Below, in pieces: positions 1 through 64,000 of a stretch of 64,000 nucleotides of DNA. Below the pieces are notes generated by a model. It saw nothing but the letters and a program-made list of their open reading frames with translations, was not told the DNA's origin and did not search any database. A program made the position numbers and the translations under genes. Source of the DNA: a virus. The DNA lies in the IMG/VR virus record IMGVR_UViG_3300032236_001530, positions 64,001 to 128,000 of that record, one strand, 5' to 3'. Within the stretch, counting starts at the first letter, position 1. Every line of letters starts with the position of its first letter.

Positions 1-2
1 TT

Positions 3-212
3 AAGTTCAACAACCCAACAGATGGTATGGTTACTCTAGCATTTGTTGATGTTAATGGTAGAACTGTTAAAACAATATTAAATGAGTATATGCCAAGTGG
101 TGATTATATCTACAGATCAAATTTAAGTGGATTTGCTGCTGGTAACTACTTTGCAACAATGACATCGGCTACAGCAATATCTGTTAGTAAAACGGTGTTA
201 AATGATAACTAA
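3..212 (+). CDS. C-terminal part of a secreted protein with a T9SS (Por) type A sorting domain; 5' truncated by the window edge
   Basis: Frame open from position 3. The tail ...VDVNGRTVKTI...G.Y......L..GNYF......SKTVL matches the Bacteroidota Por secretion-tail pattern. Confidence 0.65.
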   Translation, partial: KFNNPTDGMVTLAFVDVNGRTVKTILNEYMPSGDYIYRSNLSGFAAGNYFATMTSATAISVSKTVLNDN

Positions 213-287
213 TAAAATTCCTAACCAACCTCTCAGAAATGGGTGGATGGTTAGCTAAAAATAAAACAAAAAATAAAAACAACAATT

Positions 288-617
288 ATGGCAGAAGAAA
301 CACAAAATGTGGAATCATCAAATGATGGTACATGGTCAAGTCTTAAAAAAACAATCATTGGTGCTATATCAACAGCAATTTTAGCTGGTGGTACTTGGGT
401 AACTACACACTTATTTAGCGGTAGTGATTCAAAAGAAGAACACAAAACTGAACAAGTTGCAGCACCGGCTCCAGTTATTAATATTACAAATAGTAATGCT
501 CAACAACCAGCAGCGGGTAATACAACTATTATAAAAGAAAGAGTTGTTGAAAAAGCAGCACCTGCTGAAAAGAAAGCAGAACCAAAGAAAAAAGATGAAA
601 CTGATTCACCTTGGTAA
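288..617 (+). CDS. Membrane-anchored hypothetical protein
   Basis: One hydrophobic segment (IIGAISTAILAGGTW) followed by a low-complexity P/A/E/K tail. Confidence 0.6.
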   Translation: MAEETQNVESSNDGTWSSLKKTIIGAISTAILAGGTWVTTHLFSGSDSKEEHKTEQVAAPAPVINITNSNAQQPAAGNTTIIKERVVEKAAPAEKKAEPKKKDETDSPW

Positions 618-655
618 TTAGTATTAAAAAATTAAATAAAAAATAAATTAAAACA

Positions 656-1306
656 ATGGGATTTAAAGATTTTTTTAGTAGCAAAGCAGATTATGTAAAA
701 GTAGACAATAATAACAGATTCTACTATATGCTTCAACAAATGCAAGTTAATAGATGGAAAATTACATCAATAGTATTAGGTATATTTGTACTTATAATTG
801 TAGGTATTAATGCTGGTGTATTCTTAGGATCAAAAATTAATGAAGATTGGAAAGAAATGTTACTTATCTTATTAGGTGCTTTCGTTGGTAATCTTAACAA
901 GGTTGTTGACTATTGGTTCAACTCTGAAGATAGAGATAAAATGTTGATTCAAAAAGTTGACGAGGAAGATGGTGTGTCACTTTCAAATGTTGCTGAGTTT
1001 CCAAACTCACCAAAGGTTGAAAAACCAATGCCTGATTATACATCATCAATGAAAAAAAAAGTTGATGTAGTTGAGACTCCAGTGGTTGAAACACCAGTGG
1101 TTGAATCAAAACCAACATCTGTTACAAAGGTAGAAATCGATGAAGATGGCGATGGTGTTACTGATGGTTATGATATTGATGGTGATGGCACTATTGATGA
1201 GTATTTCCCACATAGAAATTGTCAACACATTTGGGGTGACGCTGATGGTGATGGTTTTGAAGAATGTCAAAACTGTGGATTGTTAAGAAGTCAATCAGGA
1301 GAATAA
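656..1306 (+). CDS. Two-TM membrane protein with C-terminal DxDxDG (Ca-binding-like) repeats and a CxxC motif
   Basis: Two hydrophobic helices; DEDGDG, DIDGDG, DADGDG; CQNC. Confidence 0.6.
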   Translation: MGFKDFFSSKADYVKVDNNNRFYYMLQQMQVNRWKITSIVLGIFVLIIVGINAGVFLGSKINEDWKEMLLILLGAFVGNLNKVVDYWFNSEDRDKMLIQKVDEEDGVSLSNVAEFPNSPKVEKPMPDYTSSMKKKVDVVETPVVETPVVESKPTSVTKVEIDEDGDGVTDGYDIDGDGTIDEYFPHRNCQHIWGDADGDGFEECQNCGLLRSQSGE

Positions 1307-1322
1307 AAAAATAAAATTAAGA

Positions 1323-2042
1323 ATGAAACCACTACTTTTAACCCTTATAATGATATTGTCTTTCGGTTTTTGTAGAGCTCAAATTGGCTCTATAAAAACT
1401 GAAGCATATCAAGCTGCGTTTGAAAAAACTCAGTCTATTGATAGTGTGTCTAACTATACAGACACAATTAAAGTTCCTATTCAATTATTAAAAATTGGTA
1501 TTAATGCGGAACTATATGAAATGTACCCTGAGCTTAAAGATAAAAGAGTAGGTCTAGGTGTTACAAACATTGTTATTGAATATTTAGAAATGACTAATAG
1601 ATTTGTCTTTACTGAAGATAAATTAGAAATTAAAGAAAGAATGGTTAGTCAATTTAAAGCTTCTGATAAAGGATTTACTGAAAATAAAATGGATGGTAGA
1701 GGTAAGATTAAACTTGCTAAGTACTTTGTTTATATTGAGGTTTATGACTTTTCAGTGTCAGAAGATGAAGTTGTTAAAATAAAAGGAGAATCTAAAACAA
1801 CACAAACAACAAGACTTGGTCTTCAAGTTAAATTTGTAGATGCTGAAACAGGTGAAATACTTGTTGGATCTGGTTTAGGTGAGGCATCAACTATTAAAAC
1901 AGAATCTATACTTGATGGTATAGACGAGACACCGGTTAAATTTAACCAATCTACAATCGGTACAACTACTAAAAAAGCACTTGAAACTGCTTCTTCTAGA
2001 ATTGTATCCAGAATGATAAAAAAGGGTATTTTTAAATCGTAA
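1323..2042 (+). CDS. CsgG/HfaB-like secreted protein
   Basis: Signal peptide; GLGVTNIV..L..TNRF and LQVKFVDAETGEI..GSG.G resemble the CsgG-family fold. Confidence 0.6.
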   Translation: MKPLLLTLIMILSFGFCRAQIGSIKTEAYQAAFEKTQSIDSVSNYTDTIKVPIQLLKIGINAELYEMYPELKDKRVGLGVTNIVIEYLEMTNRFVFTEDKLEIKERMVSQFKASDKGFTENKMDGRGKIKLAKYFVYIEVYDFSVSEDEVVKIKGESKTTQTTRLGLQVKFVDAETGEILVGSGLGEASTIKTESILDGIDETPVKFNQSTIGTTTKKALETASSRIVSRMIKKGIFKS

Positions 2043-3578
2043 ATGTATGTCAAGAGCCTTATATTCGCAATCTTATTGTTTGTTTTACCTGATTTAGTGA
2101 GGGCACAGAACTATGTTTATTCATATGCTGACCCTTGTACCGGTGTATTAAAAACTATTAATGTCCCAACAAATGGAGTCACTGTTACTTATTTTGGACA
2201 AATGCACACTTTTAACCCTGCTGATTTTACAAATGGTAATTTCAGTAACTGGGCTAGTGGTGTTTTTGGATCATTTGGTGGGAATAACCCTTGTGGTTCT
2301 ACAATCGGCGTAAGTACAAGTGTTAGTATGGCTCAGAATAGTGCCATGAATGTTTTAAGTGTAATGAACTCATTATCAGCTATTAGTGATATTGCTAGCA
2401 GCATAGGTGGTAGCACCGGTGGATTAAATACAAATGGCGCTACTGAAAGTACAAAGAGTGGTGATGGTAAGTCATCAGATAAAAAAGATGATAAGTCTGG
2501 TTCTGGTGGATCATCATCGGATGATAAGTCAGGTGGTTCAGGATCAGGTGGTTCAGGATCGGGTGGTTCAGGATCAGGTGGTTCAGGATCAGGTGGTTCA
2601 GGATCAGGTGGTTCAGGATCAGGTGGTTCAGGATCAGGTGGTTCAGGATCAGGTGGTTCAGGATCAGGCGGTTCAGGATCAGGCGGTTCAGGATCAGGCG
2701 GTTCAGGATCAGGCGGTTCAGGATCAGGCGGTTCAGGATCAGGCGGTTCAGGATCAGGCGGTTCAGGATCGGGTGGTTCAGGATCAGGTGGATCTAATCC
2801 TGATAATTCTACAAATAGTTCAGCAACAACCGATAATGATAAAAAATCAAATATATTAGGTGGTTCCGTGACTTCCATACAAAATGGATCCGGAAGTGGA
2901 AGCAGTAGTAATAAAGGTGGTCCAGGTAGTAAAGAAGGTGGTAAGCCAACAATTGTTGTCAGCTCTGACTTTGCTGGTTTCAACTTCAAAAGTGGTGATG
3001 TTTCTTATGGTGGTAAAGCAACCGGTGGTTGGACAGCTCTTAATTGGAACGGTACAAGATCACATGGATTTATGTTAGATTACACATCAGCTAATAAAGG
3101 TCCTAACTTTACAGCATTTTATGCTATTATTAAAAAAAGAAGAATTGACCTTATATCCGTAACAGGAACAACAAGCTTTTATGGTGCTGGTTCATTATAT
3201 GGTACATTGGCACTTGGTCAGATGTGGAGTTTTCCAAAGATTAAAAATCTTAAAGCCATATATATGGCGACATCATCATATGGTAGTGTGTACGGTACAA
3301 AATTCTTAGGAACTGCATTCATCACTGGTGGTATGTATGACTTTAAAATAGGTAAAAGAACTCAAATTAAACTCACAAATTTATTTATATATGCTCCTTA
3401 TATCAGTTATTACAATGACATGGTTTTAAAATCCCCATATGTCATAATGCCTATTGTTGGTACAAATATAGGTATAACAAAAAAATTCAAACTAAACGTG
3501 AACTTTGGTGGAACATATGCCTTAGGCGAAAATGTTTTAAACTTTACGGTTATGATGGGGACAAGACTTGCTTTATAA
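2043..3578 (+). CDS. Secreted protein: N-terminal domain, (GGSGS)17 linker, probable C-terminal beta-barrel
   Basis: Signal peptide, Gly/Ser repeat, C-terminal alternating aromatic/hydrophobic strands. Confidence 0.6.
   Translation: MYVKSLIFAILLFVLPDLVRAQNYVYSYADPCTGVLKTINVPTNGVTVTYFGQMHTFNPADFTNGNFSNWASGVFGSFGGNNPCGSTIGVSTSVSMAQNSAMNVLSVMNSLSAISDIASSIGGSTGGLNTNGATESTKSGDGKSSDKKDDKSGSGGSSSDDKSGGSGSGGSGSGGSGSGGSGSGGSGSGGSGSGGSGSGGSGSGGSGSGGSGSGGSGSGGSGSGGSGSGGSGSGGSGSGGSGSGGSGSGGSNPDNSTNSSATTDNDKKSNILGGSVTSIQNGSGSGSSSNKGGPGSKEGGKPTIVVSSDFAGFNFKSGDVSYGGKATGGWTALNWNGTRSHGFMLDYTSANKGPNFTAFYAIIKKRRIDLISVTGTTSFYGAGSLYGTLALGQMWSFPKIKNLKAIYMATSSYGSVYGTKFLGTAFITGGMYDFKIGKRTQIKLTNLFIYAPYISYYNDMVLKSPYVIMPIVGTNIGITKKFKLNVNFGGTYALGENVLNFTVMMGTRLAL
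2532..2786 (+). repeat. 17 x 15-bp tandem repeat (ggyggttcaggatcr) encoding GGSGS
   Basis: Read directly: units 1-9 start ggt, units 10-16 start ggc, unit 17 starts ggt. Confidence 0.95.
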
Positions 3579-3579
3579 G

Positions 3580-6552
3580 ATGAAAAAGATAGGATTATTA
3601 TTACTAACAACTTTATTATTTTTAGTTCCGAATTTAGTGTTAGCTCAAGCTACATCGATATCTATGTCTGGTTCAACATCGACTTTAACAGCATCATATA
3701 ATACAGCTACTGTTGTTGATCCAAACTTAACAATTAATGCAAATGGAACAATAACAAACTTCCGTGTTCAAATATCACAGACATACACATCTGGTGATGT
3801 TTTAGATTACACAGGTACTTTAAGTGGTGTTAGTGGTACTTTTAATTCAACTACCGGTGTGTTGGTTTTTACAGGTACTGCTGCTGCGGCAGATTGGCAA
3901 ACACTTTTAAGAACGGTTAGATTCAAATCAACAAGTACAACTTGTTATGCAAATCAAAGAAGAATTACATTCACCGCTGGTTCTGTTTATTATAATCCAC
4001 TAACATCTCACTTTTATGAGTTTGTTTCTGGTTCTATAACTTGGACAGGAGCATATACATCAGCAAGTGGTAGATCTTACTTTGGTAGAGCTGGTTATCT
4101 TTCTACAATGGCTTCATCTGCTGAGAATAACTTCATATGGAAAATTATGCCATCTGATGCTTGGTTTGGTGCTTCGGATGATTATACATATGTTAATGCT
4201 GCTTTAGGTACGACAACATACGCATCTCAATCTGCGGTAGAAGGTAAATGGCACTGGGTAACTGGTCCTGAAAAAGGAACTAACTTTTCTAATGGAAACA
4301 GTGGTGCTGGTCCTTATACTGTTACTGGTCAATATGCCAACTGGGCAGGTGGTGAACCAAATAACTCAGGTGGTAGTGAGAACTATGGACAATTCTACTC
4401 ATCAAATAATGGTATGTGGAATGACTTACCTAACTCAACTTTAAATGGATATATTTGTGAATATGGTGATATGCCAGGTGACTTAACAACAAGCAATCCT
4501 ATATCAACAAGAAGTATATCGATAACAAACGGATCTAGTGGTTATATAACTGGTGGTGATATAAATGTTTGTTCTGGTAGTAACAGTACAACACTTACAT
4601 TAAATGGATTAACTGGCTCAGTGGTTAGATGGGAGTCATCTTTAGATAACTTTTTTACAACTGGTACAACAATATCAAGTACTTCTACAAGTATCACCGT
4701 TACTAACATCACATCTACTACATATTATAGAGCTATTGTAAACTCAACAAGTCCTTACTCTTGTTCTTCATTGGCATCATCAAGTACCTATCTTACGGTT
4801 AAACCAACTATGTCAGGTTCGGTGTTTGCTGATAACAATACTATTTGTTCTGGTGGTAGTGTTAATCTTACTTTATCTGGTCAACAAGGTAATGTAAATA
4901 AATGGCAAAGATCATCTGATAATACAAACTGGACAGATATAAGTAATACAACTACTTCATTAACAGAAACTCTTTATGGTTTAGGTAATGGTTTAAATAT
5001 GGATGGATCTAACGATTATGTTTTACTTCCTAAACCAACTCTAAATAATATGACAATTGAGTACTGGGTAAAAACAACTCAAACATCATTAACAGGTACA
5101 CAATGGTATAATGGTAATGGTATAGTTGATGCTGAAGTTGCTGGCTCAACATCTGATTTTGGTACTTCATTATTAAATGGTAAACTAGCCTTTGGTGTAG
5201 GTAATCCAGATGCTACAATACAATCAACAACAAGTATTAATACAGGAGCATGGACTCACGTTGCTGCTACTTGGAATGGTTCAACTGGTGAAATGAAAAT
5301 TTATATTAATGGTGTTTTAGAAGCAACTGGTACTGGCGCAACTGGTACAAGAACAGCACCACCTAATATTAGAATTGGTTCTATACAAACAGGAATTCAA
5401 TATTTTAATGGAACTATTGATGAGTTAAGAATTTGGAATGTAGTAAGATCTCAAAGTGATATTCAATCTAATATGTATAGTGAGGTATCAACATCTTCTT
5501 CGCTATCATCTTATTATAAATTCAACCAAGGTACATCAAATGGTTCTAACTCAGGTCAAACATCATTAACTGATGCGAGTGGTAACAGTAACACAGGTAC
5601 TCTTTATAACTTTGCTTTAACTGGCACTACTTCAAACTGGACAGATGGTATGGGTGCTGGTTATTATTATCGTGTTGAAGTTCAAACACCAAGTTGTGGT
5701 GCCGCTGTTTATTCACCTTCTAAATTAATTACTGTAACATCTGGCACACCGCCAAATGGTGGTTCTGTTTCATCAGCTGTTCACGCGACTACTACAAACT
5801 CAGGTACACTAACTTTAAGTGGTTATACAGGAACAATTGTTAAATGGCAAAAATCTACAAACAGTGGTGTTACTTGGTCTGATATAGCTAATACAGCCGC
5901 TACATATAGTTACACAAACCAAACTGACGGGACTTTATTTAGAGCTCAGTTAACTAGTGGAACTTGTGGTAATGCTTACTCACAAGCTGGTATGATTACA
6001 GTAGCTCCTTTTGCTTATTCTGGTTACATATATAACTCAGAAGGTATTGGTGTTGCGGGTATACCTGTTAAGTTTTATTATAAAGATAAAACACAATCTA
6101 CATATACTTTAGTTGGTAGTTTTATAACTGATAGTAACGGTAAATATACAATAACATCAACTCTTAGTATTAACATATATGACTTTAGAATTGCAATTGA
6201 TAATTTATCTGTTGCGCCTCCAACTACAATTGATGCTCAATATTTTAATCAAAAAGTTTTATCACAAACATTTAACGCTAAAGATTATTATAGAATGGAT
6301 GTTAATGATAATAACAATTTAAACATTGCTGATGTTTATCAAATTTTCTATAGATTATCAGGTGGTATATCAAATTGGCAGTTTTCGGTTCCAGCTTATA
6401 GATTGTTCACATCATCTCAATGGTCTGTTATAAACTCATCTAATTTAAATTTGAAATCCACATATGTTGGAGTACAATCAATTGTAGTTGATTCATTAAT
6501 ATCTAACGGTTCAACTAATTTATATTTAATTAGAACAGGTTATAAACAATAA
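3580..6552 (+). CDS. Large secreted adhesin-like protein: C-type lectin, Ig-like repeats, LamG/ConA domain, dockerin-like motif
   Basis: Signal peptide MKKIGLLLL (ATG 3580); CTL motifs NW..GEPNN, WND, YICEY; LamG motifs TIEYWVK, WTHVAATW, FNGTIDELRIWN; DVNDNNNLNIADV. Confidence 0.75.
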   Translation: MKKIGLLLLTTLLFLVPNLVLAQATSISMSGSTSTLTASYNTATVVDPNLTINANGTITNFRVQISQTYTSGDVLDYTGTLSGVSGTFNSTTGVLVFTGTAAAADWQTLLRTVRFKSTSTTCYANQRRITFTAGSVYYNPLTSHFYEFVSGSITWTGAYTSASGRSYFGRAGYLSTMASSAENNFIWKIMPSDAWFGASDDYTYVNAALGTTTYASQSAVEGKWHWVTGPEKGTNFSNGNSGAGPYTVTGQYANWAGGEPNNSGGSENYGQFYSSNNGMWNDLPNSTLNGYICEYGDMPGDLTTSNPISTRSISITNGSSGYITGGDINVCSGSNSTTLTLNGLTGSVVRWESSLDNFFTTGTTISSTSTSITVTNITSTTYYRAIVNSTSPYSCSSLASSSTYLTVKPTMSGSVFADNNTICSGGSVNLTLSGQQGNVNKWQRSSDNTNWTDISNTTTSLTETLYGLGNGLNMDGSNDYVLLPKPTLNNMTIEYWVKTTQTSLTGTQWYNGNGIVDAEVAGSTSDFGTSLLNGKLAFGVGNPDATIQSTTSINTGAWTHVAATWNGSTGEMKIYINGVLEATGTGATGTRTAPPNIRIGSIQTGIQYFNGTIDELRIWNVVRSQSDIQSNMYSEVSTSSSLSSYYKFNQGTSNGSNSGQTSLTDASGNSNTGTLYNFALTGTTSNWTDGMGAGYYYRVEVQTPSCGAAVYSPSKLITVTSGTPPNGGSVSSAVHATTTNSGTLTLSGYTGTIVKWQKSTNSGVTWSDIANTAATYSYTNQTDGTLFRAQLTSGTCGNAYSQAGMITVAPFAYSGYIYNSEGIGVAGIPVKFYYKDKTQSTYTLVGSFITDSNGKYTITSTLSINIYDFRIAIDNLSVAPPTTIDAQYFNQKVLSQTFNAKDYYRMDVNDNNNLNIADVYQIFYRLSGGISNWQFSVPAYRLFTSSQWSVINSSNLNLKSTYVGVQSIVVDSLISNGSTNLYLIRTGYKQ

Positions 6553-6604
6553 GAAACTAAATCCAAATAAATACGACTTTTAAAAAAATAAATATATAAA
6601 TATT

Positions 6605-7066
6605 ATGAAAAAACTTTTATTTACGCTATTATTTTTAGCACCATTTATTACTTTTGCTCAATTACAACAATCTTGTGTTCATGTGGATTCAGTTTACTCA
6701 ACTTGTAAAGCAAAAGATTTAGGCAGAAGAGACATTAGATTTGGTATTAAACAAATTGTAGATGATGAATTATCAAATAAGTATTGTTTATCAGATTCTG
6801 GTGAACCTCTAAGAGTTGAGATTTATTATTTTGGAACACCAAAAACAACATTAAGAATTGCTGGTATTGAGAAAACAGACCAATTAACGCAAGTAGGTGT
6901 TAGAATTTACTACAAAGGACAAAAATATGAAGGTATTGGTGAATCTGAAGTTGAGGTAAGAGCTGTCCTAATTGAATTAGTAGATGGTAAAGTACCATTT
7001 AGTCAAACAGCTGTTTCATCCGCTATAAAGAAAGGAATCATCGAATGTATATCAAAAATGCCTTAA
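6605..7066 (+). CDS. Secreted hypothetical protein
   Basis: Signal peptide. The C-terminus (PFSQTAVSSAIKK) resembles that of the CsgG-like protein at 1323 (KFNQSTIGTTTKKA). Confidence 0.55.
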   Translation: MKKLLFTLLFLAPFITFAQLQQSCVHVDSVYSTCKAKDLGRRDIRFGIKQIVDDELSNKYCLSDSGEPLRVEIYYFGTPKTTLRIAGIEKTDQLTQVGVRIYYKGQKYEGIGESEVEVRAVLIELVDGKVPFSQTAVSSAIKKGIIECISKMP

Positions 7067-7497
7067 TACTTTTATTTATACTTCTATCTAGTAATTTATT
7101 TGCGCAAACTCAAATAGATGACGTTGGAGATGGTTGGAAATTAAAAGTAGACTCAGCTATCAATTTGATAAAAAAGACCAGCCCTGAGCATTATAAACAG
7201 GTTTCTGAGTATTGTAAACATGTTAGTTACTGGATGGGTGGATTTTCAACAACTCAAGATTCTGATATCGTTTTGATATCAACAAAAGATATGAAAATAG
7301 GCTCAGTTAATAACATAGCTTGTATATTAGTTCATGAGTCTCATCACTTGTATATTAAGAGTAAACATATAATACTAACCCCTAAAAAAGAAGAATTGGA
7401 ATGTTATATGTATGAATATGAGTTCATAAAGAAAGTAAACAACCCTGAAAACTGGCTGATTACACACATTATAAAAAATATTATTAATAATAAATAA
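7045..7497 (+). CDS. Secreted zincin-like metallopeptidase
   Basis: Signal peptide, LVHESHH (HExxH) and downstream EE. Confidence 0.55.
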   Translation: MYIKNALILLFILLSSNLFAQTQIDDVGDGWKLKVDSAINLIKKTSPEHYKQVSEYCKHVSYWMGGFSTTQDSDIVLISTKDMKIGSVNNIACILVHESHHLYIKSKHIILTPKKEELECYMYEYEFIKKVNNPENWLITHIIKNIINNK

Positions 7498-7526
7498 AAA
7501 ACCCACCAATTGGTGGGTTTCTTTTT
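7496..7526. terminator. Bidirectional intrinsic terminator
   Basis: A-tract, acccaccaattggtgggt palindrome, T-tract, between convergent genes. Confidence 0.85.
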
Positions 7527-7893
7527 ACTTAATACTCTCAAGTATATTCTTAATCTCTTCCAAGTGATACTTGTTACTTTTAACACTTTTCATTTTCTTT
7601 TCTAAGAAAAGGTTATTACTGATAACACACTTAGCATTGTTGTTATAATATTTGATATAAGAATCAATGTCAATTTTGCTAAGTTTGTAGTTAGAACTTC
7701 CTATCTTTTCAAGTTGGAAAAAGTCCTCGTTTATTTTAATTACTTTGAAATAAGTGAATTCATTGTAGTCATATTCGTGATAACTACCTTCAGCATTCCA
7801 CTTAAAAGTTGCCTTTGGTTTCACAAAAGTGTGTTGAGATGTTTTAGTTAAATAATTAACGATTTCTTGTTTGATTTGTTCTGCGTTTTTCAT
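7525..7893 (-). CDS. Hypothetical protein; last gene of the TAG-gated operon
   Basis: 122-aa ORF starting 4 nt after the HD gene stop. Confidence 0.6.
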   Translation of the reverse strand: MKNAEQIKQEIVNYLTKTSQHTFVKPKATFKWNAEGSYHEYDYNEFTYFKVIKINEDFFQLEKIGSSNYKLSKIDIDSYIKYYNNNAKCVISNNLFLEKKMKSVKSNKYHLEEIKNILESIK

Positions 7894-7897
7894 AATA

Positions 7898-8485
7898 TTA
7901 ATTTTTATTTTTTAATTGATTTATAATTTGTTTACCTCTTTGGTTAATACATTTCCATTTAATCTTGAAAGAGGTTGAATCAAGACCACCGAACATTTGA
8001 GCATTTGAATGTAACTCGGCTAACCCCGTTAACAATAAGGTTAAGGCATAAGGATTCTGACAGAATTGATTAACACCATCAGATTTCAATAAATGAATAT
8101 CCATGTCGTGTAGGATCAATTCAGCAGCAACTGAATTATTAAATACTTGGTTAAATACTTTATAAGATACTTCCGCATGATTTGGGAAATGTCTTTTACC
8201 ATCTGCGTCAATTTCTAAGCAGAATGGTTTACCACAATCGTGATAAATTGTGTATAGTTCTAATGTTTCATCATCTGGTAAAGACGATAAAAGAAGGTCT
8301 TTATTTTCTAAGACCCAATCTGGTAAATTCCATTCATATTGTAATGGTGTACCATTTCTTAAATGATTAATAAGGTCAAATAAGTAGTTCTTAACTGAAG
8401 TACCGTGTTCTAAAACAGATTGACCTTTGGTCTGTTCGCATTCAGACATTCTCTGAATTAATTCTTGTTTTGTAATCTACAACAT
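7898..8485 (-). CDS. HD-domain phosphohydrolase with an in-frame TAG at codon 3 (ML*ITKQELIQRMSECEQ...)
   Basis: H...HDCGK...HF.NH...H motifs. ATG at 8485-8483 lies 4 nt after the upstream stop and is in frame with the track ORF at 8449; TAG at 8479-8477. Confidence 0.75.
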
Positions 8486-8489
8486 AGTT

Positions 8490-9182
8490 TTATTTTTTAA
8501 TTTTTGTTTTTAATTCTTTACATAAATGTGGATGTACCCACTTTTCATTTTGAATATTTACTTCTTCGGCTTTGCCTTCTTCAAGTAAATTATTAAATAA
8601 TTGATATCTATCATGATGTCTTATTCCAGTAGTTTGATCTTTTATTGACTTAATATTACCATCTTCCATCTGAATAAACAAAGTTCCTTTTTTGTACTTA
8701 AAAGTTGATTTTGTTCTTTCATAATAAATTTCACAATCATCTTTTACTTTCCAAGCTTTGATTTCATAAACTTTTGGATCTTTTGGTTTACCAGTTAGCA
8801 ACTGATCAATTTTATACTCTCTATATTGAGGTTCTGTCATCTTGTATAAAGGTGCTATTCTAAATTCATAGCCATCTCTATGACTTGGGTAGATTTTAGT
8901 AGCTGCATCTAAAGCAGCACTTCTACTAACATAGATTCTATGATTCCAATAAGTAGACCAAGAATACCACTCACCTCGTGTATCTTTATATCTAAATTCT
9001 AATGTCCAACCATATACTTGAACATCATTGGCTACAGATTGTACTTTGAGTATTTGACTATCAGCAATAGCGTATTCTTTACCATTTATAGTGTATCTCA
9101 TTATATCACTATTATAATGGTCTTTAGGTTTTTCAACTTTTGTTGTTTGTTTTTTCTTAAAAATATTAAATAACTTTTTCAT
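8490..9182 (-). CDS. Hypothetical protein (internal REYKIDQLL motif)
   Basis: 230-aa ORF overlapping the end of the Pth2 gene by 17 nt. Confidence 0.65.
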   Translation of the reverse strand: MKKLFNIFKKKQTTKVEKPKDHYNSDIMRYTINGKEYAIADSQILKVQSVANDVQVYGWTLEFRYKDTRGEWYSWSTYWNHRIYVSRSAALDAATKIYPSHRDGYEFRIAPLYKMTEPQYREYKIDQLLTGKPKDPKVYEIKAWKVKDDCEIYYERTKSTFKYKKGTLFIQMEDGNIKSIKDQTTGIRHHDRYQLFNNLLEEGKAEEVNIQNEKWVHPHLCKELKTKIKK

Positions 9183-9528
9183 TTTGATTTGTTTTATTTT
9201 TTAGAGCTAAAGGTAAATGTGATAAGCTCTTACGAATTTGTGGAGTACCATAAAGACACACTGAAGTAAACTCATCTACATCAGGTTCAAAGAACATAAC
9301 AGCGTCTGTTAGTTCTTTATACTTATGATAAAGTTTTTGTAATTCAAATTCATTTTTAACTGATAAACAGATAATAGAATTTGATTCATCTTTCCACTTG
9401 GAAAAAGTTTTTGAGAATTCAAAAGCAAAGTCAGCAATTGAATGGGTTGATTGTACTACTTGGTAACCATCTGAGATATCACTTCTTGTGATAACAATTA
9501 ATTTTGGTTCTGTAATCTAATTTTTCAT
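9166..9528 (-). CDS. Pth2-like peptidyl-tRNA hydrolase with an in-frame TAG at codon 4; absent from the ORF track
   Basis: Manual translation: MKN*ITEPKLIVITRSDISDGYQVVQSTHSIADFAFEFSKTFSKWKDESNSIICLSVKNEFELQKLYHKYKELTDAVMFFEPDVDEFTSVCLYGTPQIRKSLSHLPLALKNKTNQNEKVI. It carries PTH2-family hallmarks (KL.+..R.D, Q..H, W, +.L.V..E.EL, F.EPD...T.+, L..LPL). Confidence 0.8.
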
Positions 9529-9552
9529 AATATATTTTTTTGTTTTTTGTTT

Positions 9553-9637
9553 AAAATAAAAATCCTCCATAATAAGTTCTAACCGAGTGCTCGCTCTCAT
9601 CAGCATTAGCTGGTTGGTTAGATTCCTATTAAGGAGG
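9553..9637 (-). promoter_or_regulatory. Attenuator-like RNA structure overlapping the 3' end of the leader peptide
   Basis: CCTCC-T-TAATAGG-AA-TCTAACC pairs with GGTTAGA-A-CTTATTA-T-GGAGG (19 bp), encloses two small hairpins, and is followed by ATTTTTATTTT. Confidence 0.7.
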
Positions 9638-9673
9638 TCTTTCTAAAAATTTATATGTGCTAATCTACATCAT
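9629..9673 (-). CDS. Putative leader peptide MM*ISTYKFLERPP (TAG at codon 3, ends TAA TAG)
   Basis: ATG ATG TAG ATT AGC ACA TAT AAA TTT TTA GAA AGA CCT CCT TAA; first ATG downstream of the promoter. Confidence 0.65.
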
Positions 9674-9693
9674 TGTCTTGAATTATTATACTA

Positions 9694-9725
9694 CAAATAT
9701 ATATCAAAAGTTTTGTTCTTCCAAA
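9694..9725 (-). promoter_or_regulatory. Bacteroidota housekeeping-sigma promoter (-33/-7)
   Basis: TTTG-N20-TATATTTG, matching the TTTG-N19-21-TAnnTTTG consensus. Confidence 0.75.
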
Positions 9726-9731
9726 TATTTT

Positions 9732-9950
9732 TTAAACTAAATCTATAATTAAACTTCCAGGATTAAAATATTTCTCATTTGATTTGAATCCATATAGTTT
9801 ACAAGCATCGGTGACTATATTTTTCATTCTATCACTCATACCCGTTACAACTTCAACTTGTTGGATATTTTTTTGCATCGATTCCCAAAAGAAAACATCC
9901 AGCTTTCTTTCGACATCTTCGTGTTTTATTCCGTGTAAATCAAGTTTCAT
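9732..9950 (-). CDS. Stand-alone Smr-domain protein
   Basis: LDLHG start and V+TG motif; 72 aa. Confidence 0.75.
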   Translation of the reverse strand: MKLDLHGIKHEDVERKLDVFFWESMQKNIQQVEVVTGMSDRMKNIVTDACKLYGFKSNEKYFNPGSLIIDLV

Positions 9951-9951
9951 T

Positions 9952-10488
9952 TTATTTAACTTTAATTAAAGACTTTAGCTTAGTTGGTTTGAAAAATTTA
10001 ACAACTGAAAATCCCCAGAAACAAGGCGAAAAATGTGATGGTGCATTAACATCTGAATTAAAACTACTATAATAGTAATTACCAAAAAACACATTCATGT
10101 GTATCTTTTCAGTAACTTCATATTCAACACCAGAAGTCCATTCCAACATTAAACTAGGTATTGGACCAAATACATAACCAACACCTGGTGTTATTGTATT
10201 TGTAAATTTACCAACTTGAAATACATTTAAGTTAGGTCTAACCTCTAAATAAATATCATCAAGTGATTTATTAGCACAATTTGTTTTACCCAATGCAAGA
10301 CCAAGCGTAAAAACATCTTGGAATTGTCTACCAACTTCAATAGTTGGACTTAATTTTGTTCTAAATGAACCTAATTCATTTGTCAAACAAGGCGAAAATG
10401 AAACATATGTTTGAGCAGCAGCTTCGAGATTCTGAGCCTTAGATGTGTAGCTTACTAAAAGTAATAAAACAAGTATTAATTTTTTCAT
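9952..10488 (-). CDS. Putative outer-membrane beta-barrel protein
   Basis: Signal peptide and amphipathic strands (TPGVGYVF, WTSGVEY). Confidence 0.5.
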   Translation of the reverse strand: MKKLILVLLLLVSYTSKAQNLEAAAQTYVSFSPCLTNELGSFRTKLSPTIEVGRQFQDVFTLGLALGKTNCANKSLDDIYLEVRPNLNVFQVGKFTNTITPGVGYVFGPIPSLMLEWTSGVEYEVTEKIHMNVFFGNYYYSSFNSDVNAPSHFSPCFWGFSVVKFFKPTKLKSLIKVK

Positions 10489-10503
10489 GTTTATGATTAT
10501 TTT

Positions 10504-11505
10504 TTATAAATATTTAATTGAATTACTATAGCCGGTTAGTCCAACTTTGTTATACCCAGCCGAACCAACTTTATGAGCCATAAATCCACCAGAATCTAAT
10601 TCCAAATCTTTAACTATTTCATCAACAAAGAACTTAGGATCTTTACCTTCTTCATAGTATTTTGATATCTCATCTTCGTATTCATCAATTAAATGATTAA
10701 GTACAACAGGTCTTATATTATATTGTTCAAGTGAAGATATTATCTGATTTGTGTATTCTTGTATATCATTATATGATTCGTTTGTTGGGTAGACATTTCT
10801 ATTAAGAATAATATGAATATTTATATTTATATTTCTTGGTTCATTCCAAGGTTGACCTGACCCAGCTACTAAAAAAGTTATTGTTAAAAAACCGGATGTG
10901 TATTCTAAGTGATTAATTAATTTATGACAAGCATCTTCAGCGACTTCAACTATTTCTGACTCATATGCTTCTAAATCACCACCTGGTCTAAGAGTTGATA
11001 TGTGTTTTTGATAAACTTCATTCTTGTCAAAATTATATCTTAAATTAAGATTTCCTCTCCAAGTTTTTTCAACTTGTTTGAATAATGATATTCTCATTTC
11101 TTGAGATTTGAAATTACCAACATTATCATCATCAATATCATATTCTTCATCTGAACTATCAACTTTATATTCATTGATTTCAAATTCCATATCATACAAT
11201 TCTTGTAAGCACTCTTCTACTAAATTAGCTTCTTCATCATCTAATTTGGATTCTTCTACTTTAGTAATACCTTTAGCTGGTGCTAAAAATCTCATATCAG
11301 AAACTTCGTTTGGTTTACCTTTCTTAATTTTTTTACCCTTTTTATCAAATAAATAAAATGTTATATCACCTGATCCAGATGTTCCGGCTTGACCGGCAAA
11401 TGCACCTGGTTGAGCATTTGATACGGCTCCCATACCAGCAGTTGTTGCGGTAGCGGTAGCAGTACCATCTTCTAAAAATGCTTTATATCTTTTAAGGTGT
11501 TTCAT
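10504..11505 (-). CDS. Hypothetical protein with an N-terminal capsid-targeting-like motif
   Basis: MKHLKRYKAFLE; TAATATATA box upstream. Confidence 0.6.
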   Translation of the reverse strand: MKHLKRYKAFLEDGTATATATTAGMGAVSNAQPGAFAGQAGTSGSGDITFYLFDKKGKKIKKGKPNEVSDMRFLAPAKGITKVEESKLDDEEANLVEECLQELYDMEFEINEYKVDSSDEEYDIDDDNVGNFKSQEMRISLFKQVEKTWRGNLNLRYNFDKNEVYQKHISTLRPGGDLEAYESEIVEVAEDACHKLINHLEYTSGFLTITFLVAGSGQPWNEPRNININIHIILNRNVYPTNESYNDIQEYTNQIISSLEQYNIRPVVLNHLIDEYEDEISKYYEEGKDPKFFVDEIVKDLELDSGGFMAHKVGSAGYNKVGLTGYSNSIKYL

Positions 11506-11516
11506 TAGATTATATA

Positions 11517-11765
11517 TTAATATCCATCAACTAAAATATCTTCAGATTCTGTTGATTTACATTTAGGACAAGTTGGTTCACCATCTTCTTTCATGAAGTA
11601 ATATTCAACACCACAATTTAAACATCTATGTGGATAAGCTACCTTTTGAGGAATTGGTTCTGTTTTTGGATCTCTTGGTATTTCAGGATTGTTAAAAGCC
11701 CATGAAGAGCCTGCCCAAGAAGTTTGGAAATCATCACCCTCGTTGAATCTTTTTAGATATTTCAT
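11517..11765 (-). CDS. Small zinc-ribbon protein with an MKYLKRFNE leader
   Basis: CLNC...CPKC. Confidence 0.6.
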   Translation of the reverse strand: MKYLKRFNEGDDFQTSWAGSSWAFNNPEIPRDPKTEPIPQKVAYPHRCLNCGVEYYFMKEDGEPTCPKCKSTESEDILVDGY

Positions 11766-11778
11766 AGGGTATATATTA

Positions 11779-12047
11779 AAACAAGAAAGACTGGTTTAGA
11801 ATCGTGTGAATCGAATCTTAGCCAGTCTTTTTTCTTGTGAAGTTCAGAAGTTCACATCTTCGTTCTTTCGTGTCATACACCTTTTAATTCGACCGTATCG
11901 ATATGACTGATACTAAGTCTACTGCGGGACCAACAGATTTATCATCCCCTAACCTCGGCAAAGTTTAGTCCGTTATTTGTCTGGATTGCCGTCCGTGACT
12001 TATTACGGAATATTTGTTGTTTTTGGTTTCGATATCATTACAATATC
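11779..12047 (-). ncRNA. Candidate structured non-coding RNA, family unrecognised
   Basis: About 270-nt tract with no long ORF, GC-richer than its surroundings, between a -33/-7 promoter and a long terminator stem; several internal helices. Confidence 0.5.
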
Positions 12048-12053
12048 TTATTA

Positions 12054-12084
12054 CAAAGATACAACAAATATCTAAAACAACAAA
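12054..12084 (-). promoter_or_regulatory. Bacteroidota-type promoter
   Basis: TTTG-N19-TATCTTTG. Confidence 0.7.
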
Positions 12085-12336
12085 TTATTTTATAGATTTT
12101 TTAATTATTTCTGATTTCGCTTTAATATCATCAATTGAAACACCGATTAGTAAAAGTATTACAACTATAATAAATGATATACCAACTAAGCTTATTGCTA
12201 TTGCGAATGGTATCCAAAGAGGTGAAGTTACCCACAACCAAGACCAACTAATATTATTTGTTAGTTTAAGAACTAAGAAAACTATGAAAAGAACTGCTGA
12301 TAAACTCAGACCTGTTCCTGAATTTTTTGATGCCAT
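12085..12336 (-). CDS. Small two-TM membrane protein
   Basis: LF+VFLVLKL...I.WSW.WV..PLWIP pattern, common in phages. Confidence 0.65.
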   Translation of the reverse strand: MASKNSGTGLSLSAVLFIVFLVLKLTNNISWSWLWVTSPLWIPFAIAISLVGISFIIVVILLLIGVSIDDIKAKSEIIKKSIK

Positions 12337-12351
12337 ATTATTATAAATATT

Positions 12352-12972
12352 TTAGTTTATACCAATTTTATTAAGTAAAGTTTCACGCCTTTGGGTTTTT
12401 GTTTGATATTTAGGACATCTATAAAGTTCTCTAAACCCTGATATTCTTAACTCAGTACATATACCATAATTTCTTGGCACTTGCCTATCTCTTTTTTCTA
12501 TTAATCTACCAAGTGCAAAGTAATAATAAATACCATTTTTTTCTTCACAATAAATTAGTGTTTCGAATGCGCTTTTCCAAGCATCTTCTAATTCCCAACC
12601 CATATCATCGTCATTCATACCAATAAGTGTTGCTATAACAACAAATATCAAGCATACACCAAATCCTATCCATAGTAAAACATTAGCATCAGAATAAGAA
12701 CTAATATAAATTTTACCATCTTTTACTGGCATTTCTTTAGAATCCCAAATATTCTCGTACTTTATTTGGGCTTCCGACAAGGTTCTACAAATATAGATGT
12801 AATTATTATCAATTTTTACTTGACCGACAACATTATAACTATCAACCGAGTTGGGTACGGTACCCGCTTTAAGAAAGAATACTATAGTGGCTATGAGGAA
12901 TAGTATCTTTACAACATTAGTTTTAATAACTTCCAATAAGAAAACAAGAGCAAACTTTAAATACTTTATCAT
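12352..12972 (-). CDS. Membrane hypothetical protein
   Basis: Hydrophobic segments; TATATTTG immediately upstream; C-terminal RETLLNKI. Confidence 0.6.
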   Translation of the reverse strand: MIKYLKFALVFLLEVIKTNVVKILFLIATIVFFLKAGTVPNSVDSYNVVGQVKIDNNYIYICRTLSEAQIKYENIWDSKEMPVKDGKIYISSYSDANVLLWIGFGVCLIFVVIATLIGMNDDDMGWELEDAWKSAFETLIYCEEKNGIYYYFALGRLIEKRDRQVPRNYGICTELRISGFRELYRCPKYQTKTQRRETLLNKIGIN

Positions 12973-13002
12973 TTTACAAATATAGAAAAAAATATATAAA
13001 CT

Positions 13003-13185
13003 ATGGAAAATATTTTAACATTTGAATCATTTATTAATGAATCTTATAATAAACCAAGAGCTGGTGGTAAAAAACGTTGGTCTGTAAAATATAAAAAGTC
13101 AATTGACTGCTCACACCCCGCGGGTTTTAGCCAAAAGCAATATTGTAAGAGAAAACGTAAAGGTGGTGCTTATAAATCTAATTAA
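13003..13185 (+). CDS. Small basic protein with a TFESFINE leader
   Basis: KRWSVKYKKSIDC..P.GFSQKQYC; AATATATA upstream. Confidence 0.6.
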   Translation: MENILTFESFINESYNKPRAGGKKRWSVKYKKSIDCSHPAGFSQKQYCKRKRKGGAYKSN

Positions 13186-13619
13186 GACTTCAATGGAATT
13201 TTAGCAATTCTACCTGAGTGTCTACCACCTTCAAATCCAGTATTTAAGAACTCTTCAACACATTTGAAAGCTTCTTCATCTGAAATATATCTACCTGGCA
13301 TTGATAAGATATTAGCATTATTATGTAATCGGGCCATATTAGCGATTTCTGAACTCCAACAAAGAGCAGCACGAACACCAGACCATTTATTAGCAGTCAT
13401 AGTAATTCCGTTTCCAGAACCACACATTAAGATACCAAATTCACAATTATTATTTTGAACATCTTCAGCAACAGAATGTGCAAAGTCAGGATAATCACAT
13501 CTTTCTTCAGAGTAACATCCATAATCTTTTAATTCTATTCCTTGTTTTTTGGAAAGATATTGTTTAACTTTTTCTTTAAGTTCAAATGCTGCGTGATCAC
13601 AACCAATAGATATTTTCAT
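13182..13619 (-). CDS. rpiB: Ribose-5-phosphate isomerase B
   Basis: GCDHA, DYPD, CGSGNG, ANK..GVRAA, HNNAN, FEGGRH..R. Confidence 0.95.
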   Translation of the reverse strand: MKISIGCDHAAFELKEKVKQYLSKKQGIELKDYGCYSEERCDYPDFAHSVAEDVQNNNCEFGILMCGSGNGITMTANKWSGVRAALCWSSEIANMARLHNNANILSMPGRYISDEEAFKCVEEFLNTGFEGGRHSGRIAKIPLKS

Positions 13620-13645
13620 AAAATTAATATTTTATGAGTTATATA

Positions 13646-14350
13646 CTATTTTGAATATTTGGTTGTATTAAAGAACTCTTTGTAGGTAACAATTTTATTA
13701 CCACCTTGGATAGCATCAACTTCTTCTTTTTCATCATCATCCATTATCATCATTTTAAGATCGGTACCTTTTTCAATTGGTGCTTCATATTCAAAGCTAT
13801 CAAGGTCTTTATCCATAAATGTATAATCTTTTGGTGATGTTTCAAAACCAAAGCTGTTAAAGAAGTTAACTATATTTTGTAATGATTCGTCAGAGAAACC
13901 AAAATAAGTTTCACCATCATATAAAGAACCTTTACCTGTATAGTGTATAACTTCTACTTTATTAGGATAATCAATAGTGAAGTGGTAAACCATAGCATCA
14001 CCATATGTTAATTCAACATTTAATCTAAGTTTATCAGCTGGATTTGCGTGAGCACCATCATTATCTTTAACAATAGTAACGTCAAATTCTAATTGATCTG
14101 GTTCACCGTCAGCTAAAACGTCACCACCTTCTGAATCTACGGTGTTATGTGCATAAGTAATTTGAATACAATTCATCAAATTAGCAACATCAATTGAGTG
14201 ATTAGTACCTGGGCTTAAACCTGGTTTTCTTTCAACTTCAAATTCACCATTCTCGGTGATAATTGTCAATGTTTCTGGTAAAAACTTTGACCAATCTACT
14301 TCAAATATACTGGTAGATTCGCTTTCGTTAAACTTTTTTAAATATCTCAT
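13646..14350 (-). CDS. Hypothetical protein with an MRYLKKFNE leader
   Basis: 234-aa ORF; ends in TAG used as a normal stop. Confidence 0.6.
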   Translation of the reverse strand: MRYLKKFNESESTSIFEVDWSKFLPETLTIITENGEFEVERKPGLSPGTNHSIDVANLMNCIQITYAHNTVDSEGGDVLADGEPDQLEFDVTIVKDNDGAHANPADKLRLNVELTYGDAMVYHFTIDYPNKVEVIHYTGKGSLYDGETYFGFSDESLQNIVNFFNSFGFETSPKDYTFMDKDLDSFEYEAPIEKGTDLKMMIMDDDEKEEVDAIQGGNKIVTYKEFFNTTKYSK

Positions 14351-14382
14351 AAACTATATATTTATTTTAAAATTTACTTTTT

Positions 14383-14979
14383 TTATTTATCATTACTAAG
14401 TCCTATCATAAGTGACTTGATTTTAAAATCACCAGGTAAGCTAAGTAATTCATCTATAGTGAATTGTTGTCTCATAAATGTTGAACCATCTACCGTATCT
14501 TTAATTACATATAAAAAGTCTAAATTCCAAAAATCTAAAGCAAATGAAATGAATCTATTAATCTCATCTTCTATTTGAGACCAAGTAAATTCACCAGCAC
14601 TTTGATATCTATAATCTAACCAAGATGTTGATGAACCATCATCTGAAACAGGTCTTTGTGGTAACCAAACTCTAACATGAAAATTATCTCTTGCTGGTCT
14701 ACCAGCAACTTGAGTACTTCCTACTTCAACTTTGAAACCATCATCTTTTAAGTGTGCTAAATAATCTTCCACATTATTTTTTAAATCATCATAAGAAGCA
14801 GATTCTTTTACAATCCTAAATTTAAGAAGTGGTTTATCATTTATAGTAATATCACCTTTATCATTCTTACCAATTTTCTTAACAACAACTTTTTTATTCT
14901 TAAAACGACCACCCAATACCGTATCACCAACTTTAATAGGTATTTTAATCATTTCATTAAATGTTTTTAAATATATCAT
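14383..14979 (-). CDS. Hypothetical protein with an MIYLKTFNE leader
   Basis: N-terminal small beta module (IKVGDTVLGGRFKNKK). Confidence 0.6.
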   Translation of the reverse strand: MIYLKTFNEMIKIPIKVGDTVLGGRFKNKKVVVKKIGKNDKGDITINDKPLLKFRIVKESASYDDLKNNVEDYLAHLKDDGFKVEVGSTQVAGRPARDNFHVRVWLPQRPVSDDGSSTSWLDYRYQSAGEFTWSQIEDEINRFISFALDFWNLDFLYVIKDTVDGSTFMRQQFTIDELLSLPGDFKIKSLMIGLSNDK

Positions 14980-16067
14980 ACGCTAGAAGTTGGTGATGTT
15001 GATGTAGGTACATAACTAAAAGAACCTAATCTGTTTAGCCAACCTTCACCATGTCTGTCAAATGTTTGTGAATCTCTATATCTCTCTTCTCTATACTTTT
15101 TAATAGAGTTGAACAATTTTTCTTGGTCAACACCATTTGCTTTATCTAAAACATCTTTAGAAAAAATGTTATCTGAATCACTTATTTCAACACCATTTTC
15201 TTCTAAAGCTGATCTTAAAACACTTCTCATTCCATCGATACCTTGGTTTACACAACCATCATAGATAACATTGGCAACACTTTGATCTGAAATCTCACTT
15301 AAATTCTGAGCATCCCAGTAGTTCATTTTGTATATTTTTAGAGCTGTTTGATATGAAAGATTCATCATATCTTTTTTAGTAAGAAGTCGAGTTATTCCTT
15401 TTTCATTAAAATACTTTGCTAAAATACGAGCCGATATACCATGATTTGTACCAATAAATCTTTTTTTACCGCCCGGTATATCAATATAATTACCTCTATC
15501 ACCTTTATCATCTGAATATCCAGCCTCTGCTAACTTAACAAGTTTTTGAGCTTCCTTAAATGAAGATTTTTTATGTTCGTGTTTTATATTATCTTTATTT
15601 AATTGAACTATCTCTTCAGTTTGGTTTTGACTTAAACCACCTTTAAATATTTGATTATTTGCACCAGCTGATGGTGTGATTAGATAACTAAGACTTACAA
15701 ATGTTAAGAAGACTCCTGTAATACCAACTATTAATTTTTTTCTTAAAGATGATGGTAGATTTTTAATCTTATTCATTATCTTAATAAAGTATTCTTTAAT
15801 CTTTTCTTTAGGTAGATTTTGTAAAAACTTTTCTAATTTACTTTTAATAGTATTAGAGTCGCTATTTACAATCCATTCAAATGTAACTGGCTTTTCGTCA
15901 CTATATTTTGGTGTTTCTTTTTTAGGTTGATCGTTATAATCCCAAGTCATCGTATTTGGACCTGTCCATTTACCTTCTACTTCCTCAACAATTCTAAAAA
16001 TATCATCTATTATAGAATTAAATTGTTTTTCTAAAAGAAAGTCATTATATTTGCTAATCTTATTCAT
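14976..16067 (-). CDS. Glycoside hydrolase family 108 lysozyme with N-terminal extension and TM helix
   Basis: EAGYSDDKGDRG, TNHGI, IYK.NYW, YD..VNQG, C-terminal F..GWLNRL. Confidence 0.75.
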   Translation of the reverse strand: MNKISKYNDFLLEKQFNSIIDDIFRIVEEVEGKWTGPNTMTWDYNDQPKKETPKYSDEKPVTFEWIVNSDSNTIKSKLEKFLQNLPKEKIKEYFIKIMNKIKNLPSSLRKKLIVGITGVFLTFVSLSYLITPSAGANNQIFKGGLSQNQTEEIVQLNKDNIKHEHKKSSFKEAQKLVKLAEAGYSDDKGDRGNYIDIPGGKKRFIGTNHGISARILAKYFNEKGITRLLTKKDMMNLSYQTALKIYKMNYWDAQNLSEISDQSVANVIYDGCVNQGIDGMRSVLRSALEENGVEISDSDNIFSKDVLDKANGVDQEKLFNSIKKYREERYRDSQTFDRHGEGWLNRLGSFSYVPTSTSPTSSV

Positions 16068-16083
16068 TAAATCTATATATTAA

Positions 16084-16656
16084 ATGTTATATTTTATTTT
16101 ATTGCTTTTATTTGTCGGTCAGGTTTATAGTATCACCAAGATTGTTTCTTTTAGTAAGGTTAAAAAGAAAAGTGAAGATATTATAGAGAGATACAAAGGT
16201 GTTACCACACTGGCTAAAATTCCAGAAAGGGTCTATTACAAAGATGTTGAACCAGATTGGAAAACATTCTATGATTTCATGGAAAATATTAAACTTGAAG
16301 GTTGGAAAGCGGATGTAACGGAAGATAGTCTCAGAGTTGGTAGTGATTGTTGTTGGGTGGTTAATATTATATCACATGACCAAAAATCATCTATGACTTG
16401 TAGATTGAGAGATTATGGTGATGGTGTTTTCTTATCTAATTGTAATATTAGAGCTGGTGGTACTTCTTTATCAGTTAGTAGAGAGGATAAAATTGCTACT
16501 GACATTATTTTATTTTTCTGGGATTATATCATTAAACACTATGAAGATGAAAATCAAGAATCTAGAAATTCATATAAATCAAGTATTGATAAAATTAATG
16601 CTGAGTTAAAAACACTAAACCGTAGTAAAAGATTGAATAACATTTTAAATTTGTAA
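16084..16656 (+). CDS. Hypothetical protein
   Basis: N-terminal hydrophobic segment; C-terminal RSKRLNNIL. Confidence 0.6.
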   Translation: MLYFILLLLFVGQVYSITKIVSFSKVKKKSEDIIERYKGVTTLAKIPERVYYKDVEPDWKTFYDFMENIKLEGWKADVTEDSLRVGSDCCWVVNIISHDQKSSMTCRLRDYGDGVFLSNCNIRAGGTSLSVSREDKIATDIILFFWDYIIKHYEDENQESRNSYKSSIDKINAELKTLNRSKRLNNILNL

Positions 16657-16657
16657 T

Positions 16658-16963
16658 ATGTTTAAGATAAAAGCAAAGTTTATAGGTAAAGATTCACTAG
16701 GATTTATCAATGGTGAAATCTACGAAATGATCTTAATCAGTATGCCTCACATTGCTAAAGGCATGATAGAAGTCACAACTGAGAACCATAGACCTAAGTT
16801 AAGATGTGAATATGGCTCTTGGGAGAAGTTTATTTTATACTGGGAGATACTACATTATGAAAATATGAGTGGAGACCACGATGCTGAAGTTAATCACACT
16901 AAGGTAAATAATGGATTGAAAGAATCAGTTAGAGATTTTAAATTAAAGAAGGTATTATCATGA
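16658..16963 (+). CDS. Hypothetical protein
   Basis: C-terminal RDFKLKKVL; tightly packed in the operon. Confidence 0.6.
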   Translation: MFKIKAKFIGKDSLGFINGEIYEMILISMPHIAKGMIEVTTENHRPKLRCEYGSWEKFILYWEILHYENMSGDHDAEVNHTKVNNGLKESVRDFKLKKVLS

Positions 16964-17325
16964 CAGGAGTAGAACTTGAAAAGTTTATAACGTCTTCTGG
17001 TTTATTCCAGGATGAAAATGTTTATATGGTTGAAACTATTGATGGTAAAATATACAATAGAGTTCCATCTCTTTATAAGATATTTATACCAAATTTAGGT
17101 AAACTAGAAATTCGTGTTTATTATGCTAAACATGGTGATAAAGAAAAGTGTGTAGATTTTACTATTGGTGGTGTTAATTTATATGCATGTCATAAACTAA
17201 AAGATATGACTTTTGAAACTTTATGTAAAGAATTAAATAAAATACTTGGTTCTGATAAAAGATTCATTGAATGGTCTACTAAGGAACTTAGAGATTATAA
17301 AATTAATTTATTACATGAAATCTAA
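16960..17325 (+). CDS. Hypothetical protein
   Basis: ATGA overlap with the previous gene; C-terminal RDYKINLL. Confidence 0.6.
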   Translation: MTGVELEKFITSSGLFQDENVYMVETIDGKIYNRVPSLYKIFIPNLGKLEIRVYYAKHGDKEKCVDFTIGGVNLYACHKLKDMTFETLCKELNKILGSDKRFIEWSTKELRDYKINLLHEI

Positions 17326-17833
17326 AAAAATGAAAAAGCTTGCTCGTCTAATTCACGATGAAGTTATTAGAAATAGAAGAGAAGATAAGGTCATGCTTAA
17401 AGAAAGTCGCAGTGACTATGACTGGAGTGAATATAATCCAGAAGTAAGTGAAAAATTCAAAAAATTTATACTTAACTTAGTTAACTATAGAAACAATTTG
17501 AATATCAATATCACACAAGAAAGAATTAATATTTCTGCCAGTGACATTGGCTCATTAAAAAAAGTAAAACATGGTTCAAATAATAATTACCCAATAGCAG
17601 AAGATGATTATATTGAAATCTTTATTTCAAAAGGTGAAGGGTTTCATATCAATAAAGGCTACAATCTAAAAACCAATTACATAGATGAAAATATGTATGA
17701 TGAAGTTGTTAGTGAAATAAAAGCTAAACTTAAAAAGATAAATGCTGATAACTTCAATGAAATTTGGTCAATAATCATGAAAGATTCTGGCTTAATGCGT
17801 GATAATAATTTAGACGAAATATTCAATGGATAA
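17315..17833 (+). CDS. Hypothetical protein
   Basis: Likely ATG at 17315; C-terminal RDNNLDEIF. Confidence 0.6.
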   Translation: MKSKKMKKLARLIHDEVIRNRREDKVMLKESRSDYDWSEYNPEVSEKFKKFILNLVNYRNNLNINITQERINISASDIGSLKKVKHGSNNNYPIAEDDYIEIFISKGEGFHINKGYNLKTNYIDENMYDEVVSEIKAKLKKINADNFNEIWSIIMKDSGLMRDNNLDEIFNG

Positions 17834-18227
17834 AATATACATGGTTAGATCCTACTTTGAGGACTTTGATTCTTCAAGTTGGAGGATTATTGGTCTTTTC
17901 ACTGATAAAAAAGTGGCTGATGAAGTTGCTAAAAAGTGGGAAGATTTCTATGAAGAAAAGAAATATAGTGTTTTCAATAAACCAAAAAATTGGGAACCAA
18001 CAAAAGAAGATTTAGAATTCGGTGATGGTGAGTGGGAAGAATCATATGAGTACTCAAGACGAACTTCTCAATATAGTGAAATACTAATTTTCAAAGATAT
18101 TGAAGTTGAAGAGTTTGACTTAAATAAAGACATGTCATTATCAAATGATAAGTTTATGAGCGAACACATGATAAGCTTAATGACTCAGTGGGATAGAAAT
18201 CACAAATTAGAAAAAATAATCAAGTAA
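17826..18227 (+). CDS. Hypothetical protein
   Basis: C-terminal RNHKLEKII. Confidence 0.6.
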   Translation: MDKIYMVRSYFEDFDSSSWRIIGLFTDKKVADEVAKKWEDFYEEKKYSVFNKPKNWEPTKEDLEFGDGEWEESYEYSRRTSQYSEILIFKDIEVEEFDLNKDMSLSNDKFMSEHMISLMTQWDRNHKLEKIIK

Positions 18228-19498
<1,271 letters not shown>

Positions 19499-19499
<1 letters not shown>

Positions 19500-19724
19500 T
19501 GATAACTTTAGAATTACTAACTGACTTTCTACATGTACATCTTAGATATAATAAAGATATAATATGTGATTCATTTACTATTTTATTCAACATATAGATT
19601 TTATTTATATAAAGATGCTTTTAATTTTTTAAATTACATATATGATGATAATTTTTCGTATCTTTACCTAAGTAGAAAATATCTAAAATTTAAACAATAT
19701 AAAGATGAAATATATAAAAAATAA
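19499..19724 (+). pseudogene. Possible degraded homing-endonuclease remnant
   Basis: Two out-of-frame fragments. The second reads AFNFLNYIYDDNFSYLYLSRKYLKF, resembling the FL.YIY....YL.RKY tail of phage LAGLIDADG-like proteins. Confidence 0.3.
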
Positions 19725-20163
19725 ACCAATTGTGTACGTGGATATGGATGGCGTTCTTTGTAACTTTTACAAAGCCGCTAAACAAGCTCTTACAGATAAT
19801 CCAAGTCAAAAGTATCCACAATCTCAATGGGGTTTCTTTTTGAAGTTAGAAGAAATTCCTGGTGCTATTGAAGGTTTCAGAAAAATTGAAGAAAAATATG
19901 ATGTTTGGATTTTAACACGTCCTTCATTTAGAAATGTTAATTGTTACACCGAAAAAGCTCAATGGGTTTGGGACCATTTAGGTTTTGATATCGTTGAAAA
20001 AACAATTATGGCACCAAATAAGTCTTTCTTAAAAGGTGATTATCTTATTGATGATATGGGTAATGCTGGTCAAGAAGAATTTGAAGGTGAGTGGATCCAC
20101 TTTAAAACAGAAAGATTCCCAAATTGGGAATCAGTTGTTGAGTATTTGATGAATAAAGACTAA
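19705..20163 (+). CDS. 5'(3')-deoxyribonucleotidase (NT5C, HAD family)
   Basis: YVDMDGVL, EK..WV, GDYLIDD. Confidence 0.85.
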   Translation: MKYIKNKPIVYVDMDGVLCNFYKAAKQALTDNPSQKYPQSQWGFFLKLEEIPGAIEGFRKIEEKYDVWILTRPSFRNVNCYTEKAQWVWDHLGFDIVEKTIMAPNKSFLKGDYLIDDMGNAGQEEFEGEWIHFKTERFPNWESVVEYLMNKD

Positions 20164-20852
20164 GATTTATCTTTGCTATTATCTTGATTGGCATATTTAA
20201 CACCCATGATAGTACCAACGATACTAAATGAGTTTGTTAATAATATACTAACTATATTAGTCCAAGTTGAGCCGATAACATCCGTATTTAGACCTTTGAA
20301 TAGTGCAATTAAATAAACAGCTGTTACTACACCACCAACACCCATAATAACCCAGAGTGCTACTTTAACTATATTACCAATTAACTCAAATTGAGTTTTC
20401 TTTTGCATTAGTTCTAAGTCATTTTCTGCTAAATTCTTTGCTTGTTCTGCTTCTTGTCTAGCCTTTTCTGCTTCAATTCTTGCATTTTCAGCATCAACTC
20501 TTGCTTTTTGAGCTTCTTCTAATGCTGACTCTGCTTCTTGTTTAGCCGCCAACATTGCTTGATTTGAGTCTTCTGCCTCTTCTAATGCTTTTGTTAATTG
20601 CTTATTAACTCTTTCATTTTCTTTTTTCCATTTAACTAAATCTGTATTTTGACTTTGAACTTGTCTAGTCACATCCAATCTTTTTCTACGAACTTCTTTA
20701 TCTTTTTCAGTAGCTTCTTGTATGTATTTTTCAAATTCAGGATCACCATCAGAGTCAATTACTTTTAAAATATTCCCCTCAAGGCAAATTTTCTTTGTCT
20801 TGTAAAGTTCAAGTAATTGACTCTTGGTGTTCTTATCTATCTTAATCATCAT
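20160..20852 (-). CDS. Coiled-coil protein with two C-terminal TM helices
   Basis: A/E/K-rich heptads, then two hydrophobic segments; co-oriented with the receiver and kinase genes. Confidence 0.65.
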   Translation of the reverse strand: MMIKIDKNTKSQLLELYKTKKICLEGNILKVIDSDGDPEFEKYIQEATEKDKEVRRKRLDVTRQVQSQNTDLVKWKKENERVNKQLTKALEEAEDSNQAMLAAKQEAESALEEAQKARVDAENARIEAEKARQEAEQAKNLAENDLELMQKKTQFELIGNIVKVALWVIMGVGGVVTAVYLIALFKGLNTDVIGSTWTNIVSILLTNSFSIVGTIMGVKYANQDNSKDKS

Positions 20853-20858
20853 TAAAAT

Positions 20859-21296
20859 TTATTTATAAATCTTGAAAGGCAGTGTTCTTTTTTTGTAGCC
20901 ATCATAGTCATTTCTAAATTCCATAAGTCTTGGTTCAATATCATCTGATTTAATAATCCAGAATTGAGCACCAGCAGCAACTGCTTTTGCTTGTTCTTCT
21001 GATTCATTTGAAGAAGATATAATACCAATAACTACATTGTTACCATACTCAAAGTTAATTTTTCTGATAAGTTCAATGCCGTCAAATGATGACCCAACTA
21101 TATTTAGGTCAACAAATACACACTCTGGTCTTTCTTCTATAGGACCTTCTTTAAACCACTTCTTAAAAAGCTTTTCAGCTTCATCTGAACTTGTTAAACT
21201 TTGTAAAGATAAAGTTATATCTAAAAGACTACAAGCATCTTCGAATACTAAGTGAAACAAATCTTCATCATCTACTAATAAAATTGATTCTATCAT
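20859..21296 (-). CDS. Single-domain response regulator (receiver)
   Basis: LLVDDE, FVDLN (phospho-Asp), DGIELIR, ISSS, GA..WIIK. Confidence 0.85.
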   Translation of the reverse strand: MIESILLVDDEDLFHLVFEDACSLLDITLSLQSLTSSDEAEKLFKKWFKEGPIEERPECVFVDLNIVGSSFDGIELIRKINFEYGNNVVIGIISSSNESEEQAKAVAAGAQFWIIKSDDIEPRLMEFRNDYDGYKKRTLPFKIYK

Positions 21297-21304
21297 TTTG
21301 TTTT

Positions 21305-21829
21305 TTATTTTTGTTCTAGCATTTGAATGCTTATCAATAATCTAATCTCACCACCTACCATTGCATTACCTTTTCCTGAAAGTGCATTGAATGTTAAGCC
21401 ATAATCTGCTCTGTTTACTTTACCACTTAATTCAAAACCATGTTTAGTATTACCATACATATCAACGTCATTACCGTTGTAAGTACCATCTAAAACAATT
21501 GATTTAGTTATACCTTTAATTGTTAAATCTCCAGTAACAATATACTCATCACCATCTTTTTCAACCGAAGTTGATGTGTAACTAATTTTTGGATATTCTT
21601 CAGCTGAAAAGAAATCTGGTGATTTCAAGTGAGCATCTCTATCTGCTATGTTTGTATAAACTGAATCTACATCACACTCAAATGTGATTTTTGCATCAGT
21701 GAAATCTTCTGTACTACTTTCCATTGTAGCGTCAAATTTTTGGAAACAACCATTAACGGTTGAGATCATCATGTGTTTCACTTTGAATGCGATATCAGAA
21801 TGAAACGGGTCAATTTTGTAAGTTGCCAT
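21305..21829 (-). CDS. YceI-family protein
   Basis: ID..HS.I.F.VKHMMISTV.G.F, RDAHLKS.DFF, GDLTIKG. Confidence 0.9.
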   Translation of the reverse strand: MATYKIDPFHSDIAFKVKHMMISTVNGCFQKFDATMESSTEDFTDAKITFECDVDSVYTNIADRDAHLKSPDFFSAEEYPKISYTSTSVEKDGDEYIVTGDLTIKGITKSIVLDGTYNGNDVDMYGNTKHGFELSGKVNRADYGLTFNALSGKGNAMVGGEIRLLISIQMLEQK

Positions 21830-21845
21830 AATTGTTTGTTTTTTT

Positions 21846-23633
21846 TTATTTTAATTTTATTTTTATTTTTGTACCTACCTCGTTCTTTTCACATGTTACT
21901 TTGAATCCGTGTTCATTCAAAATTGCAACGCAAATATTAAGTCCGAGTCCAGTACCGGTTTCTTTTTGTCCTTCTTTTCTTGTATATGGTTGTGATAAAT
22001 AATCAAAATCTGCTTGTGTCATACCTCTACCATTATCTTGTATAGCAATATGATCTTCATCTTCCATGAAAATAGCCACCATTTTTGATTCACTATCGTT
22101 ATATTTTAATCCATTGCGAATTAGATTATCAACTGCCGTACAGAAAAGAGCTTGGTTTACTTCTATCTTTGGTAGATAATCAATAGCAACTTGACTAAAG
22201 TAAGATGTGTTAGATAGATAATCTGTTAAGATTTGTCTTAAATCATGTAGCTCTTTATTAAGCTCTGCATCTTTTTTAACTAAATTGGTAAACTCATATA
22301 CACCTTTATAAACTTTTTGAGTATGTAGTAGACCCTCTTTAATCATTTTAAGTGGAGATTCTATCTTCAATTCTTTTATAACTTCTGGTGTTAAACGTCT
22401 TTCTAAAGAGTTTATACCTCTTGGCATATATGTGTTGATACCAGAGTGCATATCGTGTCTTAAAATCTTTGCCGCGTGTTCTAAATAAGTATTCTTTTTG
22501 TTAATCTCTTCTATATTTTTATGAATTTCTTGTGTACTATTAATAACATCTGTTACGTCATATCCAATTGACATAAACCCTTGAACTTCACCAGCTTCAT
22601 CAAAGTCTGCCTTTATATAAGTATCTATATAATATAATTCATCATTCTTGGTTTTGTTTGTTACAACTTCATGCCATATTTGTTTATCTTTTAATGTTGT
22701 TCTGTACATATCTTTCCAGAACAGCTTAGAGTGTTCACCTGAGCTAACTACATTTAAAGTTTTACCTTTTATTTCTTTCAATCTCCATTCAGAAACCTCT
22801 TCAAATCTTTTATTAACATAAGTAATGTGACCTTCTTTATCTGTTTTGGTAACTATAACAGAACTATCAACAAATTTTTCAAAATCAAGTAAATTTTTAC
22901 TTATTTTATTACCTTCTTTAACTGAAAAGGCAAATGAATAAAGTGATGATAACATCTGAGCAAAATCAACCTCACAATCACTCCACTCTCTTAGTGTCAA
23001 ACTTTCAATACAAATAACACCAATGATACTTCCTCTGAATATAACAGGTACATCTAACATTGACTTTATACCAAGTGGTTTAAGATAACCTTCAGTGAAA
23101 CAAGAAGTTGCTGAATGTTTTTCAGCATCATTAGCTACAATGATAGGATCAACTAAAAGATGATCAAAGTATTCTGTAAAATCTTTTTTGAATAATTCAA
23201 TATTTTGATACCAATTATCTTCGGATTTAATATAAAGTTGTTGACAAACAATTGATGTTTTATCTTTATTATATAACCAAATAGAACATCTATCAGCACC
23301 TATTGATTGTGTTACTTCTTTAGTTAGTAACTTACCACCATCTGAAATATTTCCTTCATAGAAAAGTGTATTATGTGATTGTGATATAATAACACTATTT
23401 AGTTTATTCAAGTATTCATTCCTCTTAACTACTAACCTATTGTTTTTTATAAACTCATAAACAACAATTATAAAAAAAGGAACAAATAGTAAAAAACAAA
23501 CATACCCTGCTATGCCAATATTTTCTGTATATTTTAAGTACTGAAAAACTACTAATGATTCAAGTCCAAAATAGAACATCATTATTATAGCTGATACTGC
23601 TAAGGATATTTTATAGATTAAAGAAGTTTTCAT
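21846..23633 (-). CDS. Sensor histidine kinase (2 TM, GAF, PAS, HisKA, HATPase)
   Basis: GAF (SMLDVP), PAS (TD..G.ITYVN..F), H-box RHD, N-box NLIRNGLKY, DNGRG, GTGLGL. Confidence 0.9.
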   Translation of the reverse strand: MKTSLIYKISLAVSAIIMMFYFGLESLVVFQYLKYTENIGIAGYVCFLLFVPFFIIVVYEFIKNNRLVVKRNEYLNKLNSVIISQSHNTLFYEGNISDGGKLLTKEVTQSIGADRCSIWLYNKDKTSIVCQQLYIKSEDNWYQNIELFKKDFTEYFDHLLVDPIIVANDAEKHSATSCFTEGYLKPLGIKSMLDVPVIFRGSIIGVICIESLTLREWSDCEVDFAQMLSSLYSFAFSVKEGNKISKNLLDFEKFVDSSVIVTKTDKEGHITYVNKRFEEVSEWRLKEIKGKTLNVVSSGEHSKLFWKDMYRTTLKDKQIWHEVVTNKTKNDELYYIDTYIKADFDEAGEVQGFMSIGYDVTDVINSTQEIHKNIEEINKKNTYLEHAAKILRHDMHSGINTYMPRGINSLERRLTPEVIKELKIESPLKMIKEGLLHTQKVYKGVYEFTNLVKKDAELNKELHDLRQILTDYLSNTSYFSQVAIDYLPKIEVNQALFCTAVDNLIRNGLKYNDSESKMVAIFMEDEDHIAIQDNGRGMTQADFDYLSQPYTRKEGQKETGTGLGLNICVAILNEHGFKVTCEKNEVGTKIKIKLK

Positions 23634-23673
23634 ATTCTATCTCTATATATCGGATATGTAAAACTTTCTTTTT

Positions 23674-24045
23674 TTAAGAAATTACGTCTTTTTTGTCTTT
23701 TAGTAAGCCCCTATTGTCTTTTGGTAAAATATCAATATTATATTTTTTTCCTAACATTATTAATAAAGGGGTTATTGGGATAGGAATAGGAATTCCTGCT
23801 ATAGCAACCAATGGTAGAATTTTAATAATATCTATTGAGTGAGCCCTAAGAAAATTCTTTTCTTTTTCAGATACTTCTTCACCTTTTATCATTCTTGATA
23901 AAATTTCTATTGATATTTTGGTTTCTTCGCCTTCTATTTTAGTGGCTTCCCAAGTATCTGATGCCATTTTTCCACCTTTTTTGACTAAATCATTTAAGTA
24001 AGTACCTATCTTCTCAATGCCGTCAAAACTTTTTGTCTTGCTCAT
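23674..24045 (-). CDS. Hypothetical protein
   Basis: 123-aa ORF with a hydrophobic IPIPIP segment. Confidence 0.55.
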   Translation of the reverse strand: MSKTKSFDGIEKIGTYLNDLVKKGGKMASDTWEATKIEGEETKISIEILSRMIKGEEVSEKEKNFLRAHSIDIIKILPLVAIAGIPIPIPITPLLIMLGKKYNIDILPKDNRGLLKDKKDVIS

Positions 24046-24139
24046 ATAAACTTATATATAAATTAATATAAAAGATAAAGGTGTTTTAAAAATTATTAGC
24101 AATCATGTAACATCATGATGATACTATATAAATAATAAA

Positions 24140-24171
24140 TTTGGAAACCCTGAAAATTTTAACTATATTTG
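24140..24171 (+). promoter_or_regulatory. Bacteroidota-type promoter
   Basis: TTTG-N20-TATATTTG, 5 nt before ATG 24177. Confidence 0.7.
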
Positions 24172-24176
24172 TAATT

Positions 24177-24929
24177 ATGCGTTTATTATATTTGGGTGAC
24201 ATACATGGTAACTTTAATCTCATACATCAATATGTAAAGATGTATGGTATTACTGACGCGCATATAATTCAAGTTGGTGATTTTGGTGTTGGTTTTGGTA
24301 CCATAGAAAAAGAAAAGCGTATGCTTGAAATGTATCACCCTCAACTTGTAAAAAATAATGTTCATGTTTGGGGCATTCGTGGTAATCATGATTACAAACC
24401 TCACTTTGATAATGATCCGTTTGGTTTTACTAATATTCACTTAGTACCTGACTATACCGTACTTAATTTAGCAGATAAGAATATTCTTTGTATTGGTGGA
24501 GCTGTCAGTGTTGATCGTGAATGGCGTTACACAAGAGCTCAAAAATTAGGAACTTCGCAAGGTCCAACTTTAGGTATTGAAAGCTGGTGGCCTGATGAAG
24601 TATTTATTTTAGATATTGAAAAACTTGGTCAATATAGAGATATTGATATCGTAGTAACTCATACGGCTCCTGATTATTGTATACCTGATAATAAAATGGG
24701 CTTAGGTAGCTTTGTAAATGGTATTATCAAAGATACTGGTGATGAAGCTTTAAGAACTGATTTACTTGTTGAAAGAAATCTTTTAACACAAGCATTTACA
24801 ATCTTAAAATTAAATAATAGCATTGAATATCACTATTATGGTCATTTTCATAAAAGTGATAATATCACAATGTTTGGAACTAAACATCGACTTTTAGGAG
24901 TTGGTGAACTTTGGGAAGAGAGAGATTAA
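24177..24929 (+). CDS. Calcineurin-like metallophosphoesterase
   Basis: GDIHG, GDFG, GNHD, VTH, GHFH; true start probably ATG 24177. Confidence 0.9.
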   Translation: MRLLYLGDIHGNFNLIHQYVKMYGITDAHIIQVGDFGVGFGTIEKEKRMLEMYHPQLVKNNVHVWGIRGNHDYKPHFDNDPFGFTNIHLVPDYTVLNLADKNILCIGGAVSVDREWRYTRAQKLGTSQGPTLGIESWWPDEVFILDIEKLGQYRDIDIVVTHTAPDYCIPDNKMGLGSFVNGIIKDTGDEALRTDLLVERNLLTQAFTILKLNNSIEYHYYGHFHKSDNITMFGTKHRLLGVGELWEERD

Positions 24930-24950
24930 AACAATCTCTCTTTTTTATTT
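24919..24950 (+). terminator. Intrinsic terminator
   Basis: AGAGAGATT/AATCTCTCT stem followed by a T-tract. Confidence 0.55.
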
Positions 24951-24960
24951 TATAATAGAA

Positions 24961-25155
24961 ATGAGAAGCTCAACTTTAATATGTATTAGGTGGAAACTTA
25001 CAGGTAGAATAGAAATATTTAATAACCTAGGTAAGTTATTTTCTGCATATTCTGGTAATACATTAGGTGTCAGTCGAGGTACTTTAGATAGAAGGAATTT
25101 ATTTGAAGGATATCAAAATGACACGGTTGAGATTTATAAAATGAACGTTAGTTAA
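24961..25155 (+). CDS. Small hypothetical protein
   Basis: ATG 24961, 64 aa. Confidence 0.45.
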   Translation: MRSSTLICIRWKLTGRIEIFNNLGKLFSAYSGNTLGVSRGTLDRRNLFEGYQNDTVEIYKMNVS

Positions 25156-25314
25156 TCAAATTTTCTTGAAAAAATAAATTATTTTTTGTATATTTGTAAT
25201 ATAATATATAGATTATAACTGCGTCTTATGTGTGTTTGATGGTGAGGAGTGCGAGGCGTAAGTCAAAAAGTATTTAATTTATGGAACCTGGTCCCACGAT
25301 AAAACAAAAGAAAG

Positions 25315-25596
25315 ATGACAAAAACAAAACTAGCGACATTGTTCCTAATGTTGGGGATGTTTTTCAACCCCTTTGGATTCGATGCTATTCAGATAATGCT
25401 AATGAAATTAACTGGTTCTTACTTAGGAGCCAATTTAGTTTTGTATTGCCTTGCGGCATTTTGCTTTGGCTTATATTTTTACTTTTCGGGTAATAATCCT
25501 TTTACTACGATAAGAGATATTATATTAACCATTTGGCAAGACAAAATAATTCACAATTTTAAGAAATTTAAAAAGAAAAAAGAGAGTCGTAACTGA
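25315..25596 (+). CDS. Small membrane protein
   Basis: Hydrophobic 93-aa ORF; TATATTTG at 25189-25196 upstream. Confidence 0.55.
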   Translation: MTKTKLATLFLMLGMFFNPFGFDAIQIMLMKLTGSYLGANLVLYCLAAFCFGLYFYFSGNNPFTTIRDIILTIWQDKIIHNFKKFKKKKESRN

Positions 25597-25610
25597 CTCT
25601 CTTTTCTTTT
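25571..25610. terminator. Bidirectional terminator
   Basis: aaagagagtc/gactctcttt stem with A- and T-tracts between convergent genes. Confidence 0.75.
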
Positions 25611-25611
25611 A

Positions 25612-26502
25612 TTATGCCAGTGTAATCACTGGAAAATTCATATTAGCTTTTTGACTTGTTTTTTTCTCTTCTTGTAACAACTGATAAGCTCTTGCTAACC
25701 TTGTCATTCCAATTCCACCACCAAATCTTGGGAAGAAATTATAAGATAAGAATTCTTCTAGTTCAGCTTCTACTCTTTCTTTACCAAATAGTTCAAATAA
25801 TTTAGCACAATATCCACCATTTTCAATTGTGTAGAAATTGTGTCTCATTTCTTCAACATCACAACTTCTCTCAGCAGAACCGATTGTCTCTTGACCATAA
25901 AGAATAACATCTACTTTATTAAAGATACTATCTTCATTATGTTTCATATTCCAAAAAGGATTAGTTCTTAAAGGAAAATGTTGTAAAGAAACTACAGATC
26001 CTTTTTCTTTCCACATTCTACTTTCATGCTCATCTTCTAATATTTGAACACCACCATATTCTTGACAAACATCATCATAGTTTACTTCTACTGGATTATC
26101 AAATCCTAAGTGTGCCAAAATTTCAGATTCTAATTTAAGTAGATCTTTCATTCCACCTTTTGATTCAAACTCAAACATAGGGAAGATTAATTCGTGTCTT
26201 CCAGGAATAGGATTCTTTTCTTGACGATAAGAAGTTGAGATACAAAAGCATCCTGGTAATTGTGGGTTGCTAAGTAGTACTTCTTCTAAAACCATTTGAC
26301 CTGTTTGTGGTAAAGGCCAGACCTCACCTACATAATCAAATTTTGTTACTGAGTGTGGATTTTCACAAGCCGATAATATTGTTAAATTTGGCTGTGTTGC
26401 AACTTCTATGAAACCTTTATTTAAAAAAAACTCTCGCATTTTTTGTACGAGATCATGATAGGTTTTTAAGTTGTTAATGTTTGTGCGTTTTTCTTTTGAC
26501 AT
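25612..26502 (-). CDS. Class IIb aminoacyl-tRNA synthetase catalytic-domain paralog (Asn/Asp/Lys-type, no anticodon-binding domain)
   Basis: Motif 1 (REFF...GF.EV), LPQTGQ, motif 2 (YRQE....RH..F...EFE), ETIGSAER, motif 3 (GGGIG..RL); 296 aa. Confidence 0.8.
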   Translation of the reverse strand: MSKEKRTNINNLKTYHDLVQKMREFFLNKGFIEVATQPNLTILSACENPHSVTKFDYVGEVWPLPQTGQMVLEEVLLSNPQLPGCFCISTSYRQEKNPIPGRHELIFPMFEFESKGGMKDLLKLESEILAHLGFDNPVEVNYDDVCQEYGGVQILEDEHESRMWKEKGSVVSLQHFPLRTNPFWNMKHNEDSIFNKVDVILYGQETIGSAERSCDVEEMRHNFYTIENGGYCAKLFELFGKERVEAELEEFLSYNFFPRFGGGIGMTRLARAYQLLQEEKKTSQKANMNFPVITLA

Positions 26503-26600
26503 ATGAAATTTTTTTTTTGAGCCAGAACTAAATGCTCTGGCTCAAATTAATTATCTTTGTATATATCTAAAAAAAATTCCTTTGTTTAGCAAAAATTAAA

Positions 26601-27326
26601 TTATTTTTCATATTTTTTATTAAACTTATAAGCAAAGCCAAATGTTAGTGTTTGTAACATTTTAACATTACTCACACTTCTATAATTGACAATATCTTGT
26701 ATAATAAAGTTAAGTGGTTTTTTTGGGAATATAGATAGTTTTGTAGTACCATAAACAATGTAATCACTTGGGTTATTTATATTTGGTTGATAGTAGTATT
26801 CTGTTGATATTCCAATTAACTTTCCATCAATTTTAATTCTACCTCTTATAGAATGTCTTAAAGCTTCTTTTGATGATGGAAGTATTCCATTTGGATCGTT
26901 AACATAGTCAGTATGTGTATAAAGAAAAGCATATGATAAAGACATTTTACCCCAACTATAATTTTCTTTAACTCCACAACCTATACCTAACCAGTTATCA
27001 GCTAATATTCCTCTTGATAATGAATAGTTATATTGATATGTTGTAAAAAAATCATAATGCTCTTTATTCCAACTAAGATTGGCTTTTTGTATAAACTCAT
27101 TTTGGCTAAGATTAGGGTTATATTGAATATTATAGTTAGTTCCTAAATCTAAACCAATTGATTTTTTGAAATTTATTGAGTTATTACCTATAAATTCAGC
27201 ACCAAATAATTCACCGGTTTTAGACTGAGAATACATGCCTGTTAAACTATTATCAAGTGTGATTTCTTTTTGAGCGTATGTCTTTATTGTAAGTAGTGTT
27301 AGTAAAATAAATAATATTTTTTTCAT
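26601..27326 (-). CDS. Putative outer-membrane beta-barrel (DUF481-like)
   Basis: Signal peptide, amphipathic strands, YYQP, terminal LTFGFAYKF. Confidence 0.55.
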   Translation of the reverse strand: MKKILFILLTLLTIKTYAQKEITLDNSLTGMYSQSKTGELFGAEFIGNNSINFKKSIGLDLGTNYNIQYNPNLSQNEFIQKANLSWNKEHYDFFTTYQYNYSLSRGILADNWLGIGCGVKENYSWGKMSLSYAFLYTHTDYVNDPNGILPSSKEALRHSIRGRIKIDGKLIGISTEYYYQPNINNPSDYIVYGTTKLSIFPKKPLNFIIQDIVNYRSVSNVKMLQTLTFGFAYKFNKKYEK

Positions 27327-27411
27327 CGTAGTGATTATTTTTGTCTAATTATATATAAATAAAAATTTTTAAAAAAATAGAAAAATATATAAAATAAAAA
27401 TATTAATCACT

Positions 27412-27546
27412 ATGGCAAAAGCTACTACACAACCTGTTAAATCTTTTTCTTCTAAACCTAAGAAAAGAGGCAAGTACTCTAAAAAAGAAAGTTCTAATAA
27501 AACATCAAAGAACTATAAGAAAAAATACAGAGGTCAAGGTAGATAA
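27412..27546 (+). CDS. Small basic protein ending KKYRGQGR (44 aa; below the track cut-off)
   Basis: MAKATTQPVKSFSSKPKKRGKYSKKESSNKTSKNYKKKYRGQGR; AATATATA upstream. Confidence 0.7.
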   Translation: MAKATTQPVKSFSSKPKKRGKYSKKESSNKTSKNYKKKYRGQGR

Positions 27547-27576
27547 ACAATTTTGCTATTAGTGTCTATAAACACT

Positions 27577-27918
27577 ATGTTTATTTCACAAATATTTTGG
27601 GTTAATTTTATACTATTCATTTGGTTTGAAACTGATGGCTTTATAGAGTATGCAAAAATATTTAAGATAAGTAAGTATTTTAAGATTGATGATTTTGAAT
27701 TGTATAAAAAAGAATCGAATCCATCAATTACATATCACTCATATATAAGACAAAAACACAATAGCTTTTTATCGAGATTAGTAACATGTGTGCCTTGTTT
27801 TAACTTTTGGGTTGTTCTTATAGTTGCTTTATTTTTTAATAGTTTATCAATTTATCCAATTCTTTACATAATGAGTTATGTAATATATAGATTATTAAAA
27901 AAGTATATCTATGGCTAG
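27577..27918 (+). CDS. Membrane hypothetical protein with CxxC
   Basis: LVTCVPCFNFW and hydrophobic segments. Confidence 0.55.
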   Translation: MFISQIFWVNFILFIWFETDGFIEYAKIFKISKYFKIDDFELYKKESNPSITYHSYIRQKHNSFLSRLVTCVPCFNFWVVLIVALFFNSLSIYPILYIMSYVIYRLLKKYIYG

Positions 27919-28171
27919 TATAACCAGAAATCTAAATATTGAATCAAAAAAACATCTTTATAGATTAATTAACACCAATGAAGAGTTGTCATCTAATAAG
28001 ATTTTTTTACCATTTATGGATTCAATGCAGGATTATTTTTATGGTTGTAAATGTAATATAGATATTTATGAATTAAAATCAAACGAACAATATAATAGTT
28101 TATCAAGTAATCAAGAAGCGTTATTAAAACTAAAAGATTACTTTAGATGTCAAGAGATTATTTTTAACTAA
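27911..28171 (+). CDS. Hypothetical protein
   Basis: 86 aa with GCKC. Confidence 0.5.
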   Translation: MASITRNLNIESKKHLYRLINTNEELSSNKIFLPFMDSMQDYFYGCKCNIDIYELKSNEQYNSLSSNQEALLKLKDYFRCQEIIFN

Positions 28172-28198
28172 AAAAGCCACTTAATGAGTGGCTTTTTT
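28170..28198. terminator. Bidirectional terminator
   Basis: aaaaagccacttaatgagtggcttttt. Confidence 0.85.
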
Positions 28199-28215
28199 AA
28201 TTTAGTTTTGATAGA

Positions 28216-28632
28216 TTATTGAACTGAAACAACTTCAATATCAAAAATAAGTTCTTTACCAGCAAAAGGGTGATTGCCGTCAATCACTGCGTGATCTTCA
28301 TGCACTTCTTTAACCATAACATTAACTGGCATACCGTTATCAGCTTGTGCTTGTAATGACATACCAACTTCAACTGGTCCAGGTAATTGAGAACTTGGTA
28401 CCTTTACTACTAAGTCTTCTCTAACTTCACCATATGCTTCAGCTGGTGGAATGCTTACAGTTACTTTATCTCCAACATTTTTACCAATAATAGCATTTTC
28501 AAAACCAGGAATAATTTGTCCTGTTCCTACTGTAAAAGATAAAGGTGCTTTTCCTTCTGATGAGTCGAAAACTTCACCATCAGTGAGTCTTCCTGTGTAA
28601 TGCACATTTACTGTGCTTCCATTTTGTATCAT
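28216..28632 (-). CDS. FKBP-type peptidyl-prolyl isomerase (SlyD/SlpA-like)
   Basis: VHYTG.L.DGEVFDSS, G.GQIIPGFE, P..AYG, DGNHP.AGK.L.FDIEV. Confidence 0.93.
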   Translation of the reverse strand: MIQNGSTVNVHYTGRLTDGEVFDSSEGKAPLSFTVGTGQIIPGFENAIIGKNVGDKVTVSIPPAEAYGEVREDLVVKVPSSQLPGPVEVGMSLQAQADNGMPVNVMVKEVHEDHAVIDGNHPFAGKELIFDIEVVSVQ

Positions 28633-28718
28633 TTGATTATTCTTTTTTTATTTGTATATAATAAGTATAATAAAGTTTATCATATTAAACTTTTATTGTA
28701 AAATTTGATAAAAATATC

Positions 28719-29396
28719 GTGAGAGAATCTTTTACGGAATATAAAAAAACATTAGAACAAAATCTAATGAACATCAGTTATTTATATAACGGTGATGTTA
28801 TTTCGTCTATAGATTCTAGCTATACTGAAATTAAAAACTCACCTCTCACATCACCGAGTTTTATGATTAATAGTATAGTTAACATATATCAAGAAAGCTT
28901 TGATATAATGGTTGGTAAGTCTAAAGAGTTTGTGATACCAGAAGAATCTATAGCTGGCTTAGGTAAACAAGGAAATCTATTTGATAAAATATCTGAATTA
29001 GGTATAAAAGCAAATTATATTTTTTGTTCTGATAAAGGTAAAAAGTTATTTGGTTTGAGTAGCAACTTCTCAACAAATACAAGTGCTTTCCCATCATACT
29101 TTTATAGTATAGACAAGTATGTTGGTCTAAATATAGAAGTATTTAATTCACCTCTTATAAAAGAAGACAGTGATGAAATGGTTCTGTATGTTTTTGATAG
29201 GTCTATACAGAGTTTAGTATATTCTATACAAAATATGGAGTATTCTATTGTTCCAAATGATAAAGATAACTTTGAGTGGAATCACACAATAAGTTATAAA
29301 TTATATGATTGTAAATTCAACTCATATAAATTATCAATAAGAAATGTCTCTCGATTGAGGCACGATAAAATTAATAAAATATTAGATGGTAATTGA
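28719..29396 (+). CDS. Hypothetical protein
   Basis: GTG start; C-terminal RHDKINKIL. Confidence 0.55.
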   Translation: MRESFTEYKKTLEQNLMNISYLYNGDVISSIDSSYTEIKNSPLTSPSFMINSIVNIYQESFDIMVGKSKEFVIPEESIAGLGKQGNLFDKISELGIKANYIFCSDKGKKLFGLSSNFSTNTSAFPSYFYSIDKYVGLNIEVFNSPLIKEDSDEMVLYVFDRSIQSLVYSIQNMEYSIVPNDKDNFEWNHTISYKLYDCKFNSYKLSIRNVSRLRHDKINKILDGN

Positions 29397-29772
29397 TTTG
29401 TCAGATATACCTTTTGTTCATTCCGGTAGTTATCGAGACGAGTGTAGAGTAAAAGGTAATAAACTACTAACTGAGCTTAATAGAATAAATATTAATATGT
29501 CAACTAAACATAATTATATAATCATACCGGTTAGTATTTATAATCTTTTAGAGATAAATGATAGTTTTATATCTTTAGAAAAGTCCGCTAATACATATGA
29601 TGGTCCAATTAAAGTTGGCTTGATTGGTGAGTTTATTTGCTATTTAGATATACATTTACCGCCAAATGAAATTATTGTTTCTTGGGATAGACAAACATCA
29701 AGAAATGTTAAATTAGATTCTATATTAAATGATACATTTGAAAAAGAAAAAAGAATTAAGGTTATATCTTAA
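29386..29772 (+). CDS. Hypothetical protein
   Basis: Near-C-terminal RNVKLDSIL. Confidence 0.55.
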   Translation: MVIDLSDIPFVHSGSYRDECRVKGNKLLTELNRININMSTKHNYIIIPVSIYNLLEINDSFISLEKSANTYDGPIKVGLIGEFICYLDIHLPPNEIIVSWDRQTSRNVKLDSILNDTFEKEKRIKVIS

Positions 29773-31622
29773 TTCTTTTTGTTTATATAGCTTTCAAATT
29801 TTGCTATTATTTTCTTGTTTACATTATCTATAGTCATTAAACTCTTTCTATCTGGTTTCATGCCTTTTGTAGCACCAGCCTTTAAGAATTCATCTCTTGT
29901 CACAGGTACTGGTTGTCCAGTCTTTTTATCAACTATATTATATTCAAAGTTTTCATTTGTGTCTTGTCCTAATAATTCAACACCTTTTGTGTCGTATTCA
30001 ACTTCACCACCTTGGTTAGCTATATCTATTTTTGATTTTAATACATTAACAAAATCTTTAGCAACTGTTTTAAGAACATCAACATACTTTTCAGTATTAT
30101 AAGCTATTTTAAGAGCTGGTTTATTATACTTTAAGAAGTTGAAACCAGAGATATTTGTAATTGAAGGGTGACCACCTGAGTTTCTAATAATAAGTTCCCA
30201 TGCAGGTATTTTGATATTACTTAAATATGTTTTTTGGTCAGGAGCTAAATCACTAAACGAAACATCCATATACTCTCTCAACTCTGGATTGTTAATATCA
30301 ACATTAACAATTTTACCATCTTTCTTCTCATACATACAATCTTTGTAAAAAGCTTCTAAATCAGTCCATCTAAACCCAACACCTTCATAATCCTCACCTT
30401 CTGCTTTTTGCATTGCTTTCCAATCTTGAGATGTTTCAAATTCTTTTTTAAGAGATTCTAATGAAACATAAAATCTTTTTAATACTGATTCATGTTTTGC
30501 TAAAACTTCTTTAGCTATTTCACCTAAGTTAATTTCTTTTAACTTCTTTTCTTTGAATGGATTACAAGAAACTTGTAATAACCCCATTGGCCAAGCAATA
30601 CAGTTAAAGTCAGCCTCTGGGTTGTTTTTGAATACCACATATCTATCATATGAACCAGCTTTAATCATATTACCACCACCATATTGAGTAACGATTTTAT
30701 AATCAGAGTCAAAGTTAACACCTTTGCCAATTTTAGCGCCAGTTGATAATAGATTTTTATGTCTCCAATTTGTTGGATCATATTCGGTCACATCACCTGT
30801 ATTTGGATCTTCAATGAAACTATAATTCTTCATTCTATCAATGTAAGAGTTTAAGTTATCTGTAATTTCTTCAGGTGTTGCTAATCTTCCTAATTTATCA
30901 GAAGTTTTAGCATTACTAATATAATGTTTAATGTTGTTAAACATTGAGTATAAACTACCTGTAGAATCCAAAGTTAAACATTCAAGAATATTTTTATTAA
31001 TATGATTTCTCTTACCATCTAAAGATTTAACAGTGATTCTTTTATTTTTATAAGCCAATAATAATCTATTAACTACAAAACCCATCATAAATCTATTCTT
31101 AGCTGGTGTTTCAGCTCTATCTTGTGTAAAGATTGCTTTTTGTACATCTTCTGGTTTGATATTATATGTTAAAAAGTTAGCTGAGTCAACTGTTTTAATT
31201 AGTTCAATATCTTGAGGTGTAAAAATATCAGAGTATGATATTTCACCAGAAAGTATCTCAACATTTGAACGAGCATGTTTGAAGTATGTTGATTTAGTAT
31301 CTTCAGCACCAACTTGTTTATCATGATGATCTGATTGAATGTGGAACATTGGCTTACCGTGAGCAAAGTCAACTAGCACACAAAGGTTACCCTCTTGGTG
31401 ATGCTTAATAGCGTATTCTAAACCACCATATTGTATAATATGACAATCAACAGTTTCTATTTGATAGTAATTCTTTAAGAATTCTTTCATAGCAATAGCT
31501 GATGTAACACCATCTAAGTCTTTGTGGAAATAAATCTCTGCAGTTTTATGAAGCTTTGCTATCTTAGAAATGTTTTTAAGACCTACTTCCTCGTTTAGGA
31601 AATTTTGATATTTTTTTATCAT
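29769..31622 (-). CDS. DHH-family phosphoesterase-like protein
   Basis: H.DLDG, VDF, SDHH, GGH; MIKKYQNFLNE leader. Confidence 0.7.
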   Translation of the reverse strand: MIKKYQNFLNEEVGLKNISKIAKLHKTAEIYFHKDLDGVTSAIAMKEFLKNYYQIETVDCHIIQYGGLEYAIKHHQEGNLCVLVDFAHGKPMFHIQSDHHDKQVGAEDTKSTYFKHARSNVEILSGEISYSDIFTPQDIELIKTVDSANFLTYNIKPEDVQKAIFTQDRAETPAKNRFMMGFVVNRLLLAYKNKRITVKSLDGKRNHINKNILECLTLDSTGSLYSMFNNIKHYISNAKTSDKLGRLATPEEITDNLNSYIDRMKNYSFIEDPNTGDVTEYDPTNWRHKNLLSTGAKIGKGVNFDSDYKIVTQYGGGNMIKAGSYDRYVVFKNNPEADFNCIAWPMGLLQVSCNPFKEKKLKEINLGEIAKEVLAKHESVLKRFYVSLESLKKEFETSQDWKAMQKAEGEDYEGVGFRWTDLEAFYKDCMYEKKDGKIVNVDINNPELREYMDVSFSDLAPDQKTYLSNIKIPAWELIIRNSGGHPSITNISGFNFLKYNKPALKIAYNTEKYVDVLKTVAKDFVNVLKSKIDIANQGGEVEYDTKGVELLGQDTNENFEYNIVDKKTGQPVPVTRDEFLKAGATKGMKPDRKSLMTIDNVNKKIIAKFESYINKKN

Positions 31623-31623
31623 A

Positions 31624-32037
31624 TTATTTTATATAATTTTGATCTGTTTTTCTATATATTAATATATTCAAGTGTTTATTTTCAATGTATTCTTTATGTA
31701 TATAATAACCTAAATCATCTAATCTTAGTGATGCAACTTCCATTATTTCTTTATACTCTTCAGAGTTTTTCAAATTGGTAAGTTCATTATTTATTTTCCA
31801 AAGACTCTCTTGAAAAGGTCCCCAGTTTTTACCAATACTAATTTGAATGTAAGTAATTAAAGCAAATTTTAATGCTGATTCATCGGTGTTTTTAAAATCA
31901 AATAGTTTTTTTAAAAATCTAACATCAACTATCCAACCGTTATCTGATATATCAGTGAATAAAAATTCAATATCTTCAGGTGTTAACTTAGATTCAGGTG
32001 ATAGATGTATATTTTCAAACTTTTTTAAGTATTTCAT
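31624..32037 (-). CDS. Hypothetical protein with an MKYLKKFE leader
   Basis: 137-aa ORF. Confidence 0.6.
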   Translation of the reverse strand: MKYLKKFENIHLSPESKLTPEDIEFLFTDISDNGWIVDVRFLKKLFDFKNTDESALKFALITYIQISIGKNWGPFQESLWKINNELTNLKNSEEYKEIMEVASLRLDDLGYYIHKEYIENKHLNILIYRKTDQNYIK

Positions 32038-33431
32038 TATTTCTTACCAAGCAATCCTTTTCCATAACCTTTTATAGTTCCTTTGGTTTCACCTTTAGTC
32101 TCGGTGTCAAATTTCGTATCAAAGAAGTTATTATTATCTGTAACTATTTTAACATCAGCATCCATAGTAGCATAAGGTCCTAATTTACCTGAACGATAAA
32201 CACCACCAAACATATCACCATTCAAGTAACCTTCCATAAAGTAACAACCTGTTAAATCAGAAGATTCTACTTTACAATTAAGAACTTTTGAGTTTTGTGC
32301 TGACGATTGTTGTAATTTACATTTTGTCATTTGTGAGTTTTTAATCTCTGACCCTACAAAAAAGCAATCTTCAAATATACCCTCAACTTGACAATTTATT
32401 AAATCATATCCTTTTAGTGTTGATGTTGATTTTATTTTAGCATCAACTATTTCCATTGTTTGTGTTGATGTTACATAGTTTACTATACATTCTTTTAATT
32501 CAGATGTTGAATCTATTAAGTTATAGAGTTTTGAGTATATACTATTATAATATGATGTTACCATATCATAGTTCATATTTTGGTCAATTTGTAATTGAAT
32601 GGTTGGAAAGTCTATAATAAAGTTATCATACTTTGAGAAATTTTTAAATGTAGAAATATTCTTTTCTAAATGTTCTTCAAGTTTATTAACATCCTCCGCA
32701 TTAAAATCAACATCAATTGCGTCATAAACATTAATGATAAATCTGTCCATGAAGTAAATTAAATTACCTATATTCTTTTCATAATCCTTACCACCAACAT
32801 ATCTTAATTCAAGTCTTTGAGAGTCCTTATCGTTATTAATATGTAAGAAGTTGATACCGTAGTATTTATCATTTGGTGTTCTTAAATTATTCTTTACAAC
32901 ACTAATTGGGATATTAAAGAAGTCATATTCTTTATAAGGAATCATTTTCTTTACTGACTTAGCGTAAACATTATCTTTTCTTGATGGGTAAACTCTATAA
33001 ATTTCTTCTTCATCAGTATTTAGAATCAGTTTAAGAATATTCAAATCATTTAGATTCTTATCATCATCATTAAATGATAAGTTAAAGTGAATAGATGATT
33101 TTTCATTAGTTTGACCATGTGTTTGAATAAATTTAACTATTTTAACTAAATAGTATTTAGCATCATAGTAGCTTAATGGACCAGTTACTAACTCAACCAT
33201 GTTTGAACCACCTGATAAATCCGGTTCAATTTTGAAATTCTTTTCATCTGGTGTGAAACCAGAGTGGTATTCTCTAAATCCCCAAACTTTCACAGGTGCT
33301 AACTCTTGGTTTAATAACTCCATTGCTTTATAGAAAGATAATTCTTTCATATAAAATTCAAATTCAAAGCCAACACGAGCATGCTTTAATTTATTTGATT
33401 GGTTTAGAAATTTATCCGAATACTTCTTCAT
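32037..33431 (-). CDS. Putative amidoligase (COOH-NH2 ligase fold) with a C-terminal beta-helix-like region
   Basis: GFEFE, EPDLS, ELVT, SIHFN, KY.GIN, LELRY.GG. Confidence 0.65.
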   Translation of the reverse strand: MKKYSDKFLNQSNKLKHARVGFEFEFYMKELSFYKAMELLNQELAPVKVWGFREYHSGFTPDEKNFKIEPDLSGGSNMVELVTGPLSYYDAKYYLVKIVKFIQTHGQTNEKSSIHFNLSFNDDDKNLNDLNILKLILNTDEEEIYRVYPSRKDNVYAKSVKKMIPYKEYDFFNIPISVVKNNLRTPNDKYYGINFLHINNDKDSQRLELRYVGGKDYEKNIGNLIYFMDRFIINVYDAIDVDFNAEDVNKLEEHLEKNISTFKNFSKYDNFIIDFPTIQLQIDQNMNYDMVTSYYNSIYSKLYNLIDSTSELKECIVNYVTSTQTMEIVDAKIKSTSTLKGYDLINCQVEGIFEDCFFVGSEIKNSQMTKCKLQQSSAQNSKVLNCKVESSDLTGCYFMEGYLNGDMFGGVYRSGKLGPYATMDADVKIVTDNNNFFDTKFDTETKGETKGTIKGYGKGLLGKK

Positions 33432-33538
33432 ATTACTTATATATTAAAATCAAGTTCTCAAAATTAAATTACTTAAAATCAGGAGGGACAATATGTTTTT
33501 TATATATATTTCAATATTATAAAAATAATTAATAGTAA

Positions 33539-33928
33539 GTGGAGTTCTTTTGTGTTTATTGTAAAACCCGCAAAAAAGTAGATAAGTTTATTAAGGTTAA
33601 CCGAATAAAGAATAAGTACATTATCGATATAAAAAAGATAATGGAAGAAGAAGAGGTTAGTTTTGAAGACGATAAGATGTATCTGAAGGTGCTAATCTTT
33701 CAAAAGATACAGCAGGCAATAGATAAAAAGAAAGACATCTACTACATACCCGACTTCGAAAACGAGTTTTCAATCGAAAAACTACTCAATCTTAAAAAGA
33801 TTCTCGGTGAGAATAACTTCAATGTTTTAATATTTTATAATGAATTCCGAAAAAACCCGGAAATAATCGATGATGTTTTTTCAAACCTTTCCAAATTTTC
33901 AAACTCACAAATAATAAGAGATTACTAA
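33539..33928 (+). CDS. Hypothetical protein
   Basis: GTG start, 129 aa. Confidence 0.55.
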   Translation: MEFFCVYCKTRKKVDKFIKVNRIKNKYIIDIKKIMEEEEVSFEDDKMYLKVLIFQKIQQAIDKKKDIYYIPDFENEFSIEKLLNLKKILGENNFNVLIFYNEFRKNPEIIDDVFSNLSKFSNSQIIRDY

Positions 33929-33962
33929 TAGTTTAATATATAATAAAAATTAAATTATTAAC

Positions 33963-35873
33963 ATGGCTTTTAATAGATCTATTTTAGGTGGCTCTCCTCT
34001 TGGTCTCATTGGTGTAAGAAGTTATTACGATGCTAATGGATTATCTACATTTAATGCGGGTAAAAGTAGAAATATTAAGGTACCTGATTATAATAAAACA
34101 TCCAGCTCAGCTGGTATGTTATATGGTAATAGTTTATTTTCTGGATATAGAGTTTTAAGAGCTTGGCCAAATGTTAGTACTGATGACCCAAAGGGGTTGA
34201 ATGATATTGATTATATTAATAAAAAAGACAAGTCTACAAGAAGAGAACTACATAACAATTCTGTTTATGATACCAGTGTTCTTAATATAATTGAGAAGCT
34301 ATCAGGTACAAAAGCTCAATTAAGACCAGCGGACTTTGCTTATTTGAAAAATATTGGTGTTTATCCAAATAATAGATTAATGATAGCTAGAAGATTTGCT
34401 TCTCCTGTTGATGATAATATAATGGTTCCTAAAAAAGATTCTGAACTATCATCATTTGCTACTTTAATAAGTTGGGTTCCTGAAAATGAAAACTTTTTAT
34501 CATTTACATTTGGTGAAGAGTGGACTGATTCAGAGGCAGATTTCACCAATATACTTACATCATTGGGTCAAGATGTTGGTTTGGGTAATTTAGGTGGTAT
34601 ATCCGGCGCTGCTGGTAATATTCTACCTTTACCTGGGTTTACTGAAATATTTCAAAGAAATTTTTTAGCTAAATTAGGTCTAATAGAAAATGATGCTAAA
34701 AATTCAATACCAGCTGGTAATCCTAACTTAATTAAACAATCTAAAAGAAGAAAATTAGTGGGTTACTCTGATGCGGGTTCTGGTTTGAAAACCACTGTTA
34801 ATATTAAAATGACTTGTGAGTATGAATTAAAATACATATCTGGTATTGATCCTACAATTGTTTGGATGGATTTACTTGGTATGATTACAAGATTTGGTAC
34901 TTCTAATAGTGAAACATATGGTTTGAGTAAATCTGCTGGTGCTAAAATGATAACTTGGGCTAATAATCCTAATCAGTTAATAAGTGATGCTGCACAAGCT
35001 ATATCTGATGCTATAAAAGGAATAGTTGATGAAATAAAAGCCGCAATCGAGAAGGCTTATAACGCAACCAAAGAGGCGAATAAATCTCTATCAAATACCG
35101 TAAATGATAATACACAGGAGAAACCAGCACCTATAAGTGACCAAGCAGCGGCTAATAAAGCAAACGAGGCACAAAAAGCCGAATCCTTAAATGTATTAAA
35201 GGGTATAGAAGGTACAATTGGTAAAATTGGAACTGATATAATTTCTGGCTTACTTCAAAAATATAGGGTTAAGATAATAGGTGTTATTAATTCATTAACT
35301 GGTTTACCATCTACACCTTGGCACATAACAGTTGGTAATCCAATGAGACCTACATTTTGCTCAGGTGACATGTTAGTTGAGCAAGTTGAAGTAAGATTAG
35401 GACCAATATTAGCCTTTAATGATCTTCCATCATCTATAAGTGTTGAGTTTAACATGACTAACGCCAGACCTTGGGGTTTGCAAGAGATAATGGCTAAGTT
35501 TAATAGTGGTTATTTAAGAACAGTTGATGTGCAAAAATCATTCTATGAAACAAATAAAGTAACAGGCGCTGATAATGTTACTTATAATGAGCCTGTTGGT
35601 ATATTACCACTTAATGATTTTGTCTATGCGACAGCTAGCACTACCGGTTCAAGTGGATCTAGTGGTGTGTCTGGTTCAAGTGCTGGTCAATCAGGAACAA
35701 ATGCAAATCCATCAAATAGTGGAACTAGTGGTGTTGTTAGTACGGATTCTACTACAGGTAATCCAGTTACTACATCAGTAGATCCAAATAATGTTACCAA
35801 GGCAAAAGGTGGTAAACAAGTAGATAATGCTACTATGAATAAAGATGCTTCACAAAGTATTTATAATAAATAA
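33963..35873 (+). CDS. Probable virion (tail/baseplate) structural protein
   Basis: Large ORF heading an operon with gp53-like and amidase genes; TAATATATA box upstream. Confidence 0.45.
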   Translation: MAFNRSILGGSPLGLIGVRSYYDANGLSTFNAGKSRNIKVPDYNKTSSSAGMLYGNSLFSGYRVLRAWPNVSTDDPKGLNDIDYINKKDKSTRRELHNNSVYDTSVLNIIEKLSGTKAQLRPADFAYLKNIGVYPNNRLMIARRFASPVDDNIMVPKKDSELSSFATLISWVPENENFLSFTFGEEWTDSEADFTNILTSLGQDVGLGNLGGISGAAGNILPLPGFTEIFQRNFLAKLGLIENDAKNSIPAGNPNLIKQSKRRKLVGYSDAGSGLKTTVNIKMTCEYELKYISGIDPTIVWMDLLGMITRFGTSNSETYGLSKSAGAKMITWANNPNQLISDAAQAISDAIKGIVDEIKAAIEKAYNATKEANKSLSNTVNDNTQEKPAPISDQAAANKANEAQKAESLNVLKGIEGTIGKIGTDIISGLLQKYRVKIIGVINSLTGLPSTPWHITVGNPMRPTFCSGDMLVEQVEVRLGPILAFNDLPSSISVEFNMTNARPWGLQEIMAKFNSGYLRTVDVQKSFYETNKVTGADNVTYNEPVGILPLNDFVYATASTTGSSGSSGVSGSSAGQSGTNANPSNSGTSGVVSTDSTTGNPVTTSVDPNNVTKAKGGKQVDNATMNKDASQSIYNK

Positions 35874-35888
35874 AAATAATAAAATAGA

Positions 35889-36374
35889 ATGGACATAACA
35901 TCACTATCTCAATTAAATTACAACTCAACAACTAAGTTGTTTAATGTTTATTATCCTCAATTTATTTATACTAAGAGTAGTCTTTATACATATGTTGTTC
36001 AGGGTGGTGAAGAGATGAGAATTGATTTGGTTATGTTATCTATGTATAACAACGATGATTCGGTTTTGAGTAGCATTGATGTTATATTATTTATTAATGG
36101 TATTGATAACCCTTTAAATATTTATGAAGGTGATACTCTTTACTACCCACCACAAGAATCTTTAGATAGTTATAGATATGTGTTTGAAGAAGGTAGCACA
36201 CCAGGTCAAAATATTAGACAAGCTCTTGCTGTTCCTAATAAAACAACGGTTAAGGATAGTAGTAGAAAGAAATTTGTTGATAATGGATTCTCTCTACCAC
36301 CTGTTGTTTTGGATGAGACCAAATCACCGGTTAGATTAGAGAATGGTAATATTGTTATCGGTGGATTAAATTAA
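35889..36374 (+). CDS. Baseplate wedge gp53-like / LysM-like protein
   Basis: Y.V...EEMRIDLV...MY......IL.IN.IDNPLNI.EGD.L.YP. Confidence 0.6.
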   Translation: MDITSLSQLNYNSTTKLFNVYYPQFIYTKSSLYTYVVQGGEEMRIDLVMLSMYNNDDSVLSSIDVILFINGIDNPLNIYEGDTLYYPPQESLDSYRYVFEEGSTPGQNIRQALAVPNKTTVKDSSRKKFVDNGFSLPPVVLDETKSPVRLENGNIVIGGLN

Positions 36375-36381
36375 TTAAGTT

Positions 36382-37950
36382 ATGGCAGATCAATTATTAA
36401 AAGCGGTTAGAATTACTGATAATATAAAACTTGAGGTCTATCAGCAAGGTAGAAAAAGAAAGTACGCACTTTTTTATGATTCGGAAATGACAAAAAGTGA
36501 AAAGTATGATGTTTCATTAACAGATGACCAAGTTATACAGGAAGCTTTGAGTATTTACAACATTAAATATGCTAATGATAATAAAACATTTAAAGTAATT
36601 CAAGATCCTTATAAAGACCCTTTTGTACAAAGAACTTATGGTAATGGTGATAAAAGTCCTTACTATATAAATAACGGTTGTGGTATAAATATATTATGGG
36701 AAGGATATGCAAATTCAAGTCCAGTTATTACTTCACAAAGTGATATTAACGATCCAAATGTTGCTAATAAGGTAGTTACAGTTTATTTACCAAGTGGATT
36801 CACTGAAAATAATGGTAAAGGTTATTTAGTATGGACAACAAATGGTTTTAATTATAGTGATAAGGTTAATATTGGTAATATATCTAACTTTGGAAGTTAT
36901 GTAGAAGATCATTCAATTGTTGACATTATTATATCTAGATTTCAGTCGGATGTAAAAACCTTACATGGTCTAAGTGAATATGATTTAAAACTTTGCTCTC
37001 CTGATACAGAGTCTTGTTCTATTATTACATATAAAAGTCCATTAGAAGCCCCAAAGAGTACAAATGCCCAATTAGTAGCTGCTCAGACTCCACCAAGTCC
37101 TACACAATCAATACCTAAAATAAAGTTCACAATAGATGGTCTTGGTGATACTATACAAGTAAAAGCTAAAACAGACTTAGACACATTTACTGTCTGGACT
37201 GGTCCTATACCTAAACCAGCTGACCAAATAGATCAATTTGATAACTTAGGTGAGTTAGACCCAGAATATACAGAGTCGAGTTATGCTGGATTTGAAGAAA
37301 CTGGTATTGATTATCAAACTTGGAAAGTACAAGATGCTGTTTCAAATGGTCAGGAAGATTGTAGCCAACCACCTACACAAGTTGGTACTCCTGCTAATGT
37401 TAAGCTAACAACAACTTATAACGATTTGATGAATTTAGCTGGTAGATGTGCTAGAGAACTTGGTAAAAATAATAGAGTTAATGCTGACAACTTAAAGAAA
37501 GGTTATACACCTGGAATACATGGTTTATGTCCTCAGGGAACTCAAGCAGTTTTGTATGCTTTAACAGGTATAAAGGCTCTTGGACAACTAGTTGGTAATG
37601 CTGACTGGTTCTCATTTAAATCTCCTACTCTACCAGGTGGTGGTGATGGTAAAGGAAATTTATCTAACACTGGTTATTATAATCAAAAAGTCAAAATATC
37701 ACAAAATAGTGGATCATGGAAAGGTACTTATTTAACAGATTCAAGTCAGTGGCAAGTAGGTGATGTTATAGCTATGGGTTATGTTGGTAAAGAATATGGT
37801 CACATTCAATGTTATACTGGATATTGTTGGCAAAGTGACTTTAAGCAAAATGCTATACAGCAAAATCATGTTGATGTAAATTCTGTTGCTCTTTGGAGAC
37901 TAAATGATAAAGGCTTACAAGCGATAAAAAATCTTAGTGCTGTTGCATAA
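36382..37950 (+). CDS. Virion protein with a C-terminal CHAP/NlpC-like peptidoglycan amidase domain
   Basis: GLC (Cys), Q.GDVI, YGHIQ.Y.G..W.SDFKQ. Confidence 0.6.
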   Translation: MADQLLKAVRITDNIKLEVYQQGRKRKYALFYDSEMTKSEKYDVSLTDDQVIQEALSIYNIKYANDNKTFKVIQDPYKDPFVQRTYGNGDKSPYYINNGCGINILWEGYANSSPVITSQSDINDPNVANKVVTVYLPSGFTENNGKGYLVWTTNGFNYSDKVNIGNISNFGSYVEDHSIVDIIISRFQSDVKTLHGLSEYDLKLCSPDTESCSIITYKSPLEAPKSTNAQLVAAQTPPSPTQSIPKIKFTIDGLGDTIQVKAKTDLDTFTVWTGPIPKPADQIDQFDNLGELDPEYTESSYAGFEETGIDYQTWKVQDAVSNGQEDCSQPPTQVGTPANVKLTTTYNDLMNLAGRCARELGKNNRVNADNLKKGYTPGIHGLCPQGTQAVLYALTGIKALGQLVGNADWFSFKSPTLPGGGDGKGNLSNTGYYNQKVKISQNSGSWKGTYLTDSSQWQVGDVIAMGYVGKEYGHIQCYTGYCWQSDFKQNAIQQNHVDVNSVALWRLNDKGLQAIKNLSAVA

Positions 37951-37984
37951 AAAAACCCACTCAATGAGTGGGTTAAATTTTTTA
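37949..37984. terminator. Bidirectional terminator
   Basis: aacccactcaatgagtgggtt palindrome between convergent genes. Confidence 0.8.
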
Positions 37985-37993
37985 ATAAAAAAC

Positions 37994-38353
37994 TTACTTA
38001 TCAGTTTTCTTATTAGAATTTTTTGGCTTACTAGGCTTACTAGGTTTTTTATCAGTCTTAGTAGTAGTTTTTGCTTTAGTAACTTTTTTCTCTACTGATT
38101 TAACTTCTTCAGTTGCTTTTTCAGCTACTGATTTAACTTTAGCTTTGATTTCTTTAGCTGTAACCTTTTTTTCTTCAGCAATCTCCGCAAGTCTAGTTTC
38201 TATAGCCTTTGTAGCTGACTCAACATCAACTTTAGATACTTCAACATCTTTTTTCACTTCCGTTTTTATTTCAGCAATAACCGGAGTAATTTTAGCTTCA
38301 ACTTGTTCTTCAGCTTTCTTAAACCAACCTTTGATTGTGTTCCAAATACTCAT
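37994..38353 (-). CDS. Lys/Glu-rich hypothetical protein
   Basis: Amphipathic N-terminus and a basic low-complexity tail. Confidence 0.55.
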   Translation of the reverse strand: MSIWNTIKGWFKKAEEQVEAKITPVIAEIKTEVKKDVEVSKVDVESATKAIETRLAEIAEEKKVTAKEIKAKVKSVAEKATEEVKSVEKKVTKAKTTTKTDKKPSKPSKPKNSNKKTDK

Positions 38354-38463
38354 AGTTTAAATTATTTTTTATTATATATTCACTTTCTTTTCTTCCCTCT
38401 ATAAAAAACCTCATAAAAACCACAATTTTAAACAAGAGCCTTATTTTAATATATAATAATAAG

Positions 38464-40074
38464 ATGAAATTTAGATATGACAAAGAAAAAGAAGAAATAG
38501 TTGTATCTGAGGCCACAAGAATTGAATATCATCAATTAGGTCTTTGGTTAACACGACATGTAAAGGGGTATAGATATATGCCCGCCTTTAAGATGGGTGT
38601 GTGGAATGGTCAACAATCTTATTTCAAAAATGGTCGTATCAACTTAGGTCTTTGGAAAGAAGCAATGAGAGGTTGTAAAGAAATTGATGCTCCTTTTATT
38701 TTAGAAAACAAAGATGACTTTCCTCTAAATAGAGATGTTACTTTAGAAGGTGTTAGAGAATTTTGTAAAGAGTATTTTAAAACACATAAAGTAAGAACTA
38801 AGTCAGGTGAGTGGGTTCCATTTATGCCGTATGACCACCAAATTGAATCAGCATATAAAATATTAAAAAATAGATACTGTATGGCTGAGGTTGCTACATC
38901 AGGTGGTAAATCTCTAATCATATCAATTGTTATTTTTTACACACTTAAAAATATAAACCCTAAGGCTAAATTTTTAATTATAGTTCCTTCTATTACACTA
39001 GTAACTCAATTTTATGATAATATTGTAGAATATAATATGGGTGTTAATAATATCTTAGAGATGAGAGAAAAGAAAATAGATCATATCTTAAATGATTCTC
39101 ACTTACCTTGCGATATTAGAATTGAAGAAGTAATGTCCGAAAGACCTCGTAAGTGGTCTGGTACATTAGATGCTAATGTTTATATTGGTACTTATCAATC
39201 TTTGGAGAAATGGCCCAAAGAGTTCTTCAAACAATTTCACACAGTTGTTACTGATGAGGCTCATGGTGCTAAAGCAAAAACAATAACAACTATTTTAGGT
39301 CATACTTTTCATTCAGCTTACTCAAGATTTGGTGTTTCTGGTACATTTCCTGAAGAAAACACTTGTGAGATACTAACCATTCAATCTGTTTTAGGTCCTA
39401 AGATTACTGAGGTATCTGCTATGGAACTTAAAGAAAAAGGTATTATCACTCCAATGGATGTTCGTGTTGTTATTATGAATCATGAGGACTTAGAATTTGA
39501 CGATAGAATGACTCAAATAAGAAAAGGTGGTTATGGTAAAGAAGCCTTTGAATTGGAAAAAGATTACATACATCAATCCGGTAAAAGATTAGAATTTATT
39601 AAGAAGATTGTTAATAAATGTGATTCTAATACTCTTTTATTATTTCATACTATTGAGTATGGTCAACAAATATTTAATACCTTGAGTAAGGATTTAACCG
39701 ATAAAGAGTTTTATTATATTGATGGTGAGATATCGGGTAAGAAAAGAGAAGAGATTAAGAAACTAATGGAAGTAACTGATGGTAAAGTTAAAGTACTTGT
39801 TGCTTCTTATGGCACTTTATCAACCGGTGTTTCTATCAATGCTATCTTTAATGTAATATTTGCCGACTCATTCAAATCAGAACAAATTATAATTCAATCA
39901 ATAGGTCGTGCATTACGTTTACATGATGATAAAAAGAAAGCAAATATCTTTGACCTTGTTGATGTTTTCTCAAGTAGGGAGATGTCTAATATACTTTACA
40001 AACATTTTAAGGAACGTGAGAAGTTCTATATCAAGAGAGGATATCCATATAAAATAATTAAAGTTAATATTTAA
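38464..40074 (+). CDS. uvsW: UvsW-like SF2 DNA helicase
   Basis: ATSGGKS, IIVPSITLV.Q, DEAH, G.SGT, YGTLSTG+.I, QSIGRALR. Confidence 0.9.
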   Translation: MKFRYDKEKEEIVVSEATRIEYHQLGLWLTRHVKGYRYMPAFKMGVWNGQQSYFKNGRINLGLWKEAMRGCKEIDAPFILENKDDFPLNRDVTLEGVREFCKEYFKTHKVRTKSGEWVPFMPYDHQIESAYKILKNRYCMAEVATSGGKSLIISIVIFYTLKNINPKAKFLIIVPSITLVTQFYDNIVEYNMGVNNILEMREKKIDHILNDSHLPCDIRIEEVMSERPRKWSGTLDANVYIGTYQSLEKWPKEFFKQFHTVVTDEAHGAKAKTITTILGHTFHSAYSRFGVSGTFPEENTCEILTIQSVLGPKITEVSAMELKEKGIITPMDVRVVIMNHEDLEFDDRMTQIRKGGYGKEAFELEKDYIHQSGKRLEFIKKIVNKCDSNTLLLFHTIEYGQQIFNTLSKDLTDKEFYYIDGEISGKKREEIKKLMEVTDGKVKVLVASYGTLSTGVSINAIFNVIFADSFKSEQIIIQSIGRALRLHDDKKKANIFDLVDVFSSREMSNILYKHFKEREKFYIKRGYPYKIIKVNI

Positions 40075-40130
40075 CAGATACCCAGAGTTCATTCTTTTTA
40101 ATATATAAATCAAAATAAAAAGAATGAGAA

Positions 40131-42377
40131 ATGGCTGTATATAGTGCCAAGTTAATATCAACAGTTGGTGTTCCACCAGTTCAAATAACCTTTGATTTAT
40201 TCAAAGATAACGTTCTTTTTAAAAACTATGCTGATACTTCAGGATTCACATTCAAGAAATCAGATAAACTATTTTACATAGTAGCTGGTGATTATTTTTG
40301 GACCGGTGCTGGTAAGTGGATTGGACCGGGACCAGAGGCTGATATTGCAAAGGATGCTAAAATAAATATTGATGGTTATACATTTTCTGATCCAACACCA
40401 CCAACTAGTCAACAAGTGGGTGGTTCTGCTAGTGGTGCTGCAAATGCGGTTGTTCCTAAAAAGCCAATCAATAAATTCATAACAGGTAAAGTAACAATCA
40501 CAAAGAAAAGTGGACCAGGTGAAATAACTGGTGTGACTGAACTTGAACTATCAGATAGTGGTAACACTGGAACAACAAACGTGACGTTCAAAGGTCTACA
40601 ATTTACCGACCCTGGTGATTATGTTTTGTCTATAACTTGCACATCAGGTGAAGTAGAACCAATGGAATTAAAAGTTACTGTTCTTAACTCAGATGCTGTG
40701 ATTGCTCAGCCAGAAAGTAAAGGTAGTAATACTGAACAAAAACCAATAGATGGTAACAGACCAATTATAGCTCAAATAGATAAACCAACAATTAAAGTCC
40801 CACCTATTACAATTAAACAGGACGGAACTGGTAATAGTGGTCAGGGTGCTTATACAAAAGGACTGGGTTATACCCCACTTATTTGGTATAAAGGATTTGC
40901 AATAGAAGAAAGATATATTTCTACTTTAAGATTATATCATGTTGGTTTGGTTCCTAAAATTGAATTTACATTTGAGGATACTAAAGATATATTAAAAGGC
41001 ACAACAACACCTACTGATGATTCTACCATTGATTTATTTTTGAACTCAAGTTCAAAAAACTTAAAGTCGATTCATATGGTCTTCAAAATTGAAAGTTTTG
41101 ACCAAGGTGCCGAAAAAGCAAGTCAAAAATATACTATTGTAGGCACTGTTAATATTCCCAATCTTTATCTTGTTGGTAATAATTCATATAACGATACATC
41201 TTTTAATTCTTTGAGAAAGATTTGCGGTGAATTAGAGATAGGCTTTAATTCAAATATAACAAATACTGATGATAAGATGGCTTGGAGAAATCCAAATAAA
41301 AAGATATTCGAATTCATGGATGATATTGTATCAAGGTCTTATATTTCGGATGAGTCTTTTATGGTTGGTTACATAGACTACTACTACTGTTTTAATTATG
41401 TTGATATTGAAAAAGAAATGAATAGAGATGCTTCAAATGATGTTGGTATAAACACCGCGGGTCTTTCTGAGCAATCCAATGCTGATGAGACTCAAAGAAT
41501 TGTACCTTTAAAGTTGACAAATGATCAAGCACAAACATCATCATCTAATTTTATTGGTTCTGTCGTTAGGGTAAATGATTCAACTAAAAAGTCATTAAAA
41601 GAAGGATATGCTACTGTGACCAAGTTTTATGATAGGATTAAAAAGCAGTTTTTAGTTTTTACAGTTGACTCAACAACATCAGACGGTAGTAAATCCATAA
41701 TTCTTAAAGGTGCTGAATATGATGATAAGTATCAAAAAGCAAATGTTAAGCACAAATTTGCAGGAAAAATAGATACAGATAATGTTCATAATAACTTTAA
41801 TTATTCAGCTACTCAAAACAGAATAAACTTAAATAATTTAAATAAGATTGCACTTAATGTTAATCTACCAAATGCTAATTGGAATTTATATAAATTTCAA
41901 AAAGTTGATGTTCAGTTAATTAATAAATCATCGACATTTGCTAACCCTAGTATTATGGATCATAGATATTCTGGCTATTATATTATAGCTGATATAGAGT
42001 ATATTTGGAGTAAGGGTAAGATGTCTCAAAATTTAAGATTAGTTAGAAAAGAACTTAATAAAACACCGGATGAGATTAAAAATGCACCACCTGTTCAAAC
42101 AAAACCAGAGGTTAAAGAAAATAACTTTAACCCAACAGGTACATCATCTGTTGTACCAGCACCAAATTCTGTCTACAATATTGGTCAGACTTATTTAGTA
42201 CAGGATAAGAATGGTAAGTTGTATAACCTTACTGTAACTAAACTTTTGGATGATGGTTTACAGGTTACTGGTACATTAAAAGAATCGCCGGTTGGTGCTT
42301 CGGCTAGTGGTCCTAATACATCACCGGTTGGTACAAATACATCAATTAACCCAGCTACACAATCTACTAGCTTATAA
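40131..42377 (+). CDS. Probable baseplate hub / tail structural protein
   Basis: Context before the lysozyme and gp5 genes; C-terminal YSGYYII.DIEY pattern typical of hub proteins. Confidence 0.45.
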   Translation: MAVYSAKLISTVGVPPVQITFDLFKDNVLFKNYADTSGFTFKKSDKLFYIVAGDYFWTGAGKWIGPGPEADIAKDAKINIDGYTFSDPTPPTSQQVGGSASGAANAVVPKKPINKFITGKVTITKKSGPGEITGVTELELSDSGNTGTTNVTFKGLQFTDPGDYVLSITCTSGEVEPMELKVTVLNSDAVIAQPESKGSNTEQKPIDGNRPIIAQIDKPTIKVPPITIKQDGTGNSGQGAYTKGLGYTPLIWYKGFAIEERYISTLRLYHVGLVPKIEFTFEDTKDILKGTTTPTDDSTIDLFLNSSSKNLKSIHMVFKIESFDQGAEKASQKYTIVGTVNIPNLYLVGNNSYNDTSFNSLRKICGELEIGFNSNITNTDDKMAWRNPNKKIFEFMDDIVSRSYISDESFMVGYIDYYYCFNYVDIEKEMNRDASNDVGINTAGLSEQSNADETQRIVPLKLTNDQAQTSSSNFIGSVVRVNDSTKKSLKEGYATVTKFYDRIKKQFLVFTVDSTTSDGSKSIILKGAEYDDKYQKANVKHKFAGKIDTDNVHNNFNYSATQNRINLNNLNKIALNVNLPNANWNLYKFQKVDVQLINKSSTFANPSIMDHRYSGYYIIADIEYIWSKGKMSQNLRLVRKELNKTPDEIKNAPPVQTKPEVKENNFNPTGTSSVVPAPNSVYNIGQTYLVQDKNGKLYNLTVTKLLDDGLQVTGTLKESPVGASASGPNTSPVGTNTSINPATQSTSL

Positions 42378-42391
42378 AATAATATAAATAA

Positions 42392-43255
42392 ATGGCAACA
42401 CAAAGTTTAAATATTACAACACCTGTTACAAATCCACCTTTGGATAAGATTCAACAACCTCAAGAAGTTGGCTATACATTTAATGTTGAGAAGAAAGACA
42501 CATTTGTTATCGTTGGTGGTTCTATGAGTGGTGTGCAATTCACTATTGTTCCAAATGATGGTGTTGTTTATATAACTAATGATAGTATTAATAATAACAC
42601 TGAAGATGAGTTAGGAGATGAATATACTGAGAGTCAATTTTCTGGTGTTGAGGAAACTGCCGTTAAACTAGAATACACCCCAAGTCCTGATGATAAACAA
42701 GCTGTTATTACTGATACAAAATCACTAGATGGTCCAGTTGAAATAACCAAACCTAAAGATGGTAGTATGACTGTTAGTTTACAAGGTTTGCGTAATTTGA
42801 AAAAACATGAAGGATCTAGGAGTACTGTTTATGATGACAAAACGGGTAAATCAATATCTTCCTGGAATGAATGTATTGGTTTCCCAACTATTGGAGTTGG
42901 TCATCTTATCCAAAATAATGAAAAATCAGCATTTAGTAAATTCCTAAAACCAGGTGCAATGAGTGATAGTGAGATAGATAATTTATTATTAAAAGATTTA
43001 CAAGAAAGAATTAACGGTTTAAATAAAAAGCTAAAAGTTAAAGTAAGTCAAAATCAATTCGATTCTCTTTTATCTATGGGATTTAATACAGGTTTTGCTA
43101 ATCCTAGTTTCTTAAAAGCTATTGATTTGACAAACCAAGGTAGATTCAAGGATGCTTCTGAACAAATAAGAAGTGGTCCAAAAACTTCTAAAGGTGTTGT
43201 CTTGGCTGGTCTAGAGAGAAGAAGAAATGATGAAGCTAATACTTATATAGCTTAA
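42392..43255 (+). CDS. GH24 phage lysozyme with N-terminal extension
   Basis: HEG....YDD, TIG.GH, QNQFD.L.S..FN.G, L.GL.RRR..EA. Confidence 0.85.
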   Translation: MATQSLNITTPVTNPPLDKIQQPQEVGYTFNVEKKDTFVIVGGSMSGVQFTIVPNDGVVYITNDSINNNTEDELGDEYTESQFSGVEETAVKLEYTPSPDDKQAVITDTKSLDGPVEITKPKDGSMTVSLQGLRNLKKHEGSRSTVYDDKTGKSISSWNECIGFPTIGVGHLIQNNEKSAFSKFLKPGAMSDSEIDNLLLKDLQERINGLNKKLKVKVSQNQFDSLLSMGFNTGFANPSFLKAIDLTNQGRFKDASEQIRSGPKTSKGVVLAGLERRRNDEANTYIA

Positions 43256-43275
43256 TAAATTTAATATATAGTTTT

Positions 43276-45243
43276 ATGAGTATTTTTAGTAGTGATTCGG
43301 TTAGCTCAATAAGTTCAAATGCAATTGATGCCGCAAAAGGCACAGTTACTGGCGTTGTTAGTTCGATAAACGGAATAAGTAAAACTGATGGTATTAGTCC
43401 AATCTCACTAATAGGTAGAGGTGGTGTTAGAGAAAAGCCAGGTTTTACTCCAAATGAATCATATGCTTCTAATTTAGGTAATAAAGGTACATCAAGTGGT
43501 CATTCTAATGATACCTGGTTTGGTGTTTTACTAAGCACTCACCCTGATTACTCTGGTACTAATACCACAAATACAAAACCTTTATCTACAATAGATAGAT
43601 TTGAAAAGTCAAAATCCTATCCAAATTTTTCAAGTGAAATAATAGATCCTTCTAATCATTTTTCTACAAGAGACTACTATAATTTATTTGGCGATTTATC
43701 AACAGACTATTTTAAACATGGTTTATATGAATACACACCATTAAGACCTGATAAAAATAATAGAGAAGTCTGGGATGGTAAAGAAGAATACCCTTTAAGA
43801 TTAGCTCAGTTTAAGACTACTCCTTTTGAGAATAACGACCCTGTTTTATTTGGATTTGAAATAGTTATAGACGCTGTTAGTTCACCTTTATTAAATGGTG
43901 CAGTTGAAGATTTTATAAATCAATTTAGTTCAATAAGTGAGGTTGGTGCTAGAAAATATGTTATTGCTGATTTTAAAGAACAATTTAGTAAGTTATTTAA
44001 GACTAAGGGTAAAATATTTAGAGATAATGGTGTGGATATAAAAACATCAATTAAAAATCAATATGTTGGTGATGATAAACAAACAACCATTTCAATGGCT
44101 GGTCATTTATCTTATTTATCTTATTATCTAAAAAAGGTGGCTGGTTTGGAAATGCTTATAGAGTCAAATACACCATCTAAAAAGAAATATTTAACAGATT
44201 ATAGAAATGATGTTATTAAAATGACATTCGCTGAGGATATCTCTTTATCTATGGGTACTTTGGCACATCTTTATAAATTATTATATTGGTCAAAAGCAAA
44301 TGGTAAGTATGTTATACCAGACAATCTATTAAGATTTAATTGTAACATTATAGTATCAGAGGTTAGAAACTTAAATAGAGTTAGAAAAGCATTAGACACT
44401 CTTAATTTAGAAGTTGTTAAAGATAATGTAAGTAGACATGTTTACTCGTTGAAAGAATGTCAGTTATACTTTGACCAACCTGCTCACGAAGGTGAGATTG
44501 ACCTATCGCAACCTACTAAGGATTTTGATCAATTCGTAGTAACTATGGATTATAAATTTGTTAGCTCTAAATTTGAAAGATGGGTACCTAATGGCTTTGG
44601 ATGGGGTATGTATGCTGGTTATGACAACGGTGCAATGTGGAAGATAGGTAATCCTGGATCTAGAGGAACTCAGTCAACTGATAATGCTGGTACGATTAAT
44701 GATAACTCTGTGCCTAAATTCTTTACATCAAATATTAATCAATTTGGTCAAAATGGTGTTAAGATACCTTTAGTTTTAGAAGCATATGGTATATCAGCTG
44801 ATTCTATATCAAAAGCACAAACTTCCGGTGCTAATGCAACAGATGGTGGTGCTGGTCCAAATGATACATCTAATACAGCTCCTAAAGATAATAGTAGAAC
44901 ACCTCAAAAGAAAACAGACTTTCAAAACTTTATAGACAATTCTAAAAAAGCTAGTATTAAATTAGCAAAAAATTTAGAAAAAGCAGCTATAAAGGAATTA
45001 CAAGGTCAAGTTAATATAAGACTTAGATTGTTAAATAACACCTTAGATAAGCTTAGAAATGAAGCTGGTATAGGTAGAATGAGAGAACCAACTAATGTTT
45101 ATAAAACATATAGTAATCCATTAGGTATTTCATCTAACTTTTTCTTTGATGTTCATAATTCACTAAGAGATTTTGCTGGTGAGTCAGTTGGTGGTGCTTT
45201 AGGTGGAATATTAAAAGGTGGTAATAACACTACATTATTTTAA
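43276..45243 (+). CDS. Probable virion structural protein
   Basis: Large ORF in the baseplate module; TAATATATA box upstream. Confidence 0.45.
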   Translation: MSIFSSDSVSSISSNAIDAAKGTVTGVVSSINGISKTDGISPISLIGRGGVREKPGFTPNESYASNLGNKGTSSGHSNDTWFGVLLSTHPDYSGTNTTNTKPLSTIDRFEKSKSYPNFSSEIIDPSNHFSTRDYYNLFGDLSTDYFKHGLYEYTPLRPDKNNREVWDGKEEYPLRLAQFKTTPFENNDPVLFGFEIVIDAVSSPLLNGAVEDFINQFSSISEVGARKYVIADFKEQFSKLFKTKGKIFRDNGVDIKTSIKNQYVGDDKQTTISMAGHLSYLSYYLKKVAGLEMLIESNTPSKKKYLTDYRNDVIKMTFAEDISLSMGTLAHLYKLLYWSKANGKYVIPDNLLRFNCNIIVSEVRNLNRVRKALDTLNLEVVKDNVSRHVYSLKECQLYFDQPAHEGEIDLSQPTKDFDQFVVTMDYKFVSSKFERWVPNGFGWGMYAGYDNGAMWKIGNPGSRGTQSTDNAGTINDNSVPKFFTSNINQFGQNGVKIPLVLEAYGISADSISKAQTSGANATDGGAGPNDTSNTAPKDNSRTPQKKTDFQNFIDNSKKASIKLAKNLEKAAIKELQGQVNIRLRLLNNTLDKLRNEAGIGRMREPTNVYKTYSNPLGISSNFFFDVHNSLRDFAGESVGGALGGILKGGNNTTLF

Positions 45244-45275
45244 TACCAAAAGTGATACTTTTTTATATATAATTT

Positions 45276-47381
45276 ATGAAAGTTGAAAGTGGTAAAACTT
45301 ATGTTGGTGTAGTTGAAGATAACAACGATCCTAAAAAACTTGGTAGAGTTAAAGTTAGAGTATTGGATGTTTTTGATAATACACCTATAGCTGATATACC
45401 TTGGGCTAATCCTTGGAAGGATTTATCAGGTGATCATTTTGCACTTCCTGATAAAGGGAAAGTAGTTACCGTTGTTTTTGAAAATGCTAATAGTAATAAT
45501 CCCGAATTTATTTTTTCGGATCATTATAATGTTAATTTAGAAAAGAAATTATCACAATTAGGAGAATCTGATTACTTATCAACGAAGTCCCTTATCTTTG
45601 ACCATAAGACACAAGTTTATGTTAATGATGGTGAAGGTCTTAAACTAGACCATAAGTTCAACCTTATTAATATTAAAGAAAAATCCATTGATATAAATCT
45701 TAAAGATAACTTTGGTAAAATCAATTTAGGTACTGCTAATTCAACTCAAAGAACAATCCTTGGTGATAACTTCTTAAATTGGTTTGATGATTTTGTTAGT
45801 ATTCTAATGGGTTCTAAAGGTGGTCCTTTCTTGGGTAACTTGGGTGCTCCTGTTGTGGCAACACCTGCTTTACTTGGTAGTTTACAATTGTATCAACAAT
45901 TAAAAGATCCTAAATTCTTATCTAAAAATGTTTATGCGGTTGATAATGAAAATGTTGCTAAACTAGATAGAATTGCTGAGGGTCAAAAAGGTGACACTTG
46001 GGCTTCTACAGTTAAAGATAATGAAGTAACATCTAAAGAGCCTGTTAATTTCAAACCAACTGATGGTTCGACAGATACTACTTTTGACCAACCACCAGTT
46101 AATGCGCCTTTATCACCTACTCAGTCTGTTGCTACTGGTTTAACTTCTTCAACTCCTACTCCTAAGCAAAATCCAGATGTTGATATTATTATAGAATTAT
46201 TAAAGATGAAGAATTACACTCTTTATGAAGATGTAATGAAAATTAATATAATTGCTATAAGAAATCAATGTCAAGTAATTGGTGATAAATATACTGACTT
46301 ATTTTCGGATAGATTATACGCTATGTTCAAAAAAGAAGATGGTTCTTGGGAACTAAAGCAATACATGATTTCAACAGTACCAGGTCTTGAATTTACAGTA
46401 ACTGATAGTTGGCTATCAGAAAAGAACTTCACTAATATAAGTCCTTGGGTTGGCTCAACTGGTAAGAAAATATTTATGAAAGAGTATGCTAAAAATGCTG
46501 GTACGGTTAATGGTGACCCTAACTTGAAAAACGGATTACCTATTTTAGTACCTTCTCAATATATTGATTTATATTATTTATCACAATATAAAGGAGCTAA
46601 AGCCTTTTTGGTTATAAATGGAGCCAGTCAGTTAGTCTGGAGAGATAGTGATACTGATAATCCAGATATTTTTAATCCTAATAATTATACAACACCTGAG
46701 TTACTAACTCCTAATAACCTTGTTGATAATGGTCTTAAATTCCATTTAGGTTATCCGGGAGGTCAAAAAGTTGGAAACTGGTCTGAAGGTTCTCAAGTAT
46801 TCTCTAATGCTGAAAGCTTAAATGAGTTCTTTGGATATTGTGAGAAACATAAAGAAAAATATGATAATAAATTTACTTATACTTTAGCAACTAAGAATGA
46901 TTGGGATGAAGCGGTTAAAGCTATCGACTCTAATAAGAAGTCTGATAATTTAAGTCCAACTCAAAGTCAAACAGTTCAATCAGCCACTCAAAGTGTGAAT
47001 CCTCAACCCGATGCTAGTAATTTAGGTGGTACTCAAAGTTCTACCGCTACTGCTTCTACCGCTACTCAAAGTTCGGTTATTAATACTAACACTAGTAGTC
47101 CAACTCAGTTTACTATTGGTATATTAAATCCAACTTCAGAAGCTAGTAAAAAAGTTTCTGGTACGGTTACTATTAGTAGACAAGGTTTATTATATACCGC
47201 AACTGGTATAATATCTGGTTTCCCTGATGGTAATACAATAGGTCCAATTTCGGGAGCACCACTTTCAGGTGGAACAGATATAATTGACTCATTGGTTAAT
47301 GAAATGATGATTAATTTAGAAAATTCAATAGCATCAAATTATAATGTTAAGGTTAAACTAATTGTTGTTGAGAAAAAATAA
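45276..47381 (+). CDS. gp5/VgrG-like baseplate spike (N-terminal OB-fold) with an L,D-transpeptidase-like domain
   Basis: YVGVVEDNNDP.KLGRVKVRV...IPWA.P; later FH...WSEGSQV. Confidence 0.75.
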   Translation: MKVESGKTYVGVVEDNNDPKKLGRVKVRVLDVFDNTPIADIPWANPWKDLSGDHFALPDKGKVVTVVFENANSNNPEFIFSDHYNVNLEKKLSQLGESDYLSTKSLIFDHKTQVYVNDGEGLKLDHKFNLINIKEKSIDINLKDNFGKINLGTANSTQRTILGDNFLNWFDDFVSILMGSKGGPFLGNLGAPVVATPALLGSLQLYQQLKDPKFLSKNVYAVDNENVAKLDRIAEGQKGDTWASTVKDNEVTSKEPVNFKPTDGSTDTTFDQPPVNAPLSPTQSVATGLTSSTPTPKQNPDVDIIIELLKMKNYTLYEDVMKINIIAIRNQCQVIGDKYTDLFSDRLYAMFKKEDGSWELKQYMISTVPGLEFTVTDSWLSEKNFTNISPWVGSTGKKIFMKEYAKNAGTVNGDPNLKNGLPILVPSQYIDLYYLSQYKGAKAFLVINGASQLVWRDSDTDNPDIFNPNNYTTPELLTPNNLVDNGLKFHLGYPGGQKVGNWSEGSQVFSNAESLNEFFGYCEKHKEKYDNKFTYTLATKNDWDEAVKAIDSNKKSDNLSPTQSQTVQSATQSVNPQPDASNLGGTQSSTATASTATQSSVINTNTSSPTQFTIGILNPTSEASKKVSGTVTISRQGLLYTATGIISGFPDGNTIGPISGAPLSGGTDIIDSLVNEMMINLENSIASNYNVKVKLIVVEKK

Positions 47382-47405
47382 ATATCTCAATTAATATATA
47401 CATTA

Positions 47406-48098
47406 ATGAAACACTTAAAGAATTTTCAATTATTTGAATCTAAAAAAGAAGAGCCTTCTAAAAAGTCTCAAGAAATGATCGATGCTTTTAAGAAAAAGTA
47501 TGGTACTGAATTAGATGAAAAATTTGATGTTGACCAAATAAAATTGATTGAAAGTGCTTTTGAATTTTTTGATAAAAAGTTTATCAAAAATAAAATTGAA
47601 AAAATAATACTTGATGACTTGGGTGGTGTTCATGGTAGATGGTCGGAAACAAAGACTAAAAAACAAATGACACTTAATCCTTCTATATTCAAATTCAAAA
47701 AAGAGTTTGAGAATGGTTCTAAAGATATCCCTTATAAAGAGTTTGTTATTGTTCATGAGATAGGTCATTGTGTTGACCATGTTGAAAGAGTTTCTTATTC
47801 TAAAACATGGCAAGCTATCTCTGGTTGGAAAAGACTAGATAGAGATAAACCCGTTCCAGAAGGATATGTTAGATATGTGGAAGAAAGAAAAGGTAGAGAA
47901 ATAGCTGGTCCTAAAAAATCAAACTGGATTCATAAAAAAGATGCTTTTTTCTGTAGAAAATATACTTCTAGAAATCCAAGAGAAGATTTTGCGGATTGTT
48001 TTGCGTTTGGTGTGTTTGGTGATTGGGATAGATTCAAAGGTGAAGGTGGTGAAAAGAAAATGGCTATTATTAAAGCCACATTAAAGAAAGTAGATTAA
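47406..48098 (+). CDS. Zincin-like metallopeptidase with an MKHLKNFQLFE leader
   Basis: VHEIGH and NPREDFAD. Confidence 0.65.
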   Translation: MKHLKNFQLFESKKEEPSKKSQEMIDAFKKKYGTELDEKFDVDQIKLIESAFEFFDKKFIKNKIEKIILDDLGGVHGRWSETKTKKQMTLNPSIFKFKKEFENGSKDIPYKEFVIVHEIGHCVDHVERVSYSKTWQAISGWKRLDRDKPVPEGYVRYVEERKGREIAGPKKSNWIHKKDAFFCRKYTSRNPREDFADCFAFGVFGDWDRFKGEGGEKKMAIIKATLKKVD

Positions 48099-48745
48099 TC
48101 TAAATCAGCGGCTTGAACCGTATCTTTATTGTAAATATAGATTATAATATTAGATATCTTTTCACCTTCTAATAAATCCAATAAATCATCAATATCTGTT
48201 GAAGTCTTTGTTAATGATATAGTTTCTGTTTCTCTCATTTCTTTAGATTTTGTTACTTTCATAGTAAACTCAGCATCTAACATTTTTAATTTACCCTGAA
48301 CATCTAATAAATCCTCAACTATTTCTTCATTTGTGTTATATTTAATACTAACTATATCGACAACAAAAGCACCAAAGTCAAAGTTACCAGAATCTTCAAC
48401 GTCATCTGTTCTATCTAACAAAGGTTGGATACAATCCATTATATCTCTATAATCAACATTTATATTAAAAGCTTGTAGGAATGATTCTTGAGAACCGTCG
48501 TGTATTTCATATTGGAAATAATCTTTATAATCTTCTTCTACTTGGTCAATAAATTGGTCAAGAAGTGATTTTGTTTTACTCGTAAAAACACCATTACCTG
48601 GTCCTTGAACATTTGATTGTAGATTAGATTCAATATGATCTATTAAAGGTTTGAATATCTCTTCCCAATCAACCGGATTTGTAAGTGGGCTCATTTCACG
48701 AGTTTCACTTTTAGTTTCTAATATAAGTTTAGAGAATTTTTTCAT
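48095..48745 (-). CDS. Acidic hypothetical protein with an MKKFSKLILE leader
   Basis: 216-aa ORF; TAATATATA box upstream. Confidence 0.6.
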   Translation of the reverse strand: MKKFSKLILETKSETREMSPLTNPVDWEEIFKPLIDHIESNLQSNVQGPGNGVFTSKTKSLLDQFIDQVEEDYKDYFQYEIHDGSQESFLQAFNINVDYRDIMDCIQPLLDRTDDVEDSGNFDFGAFVVDIVSIKYNTNEEIVEDLLDVQGKLKMLDAEFTMKVTKSKEMRETETISLTKTSTDIDDLLDLLEGEKISNIIIYIYNKDTVQAADLD

Positions 48746-48771
48746 CTCTTTATATATTAAATACTCAAAAG

Positions 48772-49203
48772 CTATTTCTCGTTTAAGATTTGATTTATTA
48801 TTTGTTCTCTTTTCATTAATGGATCTTCTACAAAAACGCCTCTAATCATATAGGATTGATTTTGAGAAATATTTGGCGCATTAGAAACAACATCGTTTGT
48901 AATCATAATGTTATACAGTACAAAGAAATTATTGGGATTATTAGACATTAATATCTTAAAATCACCAATTGTGTCACATTTGTACGATAAACAAGTATAA
49001 TTTCTTCCTTTGAACTCAAATGCTGGTGATTCAGATATGAAATAAACTCTATCTTCTATATAATTAGCTATTTCAAACAAAATAGATGGTTCAATTACAG
49101 ATTGAAAGGGTGAAAAATTCATACTATTTGATGTCTTTTTACAAACTTCTTCATTTATTTTTACAACTCTTTCTTCTTTAGTTAAATGTGAAACTTGTAT
49201 CAT
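48772..49203 (-). CDS. Hypothetical protein
   Basis: C-terminal REQIINQIL; ends in TAG. Confidence 0.55.
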   Translation of the reverse strand: MIQVSHLTKEERVVKINEEVCKKTSNSMNFSPFQSVIEPSILFEIANYIEDRVYFISESPAFEFKGRNYTCLSYKCDTIGDFKILMSNNPNNFFVLYNIMITNDVVSNAPNISQNQSYMIRGVFVEDPLMKREQIINQILNEK

Positions 49204-49205
49204 TT

Positions 49206-49862
49206 TTATTTTCTTTTTATCACGATATCATCAATCATCCCGTACTTCTTAGCATCAACCGCAGTCATCCAATAGTCTCTATCACCGTCCTTACTAACTC
49301 TATCATAAGGTTGACCAGTTCTTTCGGAAATTATTTCATATAATTCCTTCTTTAATGAGTTGATTTCTTTAGCTTCAATTTCCATGTCAGAAGCTTGCTG
49401 CATCCAACCACCAAAACCTAAAGGTTGGTGAATCATCGTTCTACTTCTTTTAAGTGCTTTTCTTTTTCCTTTAGCCCCTGCGCATAAAATAACAGCTCCC
49501 ATAGATGCTGCTAGACCAGTATTAATTGTTACAATATCTGGTGTTACATATTCCATAACATCTAAAAGACCTAAACCAGAGTAAACTGACCCACCAGGTG
49601 AGTCTATATAAATTTTAATATCTTCGTCACTTTCACTTTCTAAATAAAGTAGTTGAGCTTTGATGATGTTACATACATCCGAATCAATCTCATCGGATAA
49701 AAAAATGATTCTATCATCTAATAATTTTGAAAAGATATCTACTGGTAACCCATTAGATTCTATGAGATGTGAATTTACACTCTTTTTATTTAACTTTCTA
49801 AAGTAGTCATCTATCTTTGTCCCACTAATACTTTGCATTGCATATTTTCTAAAATCATTCAT
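49206..49862 (-). CDS. clpP: ATP-dependent Clp protease proteolytic subunit
   Basis: DIFS.LL.DRIIFL, YIDSPGGSV, AASMG (Ser), MIHQP (His), DRDYWM (Asp). Confidence 0.95.
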   Translation of the reverse strand: MNDFRKYAMQSISGTKIDDYFRKLNKKSVNSHLIESNGLPVDIFSKLLDDRIIFLSDEIDSDVCNIIKAQLLYLESESDEDIKIYIDSPGGSVYSGLGLLDVMEYVTPDIVTINTGLAASMGAVILCAGAKGKRKALKRSRTMIHQPLGFGGWMQQASDMEIEAKEINSLKKELYEIISERTGQPYDRVSKDGDRDYWMTAVDAKKYGMIDDIVIKRK

Positions 49863-49975
49863 TTATCTAAAGAGTTTTTTATTTTTATTCAATAATATAA
49901 TAAAAGTTTACTATGTAAATAAAAGAGAAAAATGAGGTTACATATTTAATATATACTAAAAAATAATATAATATT

Positions 49976-50311
49976 ATGAAAACTACAATAGAAATTAAAG
50001 GTTATCAAATAGTTATTGACGAAACTGAAGAAATGGTTACCGTTACTGCTATGAAAGATGACGAAACTGTAGAGGAATTTACTTTAGATTTAGGTGAAGA
50101 AGCTCAAGGTGAAGAAGAAGCTCAAGGTGAAGAAGGTATCAAATCATTTGATGATTTTGGTGGTGAAGAAGAAGACTTCGGTGATGAAGAAGATGAAGAA
50201 GGAATGGAAGATGAAGAATCTGAAGAAGGCGCTCAAGAAATGGAAGATGGTGAAGAGGAAGAAGAATCTAAATTAGAATCATTCCAATCTTTTATCAATA
50301 AAAAGAAGTAA
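49976..50311 (+). CDS. Highly acidic protein
   Basis: Glu-rich; internal IKSFDDF and terminal LESFQSFIN. Confidence 0.6.
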   Translation: MKTTIEIKGYQIVIDETEEMVTVTAMKDDETVEEFTLDLGEEAQGEEEAQGEEGIKSFDDFGGEEEDFGDEEDEEGMEDEESEEGAQEMEDGEEEEESKLESFQSFINKKK

Positions 50312-50320
50312 TTTTTAACA

Positions 50321-51370
50321 ATGGTTAAAAAATTCAATCAATATATTTCAGAAAGTAATTCTGATTACTTGCTATACTATGCCTTTGACTGGGATGATAA
50401 TATACTTTATATGCCTACTGTAATCCACATGGAAAGAAAAGAAGGTAATGAGTGGGTACCAGAAGATGTTTCTACTTCTAAATTTGCAGAAGTTAGAAAT
50501 GACAAAGAAAATTATAGACTAACAAATGACGCTTTCTCTGACTTTAGAGACACGGGTCCAAAAGGTGGTTCTATCTTTTTAGAAGATGCTAAAAAGGCAA
50601 TATCCGCTGGTAAGTTTGGTCCAGCTTGGCATGATTTTATTGAATGTTTATCAAATGGTTCTTTATTTGCTATCATAACAGCTCGTGGTCATGAGTCTGA
50701 AACTATGAGAAAAGGAGTAGAGTGGATAATAGATAATATTCTAACAGAAGAACAAGTTTATAGTATGTATAATCATCTTATGATGTATGCTTATCATTTT
50801 TCTCAGGATAGAGGAGAATCTCAAGAAAGAGTTTTAGTTGGTAAACCATCTGAAAATAAATTGGTTAAAGAATATTTAGACAATTGTGATTTTATTGGGG
50901 TGTCAGCACCTTCAAGAGGTGGTTCGCCTGCAAATCCGGAAAAGTCTAAAGAAGAAGCTCTTCTTACATTTCAACATAAAATTGATGAATTTGCTGCAAA
51001 AAGAGGTCTTAAAGCAAAAATTGGTTTCTCTGATGATGACTTAAAGAATGTTAAGCACATTGAAGATTTATATGCTAACCTATCAAAAGAAAGATTTCCA
51101 AATATTACTGAGTTTATAGTAAAAGGAACTAAGGATCCTAAAAATATTACTAAAACTATCAGAACTATGGAATCATCTGAACAAACTCCTGGTTTGGAAT
51201 CATCAGTTCTTAAATTCACAGAATTTGGAAATATGACAGGTCAATTATACCCACAAGGCCCTGACCAAAGACAAGATGATTTTGCTAATCAATTCAAAAG
51301 ACAAACTAAATATCTAACTAAAACATCAAAGGAAATTTTAGGTGATAAAAAACGTAAAAAAAAAGATTAA
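50321..51370 (+). CDS. HAD-superfamily-like protein with an MVKKFNQYISE leader
   Basis: FDWDDN (DxD), IITARG, K, FSDDD. Confidence 0.6.
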   Translation: MVKKFNQYISESNSDYLLYYAFDWDDNILYMPTVIHMERKEGNEWVPEDVSTSKFAEVRNDKENYRLTNDAFSDFRDTGPKGGSIFLEDAKKAISAGKFGPAWHDFIECLSNGSLFAIITARGHESETMRKGVEWIIDNILTEEQVYSMYNHLMMYAYHFSQDRGESQERVLVGKPSENKLVKEYLDNCDFIGVSAPSRGGSPANPEKSKEEALLTFQHKIDEFAAKRGLKAKIGFSDDDLKNVKHIEDLYANLSKERFPNITEFIVKGTKDPKNITKTIRTMESSEQTPGLESSVLKFTEFGNMTGQLYPQGPDQRQDDFANQFKRQTKYLTKTSKEILGDKKRKKKD

Positions 51371-51412
51371 CTGAAATCTCAAAAGGTTATAAAGTTAATC
51401 CAGTTAATAAAT

Positions 51413-51444
51413 AAAAAAACCCACTCAATTTGAGTGGGTTTTTT
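51413..51444. terminator. Bidirectional terminator
   Basis: aaaaaacccactcaatttgagtgggtttttt. Confidence 0.88.
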
Positions 51445-51463
51445 GTTTTATTTAATATCAGTA

Positions 51464-53410
51464 TTAGTTTGATACTAATGTTACTGTTATTGGTGATCCA
51501 GCTGTAAATGGTGCTCCTGCAGTTTGTATTTGTGTAGCACCTGTCATTATAAATTGACCTAGGTTTTGGTAACCCGATGTGTATATTATATTAGCAGCAG
51601 GTACCGTATAGATAGCTGAATGTCCTCCTTGTGTCAATGTTAATGTACCACCATTAGCATCCATGGATGTTAAAACAGATGAAGCATCCGCACTATACAT
51701 ATCATAGCCAAATAGTGAGATATTATATGGAGCTCTTACACCATTTTCTGTTCTAAAGTCTGGATTCAATGTATTGACATATCCTATACCTGTAGCCCCA
51801 TTTTTATTCATAGTCATTTTACCAGCTGAATTAGGTGTAGTTAATGAGCCACTTTCAGTACCTGATAATAGATAAGTAAATGTTCCAGATGATGCACCAC
51901 CTCCGCCACCAGAAGCAGATATTATTATATTTAAGTCAATTGATAGTCCATATGTGAATGGAGTTGAAGCACTAGCAACCATAGTAGCATTTTGAGTTGG
52001 TATAGCAAGGTAGGATTGAGTTCCAGATCCACCAACACTTGCAATGTTTTGTCCAAGTGTATAAACAGCTTGATTTGAACCTTGAGCTATGGATATTGTA
52101 CCACCATTTGATTTTAAATTATTAAATTGTGTTGTGTAATCTGTTCCATTATTTCCTATAACATTAAAGTAAAGATTATTATTAGCACCACCAGATATTT
52201 TATTTGGACTAAATGTGTTGTAAGAACTGTATGTACCACCATTGACTACAAATATAGCATTGCTTTTATTAATAGGTGGACCTACTGTTATAATACCCTC
52301 AGTTGATTGATAGAAGAACCAAGAACCTGTAGCACCAGACGAACCACTAGAACCTGATGATCCACTAGATCCCGACGAGCCACTAGATCCTGATGATCCA
52401 GCTGAGCCACCAATATGTAGCGTCATTGACCCATAGTTAGAACCAGTTCCCCAATGGTAAACATAATCACCATTTGTTACTCCTAGGTCAGATAGTGTTT
52501 TATTATTAAATGTTGTGCTACCTGAAATTACACCACTTGTATAACCAGTTGGTACAACTAAATATCTATTACTACTAGTAAGCCCATCACCAATCAAACC
52601 AAATCCACTTCCCGAACCAGTAGAACCACCCATTCCAGAACCTGTACCAAAACTAAATGTACCTAGTGATGGTCCTGTGTATCTATCAACATTATACCAA
52701 GATCCACTATAGAATGTTCCTGTGTCAGGTCCTATACCTCCTTGACCGATTGGAATATTATCAATATATGTTAAATCACCAAGATTAAAACTACCGGTAC
52801 CTATTAAAATAACATCAGATCCTATTTGAGTTAATGTTATTATAAAACTAGATGTACCACCTGAACCACTAGATCCTGAAGATCCGCTTGATCCGGAAGA
52901 TCCACTTGATCCGGAAGATCCTGAAGATCCACTTGAACCACTTGATCCGGATGTACCTGAACTACCTGAAGTACCGGATGAACCACTTGAACCACTAGAT
53001 CCTGAAGATCCGCTTGAACCAGAAGATCCGCTTGATCCAAGATTTAAGAGTCCAAAATTACCACTATTATTTAGCCAATTTTTTGCTGAATTGATATCAA
53101 GAAATGATTGAGTATTACCTGGTAATCTATTGATTAGTTCTAATAAAGCAGCATCTGTTTTACCTTTACTTCTAAAAAATGTAGGTTTATAAGCTAATGC
53201 TGTGGAATTTCCATTACCAGCTGGTCTACCATATAGATTTGTTGAACTTGTATCAGAGTAAATTACATATCCTGCGTCATCACTAACACCTCCATACCAA
53301 CCACCAGTTGTATAGTCAACTTGTCCTATAGCAATAGCTAAGGTTCCTATTTGTGTAGCCCCTGGTATATAAGTACCACTTGGGTTATATTTTACATCAT
53401 ATATAGCCAT
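51464..53410 (-). CDS. Gly/Ser/Thr-rich probable fibre or decoration protein with (SSG)n linkers
   Basis: Beta-rich domains separated by two GSS repeat blocks (about 52855-53040 and 52335-52405). Confidence 0.55.
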   Translation of the reverse strand: MAIYDVKYNPSGTYIPGATQIGTLAIAIGQVDYTTGGWYGGVSDDAGYVIYSDTSSTNLYGRPAGNGNSTALAYKPTFFRSKGKTDAALLELINRLPGNTQSFLDINSAKNWLNNSGNFGLLNLGSSGSSGSSGSSGSSGSSGSSGTSGSSGTSGSSGSSGSSGSSGSSGSSGSSGSSGSSGSGGTSSFIITLTQIGSDVILIGTGSFNLGDLTYIDNIPIGQGGIGPDTGTFYSGSWYNVDRYTGPSLGTFSFGTGSGMGGSTGSGSGFGLIGDGLTSSNRYLVVPTGYTSGVISGSTTFNNKTLSDLGVTNGDYVYHWGTGSNYGSMTLHIGGSAGSSGSSGSSGSSGSSGSSGSSGATGSWFFYQSTEGIITVGPPINKSNAIFVVNGGTYSSYNTFSPNKISGGANNNLYFNVIGNNGTDYTTQFNNLKSNGGTISIAQGSNQAVYTLGQNIASVGGSGTQSYLAIPTQNATMVASASTPFTYGLSIDLNIIISASGGGGGASSGTFTYLLSGTESGSLTTPNSAGKMTMNKNGATGIGYVNTLNPDFRTENGVRAPYNISLFGYDMYSADASSVLTSMDANGGTLTLTQGGHSAIYTVPAANIIYTSGYQNLGQFIMTGATQIQTAGAPFTAGSPITVTLVSN

Positions 53411-53469
53411 ATATTAAGTTTTAATTTATAACGTATATATTAAAAATCAAAACTTAATATATAGTGAAT

Positions 53470-55332
53470 ATGAAATTTTTATCAAGCTACTTAGATTTTA
53501 TTTTTGAGGCGGTCACTAAACAAGAAATGAGACTTTATTTCTCAGATGAGTTTAGAGATATGTTGAGAAGATTTCAAGATAAATCAAGTATTGCACAAGC
53601 TTTATTAAGCTCAGAAGATTCTAATCAAATGACTGATGTCTATACTCTAATAGATATCACTGAAAAGAATGATACAATTTCATTAATACAAGTAAATAGA
53701 ATAACCAGAGCCAATCCCGAATTAGGCGAAACATTACCATATAACATTCGTAATAAGAAAAGAGGAAGTGAATTTTGGACTAAAGCAAGAACTGAAATAG
53801 GTATTGGTAGATGGGTTAGAAGAATATTTACCGAAGTTCATAAATCAACTATACTGGATTCTAAAATTGAAGAGTTTGTTAATTTATACAAGGCGGCCTT
53901 TGATGGTGGTGATGTATCAAGGTTTGAATTGGTTAGTGGAGAGGATATTAGAAAATGGTATTATGAGAATAATTATGAGGAAAAAAGAGGTCAATTAGGA
54001 AACTCTTGTATGAGGTACTTTAGTTGTCAAAGTTATTTTGATATTTATGTTAAAAATCCTGAAGTTTGTAAATTACTTATTTTAAAATCTGAAAGTGAAC
54101 CAAATAAAATTACAGGTAGAGCTTTGGTATGGAAGTTAATAGATGGATCTTATTATATGGATAGAATCTATACTATAAATGATTCTGATAGATTTCTATT
54201 TAAAGACTATGCAAAGAAAAACAATATTGAGAACTTACACGAAGATAAATTTGATATCACTGTTCAATTAGGGGATCATACATACACTAAATATCCATAT
54301 ATGGATACCTTTGTTGTTTATAATCCAAAAACTAAAATTTTAAAAGATGATGAGGATTTATGGCCTAATAATGGTTATATTAAACTACAAAGCACGAATG
54401 GTGGATTTTCCTCTGATGATGTTGTTTATTCAGAATGGCATGGTGAATATATCAATAGACAAAATGCGGTTTATTGTAGTAATGTCGAGGATTGGTTAGA
54501 CAGAGATGAAGCAAAATATTTAGAATATAAAGATATATGGGTAGCACCAAATGATGATGTTGTTTACTCAGAATACCACTCAGAGTATTTCCTTATGGAT
54601 GATACTGTTTATTCTGATTTAATGAATGATACACTATATCCAGATAGTAAAGATGTTATAGATATACAAATTAATTCAGATGGTGATACAGATTGGGGTG
54701 TTAAATCAAGAACCGATCTTTATATAATAGGATGGGTAGATGAAAGACCTAGATATTACCTAAGAGAAAACTATATTAAAAATCCTTTTACTGGTGAATA
54801 TCATTTCAAAGATGAAGATATAGATGGTGTTAAATTTAGTAATTATTTAGATAAAAAAATAGCTGAGAAATTAGATATTGTATTAGATGATAAAAACACT
54901 GATAGAAATGGTAAACCACATGATTCATTGGTTCAAAAAGTAAGAGTAGAATTAAAAAATCTAATGAAAGATTTTGAAATCACAGACAATATAAAAGAAG
55001 CTATTGATAACAATAATATTTGGAATAATAGTGTTAGAAATGTTTTTTGGGGATTACATAAAGATAATATGCCAACTGAAGAAGATATGTTTTTGGTAAT
55101 TAAAGCTTATCCAACAATCTATCCTATGTCTAATCCATATGTACAATTTATGAGTTTAACTTGGAATAAACTTATGACAACAATAATTGAAGACTTTTCA
55201 GGAAGTGAAAAGAAGTTCAATATATTTAAATCAGAAGGTATATTAAGAAATATGACTAAAGCCGCTTATATCTTTGACTATTCTTTATTTCCTGAAGAAA
55301 TTTATCTTAGATACTTATTTATCACTATCTAA
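53470..55332 (+). CDS. Large hypothetical protein
   Basis: LGNSCMRY, GRALVW, YMDRIY and repeated DDVVYSE(W/Y)H units; MKFLSSYLDFIFE leader. Confidence 0.6.
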   Translation: MKFLSSYLDFIFEAVTKQEMRLYFSDEFRDMLRRFQDKSSIAQALLSSEDSNQMTDVYTLIDITEKNDTISLIQVNRITRANPELGETLPYNIRNKKRGSEFWTKARTEIGIGRWVRRIFTEVHKSTILDSKIEEFVNLYKAAFDGGDVSRFELVSGEDIRKWYYENNYEEKRGQLGNSCMRYFSCQSYFDIYVKNPEVCKLLILKSESEPNKITGRALVWKLIDGSYYMDRIYTINDSDRFLFKDYAKKNNIENLHEDKFDITVQLGDHTYTKYPYMDTFVVYNPKTKILKDDEDLWPNNGYIKLQSTNGGFSSDDVVYSEWHGEYINRQNAVYCSNVEDWLDRDEAKYLEYKDIWVAPNDDVVYSEYHSEYFLMDDTVYSDLMNDTLYPDSKDVIDIQINSDGDTDWGVKSRTDLYIIGWVDERPRYYLRENYIKNPFTGEYHFKDEDIDGVKFSNYLDKKIAEKLDIVLDDKNTDRNGKPHDSLVQKVRVELKNLMKDFEITDNIKEAIDNNNIWNNSVRNVFWGLHKDNMPTEEDMFLVIKAYPTIYPMSNPYVQFMSLTWNKLMTTIIEDFSGSEKKFNIFKSEGILRNMTKAAYIFDYSLFPEEIYLRYLFITI

Positions 55333-55653
55333 TATATCATCAAGTTTCTTAGCTCTAACTTCTTGAGTGGTGTTATTAGAGCCTGTTTCCCATTTTACTT
55401 TATATTCTTGAATGAACTTTTTAGCATCTTCCAAATTTTTATATTCTTTACCATGTCTAGCAATACTATCAAAAGTTGCTTCTTGCATATAATCACATAA
55501 CTCAGATGTTAATTTGAGACTATTATTATTGGTATTACCATATGAAATAACATAGTACTTCCATTCTACTCTTGTAGTTGAGAATATACCATAAACACCT
55601 ATGTTTGAATGGTCTTTTATTTTTTCCTCGTATAAAAATCTACCTTTTTGCAT
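55315..55653 (-). CDS. Hypothetical protein
   Basis: C-terminal RAKKLDDIL. Confidence 0.55.
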   Translation of the reverse strand: MQKGRFLYEEKIKDHSNIGVYGIFSTTRVEWKYYVISYGNTNNNSLKLTSELCDYMQEATFDSIARHGKEYKNLEDAKKFIQEYKVKWETGSNNTTQEVRAKKLDDILDSDK

Positions 55654-55889
55654 TATTTTATAAATTGATCTATTTTAATATCTCTTTCGATTGCTTGTTG
55701 ATTCATATGATACCACCTACGAAAATCATGAGAGTAATAAATGAATTCTTTTACTGTACCATCTTCGTTAGTTTCGGCTTGACAAGCTTGACCCATTATA
55801 AATTGATTCCAACTTTCTTTCCAGATTTCCGGAATATCAGAGTCTCTAACGTTTCTACCTTCCTCATAAACTTGTCTTAAATTTTTCAT
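55653..55889 (-). CDS. Hypothetical protein
   Basis: TATATTTG just upstream; C-terminal RDIKIDQFI. Confidence 0.55.
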   Translation of the reverse strand: MKNLRQVYEEGRNVRDSDIPEIWKESWNQFIMGQACQAETNEDGTVKEFIYYSHDFRRWYHMNQQAIERDIKIDQFIK

Positions 55890-55900
55890 ATACAAATATA

Positions 55901-56806
55901 CTAATTTATTTCAATATTTAATATTTTAAATATTTTGTTTTTCTTTTTATATGATATTCTTATTAGCTTAATATCATTTTCTAAACACCAATTACTCTTA
56001 ATATCATCATTTATTTTTATTCTTTTTAGTGTCAATTCACCACCAAATATTTCAGACGGTCTATAGTGTAGTTCACCATCATATTCTATACATATTTTAT
56101 AATCAGGTAAATAGAAATCAAATGGTAACTCTTTGATATTTTTACAAGTTTCAAATTTCTTTTCTCTTATATAACTAATTGAATTTTTATCTAGAAATTC
56201 TTTTATCTTTTTTTCACCAAATGATTTTCTATTAGTTTCACATCCTAAAAAATCCACATATCCTTTCCAATTGTCTCTATAGACATAATCGGGTCTTTTG
56301 GGTAAAAACTCTATATTATTATCTTCTATGTAATTTATATACTCAGATTGTTGTGTAAATTTTATATCATTTATAAATTTTTTAGCTTCCTCATATGTTA
56401 AAAATAAATTACGTTTATGTATAGGTGGTGTCTTTTTAATAGATAAGAAATTCTGCCAACCCTCCCATTTATTTTGCTTTTTATAAACATGATCTGGTCT
56501 ATTTGGTATTTTTTTATCAATATTTACTTTAGTGAACTCATAAAAGTCTCCCCTATTGCTAAATTTCATCTCACTAATTATTGATTTACAATACTCATAA
56601 TCATAATACTCTCTATTATTATAACTTTCAATACCTGAATCTAACCAATCTGACAGTGATACCCATTCATTTTTATAATATACATTAGGATTTGATGGAA
56701 TTTTATAAATCTTTGACTTACCCTTTATCCAATTATCCCATTCTTTTTTACTTTTTAATCTTTGTTTTCTGACAACTTTTCTAGCATCTTTGAATAACAA
56801 ATACAT
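55901..56806 (-). CDS. Putative endonuclease: three N-terminal repeats plus a PD-(D/E)xK/Vsr-like domain
   Basis: Repeats IP..P..YK..W.G..DFL; LPFDFYLP...IEYDG.LHY; D..K..WC....IKLIRI.Y. Confidence 0.7.
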   Translation of the reverse strand: MYLLFKDARKVVRKQRLKSKKEWDNWIKGKSKIYKIPSNPNVYYKNEWVSLSDWLDSGIESYNNREYYDYEYCKSIISEMKFSNRGDFYEFTKVNIDKKIPNRPDHVYKKQNKWEGWQNFLSIKKTPPIHKRNLFLTYEEAKKFINDIKFTQQSEYINYIEDNNIEFLPKRPDYVYRDNWKGYVDFLGCETNRKSFGEKKIKEFLDKNSISYIREKKFETCKNIKELPFDFYLPDYKICIEYDGELHYRPSEIFGGELTLKRIKINDDIKSNWCLENDIKLIRISYKKKNKIFKILNIEIN

Positions 56807-56866
56807 AAACAATCTTGTGTTTTTTAATATATATTAAAATCGTGTGCCCCTATTGTAAAAATAAAT

Positions 56867-58057
56867 ATGGATCAGAATTATATAAAAGATATTATCCAAA
56901 GAGTTCTTAATAAGGAATTTTCTTCTACACATAGAAGAAAAATAGTTCCATATACAGATCGTCTGAATATATGTTGTCCATATTGTGGTGATGGAAAATC
57001 AGACCATAAAAAAAGAGGTAACTTCTACTACAATCGTCTTATTTACATTTGCTTTAACTGTGATAAGAAAACAACCTTTGATAGATTCTGTAAAGACTTC
57101 AATGAACAATTAGATCCTGATAAAAAGTTAGAAATGATTGAACACTTAAATAGTGTTATGACTTACTCTGACTATGAAGGTGATTTTGTTGATGCCAGAT
57201 TTGAAAATCTAATTGATATGTCCGAACTTGAAAGAGTATTTAGTCAAGATTTAACCCCCATTTCAGACTTCAAACCAATTCAAGTGAATGGTGGTGTTTA
57301 TAAATATTTAGTAGGTCGTGGTATTCCACCAGAATATCATAAGAATATCTATCAAGCTAAATACTGGAAGAATGAAGATGAATCTGAATGGATTATCGCT
57401 CTGTTAAATCGTAGAGGTGATAAAGTTTTAGGTATGCAGATTCGTAACTTAAAAGAAGGTAAAAGAAGAACATTTAAAATCTATAATTATGAGAATCTTT
57501 TAGAGTGGGTTAGTCTTGGTAAAGATTTACCTGAGCCGGATATGAATGATTTAGTTATTTATAATAAGCTATCTTATTACTTCAATATACTTAATGTTAA
57601 TCTTGAAAGTAAAATAACCGTATTTGAAGGTTATCTTGACTCACTTTTCTTTCCTAACTCAATTGGTCTTGTTGGTGTAAACACTGACTTTAGATTTTTA
57701 GAGAATAATAACTTAGATTTACAATATTTCTTTGATAATGACGAGGCTGGTTATAAGAAATCAGAAGAAAAGCTAAAAGAAGGATATCCTATTTTCTTAT
57801 GGAAGAAATTATTTGAAGATATTGTTAATAAAAAGAATGCACCAGATCCATATAGATTATTACATAGAATTAGTAAGGTAAAAGATATTAATAAATTAGC
57901 TGAATTGGTTCCGGAACCTTATAAAAAACTTGATTTAGATAGCTTCTTTAGTCAAGATATAATGGATATTAAGTGGATTCCTAAGTTTAGGAGAAGAAAA
58001 AAGACAGAGGAAGAAACTGATTACAATAAGAAGTTTGCCAACTTCAAAAATCTTTAA
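56867..58057 (+). CDS. DNA primase (T4 gp61-like)
   Basis: CPYCGD...CFNC zinc finger; TOPRIM motifs VFEG.LDSLF and FFDND.AG. Confidence 0.88.
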   Translation: MDQNYIKDIIQRVLNKEFSSTHRRKIVPYTDRLNICCPYCGDGKSDHKKRGNFYYNRLIYICFNCDKKTTFDRFCKDFNEQLDPDKKLEMIEHLNSVMTYSDYEGDFVDARFENLIDMSELERVFSQDLTPISDFKPIQVNGGVYKYLVGRGIPPEYHKNIYQAKYWKNEDESEWIIALLNRRGDKVLGMQIRNLKEGKRRTFKIYNYENLLEWVSLGKDLPEPDMNDLVIYNKLSYYFNILNVNLESKITVFEGYLDSLFFPNSIGLVGVNTDFRFLENNNLDLQYFFDNDEAGYKKSEEKLKEGYPIFLWKKLFEDIVNKKNAPDPYRLLHRISKVKDINKLAELVPEPYKKLDLDSFFSQDIMDIKWIPKFRRRKKTEEETDYNKKFANFKNL

Positions 58058-58193
58058 GTAATTCTTTTGGCTTTTCTCGACTTCTATATTTTTTTTCATT
58101 TCTCTGGTGTTTTATTGAGCAATACTTCTTTAACTTATCGAAATCGCAGTTTATGACAATCTCTTTATTACAATTTCTGTAATTACACTTCAT
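58044..58193 (-). CDS. Small Cys-rich protein (49 aa; below the track cut-off)
   Basis: MKCNYRNCNKEIVINCDFDKLKKYCSIKHQRNEKKYRSREKPKELLKDF. Confidence 0.5.
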   Translation of the reverse strand: MKCNYRNCNKEIVINCDFDKLKKYCSIKHQRNEKKYRSREKPKELLKDF

Positions 58194-58845
58194 AGTTTTG
58201 TTTATCTCTTTTTATATCTCTATTTACCTTACTACAAAGAGGTTGTAGATTTGTATAATGATTTAATCTTATTAAATCTTCTTCTGTAGTAGCCGTTGAT
58301 AATGGAACTATATGATCGATATCCCAACCATAGTCGAATTCACCATTATATAGACCCTTGTTATCTCAATTCATCCAAGGTTCGAATTTGGACTCTATGT
58401 GTAATTTAAAATCATCAAATGAGCATCCTAAAATATCAACAGTTTTTTTAGATTTTTTAAATCCATTTGTTTTAAATAGTGTGTGTATATTCTTTCTTAT
58501 TCTCTCGGTGAGAAAATATAATATATCTGTTTTACTTCTTTTTTTCTTATACTCTCTTTTATAATTTCGATATCTAATTTTTACAGATTCTTTTGAGTTA
58601 TACTCTTTAATTTTATCTTTATTTATCTCATGGTATAAATTACTTATATCATTTAATCTGTCTTTATTTTCCTTATAAAAATTAGACCTTCTAATTTTAA
58701 TTTTTAATTTATTTTCTAAATTATACTTTTTATTAAATTCGCTAACACATTCCTTACATGTGTAATCCAGACCATCTTTAGATTTTTTTCGATTATTAAA
58801 ATTGGATATATCTTTTTCCAATCCACATTTTTTACACTTTTTCAT
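58183..58845 (-). pseudogene. HNH-type endonuclease interrupted by an in-frame TGA at 58368-58366
   Basis: ...FEPWMN*DNKGLYNGEFDYGWDIDHIVPLS...LNHYTNLQPLCSKVN; the catalytic part lies after the stop, in the same frame. Confidence 0.75.
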
Positions 58846-58879
58846 ATTATATATATATTAAAAAGTGTCCTCCACCTTT

Positions 58880-59353
58880 TTAGATGAATTTATTTTTTAA
58901 CTTTCTATACTTTTTATTCTTTAATGTTAAATATTCATCAAAGTCTAAGTTTCCGCGTTCATTATTACAATCTTTACAACAAACAACTAAGTTCACTTGT
59001 GTATTATTACCACCTTTTGAAATTGGAATTATGTGGTCAGCCGTAGCGTTTTCTTTATCTAACTCTATATCACAATAGATACAATTAGCACCTATATTAT
59101 CATCTAAGAAATCTTTAGCAAAGCCACTAGTTCTTCTTTTAACGTTTTTACCATTGTATTTAAGTCCTATAACAACAAAATCTTCCATAACCTTATACTT
59201 CTTACGGAATATTTCACAAGACTTGTAATTTTTATTTAACCCAACCACTAATTTGATTAAAAATCCCCATCTAAAATAAGTTTCTTTATCAACTGATAAG
59301 AAGTGTGGGTGTTCGGCTTTGTATATAAATTTTAATATTTTAATCAATCTCAT
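58880..59353 (-). CDS. HNH endonuclease
   Basis: CIYC, TADHIIP.SKGG.N...NLV.CC..CN..RG. Confidence 0.85.
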   Translation of the reverse strand: MRLIKILKFIYKAEHPHFLSVDKETYFRWGFLIKLVVGLNKNYKSCEIFRKKYKVMEDFVVIGLKYNGKNVKRRTSGFAKDFLDDNIGANCIYCDIELDKENATADHIIPISKGGNNTQVNLVVCCKDCNNERGNLDFDEYLTLKNKKYRKLKNKFI

Positions 59354-59431
59354 AATTTCTTCACGATTTATATATTGAAAAATACCACTTTCCTAAAAAG
59401 ATATATAAATTATAAAAAATAATTAATCACT

Positions 59432-59818
59432 ATGAATTTACCTAAAATTGGAGACATTAAAAAGTGGTCATTTGGTGAAATGACTTCTAACCCTGATGGA
59501 AAATCATCAGTAACATCAACATCAGGATTTATGATTGTAACTGTTGGTTGCTTATCTTTCTTACTTGGTGTTGTTGATAAAATGTTTATTGATAAATCAA
59601 TGGATGTTATAAATCAAGCTGTTGCTTTTACAATGATTGGTGCTGCACTAATTGGTTATAAGAATCTTACAGGTAGTAAAGTAACTATGTCTAAACATCA
59701 AGCAGATGCTGCTATTGCTACTAGCAATGCTAATACTGACTCGGATACTTCAGCTGATACAACTACGGATACTCCAGTAGATCCTAGCACTTCAACAGAT
59801 CCTAATGCTACTAAATAA
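59432..59818 (+). CDS. Two-TM membrane protein (holin-like?)
   Basis: DGK.S motif, two hydrophobic helices, T/D/S-rich tail. Confidence 0.5.
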   Translation: MNLPKIGDIKKWSFGEMTSNPDGKSSVTSTSGFMIVTVGCLSFLLGVVDKMFIDKSMDVINQAVAFTMIGAALIGYKNLTGSKVTMSKHQADAAIATSNANTDSDTSADTTTDTPVDPSTSTDPNATK

Positions 59819-59838
59819 TTATAATATTATTTAAAATT

Positions 59839-59868
59839 AAAAAAACCACTCAAATTGAGTGGTTTTTT
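59839..59868. terminator. Bidirectional terminator
   Basis: aaaaaaccactcaaattgagtggtttttt. Confidence 0.88.
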
Positions 59869-59869
59869 A

Positions 59870-60349
59870 TTATTTACCGAATTTCTTTAGTCTTGTATGT
59901 CTGTAACTTTTAGACTCAAACTTTTCTTCTTCCTCTTCACTATTCATCATCTCTTCTTCATTATCCATCTCGTTTTCTTCAACTTCATGATGACTGTGTG
60001 TATGTTCAGGTGTTGTTGATTTCTCTAAATAGTTAACAACTTCTTCAGCTGTTTTAAATTTCTTATTATCAACGTGAAAGCTTTCAGTTTCTGAGAAGAA
60101 GTTAATAGTCTTACCATCGTGTTCAATCTTATTATCTATAACTTCAGTACCAAGCATTTCTGCTAACTCAGCCATTTTCTTTTGACCTTCGTATTCACCA
60201 CCTTCTTCTTCAGGAAGTTCTGATTCTTCCATTTCAGTGTTATCCATTTCTGTTTCATGCATATCCATTTCTGGTGCTTCAACTTCATGTTCCATTTCGA
60301 AGTCCTCATTTACTTTACCTTTTACAAAGTCTGTATATCTTTTAATCAT
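59870..60349 (-). CDS. Acidic protein with an MIKRYTDF...VNE leader
   Basis: Glu/Met-rich composition. Confidence 0.6.
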   Translation of the reverse strand: MIKRYTDFVKGKVNEDFEMEHEVEAPEMDMHETEMDNTEMEESELPEEEGGEYEGQKKMAELAEMLGTEVIDNKIEHDGKTINFFSETESFHVDNKKFKTAEEVVNYLEKSTTPEHTHSHHEVEENEMDNEEEMMNSEEEEEKFESKSYRHTRLKKFGK

Positions 60350-60394
60350 AATAATAATATTATTTTTTGTATATTATAGATAGTATATATTAAA

Positions 60395-60898
60395 TTATAA
60401 ATCTTTATTTTTTTCACTTTCTAATTCACCTACAACATAATCTAAAAATGAATCTAATTCATATTCCAGGCCATTACAAAACTCAAACACATCATATGAT
60501 TCTTCATTTGGTTTTTTAGACACTGAATAAAAATCTGGTGATATTTGATTACTATTAAAAACAACTATTCTACCCTCTAATCTACCTTCAATTCTTTTAC
60601 CACTTGGGAATACTAAGTCTGGTACATACAAAGTGCCTATATAATGCACCTCATCACCATAATCTTCTGTTTCGGTGTGTTCAAATTTGAAATATCCATT
60701 ATCATCTTCAAATACTCTCTCACTTTCATCAACAATCATCTTATTATGAACTTCTTCTTGATTTCCTGACTTATGCGCATTTAGAAAATCTCTTTCATCA
60801 TCTCGCAATGAAGACATTCCATATTTAGATATTTTATCCAATATGTCATCTACTCTTTGTTGAGCTGTATATCCTTCATATCTCATTAGATGTTTCAT
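60395..60898 (-). CDS. Hypothetical protein with an MKHLMRYE leader
   Basis: VD.ILDKISKYG..SL...ER.FL helical motif. Confidence 0.6.
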   Translation of the reverse strand: MKHLMRYEGYTAQQRVDDILDKISKYGMSSLRDDERDFLNAHKSGNQEEVHNKMIVDESERVFEDDNGYFKFEHTETEDYGDEVHYIGTLYVPDLVFPSGKRIEGRLEGRIVVFNSNQISPDFYSVSKKPNEESYDVFEFCNGLEYELDSFLDYVVGELESEKNKDL

Positions 60899-60926
60899 AA
60901 TAATCATTGATGTATATATTCAATAA

Positions 60927-61340
60927 TCAATCATCACTTTTTCTAACCTCAATTTTCCAAGCTCCTCCTGATTTTACAACTCTATTGTCATTATATTCTG
61001 TTAATTGTAAATATGGTGCTGTCGGTTTGTAATTATTTATAACTTTCTCTCTAATAGCTTGATATAATATGTCTATGCCAATTCCATCAGCTTGGTAAAT
61101 ACATATGTAATTATTATCTATATCTTCCCAGTCAAAATCAGAATATTCTGTGTTATTGATAACTGATTTTATTTTATTATCTCTATTATATTTTTGTACT
61201 TCTTTTATCCAACTATCCATAAAACAATAAATGAACCCATCGGATCCATCTTTACTATGTTTAATTAAAATATCAAAGTCAACACCGTCGTAAAAACGAA
61301 TGCTTACTCCTTTTTGTTCTACTTCCTCAATCAAGGTCAT
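60927..61340 (-). CDS. Hypothetical protein
   Basis: Internal RDNKIKSVI; start approximate. Confidence 0.5.
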   Translation of the reverse strand: MTLIEEVEQKGVSIRFYDGVDFDILIKHSKDGSDGFIYCFMDSWIKEVQKYNRDNKIKSVINNTEYSDFDWEDIDNNYICIYQADGIGIDILYQAIREKVINNYKPTAPYLQLTEYNDNRVVKSGGAWKIEVRKSDD

Positions 61341-61557
61341 CAAATATATCATCAATTTTTTTGTCTCTTACTTCAGACTTATGCAATTCTATGACTTTTT
61401 TATGAAAAAGTTCATCATTTTCAAATCTGTACTTGAAGTCTTCAAATGAACTACTGCTCATTTTTAATAATGCAAGAGATCCTTTTGATATTTTACTCTC
61501 ATTTAATCTATCATTTAAGTAGTCTATGTAATAAGGATATATTTCATCATTTTTCAT
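61327..61557 (-). CDS. Hypothetical protein
   Basis: C-terminal RDKKIDDIF. Confidence 0.55.
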   Translation of the reverse strand: MKNDEIYPYYIDYLNDRLNESKISKGSLALLKMSSSSFEDFKYRFENDELFHKKVIELHKSEVRDKKIDDIFDDLD

Positions 61558-61589
61558 AATTTATATATCTACTTTTAATATATACCATT

Positions 61590-62369
61590 ATGATTAAAAA
61601 ATACTCAAGTTATATTAATGAATCTGATGACCAAAGAGTTTATTTAGATGACAACCAAAAAGGCCCAGGCTTTTATACCAATAAATATGGTCCTAATTCT
61701 ATTGCTAATTTGAATCAGAAGATTTATAACTATATTCATCAAGTATATGGTCCTTTAGGATTTTCTTATCCTCGTAAAGGTACTGTAGCTAATTATGATG
61801 TAACTGTAAATGGTGAGTTAATAAGTGGTGAGTATATATCTAAAATGGTTAATAACTACACTATATTCAAAACATTTATTAGAGAGAATAAAATCAAAGA
61901 TGAAAATACATTTTATACCCTTTTAGAATCTAAATTTGATGATGTTTATCACTATAATGGTAGTTTCTTCAAAAGACAGACTTTACCTATTTTAATAAAC
62001 ACAACTAGAAAAGGAAATAGTAACGAAATTAGATGTAAACAGAAATTTATTGAATTTGCTAATACAAAAAATCTAAATATAGTTATAACAGATCCTACGG
62101 TTGCTGAAGATGTTGATGGTGTAGATGCTAAGTTTGTACACAATGGTAGAACATTCACTATTCAAATCAAACCATTTAGTGAGTACAAAACTATAGGTGA
62201 TAAATTATACGCTAAGTCAGCTGGTTCTTTATCAGTTGGTTCTGTTAATTATTTAATGCTTTATTCAGCTACTGAATATTTAATAATTAAAAATGTATCT
62301 ACAGACCCAATAAAAATAAAAGGTGATGTTTTCATCGCCTCTTTATCAAGTGTTATTTATAAAGATTAA
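61590..62369 (+). CDS. Hypothetical protein with an MIKKYSSYINE leader; possible PD-(D/E)xK fold
   Basis: G...E, ED..GVD......TIQIKP. Confidence 0.55.
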   Translation: MIKKYSSYINESDDQRVYLDDNQKGPGFYTNKYGPNSIANLNQKIYNYIHQVYGPLGFSYPRKGTVANYDVTVNGELISGEYISKMVNNYTIFKTFIRENKIKDENTFYTLLESKFDDVYHYNGSFFKRQTLPILINTTRKGNSNEIRCKQKFIEFANTKNLNIVITDPTVAEDVDGVDAKFVHNGRTFTIQIKPFSEYKTIGDKLYAKSAGSLSVGSVNYLMLYSATEYLIIKNVSTDPIKIKGDVFIASLSSVIYKD

Positions 62370-63802
62370 AAACCACCTTTCCCACCCATACCTGAGAAAA
62401 TATCCATCACAACACTCAAACGTTTCGTGATTTCTGGCATTCCCAATGGTTCAATAATTGAGTTAATAGGTGATAAGATTGATTTATCAAACTGCTCGTC
62501 ATAATCTATAAGTGGTGCGAACTCCATAGGATAAGAACCCCTGATATAAGCAAACATATCTGTTACTGATTTATCTTTGCAGCAGTAGTATTTAATTTTA
62601 GTACCTGATTTAATGAATTCATACTTTTGTTGATAATCTTTACTCTTCATTAATAAGTAATTATAGTGAGCCGCTGATTTAACAGCAAAGTGAGCACCGC
62701 TAACAAATTGTAAAGGTAAAGATTTATCATGCAAGACTTTAGTTTCGTAGTTAGAAACAGAAGACTGCATACAAATATCATCAATATCCGCTAATTCAAA
62801 CTCTTTTCTTAATCCTTTAACCAACTTTAACAAGTCTTTAATGTTGAATGTATCTGGATGAGAGAATAGATATTTTACAATACTTACAATTTTATCACGA
62901 GCAAATGCTGGTGTTGATGAACGAACTAGTTCTACACCTTTAGGGAATATATAACCAAGTCTTTCAAATGGAATACCATCTTCAAATAAGATATGTTGAA
63001 TGTATTTCTTTTTAGCAATTGATATAATTGATTCTGATATTCTTTCTAATTCAAAATCTTCTTTATTATCAACTCCAAAAGAAGCAGCATAATCTTCAAG
63101 ACATTTCTTAAAGTAACCACCGTATCTAAAATGGTCAAGACCATGAATAAAGTCAAGTTCACAAGACCAATTCCATCTTATCTCTCCAGTGAATGCACCG
63201 GAAGAAATCATTTTATTTAATTCTCTATCTTTAACAAAGTATCCATCTATTAGAACCACTTCATAATCTAATTTAATCAATTCTTTTAACTCATCAATAT
63301 TATGAGCTTGACTAACAAAATTAGTATTATTGACTTTTATTTCTTCTTTGGAAAGAATAATAAATTTCTTGTCAAATGATTCTAAATAATATTTATTAAA
63401 AATAAGATTTTTCCAATCACAATGGTCAATAGCTGGTTTAAAAGAAACAAATAACGAGTCAGTATCAGCATAGATACTAACATGTTCTTCTTTTGGTATA
63501 GGTGTTACGTTTTTAATTCCTACATTAGAATGTAGTTCAAAGTCATCTTGCCATTGTTTATACCAATAGTCTTCGTTAACTTTATCCATTGTTTTGGTAA
63601 GGTCACGACCTTGAGCCGTAATTGTACCAGCAACGTGATTATTATATAATATGAAATATGAGGTAGCGAATGCACCATAAGAACCATTAAGTACTAATTT
63701 TAACGCAAGTTGTAGTGCGTTATAATAATCAACTTCCTTTTTAATATCAGAAGCTTTCTTTTTAAGTAATTCAATCTTTTTTAATTTCTCCTCTTTTGTC
63801 AT
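62366..63802 (-). CDS. Family B DNA polymerase, C-terminal subunit only (gp43B-like)
   Basis: Motif B QLALKLVLNGSYG, motif C YADTDS, KKKY, KGVE.VRSSTP; no exonuclease domain or motif A. Confidence 0.88.
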   Translation of the reverse strand: MTKEEKLKKIELLKKKASDIKKEVDYYNALQLALKLVLNGSYGAFATSYFILYNNHVAGTITAQGRDLTKTMDKVNEDYWYKQWQDDFELHSNVGIKNVTPIPKEEHVSIYADTDSLFVSFKPAIDHCDWKNLIFNKYYLESFDKKFIILSKEEIKVNNTNFVSQAHNIDELKELIKLDYEVVLIDGYFVKDRELNKMISSGAFTGEIRWNWSCELDFIHGLDHFRYGGYFKKCLEDYAASFGVDNKEDFELERISESIISIAKKKYIQHILFEDGIPFERLGYIFPKGVELVRSSTPAFARDKIVSIVKYLFSHPDTFNIKDLLKLVKGLRKEFELADIDDICMQSSVSNYETKVLHDKSLPLQFVSGAHFAVKSAAHYNYLLMKSKDYQQKYEFIKSGTKIKYYCCKDKSVTDMFAYIRGSYPMEFAPLIDYDEQFDKSILSPINSIIEPLGMPEITKRLSVVMDIFSGMGGKGGF

Positions 63803-63843
63803 AGTAGAGATTATATTAAAAAAAATTAATAAAGTTTGTAGGA

Positions 63844-63999
63844 TTATTTCTTAGAAAAAGGCTTCAACATCATGAGCCATCTACCATTTTCTAACTTTGG
63901 AAGTGATTCTGGAACACCACAAGCATCAACACCTGCGGCATATTTTAACATAACTAACTCGCCTCTTTCGGGTGAGGCTTTCTGTCTACCTTTAAGTTG
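63844..63999 (-). CDS. infC: Translation initiation factor IF3, C-terminal end (5' truncated by the window edge)
   Basis: Manual translation QLKGRQKASPERGELVMLKYAAGVDACGVPESLPKLENGRWLMMLKPFSKK matches the IF3-C pattern (+GR....E.G...L..F.......E..PKLE...M.L.P). Confidence 0.7.
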   Translation of the reverse strand, partial: QLKGRQKASPERGELVMLKYAAGVDACGVPESLPKLENGRWLMMLKPFSKK

Positions 64000-64000
64000 T

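Follow-up and report, generated by a model that had tools for sequence, protein, structure and literature searches.

In-frame UAG codons at the starts of a phage Pth2-like gene and an HD-domain gene are conserved among jumbo phages and probably act as gates for a phage tRNA(CUA)

Why should genes in a phage operon begin with a start codon, one or two sense codons and then an in-frame stop codon? We asked this question of a 64,000-nt stretch of viral DNA (positions 64,001 to 128,000 of IMG/VR record IMGVR_UViG_3300032236_001530; hereafter the window), which is part of a 155-kb contig. The original prediction, made from the letters alone, was that three reading frames of one operon each have an amber codon at codon 3-4, followed by ATT and an open frame. 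All three motifs, which we call gates, are present on the minus strand (Table 1). The frame does stay open past the TAG in the Pth2-like gene (116 codons) and the HD gene (192 codons). The leader, counted originally as the third gene, is instead a frame of 11 codons whose end lies in a terminator hairpin. As developed below, we think it quite likely that the UAGs at codon 3-4 are translational gates opened by a phage tRNA(CUA), with the leader serving as a transcriptional gate. Expression of the operon would then probably require an active UAG-reading phage tRNA.

Table 1. Parts of the gated operon, with positions in the window
Feature	Position	Strand	Basis or remark
Operon promoter, Bacteroidota-type (TTTG ... 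TAtaTTTG)	9694..9725	-	pattern match; block kept in W01, W02, L066 (alignment)
Leader gate ATG ATG TAG, UAG = codon 3 (ATG 9673-9671, ATG 9670-9668, TAG 9667-9665, ATT 9664-9662)	9665..9673	-	conserved in relatives
Post-UAG leader frame, 11 codons (I-S-T-Y-K-F-L-E-R-P-P) + TAA (9631-9629)	9629..9664	-	sequence
Long leader hairpin (9637-9564; lower stem CCUCCUUAAUAGG / CUUAUUAUGGAGG) and U-run (AUUUUUAUUUU, 9563-9553), read as intrinsic terminator/attenuator	9553..9637	-	RNAfold, RNAalifold
Pth2 gate ATG AAA AAT TAG, UAG = codon 4 (ATG 9528-9526, AAA, AAT, TAG 9519-9517, ATT 9516-9514)	9517..9528	-	conserved in Pth2-like genes
Pth2-like coding frame past UAG, 116 codons + TAA	9166..9516	-	Pfam, family profile
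230-aa protein, no assigned function, ordinary ATG start	8490..9182	-	ORF list
HD gate ATG TTG TAG, UAG = codon 3 (ATG 8485-8483, TTG, TAG 8479-8477, ATT 8476-8474)	8477..8485	-	4 nt past stop of 230-aa gene
HD-domain phosphohydrolase frame past UAG, 192 codons + TAA	7898..8476	-	motifs, AF2 model
122-aa protein, no assigned function, last gene of operon	7525..7893	-	ORF list
Operon terminator, 12-bp GC-rich hairpin + U-run, bidirectional	7496..7523	-	

Two further proteins are encoded in the operon, and neither matched a family in Pfam or PHROG. The 230-aa gene shares 17 nt with the 3' end of the Pth2-like frame and is confined to a sub-clade (W01, L065 and L066); elsewhere the Pth2 and HD genes are adjacent or fused. 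Homologues of the 122-aa protein sit downstream of the operon in W01 and W02. An Rfam scan of the window and the operon gave no family match, only terminator-like noise at 7.5 kb.

TAGATTA by itself is not enriched in the window (34 seen, 29 expected). ATG followed by one or two codons and TAGATTA occurs four times, and three of the four are within this 1.2-kb stretch. A gate motif followed by a long open frame was found at only two sites in the 155-kb contig, the Pth2-like and HD genes, and these are also the only genes that fit the pattern in the related genome G001. In the Pth2-like frame, the first ATG, GTG or TTG comes at codon 74 past the TAG, and the PTH2 domain begins at about residue 4-6. 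The first internal ATG of the HD frame is at 8449. The HD sequence between the TAG and this ATG is conserved as protein and matches homologues that start normally, and its residues 3-12 form a confident N-terminal helix in the AF2 model. The gate TAGs themselves align to variable residues.

The comparison covered some 35 loci of related phages and yielded about 50 gates: 23 of Pth2 type, at least 22 of HD type and 5 in leaders. At least 12 of the phages are cultured jumbo phages, among them GAP32, CBB, BF, XacN1, RsoM2USA, ME3, Arash and pT24. Several of the hosts are bacteria in routine laboratory use. The Pth2 gate was present in 23 of 23 Pth2-like genes examined. The HD gate was kept in 17 of 22 IMG/VR loci and also in cultured phages, and the leader gate, ATG-(1 codon)-TAG-ATT, in W01, W02, G001/L065 and L066. 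In every one of the ~50 gates the stop is TAG, never TAA or TGA, an in-frame ATG lies 1-12 codons upstream, and the base 3' of the TAG is a purine. The sense codons of the mini-ORFs vary freely. In the window's close clade, ATT comes after TAG in 13 of 13 gates, and most AT-rich relatives have it too; outside the AT-rich clade the codon can be ATC, ATA, GTA, GTT, GCT, GCA, ACC, ACT, AAC or AAT. A second arrangement occurs in GAP32, XbC2, BF, fHe-Yen9-04 and CBB, where the HD gene starts at an ordinary ATG and codon 47 is an internal TAG, followed by GGC. A conserved Q..HG motif lies 5' of this TAG and the HD motif lies 3' of it, and a functional GAP32-type HD protein therefore requires that the TAG be decoded.

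These comparisons bear on one mechanism that the original prediction had allowed, in which ribosomes restart at the adjacent AUU. AUU is a weak bacterial start codon, as in infC. RF1 would end the mini-ORF at UAG, translation would reinitiate without any suppressor tRNA, and the mini-ORF would serve only for ribosome loading and for holding expression low or sensitive to IF3 or RRF. The run of ATT codons in the close clade and the AT-rich relatives is what this mechanism predicts, and the window's contig has no tRNA(CUA). In other lineages, however, the TAG is followed by GCT, GCA, ACC, ACT, AAC or AAT, and the GAP32-type TAG is buried within conserved sequence. Reinitiation also does not explain why the stop is always TAG when TAA makes up 74-81% of stops, or why the genes are so tightly linked to tRNA(CUA). 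We consider it unlikely. The variety of codons after TAG, together with the codon-47 TAG, argues for decoding of UAG rather than restarting at AUU.

A tRNA(CUA) adjoins the Pth2 and HD genes in most loci. ARAGORN placed one no more than about 3 kb from the genes in L073, L078, L079, L083, L084, L086, L087, L089 and L090, and likewise in GAP32, XbC2, BF, fHe-Yen9-04, CBB, pT24, ME3 and Arash. In L068, L070, L071 and L074, a non-canonical tRNA(CUA) of ~81 nt lies between the promoter and the gated Pth2 gene, and in L097 one lies ~260 nt upstream of that gene. This family has an atypical D region and an anticodon loop of 8-9 nt with CUA centred. In the acceptor, anticodon and T stems, 97% of cells are paired and 10 of 15 pairs have compensatory changes, a level reached by none of 500 shuffles. 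Acceptor and discriminator bases of the tRNA(CUA) differ among lineages.

Linkage of this kind predicts that gated genomes without an adjacent tRNA have one elsewhere. All four complete or nearly complete relatives of this type carried one tRNA(CUA): W01 (507340-507420), W02 (609678-609784), G001 (370132-370204) and G003 (121630-121702). Those of G001 and G003, like those of many loci, are canonical according to ARAGORN. In the tRNA of W01 and W02, the anticodon loop is 9 nt long and includes UCU as well, and the Rfam tRNA score is only 16 bits (W01); we assume that this tRNA decodes UAG. A strict DNA pattern for the 9-nt-loop tRNA found mostly ordinary tRNA-Arg(UCU) in IMG/VR. The window's own 155-kb contig, a fragment (CheckV, ~83% complete), yielded no tRNA(CUA). 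Extrapolating gene order from G001, the tRNA would be expected ~54 kb past the contig end.

Several other candidates and modes of decoding were rejected. ARAGORN also reported a tRNA with a UUUUCG loop in G000 and tRNAs labelled 'gtag' and 'gt' in W01, but none of these has a CUA anticodon. If the 9-nt-loop tRNA decoded a quadruplet (UAGA) or a quintuplet, translation would exit the zero frame. Frameshifting or hopping at the mini-ORF is not indicated, as the ATG and the TAG are in frame with the long ORF and a shift either way meets a stop within ~10 codons. An initiator-type tRNA(CUA) that starts at UAG is also not indicated: the 1-72 end is paired, the three initiator G-C pairs are missing, and the upstream ATG is always there.

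It is conceivable that the gates sense RF1 rather than a tRNA, with near-cognate host tRNAs reading UAG when RF1 is limiting (during stress, host defence or co-infection by a recoded phage) and the enzymes acting as a backup for failed termination. UAG is the sole RF1-specific stop; minigenes and amber contexts indicate that termination at early codons is slow and that a 3' purine aids readthrough. There is also a precedent in prfB, where an in-frame UGA senses RF2. With tRNA(CUA) in every complete or nearly complete gated genome checked, often in the same transcription unit, such a sensor would be permanently on. In addition, if each of three serial gates were passed only at near-cognate readthrough rates (roughly 1e-3 or less), hardly any product would be made. 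We doubt this explanation. The tRNA linkage instead favours a phage suppressor tRNA as the trigger, and thus the core of the original prediction, a conditional switch that needs UAG read as sense, is retained. One observation speaks against our reading. We had expected purines to be avoided after genuine TAG stops in these genomes; this was not seen (44%, the same as for TAA; Fisher p = 1), and thus nothing indicates that stops of this kind are shielded by the phage against strong suppression.

Another view is that TAG is reassigned throughout the phage (code 15) and that the three gates are simply some of many sense TAGs. Related Lak phages of the Mahaphage clade are TAG-recoded (PMC7162821), and recoded phages typically carry suppressor tRNAs (10.1101/2021.08.26.457843). 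In this phage, however, ORFs densely cover the window under code 11, and in-frame TAGs occur in these genes only. As originally noted, TAG is a working stop that terminates the ORFs at 13646, 48772 and 55901; in this genome and three relatives, 7-11% of long ORFs end in it, and TAG-joined ORF pairs are in no excess over expectation in G000, G001, G003 and W01. Global recoding is very improbable. In 5-kb loci, the gain in ORFs when TAG is read as sense was too noisy a signal to be of use. Least probable of all is that the TAGs are assembly errors, or nonsense mutations in genes that are decaying. In gene calls and GenBank annotations these genes do appear as truncated or split, but position and codon are kept over 30-86% protein identity, in ~35 independent loci and at least 12 cultured isolates, and the downstream coding sequence is intact and conserved with no further lesions. 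The TAGs are retained in independent assemblies and in cultured isolates and are therefore neither sequencing errors nor recent mutations, which agrees with the earlier argument that chance nonsense mutations are implausible.

The enzyme assignments made originally hold at the level of families. Alone, the Pth2-like protein of the window matches Pfam PTH2 with an E value of 1.6e-4 and 22.3 bits, against a cut-off of 23. PF01981 was matched by all 14 aligned family members (best E 1.1e-7), and the family profile matches archaeal Pth2 2zv3 (E 1.4e-7) as well as the Pth2 structures 24bt, 1wn2, 1rlk, 1rzw and 1q7s. R11, D13, Q22, H25 and S47 are invariant. The window protein thus appears to be a member of the PTH2 family (PF01981) and a putative ester hydrolase.

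The HD protein matches Pfam HD (E 2.6e-4), and its metal-binding motifs (H..HD..H..D: H24, H79-D80, H100, D124, H128) are invariant in 17 sequences. Its AF2 model (pLDDT 96.7) is an all-helical HD fold. The best matches in both sequence and fold are 3wfo-3wfs, titled tRNA processing enzyme; Foldseek ranked 3wfr/3wfo highest (TMq 0.56-0.65, probability 1.0), with PgpH, OxsA, PhnZ and 1xx7 lower. We rejected its identification as a class II tRNA nucleotidyltransferase: it is a stand-alone HD protein without the Pol-beta-type head, and it aligns only to residues 285-379 of 3wfo-3wfs. It resembles the HD part of CCA-adding enzymes and is not itself one of them. Pth2-HD and HD-Pth2 fusions occur in L084, pT24, XacN1, Xoo-sp13 and RAS14, and ~45 of the top 150 library representatives have an N-terminal extension of ~100-135 residues, fusion-like in length alone. 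These fusions and extensions appear to tie the two enzymes into one function. Both most likely act on tRNA 3' ends.

The leader lies between the promoter and the first gene, in the slot where relatives carry a tRNA. Its hairpin is followed at once by the U-run. RNAfold gave this structure for six leaders, and RNAalifold gave 15 pairs, four of them with compensatory changes. The last codons, CCU CCU UAA, are the 5' arm of the hairpin. The post-UAG frame enters the hairpin in five of five leader-bearing relatives, and in four of them it ends Pro-Pro-UAA with the stop inside the 5' arm, despite a 3-nt difference in length. This ending is inseparable from the base-pairing needs of the hairpin. The leader and hairpin together look like an attenuator that senses suppression. 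Rfam detected neither ribozyme nor riboswitch there. The leader loop holds a hammerhead-like CUGAUGAG, but its relatives do not conserve it and the idea was dropped. ARAGORN, Rfam and alignment gave no support for the hairpin as a degenerate tRNA.

Based on these results we infer the following scheme. Ribosomes would initiate at the conserved AUGs of the Pth2-like and HD genes. Without tRNA(CUA) they would terminate after 2-3 residues; with it, UAG would be read as an amino acid and the full enzymes would be made. On the leader, only a ribosome that gets past UAG could occupy the 5' arm of the hairpin, and by doing so it would block the hairpin and let RNA polymerase enter the operon, as in pyrBI-type logic. 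We favour the idea that enzyme level is coupled in this way to suppressor activity, so that the suppressor tRNA is subject to feedback or the by-products of suppression are cleared. More tentatively, and with the balance somewhat against it, the Pth2 and HD UAGs and the leader attenuator could be three serial locks and the only clients of tRNA(CUA) in the genome. The enzymes would act on the suppressor tRNA or its by-products, making a homeostat in which suppression measures itself and which was possibly the seed of TAG recoding in Lak/Mahaphages.

Our literature search found no published description of this layout, in line with the original prediction. Parts of it resemble known systems. In E. 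coli pyrBI, the hairpin is prevented only when the ribosome translating the leader (pyrL) gets as far as the hairpin while closely trailing the polymerase. There, UTP-dependent polymerase pausing decides; here, access of the ribosome would hinge on reading UAG at codon 3. The leader's ending (E-R-P-P-stop) is like RAPP/RGPP-type arrest leaders and Pro-stop stalling in TnaC, and a Pro-Pro-stop context slows termination. The motif is not R-A/G-P-P, though; its Arg is replaced in W01 and W02 (V-P-P and K-P-P), and the codons are also constrained by the hairpin. As in prfB, an early in-frame stop in a gene for a translation factor would make expression report how that stop is read. Whereas prfB senses a release factor and escapes its stop by a +1 frameshift, the gated genes keep to one frame, and their likely input is a suppressor tRNA, on which the gated enzymes may in turn feed back. 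The mini-ORFs resemble lambda bar minigenes; in ORFs of 2-3 codons that end in a stop, termination is inefficient and short peptidyl-tRNAs, on which Pth acts, are released. The bar minigenes stand alone and are toxic in pth-defective hosts; the mini-ORF here is in frame and forms the start of the Pth2-like gene itself. By analogy, peptidyl-tRNA drop-off at the gates is conceivable.

In recoded phages (crAss-like and Lak phages; code 15, TAG as Gln), a phage tRNA(CUA) has likewise been proposed to switch on TAG-containing genes (10.1101/2021.08.26.457843). In contrast to those phages, in which TAG is scattered through late and lysis genes, TAG here stays a working stop, is in frame at two or three sites of one operon and lies 1-12 codons past the start. 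Moreover, the gated genes encode tRNA-end enzymes and are linked to the tRNA gene itself. Borges et al. reported suppressor tRNAs in standard-code relatives and expected non-canonical tRNAs to be missed (10.1101/2021.08.26.457843). XacN1 has the same tRNA(CUA). Its authors looked for readthrough at gene 3' ends and report that they were unable to identify targets for it (PMC5852040). ORF364 of XacN1, an HD-Pth2 fusion, has a TAG at codon 3, a 5' target outside that search.

Many cultured jumbo phages carry suppressor tRNAs whose purpose has been unexplained. Natural, conserved candidate targets can now be named, in genes that annotators truncate, split or miss. If our reading is correct, this would be a natural genetic switch operated by a tRNA within genomes that otherwise use the standard code, and a leader gated by UAG ahead of a terminator would be a new type of input for leader-peptide attenuation. 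The gates also link suppression to a pair of enzymes whose probable role is the cleaning or repair of tRNA 3' ends, pointing to an unstudied cost or control of suppression. A few gated genes beside a tRNA suggest a possible route by which recoding could start.

We found that the layout given in the original prediction was correct, with one qualification: the frame of the leader is open for just 11 codons past its TAG. The leader, the Pth2-like gene and the HD gene each have a gate, that is, an ATG, a few sense codons and an in-frame TAG beyond which the frame stays open. The genes constitute one operon, because they overlap or are 4 nt apart. Past its TAG, the Pth2-like frame has 73 codons without an ATG, GTG or TTG, and its PTH2 domain starts at approximately residue 4-6.

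Features of the operon in the window, and tRNA genes with anticodon CUA, tRNA(CUA), in related phage genomes
Feature	Genome	Position	Strand	Basis or remark
Bacteroidota-type promoter, TTTG...TAtaTTTG	window	9725-9694	minus	promoter pattern
Leader, ATG ATG TAG ATT	window	TAG 9667-9665	minus	sequence
Long hairpin and U-run	window	9637-9553	minus	
Pth2-like gene, ATG AAA AAT TAG ATT	window	TAG 9519-9517, frame to 9166	minus	
230-aa gene	window	9182-8490	minus	
HD gene, ATG TTG TAG ATT	window	TAG 8479-8477, frame to 7898	minus	
122-aa gene	window	7893-7525	minus	
Terminator	window	7523-7496	minus	
tRNA(CUA)	W01	507340-507420		own promoter
tRNA(CUA)	W02	609678-609784		
tRNA(CUA)	G001	370132-370204		
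tRNA(CUA)	G003	121630-121702		

Directly upstream of the operon promoter is a gene for a 72-aa Smr-domain protein (9735-9950, minus strand; Pfam E 2.5e-6). Proteins of this type in E. coli cut mRNAs on which ribosomes have collided. The position of this gene is not kept in two uncultured phages, W01 (LR745206) and W02 (LR756502). The corresponding place in W01 (L001:1300-1500) holds a gene whose end (...GMPTHGGMGIGLERI...) resembles class II aminoacyl-tRNA synthetase, a further translation gene adjoining the Pth2/HD module. The minus strand of the window at 11779-12084 has a promoter, then ~270 nt in which no long ORF occurs, and finally a long hairpin and U-run. This element had no match in Rfam and may be a small structured RNA.

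TAGATTA by itself is not enriched (34 observed, 29 expected). Of the four copies of the full gate motif in the window, three lie in this operon, and only the Pth2-like and HD sites have long frames behind it in the whole 155-kb contig (G000) that holds the window. We consider the comparative evidence decisive against chance or error. In W01 and W02 (634-642 kb; ~69% nucleotide identity), both the leader and Pth2 keep ATG-(1-2 codons)-TAG-ATT, as does HD in W01. Among relatives in IMG/VR, a start-proximal TAG is present in every Pth2-like gene found (30-86% identity) and in 17 of 22 HD loci (38-85% identity). The sense codons of the mini-ORFs vary across relatives; the ATG and TAG are invariant. 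The in-frame TAGs that had been noticed in the window are thus real and conserved. More ATG-x-TAG-AT(C/T) starts, adjoining an HD gene and a tRNA(CUA), were found at three loci (L078:2046 and L079:2046, both + strand, and L081:851). These belong to genes for 138-aa and 150-aa proteins, for which BLAST gave no Pth2 or HD match, and the set of gated genes may be larger in some lineages.

Three observations from sequence comparison favor decoding of the UAG over reinitiation just past it. First, the post-TAG codon is ATT in the AT-rich clade, and ATC, ATA, GTA, GTT, GCT, GCA, ACC, ACT, AAC or AAT in other lineages. The sole constant after the TAG is a purine at +4, present in all ~50 gates compared to 44% of genuine stops; amber suppression is classically favored by a purine 3' of the stop. 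Second, no gate uses a stop other than TAG, even though 74-81% of stops are TAA. Third, in five cultured phages (GAP32, XbC2, BF, fHe-Yen9-04 and CBB) the HD gene has a normal start and a TAG-GGC at codon 47, which separates a conserved Q..HG motif on the 5' side from the HD motif on the 3' side. Therefore, reinitiation cannot make that HD enzyme. In the HD gene of the window, the stretch from the TAG to the first internal ATG shows conservation at the protein level, can be aligned to homologues with a normal start, and is a confident helix in the structure model. The original prediction had proposed a conditional switch, operated by failure of UAG termination (impaired RF1 or a phage suppressor tRNA) or by reinitiation at the AUU. 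The suppressor branch holds, with tRNA(CUA) found in relatives; reinitiation is disfavored by post-TAG codons that are not starts and by the TAG at codon 47. Because of this internal TAG-GGC, the annotations of GAP32 (L217:2486-3052) and of BF, fHe-Yen9-04 and CBB (L225-L227:3486-4052) split the HD gene into two or three small hypothetical CDSs.

A recoded genome was rejected, since TAG is in use as a stop (ending 7-11% of long ORFs in G000, W01 and the related genomes G001 and G003, and also the individual ORFs for which this had been claimed) and there is no surplus of ORF pairs joined by TAG, which are no commoner than expected. The window is dense in coding sequence under code 11. In G001, the gate pattern fits only the Pth2-like and HD genes. 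From these results, the suppressor tRNA appears to serve a very small group of dedicated client genes.

A candidate reader of the UAG accompanies the gated genes. ARAGORN detected a tRNA(CUA) no more than ~3 kb from the HD gene in L073, L078, L079, L083, L084, L086, L087, L089 and L090, and ARAGORN or the record annotation places one in GAP32, XbC2, BF, fHe-Yen9-04, CBB, pT24, ME3 and Arash. In L068, L070, L071 and L074, the slot from the promoter to the gated Pth2 gene is occupied by a non-canonical tRNA(CUA) of ~81 nt that ARAGORN missed; the window has its leader and hairpin in this slot. In L097 this tRNA is ~260 nt upstream of the gated Pth2 gene. Three stems of this tRNA have strong covariation support. 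In the Salmonella phage Arash (OQ632216), the tRNA at L223:3979-4053 is recorded as tRNA-Phe and read by ARAGORN as anticodon CUA. The adjoining gp84c, a 50-aa 'peptidyl-tRNA hydrolase' CDS, is a truncated call of an amber-gated Pth2-like gene.

We tested the prediction that gated genomes without an adjacent tRNA(CUA) carry one elsewhere, using four complete or near-complete relatives: W01, W02, G001 (385 kb, 95% complete; the closest relative, with 86% protein identity) and G003 (508 kb, 97% complete). All four have a tRNA(CUA) away from the genes. None was found in the window's own contig, a fragment that is ~83% complete; extrapolating from the gene order of G001, the tRNA(CUA) of this phage would lie beyond the contig end. 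In W01, ARAGORN also calls a tRNA 'gtag' at 407364-407437, which has an 8-nt anticodon loop and lacks a CUA anticodon. Two tRNA-like genes are located 3.1-3.4 kb before the window (G000 60590-60887, minus strand; L091:1576-1873), one with a ~100-nt insertion. Their neighbors are a normal tRNA-Met and several Bacteroidota promoters, and an element like them is present in W01 near 421.5 kb. With a UUUUCG loop in the position of the anticodon loop they cannot decode, and they may be processing signals for neighboring RNAs.

The leader, counted among three ORFs in the original prediction, is better described as a putative attenuator, an 11-codon frame ending in a hairpin. Past the TAG-ATT, the frame reaches a TAA after 11-12 codons (x-T-Y-...-P-P) in W01, W02, G001 and the window, and its CCU CCU UAA codons make up the 5' strand of the lower stem. 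A 3-nt difference in length among relatives does not disrupt the frame; in L066 it has 31 codons and reaches the upper part of the hairpin. The hairpin has compensatory changes and is directly followed by AUUUUUAUUUU. For CCUCCUUAA, constraint on the peptide cannot be told apart from constraint on the RNA. A ribosome halted at the leader UAG would cover RNA only to ~9652, as estimated from the usual footprint, and the hairpin would stay uncovered. One that had passed the UAG and reached Pro-Pro-UAA would cover the lower stem. An attenuator that would pass transcription only when the UAG is suppressed is consistent with this geometry. The end of the window leader, E-R-P-P-stop, fits RAPP-type arrest leaders loosely; its Arg is not conserved.

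All 14 members of the Pth2-like family match PF01981, and the family matches a solved archaeal Pth2 (2zv3; E 1.4e-7). In the HD family, the H, HD, H and D motifs are invariant. By sequence and fold, the HD protein is closest to residues 285-379 of chains in 3wfo-3wfs (TMq up to 0.65), titled 'tRNA processing enzyme' and listed as poly A polymerase in PDB records, which we take to be class II tRNA nucleotidyltransferase; the nucleotidyltransferase head domain is absent from the HD protein. In the CCA-adding enzyme of E. coli, the HD domain has 2',3'-cyclic phosphodiesterase and phosphatase activity. The two enzymes are linked by gene fusions in either order, Pth2-HD (L084, pT24) and HD-Pth2 (XacN1, Xoo-sp13, RAS14). 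In addition, ~45 of the best 150 library representatives have an N-terminal extension of ~100-135 residues, a length that would fit such fusions. Based on the families, the HD likeness and the fusions, we infer that both enzymes likely act on tRNA 3' ends.

Enzyme level would be tied to suppressor activity, and the purpose could be either of two. The enzymes could deacylate or trim the suppressor tRNA and so limit it, forming a homeostat comparable to prfB. Alternatively, they could clear the products of suppression, such as dropped-off short peptidyl-tRNAs or ribosomes that have run into 3' ends. It is also possible that the circuit is a pure timer. Genuine TAG stops do not avoid the context that favors suppression, which argues for suppression that is weak or controlled.

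We found no paper that links PTH2 or HD genes with phage suppressor tRNAs. Borges et al. (10.1101/2021.08.26.457843) discussed the suppressor tRNAs of relatives that use the standard code and, for recoded phages, how late genes are gated, and their preprint does not mention Pth2-like or HD genes; Al-Shayeb et al. (PMC7162821) do not mention suppressors. The XacN1 paper (PMC5852040) reported two tRNA(CUA) genes, whose target genes could not be identified. We found that codon 3 of XacN1 ORF364 is TAG. The gated operon is apparently a new, unpublished form of gene control that depends on a suppressor tRNA, and the suppressor-gate model is testable in cultured phages.

What the first reader, a model, noticed from the sequence alone, without database searches (positions are those of the whole stretch)
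9166..9528. Unannotated Pth2-type peptidyl-tRNA hydrolase with no usable downstream ATG
Seen: the 120-codon frame is missing from the ORF track because the only ATG after the TAG lies about two thirds of the way in (VMFFEPD), past the Q..H motif. A full enzyme therefore requires readthrough or a non-AUG start, yet the coding motifs look intact. Established: Pth2 is the archaeal/eukaryotic-type hydrolase, distinct from bacterial Pth1. Inference: feedback logic, since the MKN-stop minigene could itself generate Pth substrate.
Basis: partly seen in the sequence, partly recalled or inferred. Interest (0 to 1): 0.75.

Follow-up and report, generated by a model that had tools for sequence, protein, structure and literature searches.

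The report
Amber-gated phage Pth2-like hydrolase gene
An intact phage gene for a peptidyl-tRNA-hydrolase-like enzyme keeps a UAG stop as its fourth codon, as do more than 100 relatives that often sit beside a UAG-reading tRNA gene, so the enzyme is probably made only while that stop is being read through.

Summary
Window 9166-9528 (minus strand) reads ATG AAA AAT TAG and then 116 open codons, with no ATG/GTG/TTG before the conserved core.

It is not a pseudogene. dN/dS is 0.10-0.18, the predicted fold is Pth2, and all about 108 homologous loci (78 distinct coding sequences) keep ATG, 0-7 codons, then TAG. The stop is never TAA or TGA.

The genomes are not recoded: TAG ends 8-14% of ordinary genes.

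The same early TAG sits in the HD-domain gene two genes downstream (44 of 44 distinct full-length homologues). It also sits in a short upstream leader, M-M-TAG-I...Pro-Pro-stop, whose end overlaps a terminator hairpin.

tRNA(CUA) genes lie within 1.5 kb upstream in 33 of 91 distinct loci, against about 1 expected. The cultured Tenacibaculum phage pT24 has one too.

Best reading: expression gated by amber suppression, plus a leader that probably senses read-through. This 155-kb record itself shows no tRNA(CUA).

This scan has already noted the same design on this genome and in several other genomes. I found no published description.

The parts
9166..9528 (-). Pth2-like coding frame: ATG 9528-9526, two sense codons, in-frame TAG 9519-9517, 116 sense codons, TAA 9168-9166.
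   Evidence: Translation. Pfam PTH2 scores 22.3 bits. The profile search of solved structures puts Pth2 on top. The AF2 model has pLDDT 83.6, and its 12 best Foldseek hits are all Pth2. dN/dS is 0.10-0.18.
9517..9519 (-). Conserved amber codon (codon 4), followed by ATT ACA. It lies in the disordered N-terminal tail, before strand beta-1.
   Evidence: The stop is TAG in every homologous locus and never TAA or TGA. The next base is always a purine. Residues 1-3 of the model have pLDDT under 50, and strand 1 starts at residue 10.
9629..9673 (-). Leader ORF: ATG ATG TAG ATT, then 10 more codons ending CCT CCT, then TAA. The peptide is M-M-amber-ISTYKFLERPP-stop.
   Evidence: There are 19 distinct leader peptides in relatives. 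All have a TAG at codon 2-3 and all end Pro-Pro-stop, in frame across three length classes.
9553..9637 (-). Long branched hairpin, CCUCC...GGAGG, followed by AUUUUUAUUUU (terminator-like). Its 5' arm is the Pro-Pro-stop of the leader. It ends about 25 nt before the Pth2 ATG.
   Evidence: The fold has z = -4.2. An equivalent hairpin plus U-run is present in all 21 distinct relatives folded, with quite different inner sequences.
9685..9724 (-). Promoter-like stretch upstream of the leader: TATATTTG (a Bacteroidota-type TAnnTTTG -7 motif), then TAGTATAAT.
   Evidence: Read from the sequence. A weak sigma-70-type hit lies at 9724-9696. The TAnnTTTG-like motif recurs upstream in relatives and in phage pT24. 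Function is inferred only.
8490..9182 (-). 230-aa ORF of unknown family between the Pth2-like and HD genes. Its start overlaps the end of the Pth2 frame by 17 nt. It has no in-frame TAG.
   Evidence: No Pfam, PHROG or NCBIfam hit. It appears to be present in relatives where the HD TAG lies about 1030-1060 nt after the Pth2 TAG and absent where the distance is about 340-390 nt; this is inferred from spacing.
7898..8485 (-). HD-domain gene with the same device: ATG TTG TAG ATT ACA (TAG at 8479-8477), then 192 sense codons.
   Evidence: phrog_14850 matches at E 1e-62. The early TAG is kept in 44 of 44 distinct full-length homologue contexts. In the AF2 model (pLDDT 96.7), the residues between the TAG and the internal Met form helix 3-12 at pLDDT 98. 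The best structural match is the C-terminal half of a CC-adding tRNA nucleotidyltransferase, Z 14.8.
7525..7893 (-). 122-aa ORF of unknown family, the last gene of the shared module. A strong terminator-like hairpin follows at 7523-7496.
   Evidence: It is shared with genome G001 at 66% identity. The terminator scan is.
9732..9950 (-). 72-aa Smr-domain gene directly upstream of the leader promoter.
   Evidence: Pfam Smr scores 28 bits against a cut-off of 25.7. The same gene end is seen upstream in L002.

Best explanation
The frame is a functional gene for a Pth2-fold hydrolase that probably acts on the 3' end of tRNA. Translation starts at the ATG (9528). A full-length protein is made only when the UAG at codon 4 is decoded as an amino acid, most likely by an amber-suppressor tRNA(CUA). 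Many relatives encode such a tRNA right next to this gene.

The UAG sits in a disordered N-terminal tail, so any inserted residue should be tolerated. It therefore acts as a switch, not as part of the protein's design.

The gene belongs to a conserved module: promoter, leader ORF, terminator hairpin, Pth2-like gene, an optional 230-aa gene, and an HD-domain gene. The leader and the HD gene carry the same 'ATG, 1-2 codons, UAG, AUU' device.

Inferred mechanism. A ribosome that terminates at the leader's UAG leaves the terminator free to form. A ribosome that reads through reaches Pro-Pro-stop, which lies on the 5' arm of the terminator, and lets transcription continue. The two enzyme genes then need read-through a second time.

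Shown: the conservation, the selection, the fold, the linkage to tRNA(CUA) genes, and the standard code of the genomes.

Inferred: that the tRNA is made, charged and used; the attenuation step; and the enzyme's substrate.
For: (1) Invariant TAG. All 33 viral-contig loci and about 75 metagenome loci have ATG, 0-7 codons, then TAG, and never TAA or TGA. TAA ends about 78-80% of ordinary genes in these genomes.

(2) Purifying selection. The median dN/dS is 0.18 over 662 pairs, and 0.10-0.14 for the window against close relatives. dS is 0.4-1.4, so the TAG has outlasted saturation of silent sites.

(3) No global recoding. In G000, 212 table-11 ORFs cover 92% and 16 end in TAG. G001 and G002 have 37 of 425 and 65 of 470 ORFs ending in TAG. 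Coverage hardly changes if TAG is read as sense.

(4) Linkage to tRNA(CUA). Standard aragorn tRNA(CUA) among 91 tRNAs in 689 kb of loci, all on the gene's strand. A CUA-loop plus T-loop pattern lies within 1.5 kb upstream in 33 of 91 distinct loci. It occurs in 0 of 91 on the opposite strand, and the background is 0.003-0.012 per strand-kb. An atypical tRNA(CUA) family shows compensatory changes in 14 of 16 pairs. Near-complete G001, complete G002 and cultured phage pT24 each have one.

(5) The same device occurs in the HD gene. It is kept in 44 of 44 distinct full-length contexts. Two homologues have no canonical start for 71 and 110 codons after the TAG. The residues after the TAG are a confident helix.

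(6) The same device occurs in the leader. There are 19 distinct peptides, always in frame to Pro-Pro-stop on the terminator arm.

(7) The Pth2-like and HD domains are fused behind a single amber codon in L031, L194, L197 and pT24.

(8) The base after TAG is always a purine. From memory, this is the context that favours amber suppression in E. coli.
Against: The 155-kb record that holds the window has no tRNA(CUA). This holds for aragorn, for Rfam tRNA and for my model of the atypical family. The record is linear and estimated 83% complete, so the tRNA may lie in the missing part, but that is not shown.

About a quarter of the loci (23 of 91) show neither a nearby tRNA(CUA) nor the leader.

TAG also ends ordinary phage genes, so a strong suppressor would extend them.

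ATT follows the TAG in about 88% of cases. A purine-context effect alone does not explain that, and it leaves some room for re-initiation.

Nothing is experimental. Expression, charging and identity of the tRNA, the inserted residue, terminator function and enzyme activity are all unknown.

The Lys of the Pth2 'GK..AQ..H' motif is Tyr in this family, so classical Pth activity is not assured.
Confidence: 0.7

Rival explanations
1. Mini-ORF plus re-initiation. The ribosome translates ATG AAA AAT, terminates at UAG, and the same ribosome restarts at the adjacent AUU (a near-cognate start). The protein then begins at Ile5 and no suppressor is needed.
For: ATT (or ATA) follows the TAG in about 88% of Pth2 homologues, 42 of 44 HD homologues and all leaders. 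No tRNA(CUA) is visible in this genome.
Against: Re-initiation does not require TAG, yet TAA and TGA never occur in AT-rich genomes that prefer TAA. The codon after TAG is GTA, GTT, AAC or GAA in several lineages, and none of these is a near-cognate start. This model does not explain the linkage to tRNA(CUA) genes. It also does not explain why the leader's reading frame from the TAG to Pro-Pro-stop is kept.
Confidence: 0.1
2. Read-through without a dedicated suppressor. The early UAG is a sensor of release-factor-1 activity. When RF1 is limiting or inhibited during infection, near-cognate host tRNAs read UAG and the module switches on. This would be analogous to the in-frame UGA of prfB.
For: UAG is the only stop read by RF1 alone, which would explain why the stop is always TAG. 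This genome shows no tRNA(CUA). 23 of 91 loci show neither a tRNA nor a leader nearby.
Against: Most loci are short fragments, so absence of a tRNA is weak evidence.
Confidence: 0.1
3. The ATG AAA AAT TAG minigene produces short peptidyl-tRNA by drop-off, like the lambda bar minigenes. This substrate load somehow controls synthesis of the hydrolase.
For: Very short ORFs are known to favour peptidyl-tRNA drop-off (established for the lambda bar minigenes; from memory). Lys or Asn codons are common before the TAG.
Against: The pre-TAG peptide ranges from 1 to 8 residues, including ATG TAG with no sense codon between. The same device precedes an HD-domain gene and sits inside a leader ORF. The stop is always TAG. 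The idea offers no route to translating the downstream frame.
Confidence: 0.04
4. The gene is a decaying pseudogene, or the TAG is a sequencing error.
For: A nonsense codon at position 4 and no downstream start. A table-11 gene caller misses the gene.
Against: The same TAG is present in 78 distinct coding sequences from independent samples. dN/dS is 0.10-0.18. No other stops or frameshifts occur.
Confidence: 0.01
5. The phage uses genetic code 15 throughout (TAG read as Gln), and this is simply one recoded gene.
For: Public gene callers translated the homologues with TAG read as Q. The nearest GenBank relatives are huge uncultured phages.
Against: In G000, G001 and G002, table 11 already covers 90-93% of the DNA. 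TAG ends 8-14% of ORFs. Reading TAG as sense gains almost nothing. In each genome this gene was the only long frame found that has an ATG, an early TAG and no start codon within the next 15 codons; the HD gene has the same early TAG but also an ATG 9-10 codons later.
Confidence: 0.02

Closest known systems
Stop-codon-recoded phages with phage suppressor tRNAs, and the 'code change module' placed before lysis genes (bioRxiv 10.1101/2021.08.26.457843)
   Same: A phage-encoded tRNA(CUA), together with in-frame TAGs, makes certain genes translatable only once suppression is active. That paper proposes this as a post-transcriptional timer.
   Different: Here the genomes keep the standard code and use TAG as a normal stop. 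Only one small module carries TAGs: one per ORF, always within the first 2-9 codons and in a fixed 'TAG ATT' context. The gated genes are tRNA-acting enzymes, not lysis or structural genes. That paper does not mention peptidyl-tRNA hydrolase (0 occurrences).
prfB (release factor 2) autoregulation through an in-frame UGA
   Same: A conserved early in-frame stop codon makes the output depend on how efficiently that stop is recognised.
   Different: prfB escapes by a +1 frameshift and senses its own product. Here the frame is unchanged, the stop is UAG, and the likely reader is a suppressor tRNA. No feedback onto termination has been shown.
Leader-peptide transcription attenuators and Pro-stop or RAPP-type arrest peptides (trp, tnaC, SecM/ApdA class)
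   Same: A short ORF lies just behind a promoter and its 3' end overlaps a terminator hairpin. It ends in Pro-Pro-stop, a sequence class known to slow termination.
   Different: The variable being sensed would be read-through of a UAG at leader codon 3, not the supply of an amino acid or ligand. I found no alternative anti-terminator hairpin, so the ribosome itself would have to mask the stem. Arrest was not tested.
Archaeal and eukaryotic Pth2 (PF01981; PDB 2ZV3, 3ERJ, 1WN2, 1XTY, 1Q7S)
   Same: Same fold (Foldseek probability 1.0, TM 0.55-0.65). The N-terminal motif R-x-D-[LI]...G-x...Q-x-x-H aligns.
   Different: Sequence identity is only 15-26%. The single-sequence Pfam score is below the curated cut-off. 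The Lys of 'GK' is an invariant Tyr in this family. The gene is phage-borne, is partnered with or fused to an HD domain, and is amber-gated.
Lambda bar minigenes (AUG-AUA-stop), toxic when Pth is limiting
   Same: A 2-3 codon ORF connected by theme to peptidyl-tRNA hydrolase.
   Different: The bar minigenes are stand-alone and are not in frame with a downstream gene. Here the short ORF is in frame, varies in length and always ends in TAG.

Membership tests
Pth2 peptidyl-tRNA hydrolase (Pfam PF01981 / TIGR00283) | Significant match to the family profile | tested here: inconclusive
   The window protein scores 22.3 bits against a cut-off of 23 (E 1.6e-4). TIGR00283 gives 22.8 bits against a cut-off of 82. 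Many homologues carry a precomputed PF01981 hit. A 47-sequence profile finds Pth2 entries as the five best solved-structure hits (best E 3.9e-5).
Pth2 peptidyl-tRNA hydrolase (Pfam PF01981 / TIGR00283) | Pth2 alpha/beta fold | tested here: met
   The AF2 model has pLDDT 83.6 and pTM 0.76. The 12 best Foldseek PDB hits are all Pth2 structures, with probability 0.95-1.0 and TM 0.5-0.65.
Pth2 peptidyl-tRNA hydrolase (Pfam PF01981 / TIGR00283) | Catalytic residues conserved | tested here: inconclusive
   In the alignments to 24BT and 2ZV3, the Gln and His of '..Q..H' are kept, but the Lys of 'GK' is Tyr, which is invariant in the family. HMMER did not align the C-terminal Asp/Thr region. I could not retrieve the mutagenesis literature.
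Pth2 peptidyl-tRNA hydrolase (Pfam PF01981 / TIGR00283) | Hydrolyses N-blocked aminoacyl-tRNA or peptidyl-tRNA | not testable with these tools
   This needs an enzyme assay or complementation of a pth(ts) strain.
Genome-wide TAG-recoded phage (code 15) | Many genes interrupted by in-frame TAG, low coding density under table 11, and TAG not used as a terminator | tested here: not met
   Table 11 covers 92% of G000, and 16 of 212 ORFs end in TAG. Reading TAG as sense does not raise coverage. The same holds for G001 and G002.
Suppressor-tRNA-gated gene (phage tRNA(CUA) plus in-frame TAG) | Conserved in-frame TAG in an otherwise selected gene | tested here: met
Suppressor-tRNA-gated gene (phage tRNA(CUA) plus in-frame TAG) | A tRNA with anticodon CUA encoded by the same genome | tested here: not met
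   None in the 155-kb record, which is incomplete (83%). The feature is met in relatives: G001, G002, pT24 and 33 of 91 loci.
Leader-peptide transcription attenuator | Promoter, short translated ORF and intrinsic terminator, with the ORF's end overlapping the terminator stem, conserved among relatives | tested here: met
   There are 19 distinct leaders, with the frame kept to Pro-Pro-stop on the 5' arm, and a hairpin plus U-run in 21 of 21 folded. This is met by sequence architecture only; neither translation of the leader nor terminator function was tested.
Leader-peptide transcription attenuator | Termination efficiency responds to the position of the ribosome on the leader | not testable with these tools
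   This needs Term-seq or reporter assays.
Lambda bar-type minigene | Stand-alone 2-3 codon ORF whose effect does not depend on which stop codon is used or on the frame of a downstream gene | tested here: not met
   The ORF is always TAG-terminated, always in frame with the downstream ORF, and has 0-7 codons before the stop.

The most novel reading that the evidence does not exclude
The module is a self-contained controller of stop-codon read-through in standard-code phages. In this reading, a leader-peptide attenuator measures how well UAG is being suppressed. It then switches on two enzymes that act on the acceptor end of tRNA: a Pth2-like ester hydrolase and an HD protein resembling the tRNA-binding half of a CC-adding enzyme. 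These enzymes either keep the suppressor tRNA working (positive feedback, a bistable code switch) or limit it (a homeostat). Such a circuit could be the stepping stone from the standard code to TAG recoding in phages.
Probability: 0.2. Interest if true: 0.9.

Novelty: new variant of a known kind. Interest (0 to 1): 0.75.

Why it matters
Phage suppressor tRNAs in standard-code phages have had no known targets. Here they gain a specific, conserved target: one small module in which each reading frame carries one deliberately kept UAG.

If the reading holds, it is a natural translational switch. It would also be a leader-peptide attenuator whose sensed variable is stop-codon read-through. That bears on how phages begin to change the genetic code of an infected cell.

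It also corrects annotation. Table-11 callers miss or truncate the gene. RefSeq starts the pT24 homologue at an internal Met, which removes the first strand and the Q..H motif.

A cultured system exists for testing: Tenacibaculum phage pT24 has the tRNA(CUA), the amber codon and a Pth2-HD fusion.

Tried and rejected
Rfam scan of 8500-10500 at E up to 1 gave only two chance snoRNA-like hits. By eye, the CUGAUGAG inside the hairpin looked hammerhead-like, but it lacks the rest of the core and Rfam did not support it.

aragorn on the window found no tRNA. Relaxed aragorn on the genome gave 87 mostly spurious calls, including one 'CUA' inside an ORF, which I disregarded.

I tested global TAG recoding and rejected it.

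An exact-pattern scan of viral contigs for the leader found only G001, G029 and one coincidental coding match, L119. The wider leader family came from the loci themselves.

A synteny check showed that G000 and G001 share only 22 of 230 ORFs. The closest Pth2 relative therefore cannot stand in for the missing part of this genome.

I tried to show that TAG-terminated G000 genes end where their homologues end. Only two could be compared, and both fit either reading.

A covariance model of the atypical tRNA(CUA) family found nothing in G000 beyond the known tRNAs.

I considered an initiator-type tRNA(CUA) starting at UAG and rejected it. An in-frame ATG is always kept upstream, and the tRNAs lack the G-C-rich anticodon stem of initiators.

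Pyrrolysine: aragorn labels any CUA tRNA 'Pyl'. By eye these tRNAs have ordinary T-loops and no Pyl-like arms; I did not search for pyl genes.

The literature on Pth2 catalytic residues could not be retrieved.

The HD protein alone against PDB sequences and NCBIfam gave only non-significant hits. Structure comparison was needed.

I did not use complex prediction, the protein atlas or the representative search.
Full report
**What is there.** On the minus strand, window 9528-9166 reads ATG AAA AAT TAG ATT ACA GAA ..., followed by 116 sense codons and TAA. After the TAG, the first canonical start in frame is 73 codons on, beyond the conserved 'VQSTHS' motif. A table-11 ORF list therefore shows only a 43-aa stub.

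**It is a real, selected gene with a Pth2 fold.**
- The single sequence scores 22.3 bits on Pfam PTH2, against a cut-off of 23.
- There are 251 homologues in the large protein collection, many with PF01981 precomputed.
- A 47-sequence profile finds Pth2 entries as the five best solved-structure hits (best E 3.9e-5).
- An AlphaFold model (pLDDT 83.6) has Pth2 structures as its 12 best Foldseek hits: 2ZV3, 3ERJ, 1Q7S, 1WN2, 1XTY, 1RZW and 1RLK, with probability 0.95-1.0.
- Across 78 distinct coding sequences the median dN/dS is 0.18. For the window against close relatives it is 0.10-0.14, at dS 0.4-0.8.
- One caveat on function: the Lys of the canonical 'GK..AQ..H' motif is an invariant Tyr in this family. 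Classical Pth activity is therefore not assured.

**The TAG is conserved and gene-specific.** Two public homologues were on record as translating 'with TAG=Q', so I looked at the DNA of 31 viral-contig loci and 80 metagenome loci. Every locus where the start could be located has an in-frame ATG, 0-7 sense codons, then TAG. TAA and TGA never occur. The next codon is usually ATT, but it is also GTA, GTT, ATA, AAC or GAA. Its first base is always a purine. One locus has ATG TAG directly.

The genomes are not recoded. In the 155-kb record that holds the window (G000), 212 table-11 ORFs cover 92% of the DNA, and their stops are TAA 165, TGA 31 and TAG 16. In two relatives fetched whole, TAG ends 37 of 425 ORFs (G001, 385 kb) and 65 of 470 ORFs (G002, 373 kb, complete). 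Reading TAG as sense gains almost no coverage. In each of the three genomes this gene is the only long frame with an ATG, an early TAG and no nearby start.

In the model, residue 4 lies in a disordered tail before strand 1. Any inserted amino acid should therefore be tolerated.

**tRNA(CUA) genes travel with the gene.**
- Standard aragorn on 113 loci (689 kb) tRNA(CUA) genes. This is the commonest anticodon among the 91 tRNAs found. All are on the gene's strand, and most lie 100-1200 nt upstream.
- A simple pattern (CUA loop plus T-loop) is found within 1.5 kb upstream in 33 of 91 distinct loci. It is found in none on the opposite strand. The background is 0.003-0.012 per strand-kb, which gives about 1 expected.
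- Many of these tRNAs belong to an atypical family with an enlarged D region that Rfam misses. Aligned, 14 of its 16 predicted pairs show compensatory changes around an invariant UCUAA loop.
- Near-complete G001 has a canonical tRNA(CUA) far from the gene.
- Complete G002 has an atypical one 3.4 kb upstream.

**Two more reading frames carry the same device.** Following a lead from an earlier first-reader note (e1-5784499), I confirmed that the HD-domain gene two genes downstream is preceded in frame by ATG TTG TAG ATT ACA (TAG at 8479-8477).
- The early TAG is kept in 44 of 44 distinct full-length homologue contexts.
- Two homologues have no canonical start for 71 and 110 codons after the TAG.
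- The codons after the TAG show synonymous changes.
- In a pLDDT-96.7 model, these residues form a helix at pLDDT 98. They are therefore part of the protein.
- The HD protein's best structural match is the C-terminal half (residues 250-447) of a bacterial CC-adding tRNA nucleotidyltransferase, 3WFQ/3WFR, at Z 14.8, rmsd 2.7 A and 157 aligned residues. Ordinary HD phosphohydrolases score about 10. The identity of the entry comes from PMC4810234.
- In L031, L194, L197 and phage pT24, the Pth2-like and HD domains are fused behind a single amber codon.

**The leader and the terminator.** I saw these before reading the notes. A promoter-like stretch contains TATATTTG, which resembles the Bacteroidota TAnnTTTG motif. 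It is followed by ATG ATG TAG ATT ... CCT CCT TAA (9673-9629). The CCUCCUUAA of this ORF is the 5' arm of a long hairpin (z = -4.2). The hairpin ends in AUUUUUAUUUU, about 25 nt before the Pth2 ATG.

Relatives show 19 distinct leader peptides in three length classes. All have a TAG at codon 2-3 and all stay in frame to Pro-Pro-stop. All 21 distinct sequences fold into a hairpin plus U-run, with very different inner sequences. One lineage (L006/L007) breaks the frame. Keeping the frame beyond the TAG makes sense only if ribosomes sometimes read through it.

The inferred logic is as follows. Termination at the leader's UAG lets the terminator form. Read-through parks a slow-terminating ribosome on the terminator arm, so transcription continues.

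**What remains open for this window.** G000 shows only a tRNA-Met and an odd tRNA-Glu-like gene (a second such gene was seen only at a relaxed threshold). It shows no tRNA(CUA) by aragorn, by Rfam tRNA or by my model of the atypical family. The record is linear and estimated 83% complete. It shares only 22 of 230 ORFs with G001, so I cannot say where a suppressor would lie.

**Rivals.**
- Re-initiation at AUU is helped by the 88% ATT after the TAG. It is hurt by the invariant TAG, the non-start codons in some lineages and the tRNA linkage.
- An RF1 sensor without a dedicated tRNA is possible.
- Pseudogene and whole-genome recoding are excluded.

**Comparison with what is known.** The nearest published concept is stop-codon recoding with phage suppressor tRNAs and the 'code change module' (bioRxiv 10.1101/2021.08.26.457843). 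That work concerns genomes with many recoded late genes and does not mention peptidyl-tRNA hydrolase. Full-text searches for Pth2 or peptidyl-tRNA hydrolase together with phage and suppressor tRNA found nothing relevant.

In GenBank phages, the family occurs in the 460-735-kb uncultured phages and in cultured Tenacibaculum phage pT24. In pT24 a tRNA(CUA) lies 2.6 kb upstream. The gene starts ATG AAA TAG ATA. RefSeq annotates only a 273-aa 'hypothetical protein' from an internal Met.

**Earlier notes of this scan.** First-reader notes on this same genome (e1-5784499, e1-5784500) and follow-up reports on other genomes (for example e1-933198, e1-5391601 and e1-5804146) describe the same design. 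My analysis reaches the same reading from independent loci. It also adds the invariant early TAG of the HD gene across all full-length homologues, the Pth2-HD fusions, the dN/dS values and the fact that this particular record lacks a visible tRNA(CUA).

**Verdict.** The most likely reading is an amber-suppression-gated Pth2-like gene inside a small read-through-sensing module. It is a new variant of suppressor-tRNA-dependent expression, I found no published description of it, and it can be tested in a cultured phage.

Noticed in passing
window 9732-9950 (-): A 72-aa Smr-domain gene (Pfam 28 bits) lies directly upstream of the leader. Smr nucleases act on stalled or collided ribosomes, so another translation-quality-control theme sits next to the module.
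   Followed up: partly
G000:C1:60813-60887 (-), about 3.1 kb before the window start: A tRNA-Glu-like gene whose anticodon arm gives a 6-nt loop, UUUUCG (or an 8-nt loop on a shorter stem). A second such gene was seen at 60594-60667 only at a relaxed threshold. Neither has a CUA anticodon.
   Followed up: partly
L009:5762-5844, L017:5869-5951, L143:2866-2948 and 19 others (alignment A4): A family of atypical tRNA(CUA) genes with about 27 nt between the acceptor and anticodon stems (a '..GAA..TTAAA..' linker plus a hairpin). Rfam tRNA misses them at E 0.01, and aragorn misses them in part. Compensatory changes in 14 of 16 pairs support them.
   Followed up: yes
L209:2447-3403 (Tenacibaculum phage pT24, NC_049383.1 194083-195039): The RefSeq gene gp293 is annotated from an internal Met (273 aa, hypothetical protein). 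The full frame is a 316-aa Pth2-like/HD fusion with a TAG at codon 3, and a tRNA(CUA) lies at 191520-191593.
   Followed up: yes
window 8490-9182 (-): A 230-aa ORF with no family hit appears to be an optional insert between the Pth2-like and HD genes. Judging by spacing, it is present where the two TAGs lie about 1030-1060 nt apart and absent where they lie about 340-390 nt apart. Its start overlaps the Pth2 stop by 17 nt.
   Followed up: partly
G002 about 116120 (-); L210:1576-1590 (pT24); G000 about 60448-61123: A short motif, (A)AGTTCTTT(G), follows tRNA(CUA) genes in G002 and pT24. It may be a processing or termination signal.
   Followed up: no
G001 373354 (-), 199634 (-), 380231 (+): Further small frames in the relative G001 start ATG, 0-1 codon, TAG ATT. 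One lies 3 kb from its tRNA(CUA) at 370132-370204. They may be extra amber-gated small genes.
   Followed up: no
window 7496-7523: A strong bidirectional terminator-like hairpin (12-bp stem, T-runs on both strands) closes the module after the 122-aa ORF.
   Followed up: no

What the first reader, a model, noticed from the sequence alone, without database searches (positions are those of the whole stretch)
9553..9673. Leader-peptide attenuator coupling passage through the amber codon to transcription
Seen: the Pro-Pro codons and double stop of MM*ISTYKFLERPP** (CCT CCT TAA TAG) are the 5' strand of a 19-bp stem that closes a two-hairpin junction and is followed by a U-rich tract. A ribosome stopping at codon 3 leaves the stem free to form, whereas one that passes TAG covers the 5' strand. 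Established: this is classical attenuation geometry, and Pro-stop/RxPP-type endings slow ribosomes (TnaC ends RP-stop; RAPP arrest peptides). Inference: the same signal acts twice, first for antitermination and then for translation of Pth2 and HD.
Basis: partly seen in the sequence, partly recalled or inferred. Interest (0 to 1): 0.85.

Follow-up and report, generated by a model that had tools for sequence, protein, structure and literature searches.

The report
Amber-sensing leader attenuator in huge phage
A giant phage places a tiny test gene with an early UAG stop in front of a terminator hairpin, so its tRNA-hydrolase operon is probably transcribed only when a phage tRNA reads through UAG; this would be a natural version of a switch that so far only engineers have built.

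Summary
A leader ATG ATG TAG ... CCT CCT TAA TAG (9673..9626) ends on the 5' base of a 74-nt hairpin (9637..9564). A U tract follows (9563..9553), then a Pth2-like gene that starts ATG AAA AAT TAG.

I found 32 distinct leaders of this design in related huge-phage contigs.
- In 31, the UAG-to-hairpin distance is 30, 33 or 36 nt, and the frame ends Pro-Pro-stop 6 nt inside the hairpin.
- The hairpin base covaries, while its interior differs between lineages. The window's two-hairpin junction is local.
- Every hairpin is followed by a U tract.
- The only promoter-like motif lies upstream of the leader, never between hairpin and Pth2.

All three large relatives carry a tRNA with a CUA anticodon. 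In many other relatives that tRNA gene sits where the leader sits here.

Best reading, about 0.6: a ribosome-occlusion attenuator of the pyrBI kind, whose input is amber suppression. The same signal then gates translation of Pth2 and of the HD gene. Nothing has been tested at the bench, and this 155-kb fragment carries no CUA tRNA.

The RAPP and TnaC analogies fail, because only Pro-Pro-stop is conserved.

This scan has already reported the same design on other DNA (e1-5692343, e1-5680254 and others). I found no paper describing a natural case.

The parts
9694..9725 (-). Promoter-like region. TTTG (9725..9722), 20 nt, then TATATTTG (9701..9694), which is the Bacteroidota consensus. It overlaps the phage's own common upstream motif ATATATA (9704..9698).
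   Evidence: One search matches TTTG-N20-TAnnTTTG here. ATATATA lies within 60 nt upstream of 56 of 181 ORFs of the contig, against 3.9 expected. All 32 related leaders have ATATATA upstream and 25 also have TAnnTTTG.
9665..9673 (-). Leader mini-frame ATG ATG TAG, with the amber stop as codon 3.
   Evidence: In 32 distinct relatives the pre-amber frame reads MM, less often MN, MI or MKMM. The 3' context TAG ATT A is the same as at the Pth2 and HD starts.
9626..9664 (-). Post-amber leader frame ISTYKFLERPP, followed by TAA TAG. The Pro-Pro-stop codons form the 5' base of the hairpin.
   Evidence: In 31 of 32 relatives the frame holds at 30, 33 or 36 nt from TAG to CCTCC. The stop is TAA, or TGA in L151. 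The peptide sequence is otherwise variable.
9564..9637 (-). 74-nt hairpin, the inferred terminator stem. Base pairs CCUCC with GGAGG; the lower stem has 19 pairs.
   Evidence: Every relative folds a hairpin of 55-92 nt at -23 to -38 kcal/mol. The base helix covaries and the interior is not conserved.
9553..9563 (-). U-rich tract A UUUUU A UUUU directly after the hairpin.
   Evidence: A U-rich tail follows the hairpin in all 32 relatives, while the next 25-35 nt are A-rich.
9529..9552 (-). A-rich unpaired spacer between the U tract and the Pth2 start. It holds no full promoter motif.
   Evidence: None of 32 leader-type loci has ATATATA within 45 nt of the Pth2 ATG, against 46 of 68 loci of the other types. 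The spacer is unpaired in the MFE folds.
9166..9528 (-). Pth2-like gene that starts ATG AAA AAT TAG ATT. The amber is codon 4 (9519..9517).
   Evidence: Pfam PTH2 scores E = 1.8e-4, just under the cut-off. All 84 distinct relatives' starts carry the early TAG.
8490..9182 (-). 230-aa ORF of unknown function in the same operon.
   Evidence: No Pfam or PHROG match.
7898..8485 (-). HD-domain gene that starts ATG TTG TAG ATT. The amber is codon 3 (8479..8477).
   Evidence: Pfam HD scores E = 2.4e-4 and phrog_14850 scores 6e-64. The same amber start occurs in L001, L033, L034 and L036.
7525..7893 (-). 122-aa ORF, the last gene of the operon.
   Evidence: No family match.
7496..7523 (.). Ordinary two-way intrinsic terminator that closes the operon.
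   Evidence: 12-pair stem with 5 G-C pairs and a T run on both strands.

Best explanation
This is a ribosome-occlusion transcription attenuator whose input is amber suppression.

Proposed mechanism:
- Transcription starts at the promoter-like region near 9700 and first makes the leader.
- A ribosome starts at AUG AUG and meets UAG as codon 3.
- If release factor wins, the ribosome leaves 30 nt before the hairpin. The hairpin plus U tract then forms and RNA polymerase terminates near 9555, before Pth2.
- If a phage tRNA with anticodon CUA decodes the UAG, the ribosome reads eleven more codons. It sits at Pro-Pro-UAA with its A site 6 nt inside the 5' strand.
- Termination after Pro-Pro is slow, so the ribosome covers about 18 nt of the lower stem. 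The stem next to the U tract cannot form, and polymerase runs on into Pth2, the 230-aa ORF, HD and the 122-aa ORF.
- Pth2 and HD each need the UAG to be passed again at codon 4 or 3. Output therefore rises steeply with suppressor activity.

Shown here: the anatomy, its conservation, the covariation, the promoter placement and the CUA tRNAs in relatives.

Inferred: termination at the hairpin, co-transcriptional translation of the leader, decoding of the UAG, and the stall at Pro-Pro-stop.
For: 1. Anatomy.

2. Frame conservation: there are 32 distinct leaders. In 31 the TAG-to-CCTCC distance is 30, 33 or 36 nt, and the frame ends Pro-Pro-stop. The stop begins 6 nt inside the hairpin in all 31. 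One lineage has TGA instead of TAA.

3. Peptide: the sequence between I-x-T-Y and PP varies freely. This fits a leader better than a functional small protein.

4. Hairpin:
- The base helix is 94.6% paired, and 5 of 10 pairs show changes on both sides.
- One such pair is the synonymous third base of the second Pro codon (AU 11, UA 11).
- 0 of 500 shuffles reach the observed covariation score.
- The interior is replaced between lineages, so it is unlikely to be an aptamer.

5. Terminator features: a U-rich tail follows every hairpin. The operon ends with an ordinary hairpin-plus-T-run terminator sequence at 7496..7523.

6. Promoter placement: all 32 leaders have ATATATA upstream. None of the 32 has it within 45 nt of the Pth2 ATG, against 46 of 68 loci without a leader.

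7. Suppressor tRNA:
- Unusually shaped CUA tRNAs lie in LR745206 at 507340 and in LR756502 at 609682.
- A canonical CUA tRNA lies in the 385-kb relative at 370132.
- In many relatives a CUA tRNA sits directly upstream of Pth2, where the leader sits here.

8. Read-through rather than restart: the codon after the Pth2 amber is ATT in 68 of 84 distinct starts. In 11 it is GTA, GTT, AAC or ACA, which cannot start translation. The residue is Ile or Val in 95%, and the base after TAG is always a purine.

9. Principle from the literature:
- An intrinsic terminator a few bp after a gene's end is almost fully repressed by the ribosome (PMC4824070).
- The pyrL terminator is blocked by a closely following ribosome (PMC5021804).
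- Poly-Pro C-termini terminate worst, and an engineered leader with an inserted UAG makes transcription depend on suppression (PMC6412442).
Against: - There is no experiment and no transcript data.
- The window's own 155-kb contig holds no CUA tRNA. It is a fragment, so this is absence of evidence only.
- The hairpins are long (55-92 nt), A-U rich and interrupted, unlike compact textbook terminators.
- The decision point is only about 120 nt after the leader ATG. In E. coli, terminators in the first 100 bp of a coding region can function efficiently (PMC4824070), consistent with the first ribosome lagging behind polymerase. The suppressor must also beat release factor in that time.
- The polymerase that uses the ATATATA motif is unknown, and so is its response to hairpin terminators.
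- Transcription-translation coupling in Bacteroidota has not been shown.
- One lineage (L044/L045) has lost the in-frame Pro-Pro-stop. Its post-amber frame still runs 70 nt into the hairpin.
Confidence: 0.6

Rival explanations
1. The leader is a small amber-gated peptide gene with its own ordinary terminator. The 14-residue peptide is the product, and the hairpin simply ends its transcript. Pth2 is expressed by constitutive leak-through, with no regulatory coupling between leader translation and termination.
For: The frame is conserved. Terminators often overlap stop codons in compact genomes. The I-x-T-Y codons are kept at nucleotide level in 28 of 30 leaders.
Against: The peptide is poorly conserved apart from I-x-T-Y and PP. 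No promoter motif lies between hairpin and Pth2 in any of 32 loci, so Pth2 depends on passage through this hairpin in any case. A ribosome terminating 6 nt inside a terminator stem represses it in E. coli (PMC4824070), so coupling would arise even if it were not selected. Relatives without the leader carry a CUA tRNA gene at that spot, not a peptide gene.
Confidence: 0.15
2. It is a stall sensor rather than a suppressor sensor. The key input is how long the ribosome stays at Pro-Pro-stop, which depends on EF-P, release-factor or peptidyl-tRNA-hydrolase activity. The operon would then be autoregulated by the state of termination and rescue, and UAG passage would be only a low constant leak.
For: Pro-Pro-stop is the most conserved leader feature. 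The operon encodes a Pth2-like enzyme, and a Smr-domain gene lies just upstream. Poly-Pro ends terminate poorly (PMC6412442), and EF-P affects coupling at the pyrL terminator (PMC5021804).
Against: The early UAG is just as conserved: 32 of 32 leaders and 84 of 84 Pth2 starts. It is always UAG in a genome where TAA ends 127 of 158 ORFs. All three large relatives carry CUA tRNAs. Free Pth enzymes act on released peptidyl-tRNA, not on ribosome-bound chains (established knowledge).
Confidence: 0.1
3. The UAG is never read through. AUG-AUG-UAG is a start-stop mini-frame, and the genes restart at the AUU that follows. The hairpin plus U tract is then a fixed partial terminator, an insulator or an RNA-stability element.
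For: ATT follows TAG in 81% of Pth2 starts and in all leaders. AUU is a known weak start codon, as in infC (established knowledge). No CUA tRNA lies on this contig.
Against: In 11 of 84 Pth2 starts the amber is followed by GTA, GTT, AAC or ACA, which cannot start translation. The residue is kept as Ile or Val, which only matters if an elongator tRNA reads it. Nothing in the restart model explains the linkage of the CUA tRNA to this operon in over 30 loci. It also does not explain why the stop is always UAG.
Confidence: 0.08
4. It is a translational switch. The hairpin hides a ribosome-loading site for Pth2, and leader translation opens it.
For: The 3' strand carries AAGGAGG, a perfect Shine-Dalgarno sequence, paired to ACCUCCUUA. 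Earlier scan notes describe this logic in other phages (e1-5403426).
Against: GGAGG lies 35 nt from the Pth2 AUG, and the spacer is unpaired. In 9 of 30 leaders the 3' strand reads GGGGG, so pairing is the constraint rather than the Shine-Dalgarno sequence. Bacteroidota rarely use Shine-Dalgarno sequences (established knowledge). A U tract is not needed for a translational hairpin, yet it is always present.
Confidence: 0.05

Closest known systems
pyrBI (pyrL) attenuator of Escherichia coli
   Same: A leader frame runs into the 5' strand of an intrinsic terminator hairpin. A closely following ribosome physically stops the hairpin from forming. No alternative antiterminator fold is needed (PMC5021804).
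   Different: In pyrL the input is UTP-dependent polymerase pausing, which sets the ribosome-polymerase distance. Here the input would be whether a UAG at codon 3 is decoded. This leader also ends in Pro-Pro-stop at the stem base, and the regulated genes carry the same UAG gate.
trp/his/leu-type leader-peptide attenuators
   Same: The order is promoter, short leader ORF with regulatory codons, terminator, then structural genes. Charged-tRNA supply is read by a ribosome.
   Different: Those use competing 1:2, 2:3 and 3:4 hairpins, and stalling at sense codons gives antitermination. Here I found no alternative fold, the regulatory codon is a stop codon, and successful decoding gives antitermination.
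Engineered leader-peptide switch with an inserted UAG (unnatural-amino-acid transcriptional switch; PMC6412442, section 6 and Figure 8)
   Same: Transcription of the target gene requires translation of a leader beyond an in-frame UAG by a CUA tRNA. The review also describes combining this kind of control with UAG codons in the target gene to cut leakage.
   Different: That switch is man-made, built on the tna leader, and works by masking a Rho site. This one is natural, uses a hairpin plus U tract, and occurs in phages.
Stop-codon recoding and the 'code change module' of recoded gut phages (Borges et al., bioRxiv 10.1101/2021.08.26.457843)
   Same: A phage-encoded suppressor tRNA is proposed to gate expression of genes that contain in-frame stops.
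   Different: Those phages recode TAG or TGA in many late genes, and control is purely translational. Here the genome uses the standard code: TAG ends 13 of 158 ORFs, and only three start-proximal ambers occur in 155 kb. The ambers sit in one operon, and one of them appears to control transcription.
prfB (RF2) autoregulatory in-frame UGA
   Same: An early in-frame stop codon acts as a sensor of the balance between termination and an alternative decoding event.
   Different: prfB uses a +1 frameshift and senses its own product. Here the frame is unchanged, and the sensed factor is a tRNA encoded elsewhere.
RAPP-type and TnaC arrest peptides
   Same: A short leader ends in prolines that slow the ribosome.
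   Different: [quoted passage not shown] TnaC needs free tryptophan and specific upstream residues. Here only Pro-Pro-stop is conserved, and the preceding residues vary (R, V, K, D, N).

Membership tests
Ribosome-mediated (leader-peptide) transcription attenuator, occlusion type (pyrBI-like) | A promoter upstream of the leader, and none between the terminator and the first structural gene | tested here: met
   Tested at motif level only. ATATATA and/or TAnnTTTG lies upstream of all 32 leaders. None of 32 has ATATATA within 45 nt of the Pth2 ATG, against 46 of 68 loci without a leader.
Ribosome-mediated (leader-peptide) transcription attenuator, occlusion type (pyrBI-like) | A short translated leader ORF kept in frame across relatives | tested here: met
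   31 of 32 are in frame across length classes of 30, 33 and 36 nt. The stop is kept as TAA or TGA. Translation itself was not measured.
Ribosome-mediated (leader-peptide) transcription attenuator, occlusion type (pyrBI-like) | The leader ORF overlaps the 5' strand of the terminator hairpin | tested here: met
   The stop codon starts 6 nt inside the hairpin in 31 of 32. In the exception the frame runs 70 nt into the hairpin.
Ribosome-mediated (leader-peptide) transcription attenuator, occlusion type (pyrBI-like) | An intrinsic terminator: a stable stem with a G-C-rich base directly followed by a U tract | tested here: met
   Tested by sequence only. The base pairs CCUCC with GGRGG, hairpins fold at -23 to -38 kcal/mol, and a U-rich tail follows in all 32. 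The base covaries.
Ribosome-mediated (leader-peptide) transcription attenuator, occlusion type (pyrBI-like) | Termination at the hairpin that is relieved by leader translation | not testable with these tools
   Needs Term-seq, in vitro transcription or reporters.
trp-type attenuator | A mutually exclusive antiterminator hairpin | tested here: not met
   No conserved alternative pairing appears in the MFE folds or in the RNAalifold consensus.
RAPP-type arrest peptide | An Arg-Ala-Pro-Pro (or close RxPP) motif that stalls elongation | tested here: not met
   The window leader ends E-R-P-P-stop. Other lineages end VVPP, VKPP, TKPP, VRPP, VDPP or VNPP. The motif definition comes from PMC10951233.
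Stop-codon-recoded phage (TAG read as sense genome-wide) | In-frame TAG in many genes, and TAG not used as a stop | tested here: not met
   Table 11 ORFs tile the window. TAG ends 13 of 158 ORFs. Only three start-proximal ambers occur in 155 kb. Further pattern hits in three relatives are chance.
Known structured RNA families (Rfam 15), including hammerhead and tRNA | A match to a curated covariance model | tested here: not met
   No hit better than E = 5 on the element. ARAGORN finds no tRNA in the window. My own model of the unusually shaped CUA tRNA does not hit the window.

The most novel reading that the evidence does not exclude
The attenuator may be one layer of a self-contained 'amber circuit' in standard-code huge phages. 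A dedicated tRNA(CUA) would have as its only conserved targets three UAG codons in one operon: the leader, Pth2 and HD. This tRNA often has a non-canonical shape: an 8-bp acceptor stem, a 4-bp T stem and a 9-nt connector, which tRNA finders miss. The phage would then own a natural, near-orthogonal translation-based switch or timer that acts on both transcription and translation, and it would use it to release tRNA-directed hydrolases only at a set suppressor level.
Probability: 0.35. Interest if true: 0.9.

Novelty: new variant of a known kind. Interest (0 to 1): 0.74.

Why it matters
Leader-peptide attenuators are known to read the supply of charged sense-codon tRNAs, nucleotides or small molecules. 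I know of no natural attenuator that reads nonsense suppression, although engineers have built that device.

If this reading is true, it gives several things:
- A concrete target and logic for the 'orphan' suppressor tRNAs of phages that use the standard code.
- A possible early step on the road to full stop-codon recoding.
- A compact natural part for synthetic biology, combining transcription and translation gates on one input.

It is directly testable with a reporter, a CUA tRNA and four point mutants.

Tried and rejected
- Rfam on the locus and on three relatives found no family for the element.
- Hammerhead idea: the CUGAUGAG motif lies in the window-specific 13-nt insert, is absent from relatives, and gives no Rfam hit.
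- tRNA-like reading of the hairpin: ARAGORN finds none, and my model R1 does not hit it.
- Shine-Dalgarno sequestration: GGAGG lies 35 nt from the AUG, and 9 of 30 leaders read GGGGG.
- A small AUU frame starting after GGAGG: its frame relative to the Pth2 AUG is not kept among the first five relatives, judged by reading.
- Restart at AUU after a start-stop mini-frame: 11 of 84 starts have codons there that cannot start translation, and the residue is conserved as Ile or Val.
- Lambda bar-like toxic minigenes: the last sense codon before UAG is not fixed (AAC, AAT, AAA, TTG, ACT, AAG and others).
- Genome-wide TAG recoding: rejected.
- More amber-gated starts in three large relatives: nine further ATGNNNTAGATTA hits are chance matches inside other frames.
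- Other copies of the element in the contig: none.
- A phage amber suppressor among the ordinary tRNA arrays of LR745206 and LR756502: ARAGORN finds none. The CUA tRNAs there appeared only with the custom model.

Full report
**What is there**

All genes from 7525 to 16067 lie on the minus strand. Read on that strand, the stretch has this order:

- A promoter-like region. TTTG (9725..9722), 20 nt, then TATATTTG (9701..9694), overlapping ATATATA (9704..9698).
- The leader ATG ATG TAG ATT AGC ACA TAT AAA TTT TTA GAA AGA CCT CCT TAA TAG (9673..9626).
- A 74-nt hairpin whose base pairs CCUCC (9637..9633) with GGAGG (9568..9564).
- The tract A UUUUU A UUUU (9563..9553).
- A 24-nt A-rich spacer.
- ATG AAA AAT TAG ATT, which opens a Pth2-like frame (9528..9166; Pfam PTH2 E = 1.8e-4).

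The lower stem has 5+7+7 pairs and closes a junction with two small hairpins. The fold is better than shuffles: z = -4.2 for 171 nt and z = -7.3 for the hairpin alone.

**The same start signal occurs three times**

A scan for ATG, one to five codons, then TAG ATT before an open frame finds only three sites of this kind in the 155-kb contig. All three are in this operon: the leader (TAG 9667..9665), Pth2 (9519..9517) and the HD-domain gene (ATG TTG TAG ATT, TAG 8479..8477).

The operon then runs through a 230-aa ORF, HD and a 122-aa ORF. It ends at an ordinary two-way terminator at 7496..7523.

The genome otherwise uses the standard code. Table 11 ORFs tile the window, and TAG ends 13 of 158 long ORFs.

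**Relatives**

- The locus matches two 634-kb and 642-kb uncultured phages, LR745206 and LR756502.
- Scans with the Pth2-like protein brought in 49 viral and 80 metagenome loci.
- Relatives down to about 39% identity keep the early TAG. Among 84 distinct start contexts, all have it.
- The mini-frame before the TAG has 2 to 8 codons counting the ATG.
- The codon after TAG is ATT in 68, ATA or ATC in 5, GTA or GTT in 7, and AAC or ACA in 4.
- The base after TAG is always a purine.
- So the residue after the amber is Ile or Val in 95%, and 11 of the 84 starts could not restart there. This favours read-through over restart at AUU.
- HD has the same amber start in L001, L033, L034 and L036.

**What lies upstream of Pth2 in relatives**

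There are two main arrangements.

In 32 distinct loci there is a leader like the window's.

In many others the same place holds a tRNA gene with anticodon CUA. ARAGORN calls several of these. The rest have an unusual but well-supported cloverleaf: an 8-bp acceptor stem, a 9-nt connector, a 5-bp D-like stem, a U-CUA-A anticodon loop and a 4-bp T stem. In this fold 19 of 22 pairs show compensatory changes.

A covariance model of this form gave these results:

- It finds one copy each in LR745206 (507340-507420, 63.5 bits) and LR756502 (609682-609761, 59.4 bits).
- Both copies have a CUA loop and a promoter directly upstream, and both lie far from their leader-type Pth2 loci.
- ARAGORN misses both.
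- The closest large relative (385 kb, Pth2 86% identical, leader type) has a canonical tRNA(CUA) at 370132-370203.
- The window's own contig has none, but it is a fragment.

So all three large leader-type relatives encode an amber suppressor elsewhere. Phages without the leader often place the suppressor gene exactly where the leader would be.

**The leader is kept as a reading frame**

- Among the 32 distinct leaders, the pre-amber part is MM, rarely MN, MI or MKMM.
- The post-amber frame has 11, 12 or 13 codons.
- In 31 it ends Pro-Pro-stop. The stop is TAA, and once TGA.
- The TAG-to-CCTCC distance is 30, 33 or 36 nt, and the stop begins 6 nt inside the hairpin.
- Residues between I-x-T-Y and PP change freely, for example KFLER, KILGR, YNFVVV and NNLKVK. 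The peptide itself is therefore not strongly constrained.
- The exception (L044/L045) has lost the frame, and its post-amber ORF runs 70 nt into the hairpin.
- In every case a ribosome that passes the UAG enters the 5' strand. A ribosome released at the UAG stays 26-36 nt short of it.

**The hairpin behaves like a terminator stem, not an aptamer**

- Every leader folds a long hairpin of 55-92 nt at -23 to -38 kcal/mol, from (C)CUCC to GGRGG. A U-rich tail follows at once.
- The interior differs in length, sequence and shape between lineages. The window's junction comes from a 13-nt insert that L092 lacks.
- The ten base pairs are 94.6% paired, against 30-60% in slid controls.
- Five pairs changed on both sides, and 0 of 500 shuffles reach the observed score.
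- One covarying pair is the third base of the second Pro codon (CCU or CCA) with its partner (A or U). The change is synonymous and compensated, as expected when coding and pairing act together.
- The 3' strand is GGGGG in 9 of 30, so pairing is what is kept, not a Shine-Dalgarno sequence.

**Promoter placement**

- The contig has a strong upstream motif, (T)TAATATATA. It lies before 56 of 181 ORFs against 3.9 expected, spaced 4-7 or 18-24 nt from the ATG.
- All 32 leaders have it upstream, and 25 also have the Bacteroidota TAnnTTTG box.
- None of the 32 has it within 45 nt of the Pth2 ATG, whereas 46 of 68 loci without a leader do.
- In leader-type phages, transcription of Pth2 therefore has to pass the hairpin and U tract. 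This is the layout of an attenuator.

**Mechanism**

The best reading is occlusion of a terminator by a leader ribosome, as in pyrBI, with amber suppression as the input.

Published work supports the parts:

- An intrinsic terminator a few base pairs after a gene's end is almost fully repressed by the ribosome (PMC4824070).
- The pyrL terminator is blocked by a closely following ribosome (PMC5021804).
- Poly-Pro C-termini terminate worst, the base after UAG affects RF1, and multiple UAGs sharpen a switch (PMC6412442).
- The same review describes an engineered leader with an inserted UAG that makes transcription depend on a CUA tRNA.

The natural element would add the Pro-Pro-stop 'parking place' and a second and third gate at the Pth2 and HD starts.

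One speculation: the unusually long hairpins move the decision point to 100-140 nt after the leader ATG. This may give the first ribosome time to arrive.

**Limits**

- Nothing here shows RNA ends, termination, decoding of UAG or stalling.
- The polymerase that uses the ATATATA motif is unknown.
- Coupling in Bacteroidota is unknown.
- This contig lacks the tRNA.
- The main rivals are an amber-gated micro-gene with an ordinary terminator, a sensor of termination or rescue capacity at Pro-Pro-stop, a start-stop frame with restart at AUU, and a translational hairpin. Each is scored in its own section, with the evidence against it.

**Comparison and novelty**

The element works like pyrBI. It meets the sequence-level criteria of an occlusion-type attenuator.

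It is not a trp-type attenuator, because it has no antiterminator fold. It is not a RAPP or TnaC arrest peptide, because the motif is not met (PMC10951233). It is not part of a recoded genome.

The recoding survey of Borges et al. describes suppressor-gated translation and a 'code change module' but no leader attenuator. Two literature searches found only the engineered analogue.

Earlier notes of this scan describe the same design on other DNA and the amber-gated Pth2 of this window. I reached the same reading before opening them.

Noticed in passing
L172:1501-1581 (LR745206 507340-507420); L173 (LR756502 609682-609761); L111:2289-2370 and 20 others (alignment A2): A family of tRNA(CUA) genes with a non-canonical cloverleaf: an 8-bp acceptor stem, a 9-nt connector containing UUAA, a 5-bp D-like stem and a 4-bp T stem. 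19 of 22 pairs show compensatory changes. ARAGORN misses them, and the Rfam tRNA model missed the one in L036.
   Followed up: partly
whole contig G000; e.g. window 9698-9704 (-): A phage-wide upstream motif, (T)TAATATATA, lies before 56 of 181 ORFs (3.9 expected). Its spacing to the ATG is bimodal: 4-7 nt in 31 genes, which suggests nearly leaderless mRNAs, or 18-24 nt in 15 genes. It is probably the promoter of a phage-directed polymerase or sigma factor.
   Followed up: partly
window 7898-8476 (-) and 9166-9528 (-): PHROG 14850 (270 positions) matches the HD protein at positions 84-269 (6e-64). It also matches the Pth2-like protein at positions 3-74 (1.6e-3). A fused Pth2-HD protein therefore probably exists in other phages, which ties the two amber-gated genes together.
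   Followed up: no
window 9653-9664 (-): Leader codons 4-7, ATT nnn ACA TAT (I-x-T-Y), are kept at nucleotide level in 28 of 30 aligned leaders, while the rest of the peptide drifts. The attenuator model does not explain this. It may be a read-through context or a binding site.
   Followed up: no
window 9732-9950 (-): A 72-aa Smr-domain gene (Pfam Smr E = 2.5e-6) lies directly upstream of the leader. It lies there too in the closest relatives (L092-L110). Smr nucleases act on collided ribosomes, so this is another translation-rescue theme next to Pth2.
   Followed up: no
L150, L159 and L058, upstream of Pth2: A second tRNA-like gene with a long internal insert (gtcaggtgg ... caggttcgaatcctgtcctgac) sits just upstream of Pth2. 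In L150 it lies between the unusually shaped tRNA(CUA) and Pth2.
   Followed up: no
L111 and L118, between tRNA(CUA) and Pth2: A small hydrophobic ORF (MASGIVVGIFIGWMIWGRKK) is inserted between the suppressor tRNA gene and the amber-gated Pth2.
   Followed up: no
L015:1108-1181 (LR745206): A tRNA with an 8-nt anticodon loop, read by ARAGORN as the four-base anticodon 'gtag', sits in an Asp/Pro/Gln tRNA array.
   Followed up: no
G000 60813-60887 (-), 3 kb before the window; L042:302-375: tRNA-Glu-like genes with a six-base anticodon loop, which ARAGORN reports as '(tt)'. Earlier scan notes already describe them.
   Followed up: no
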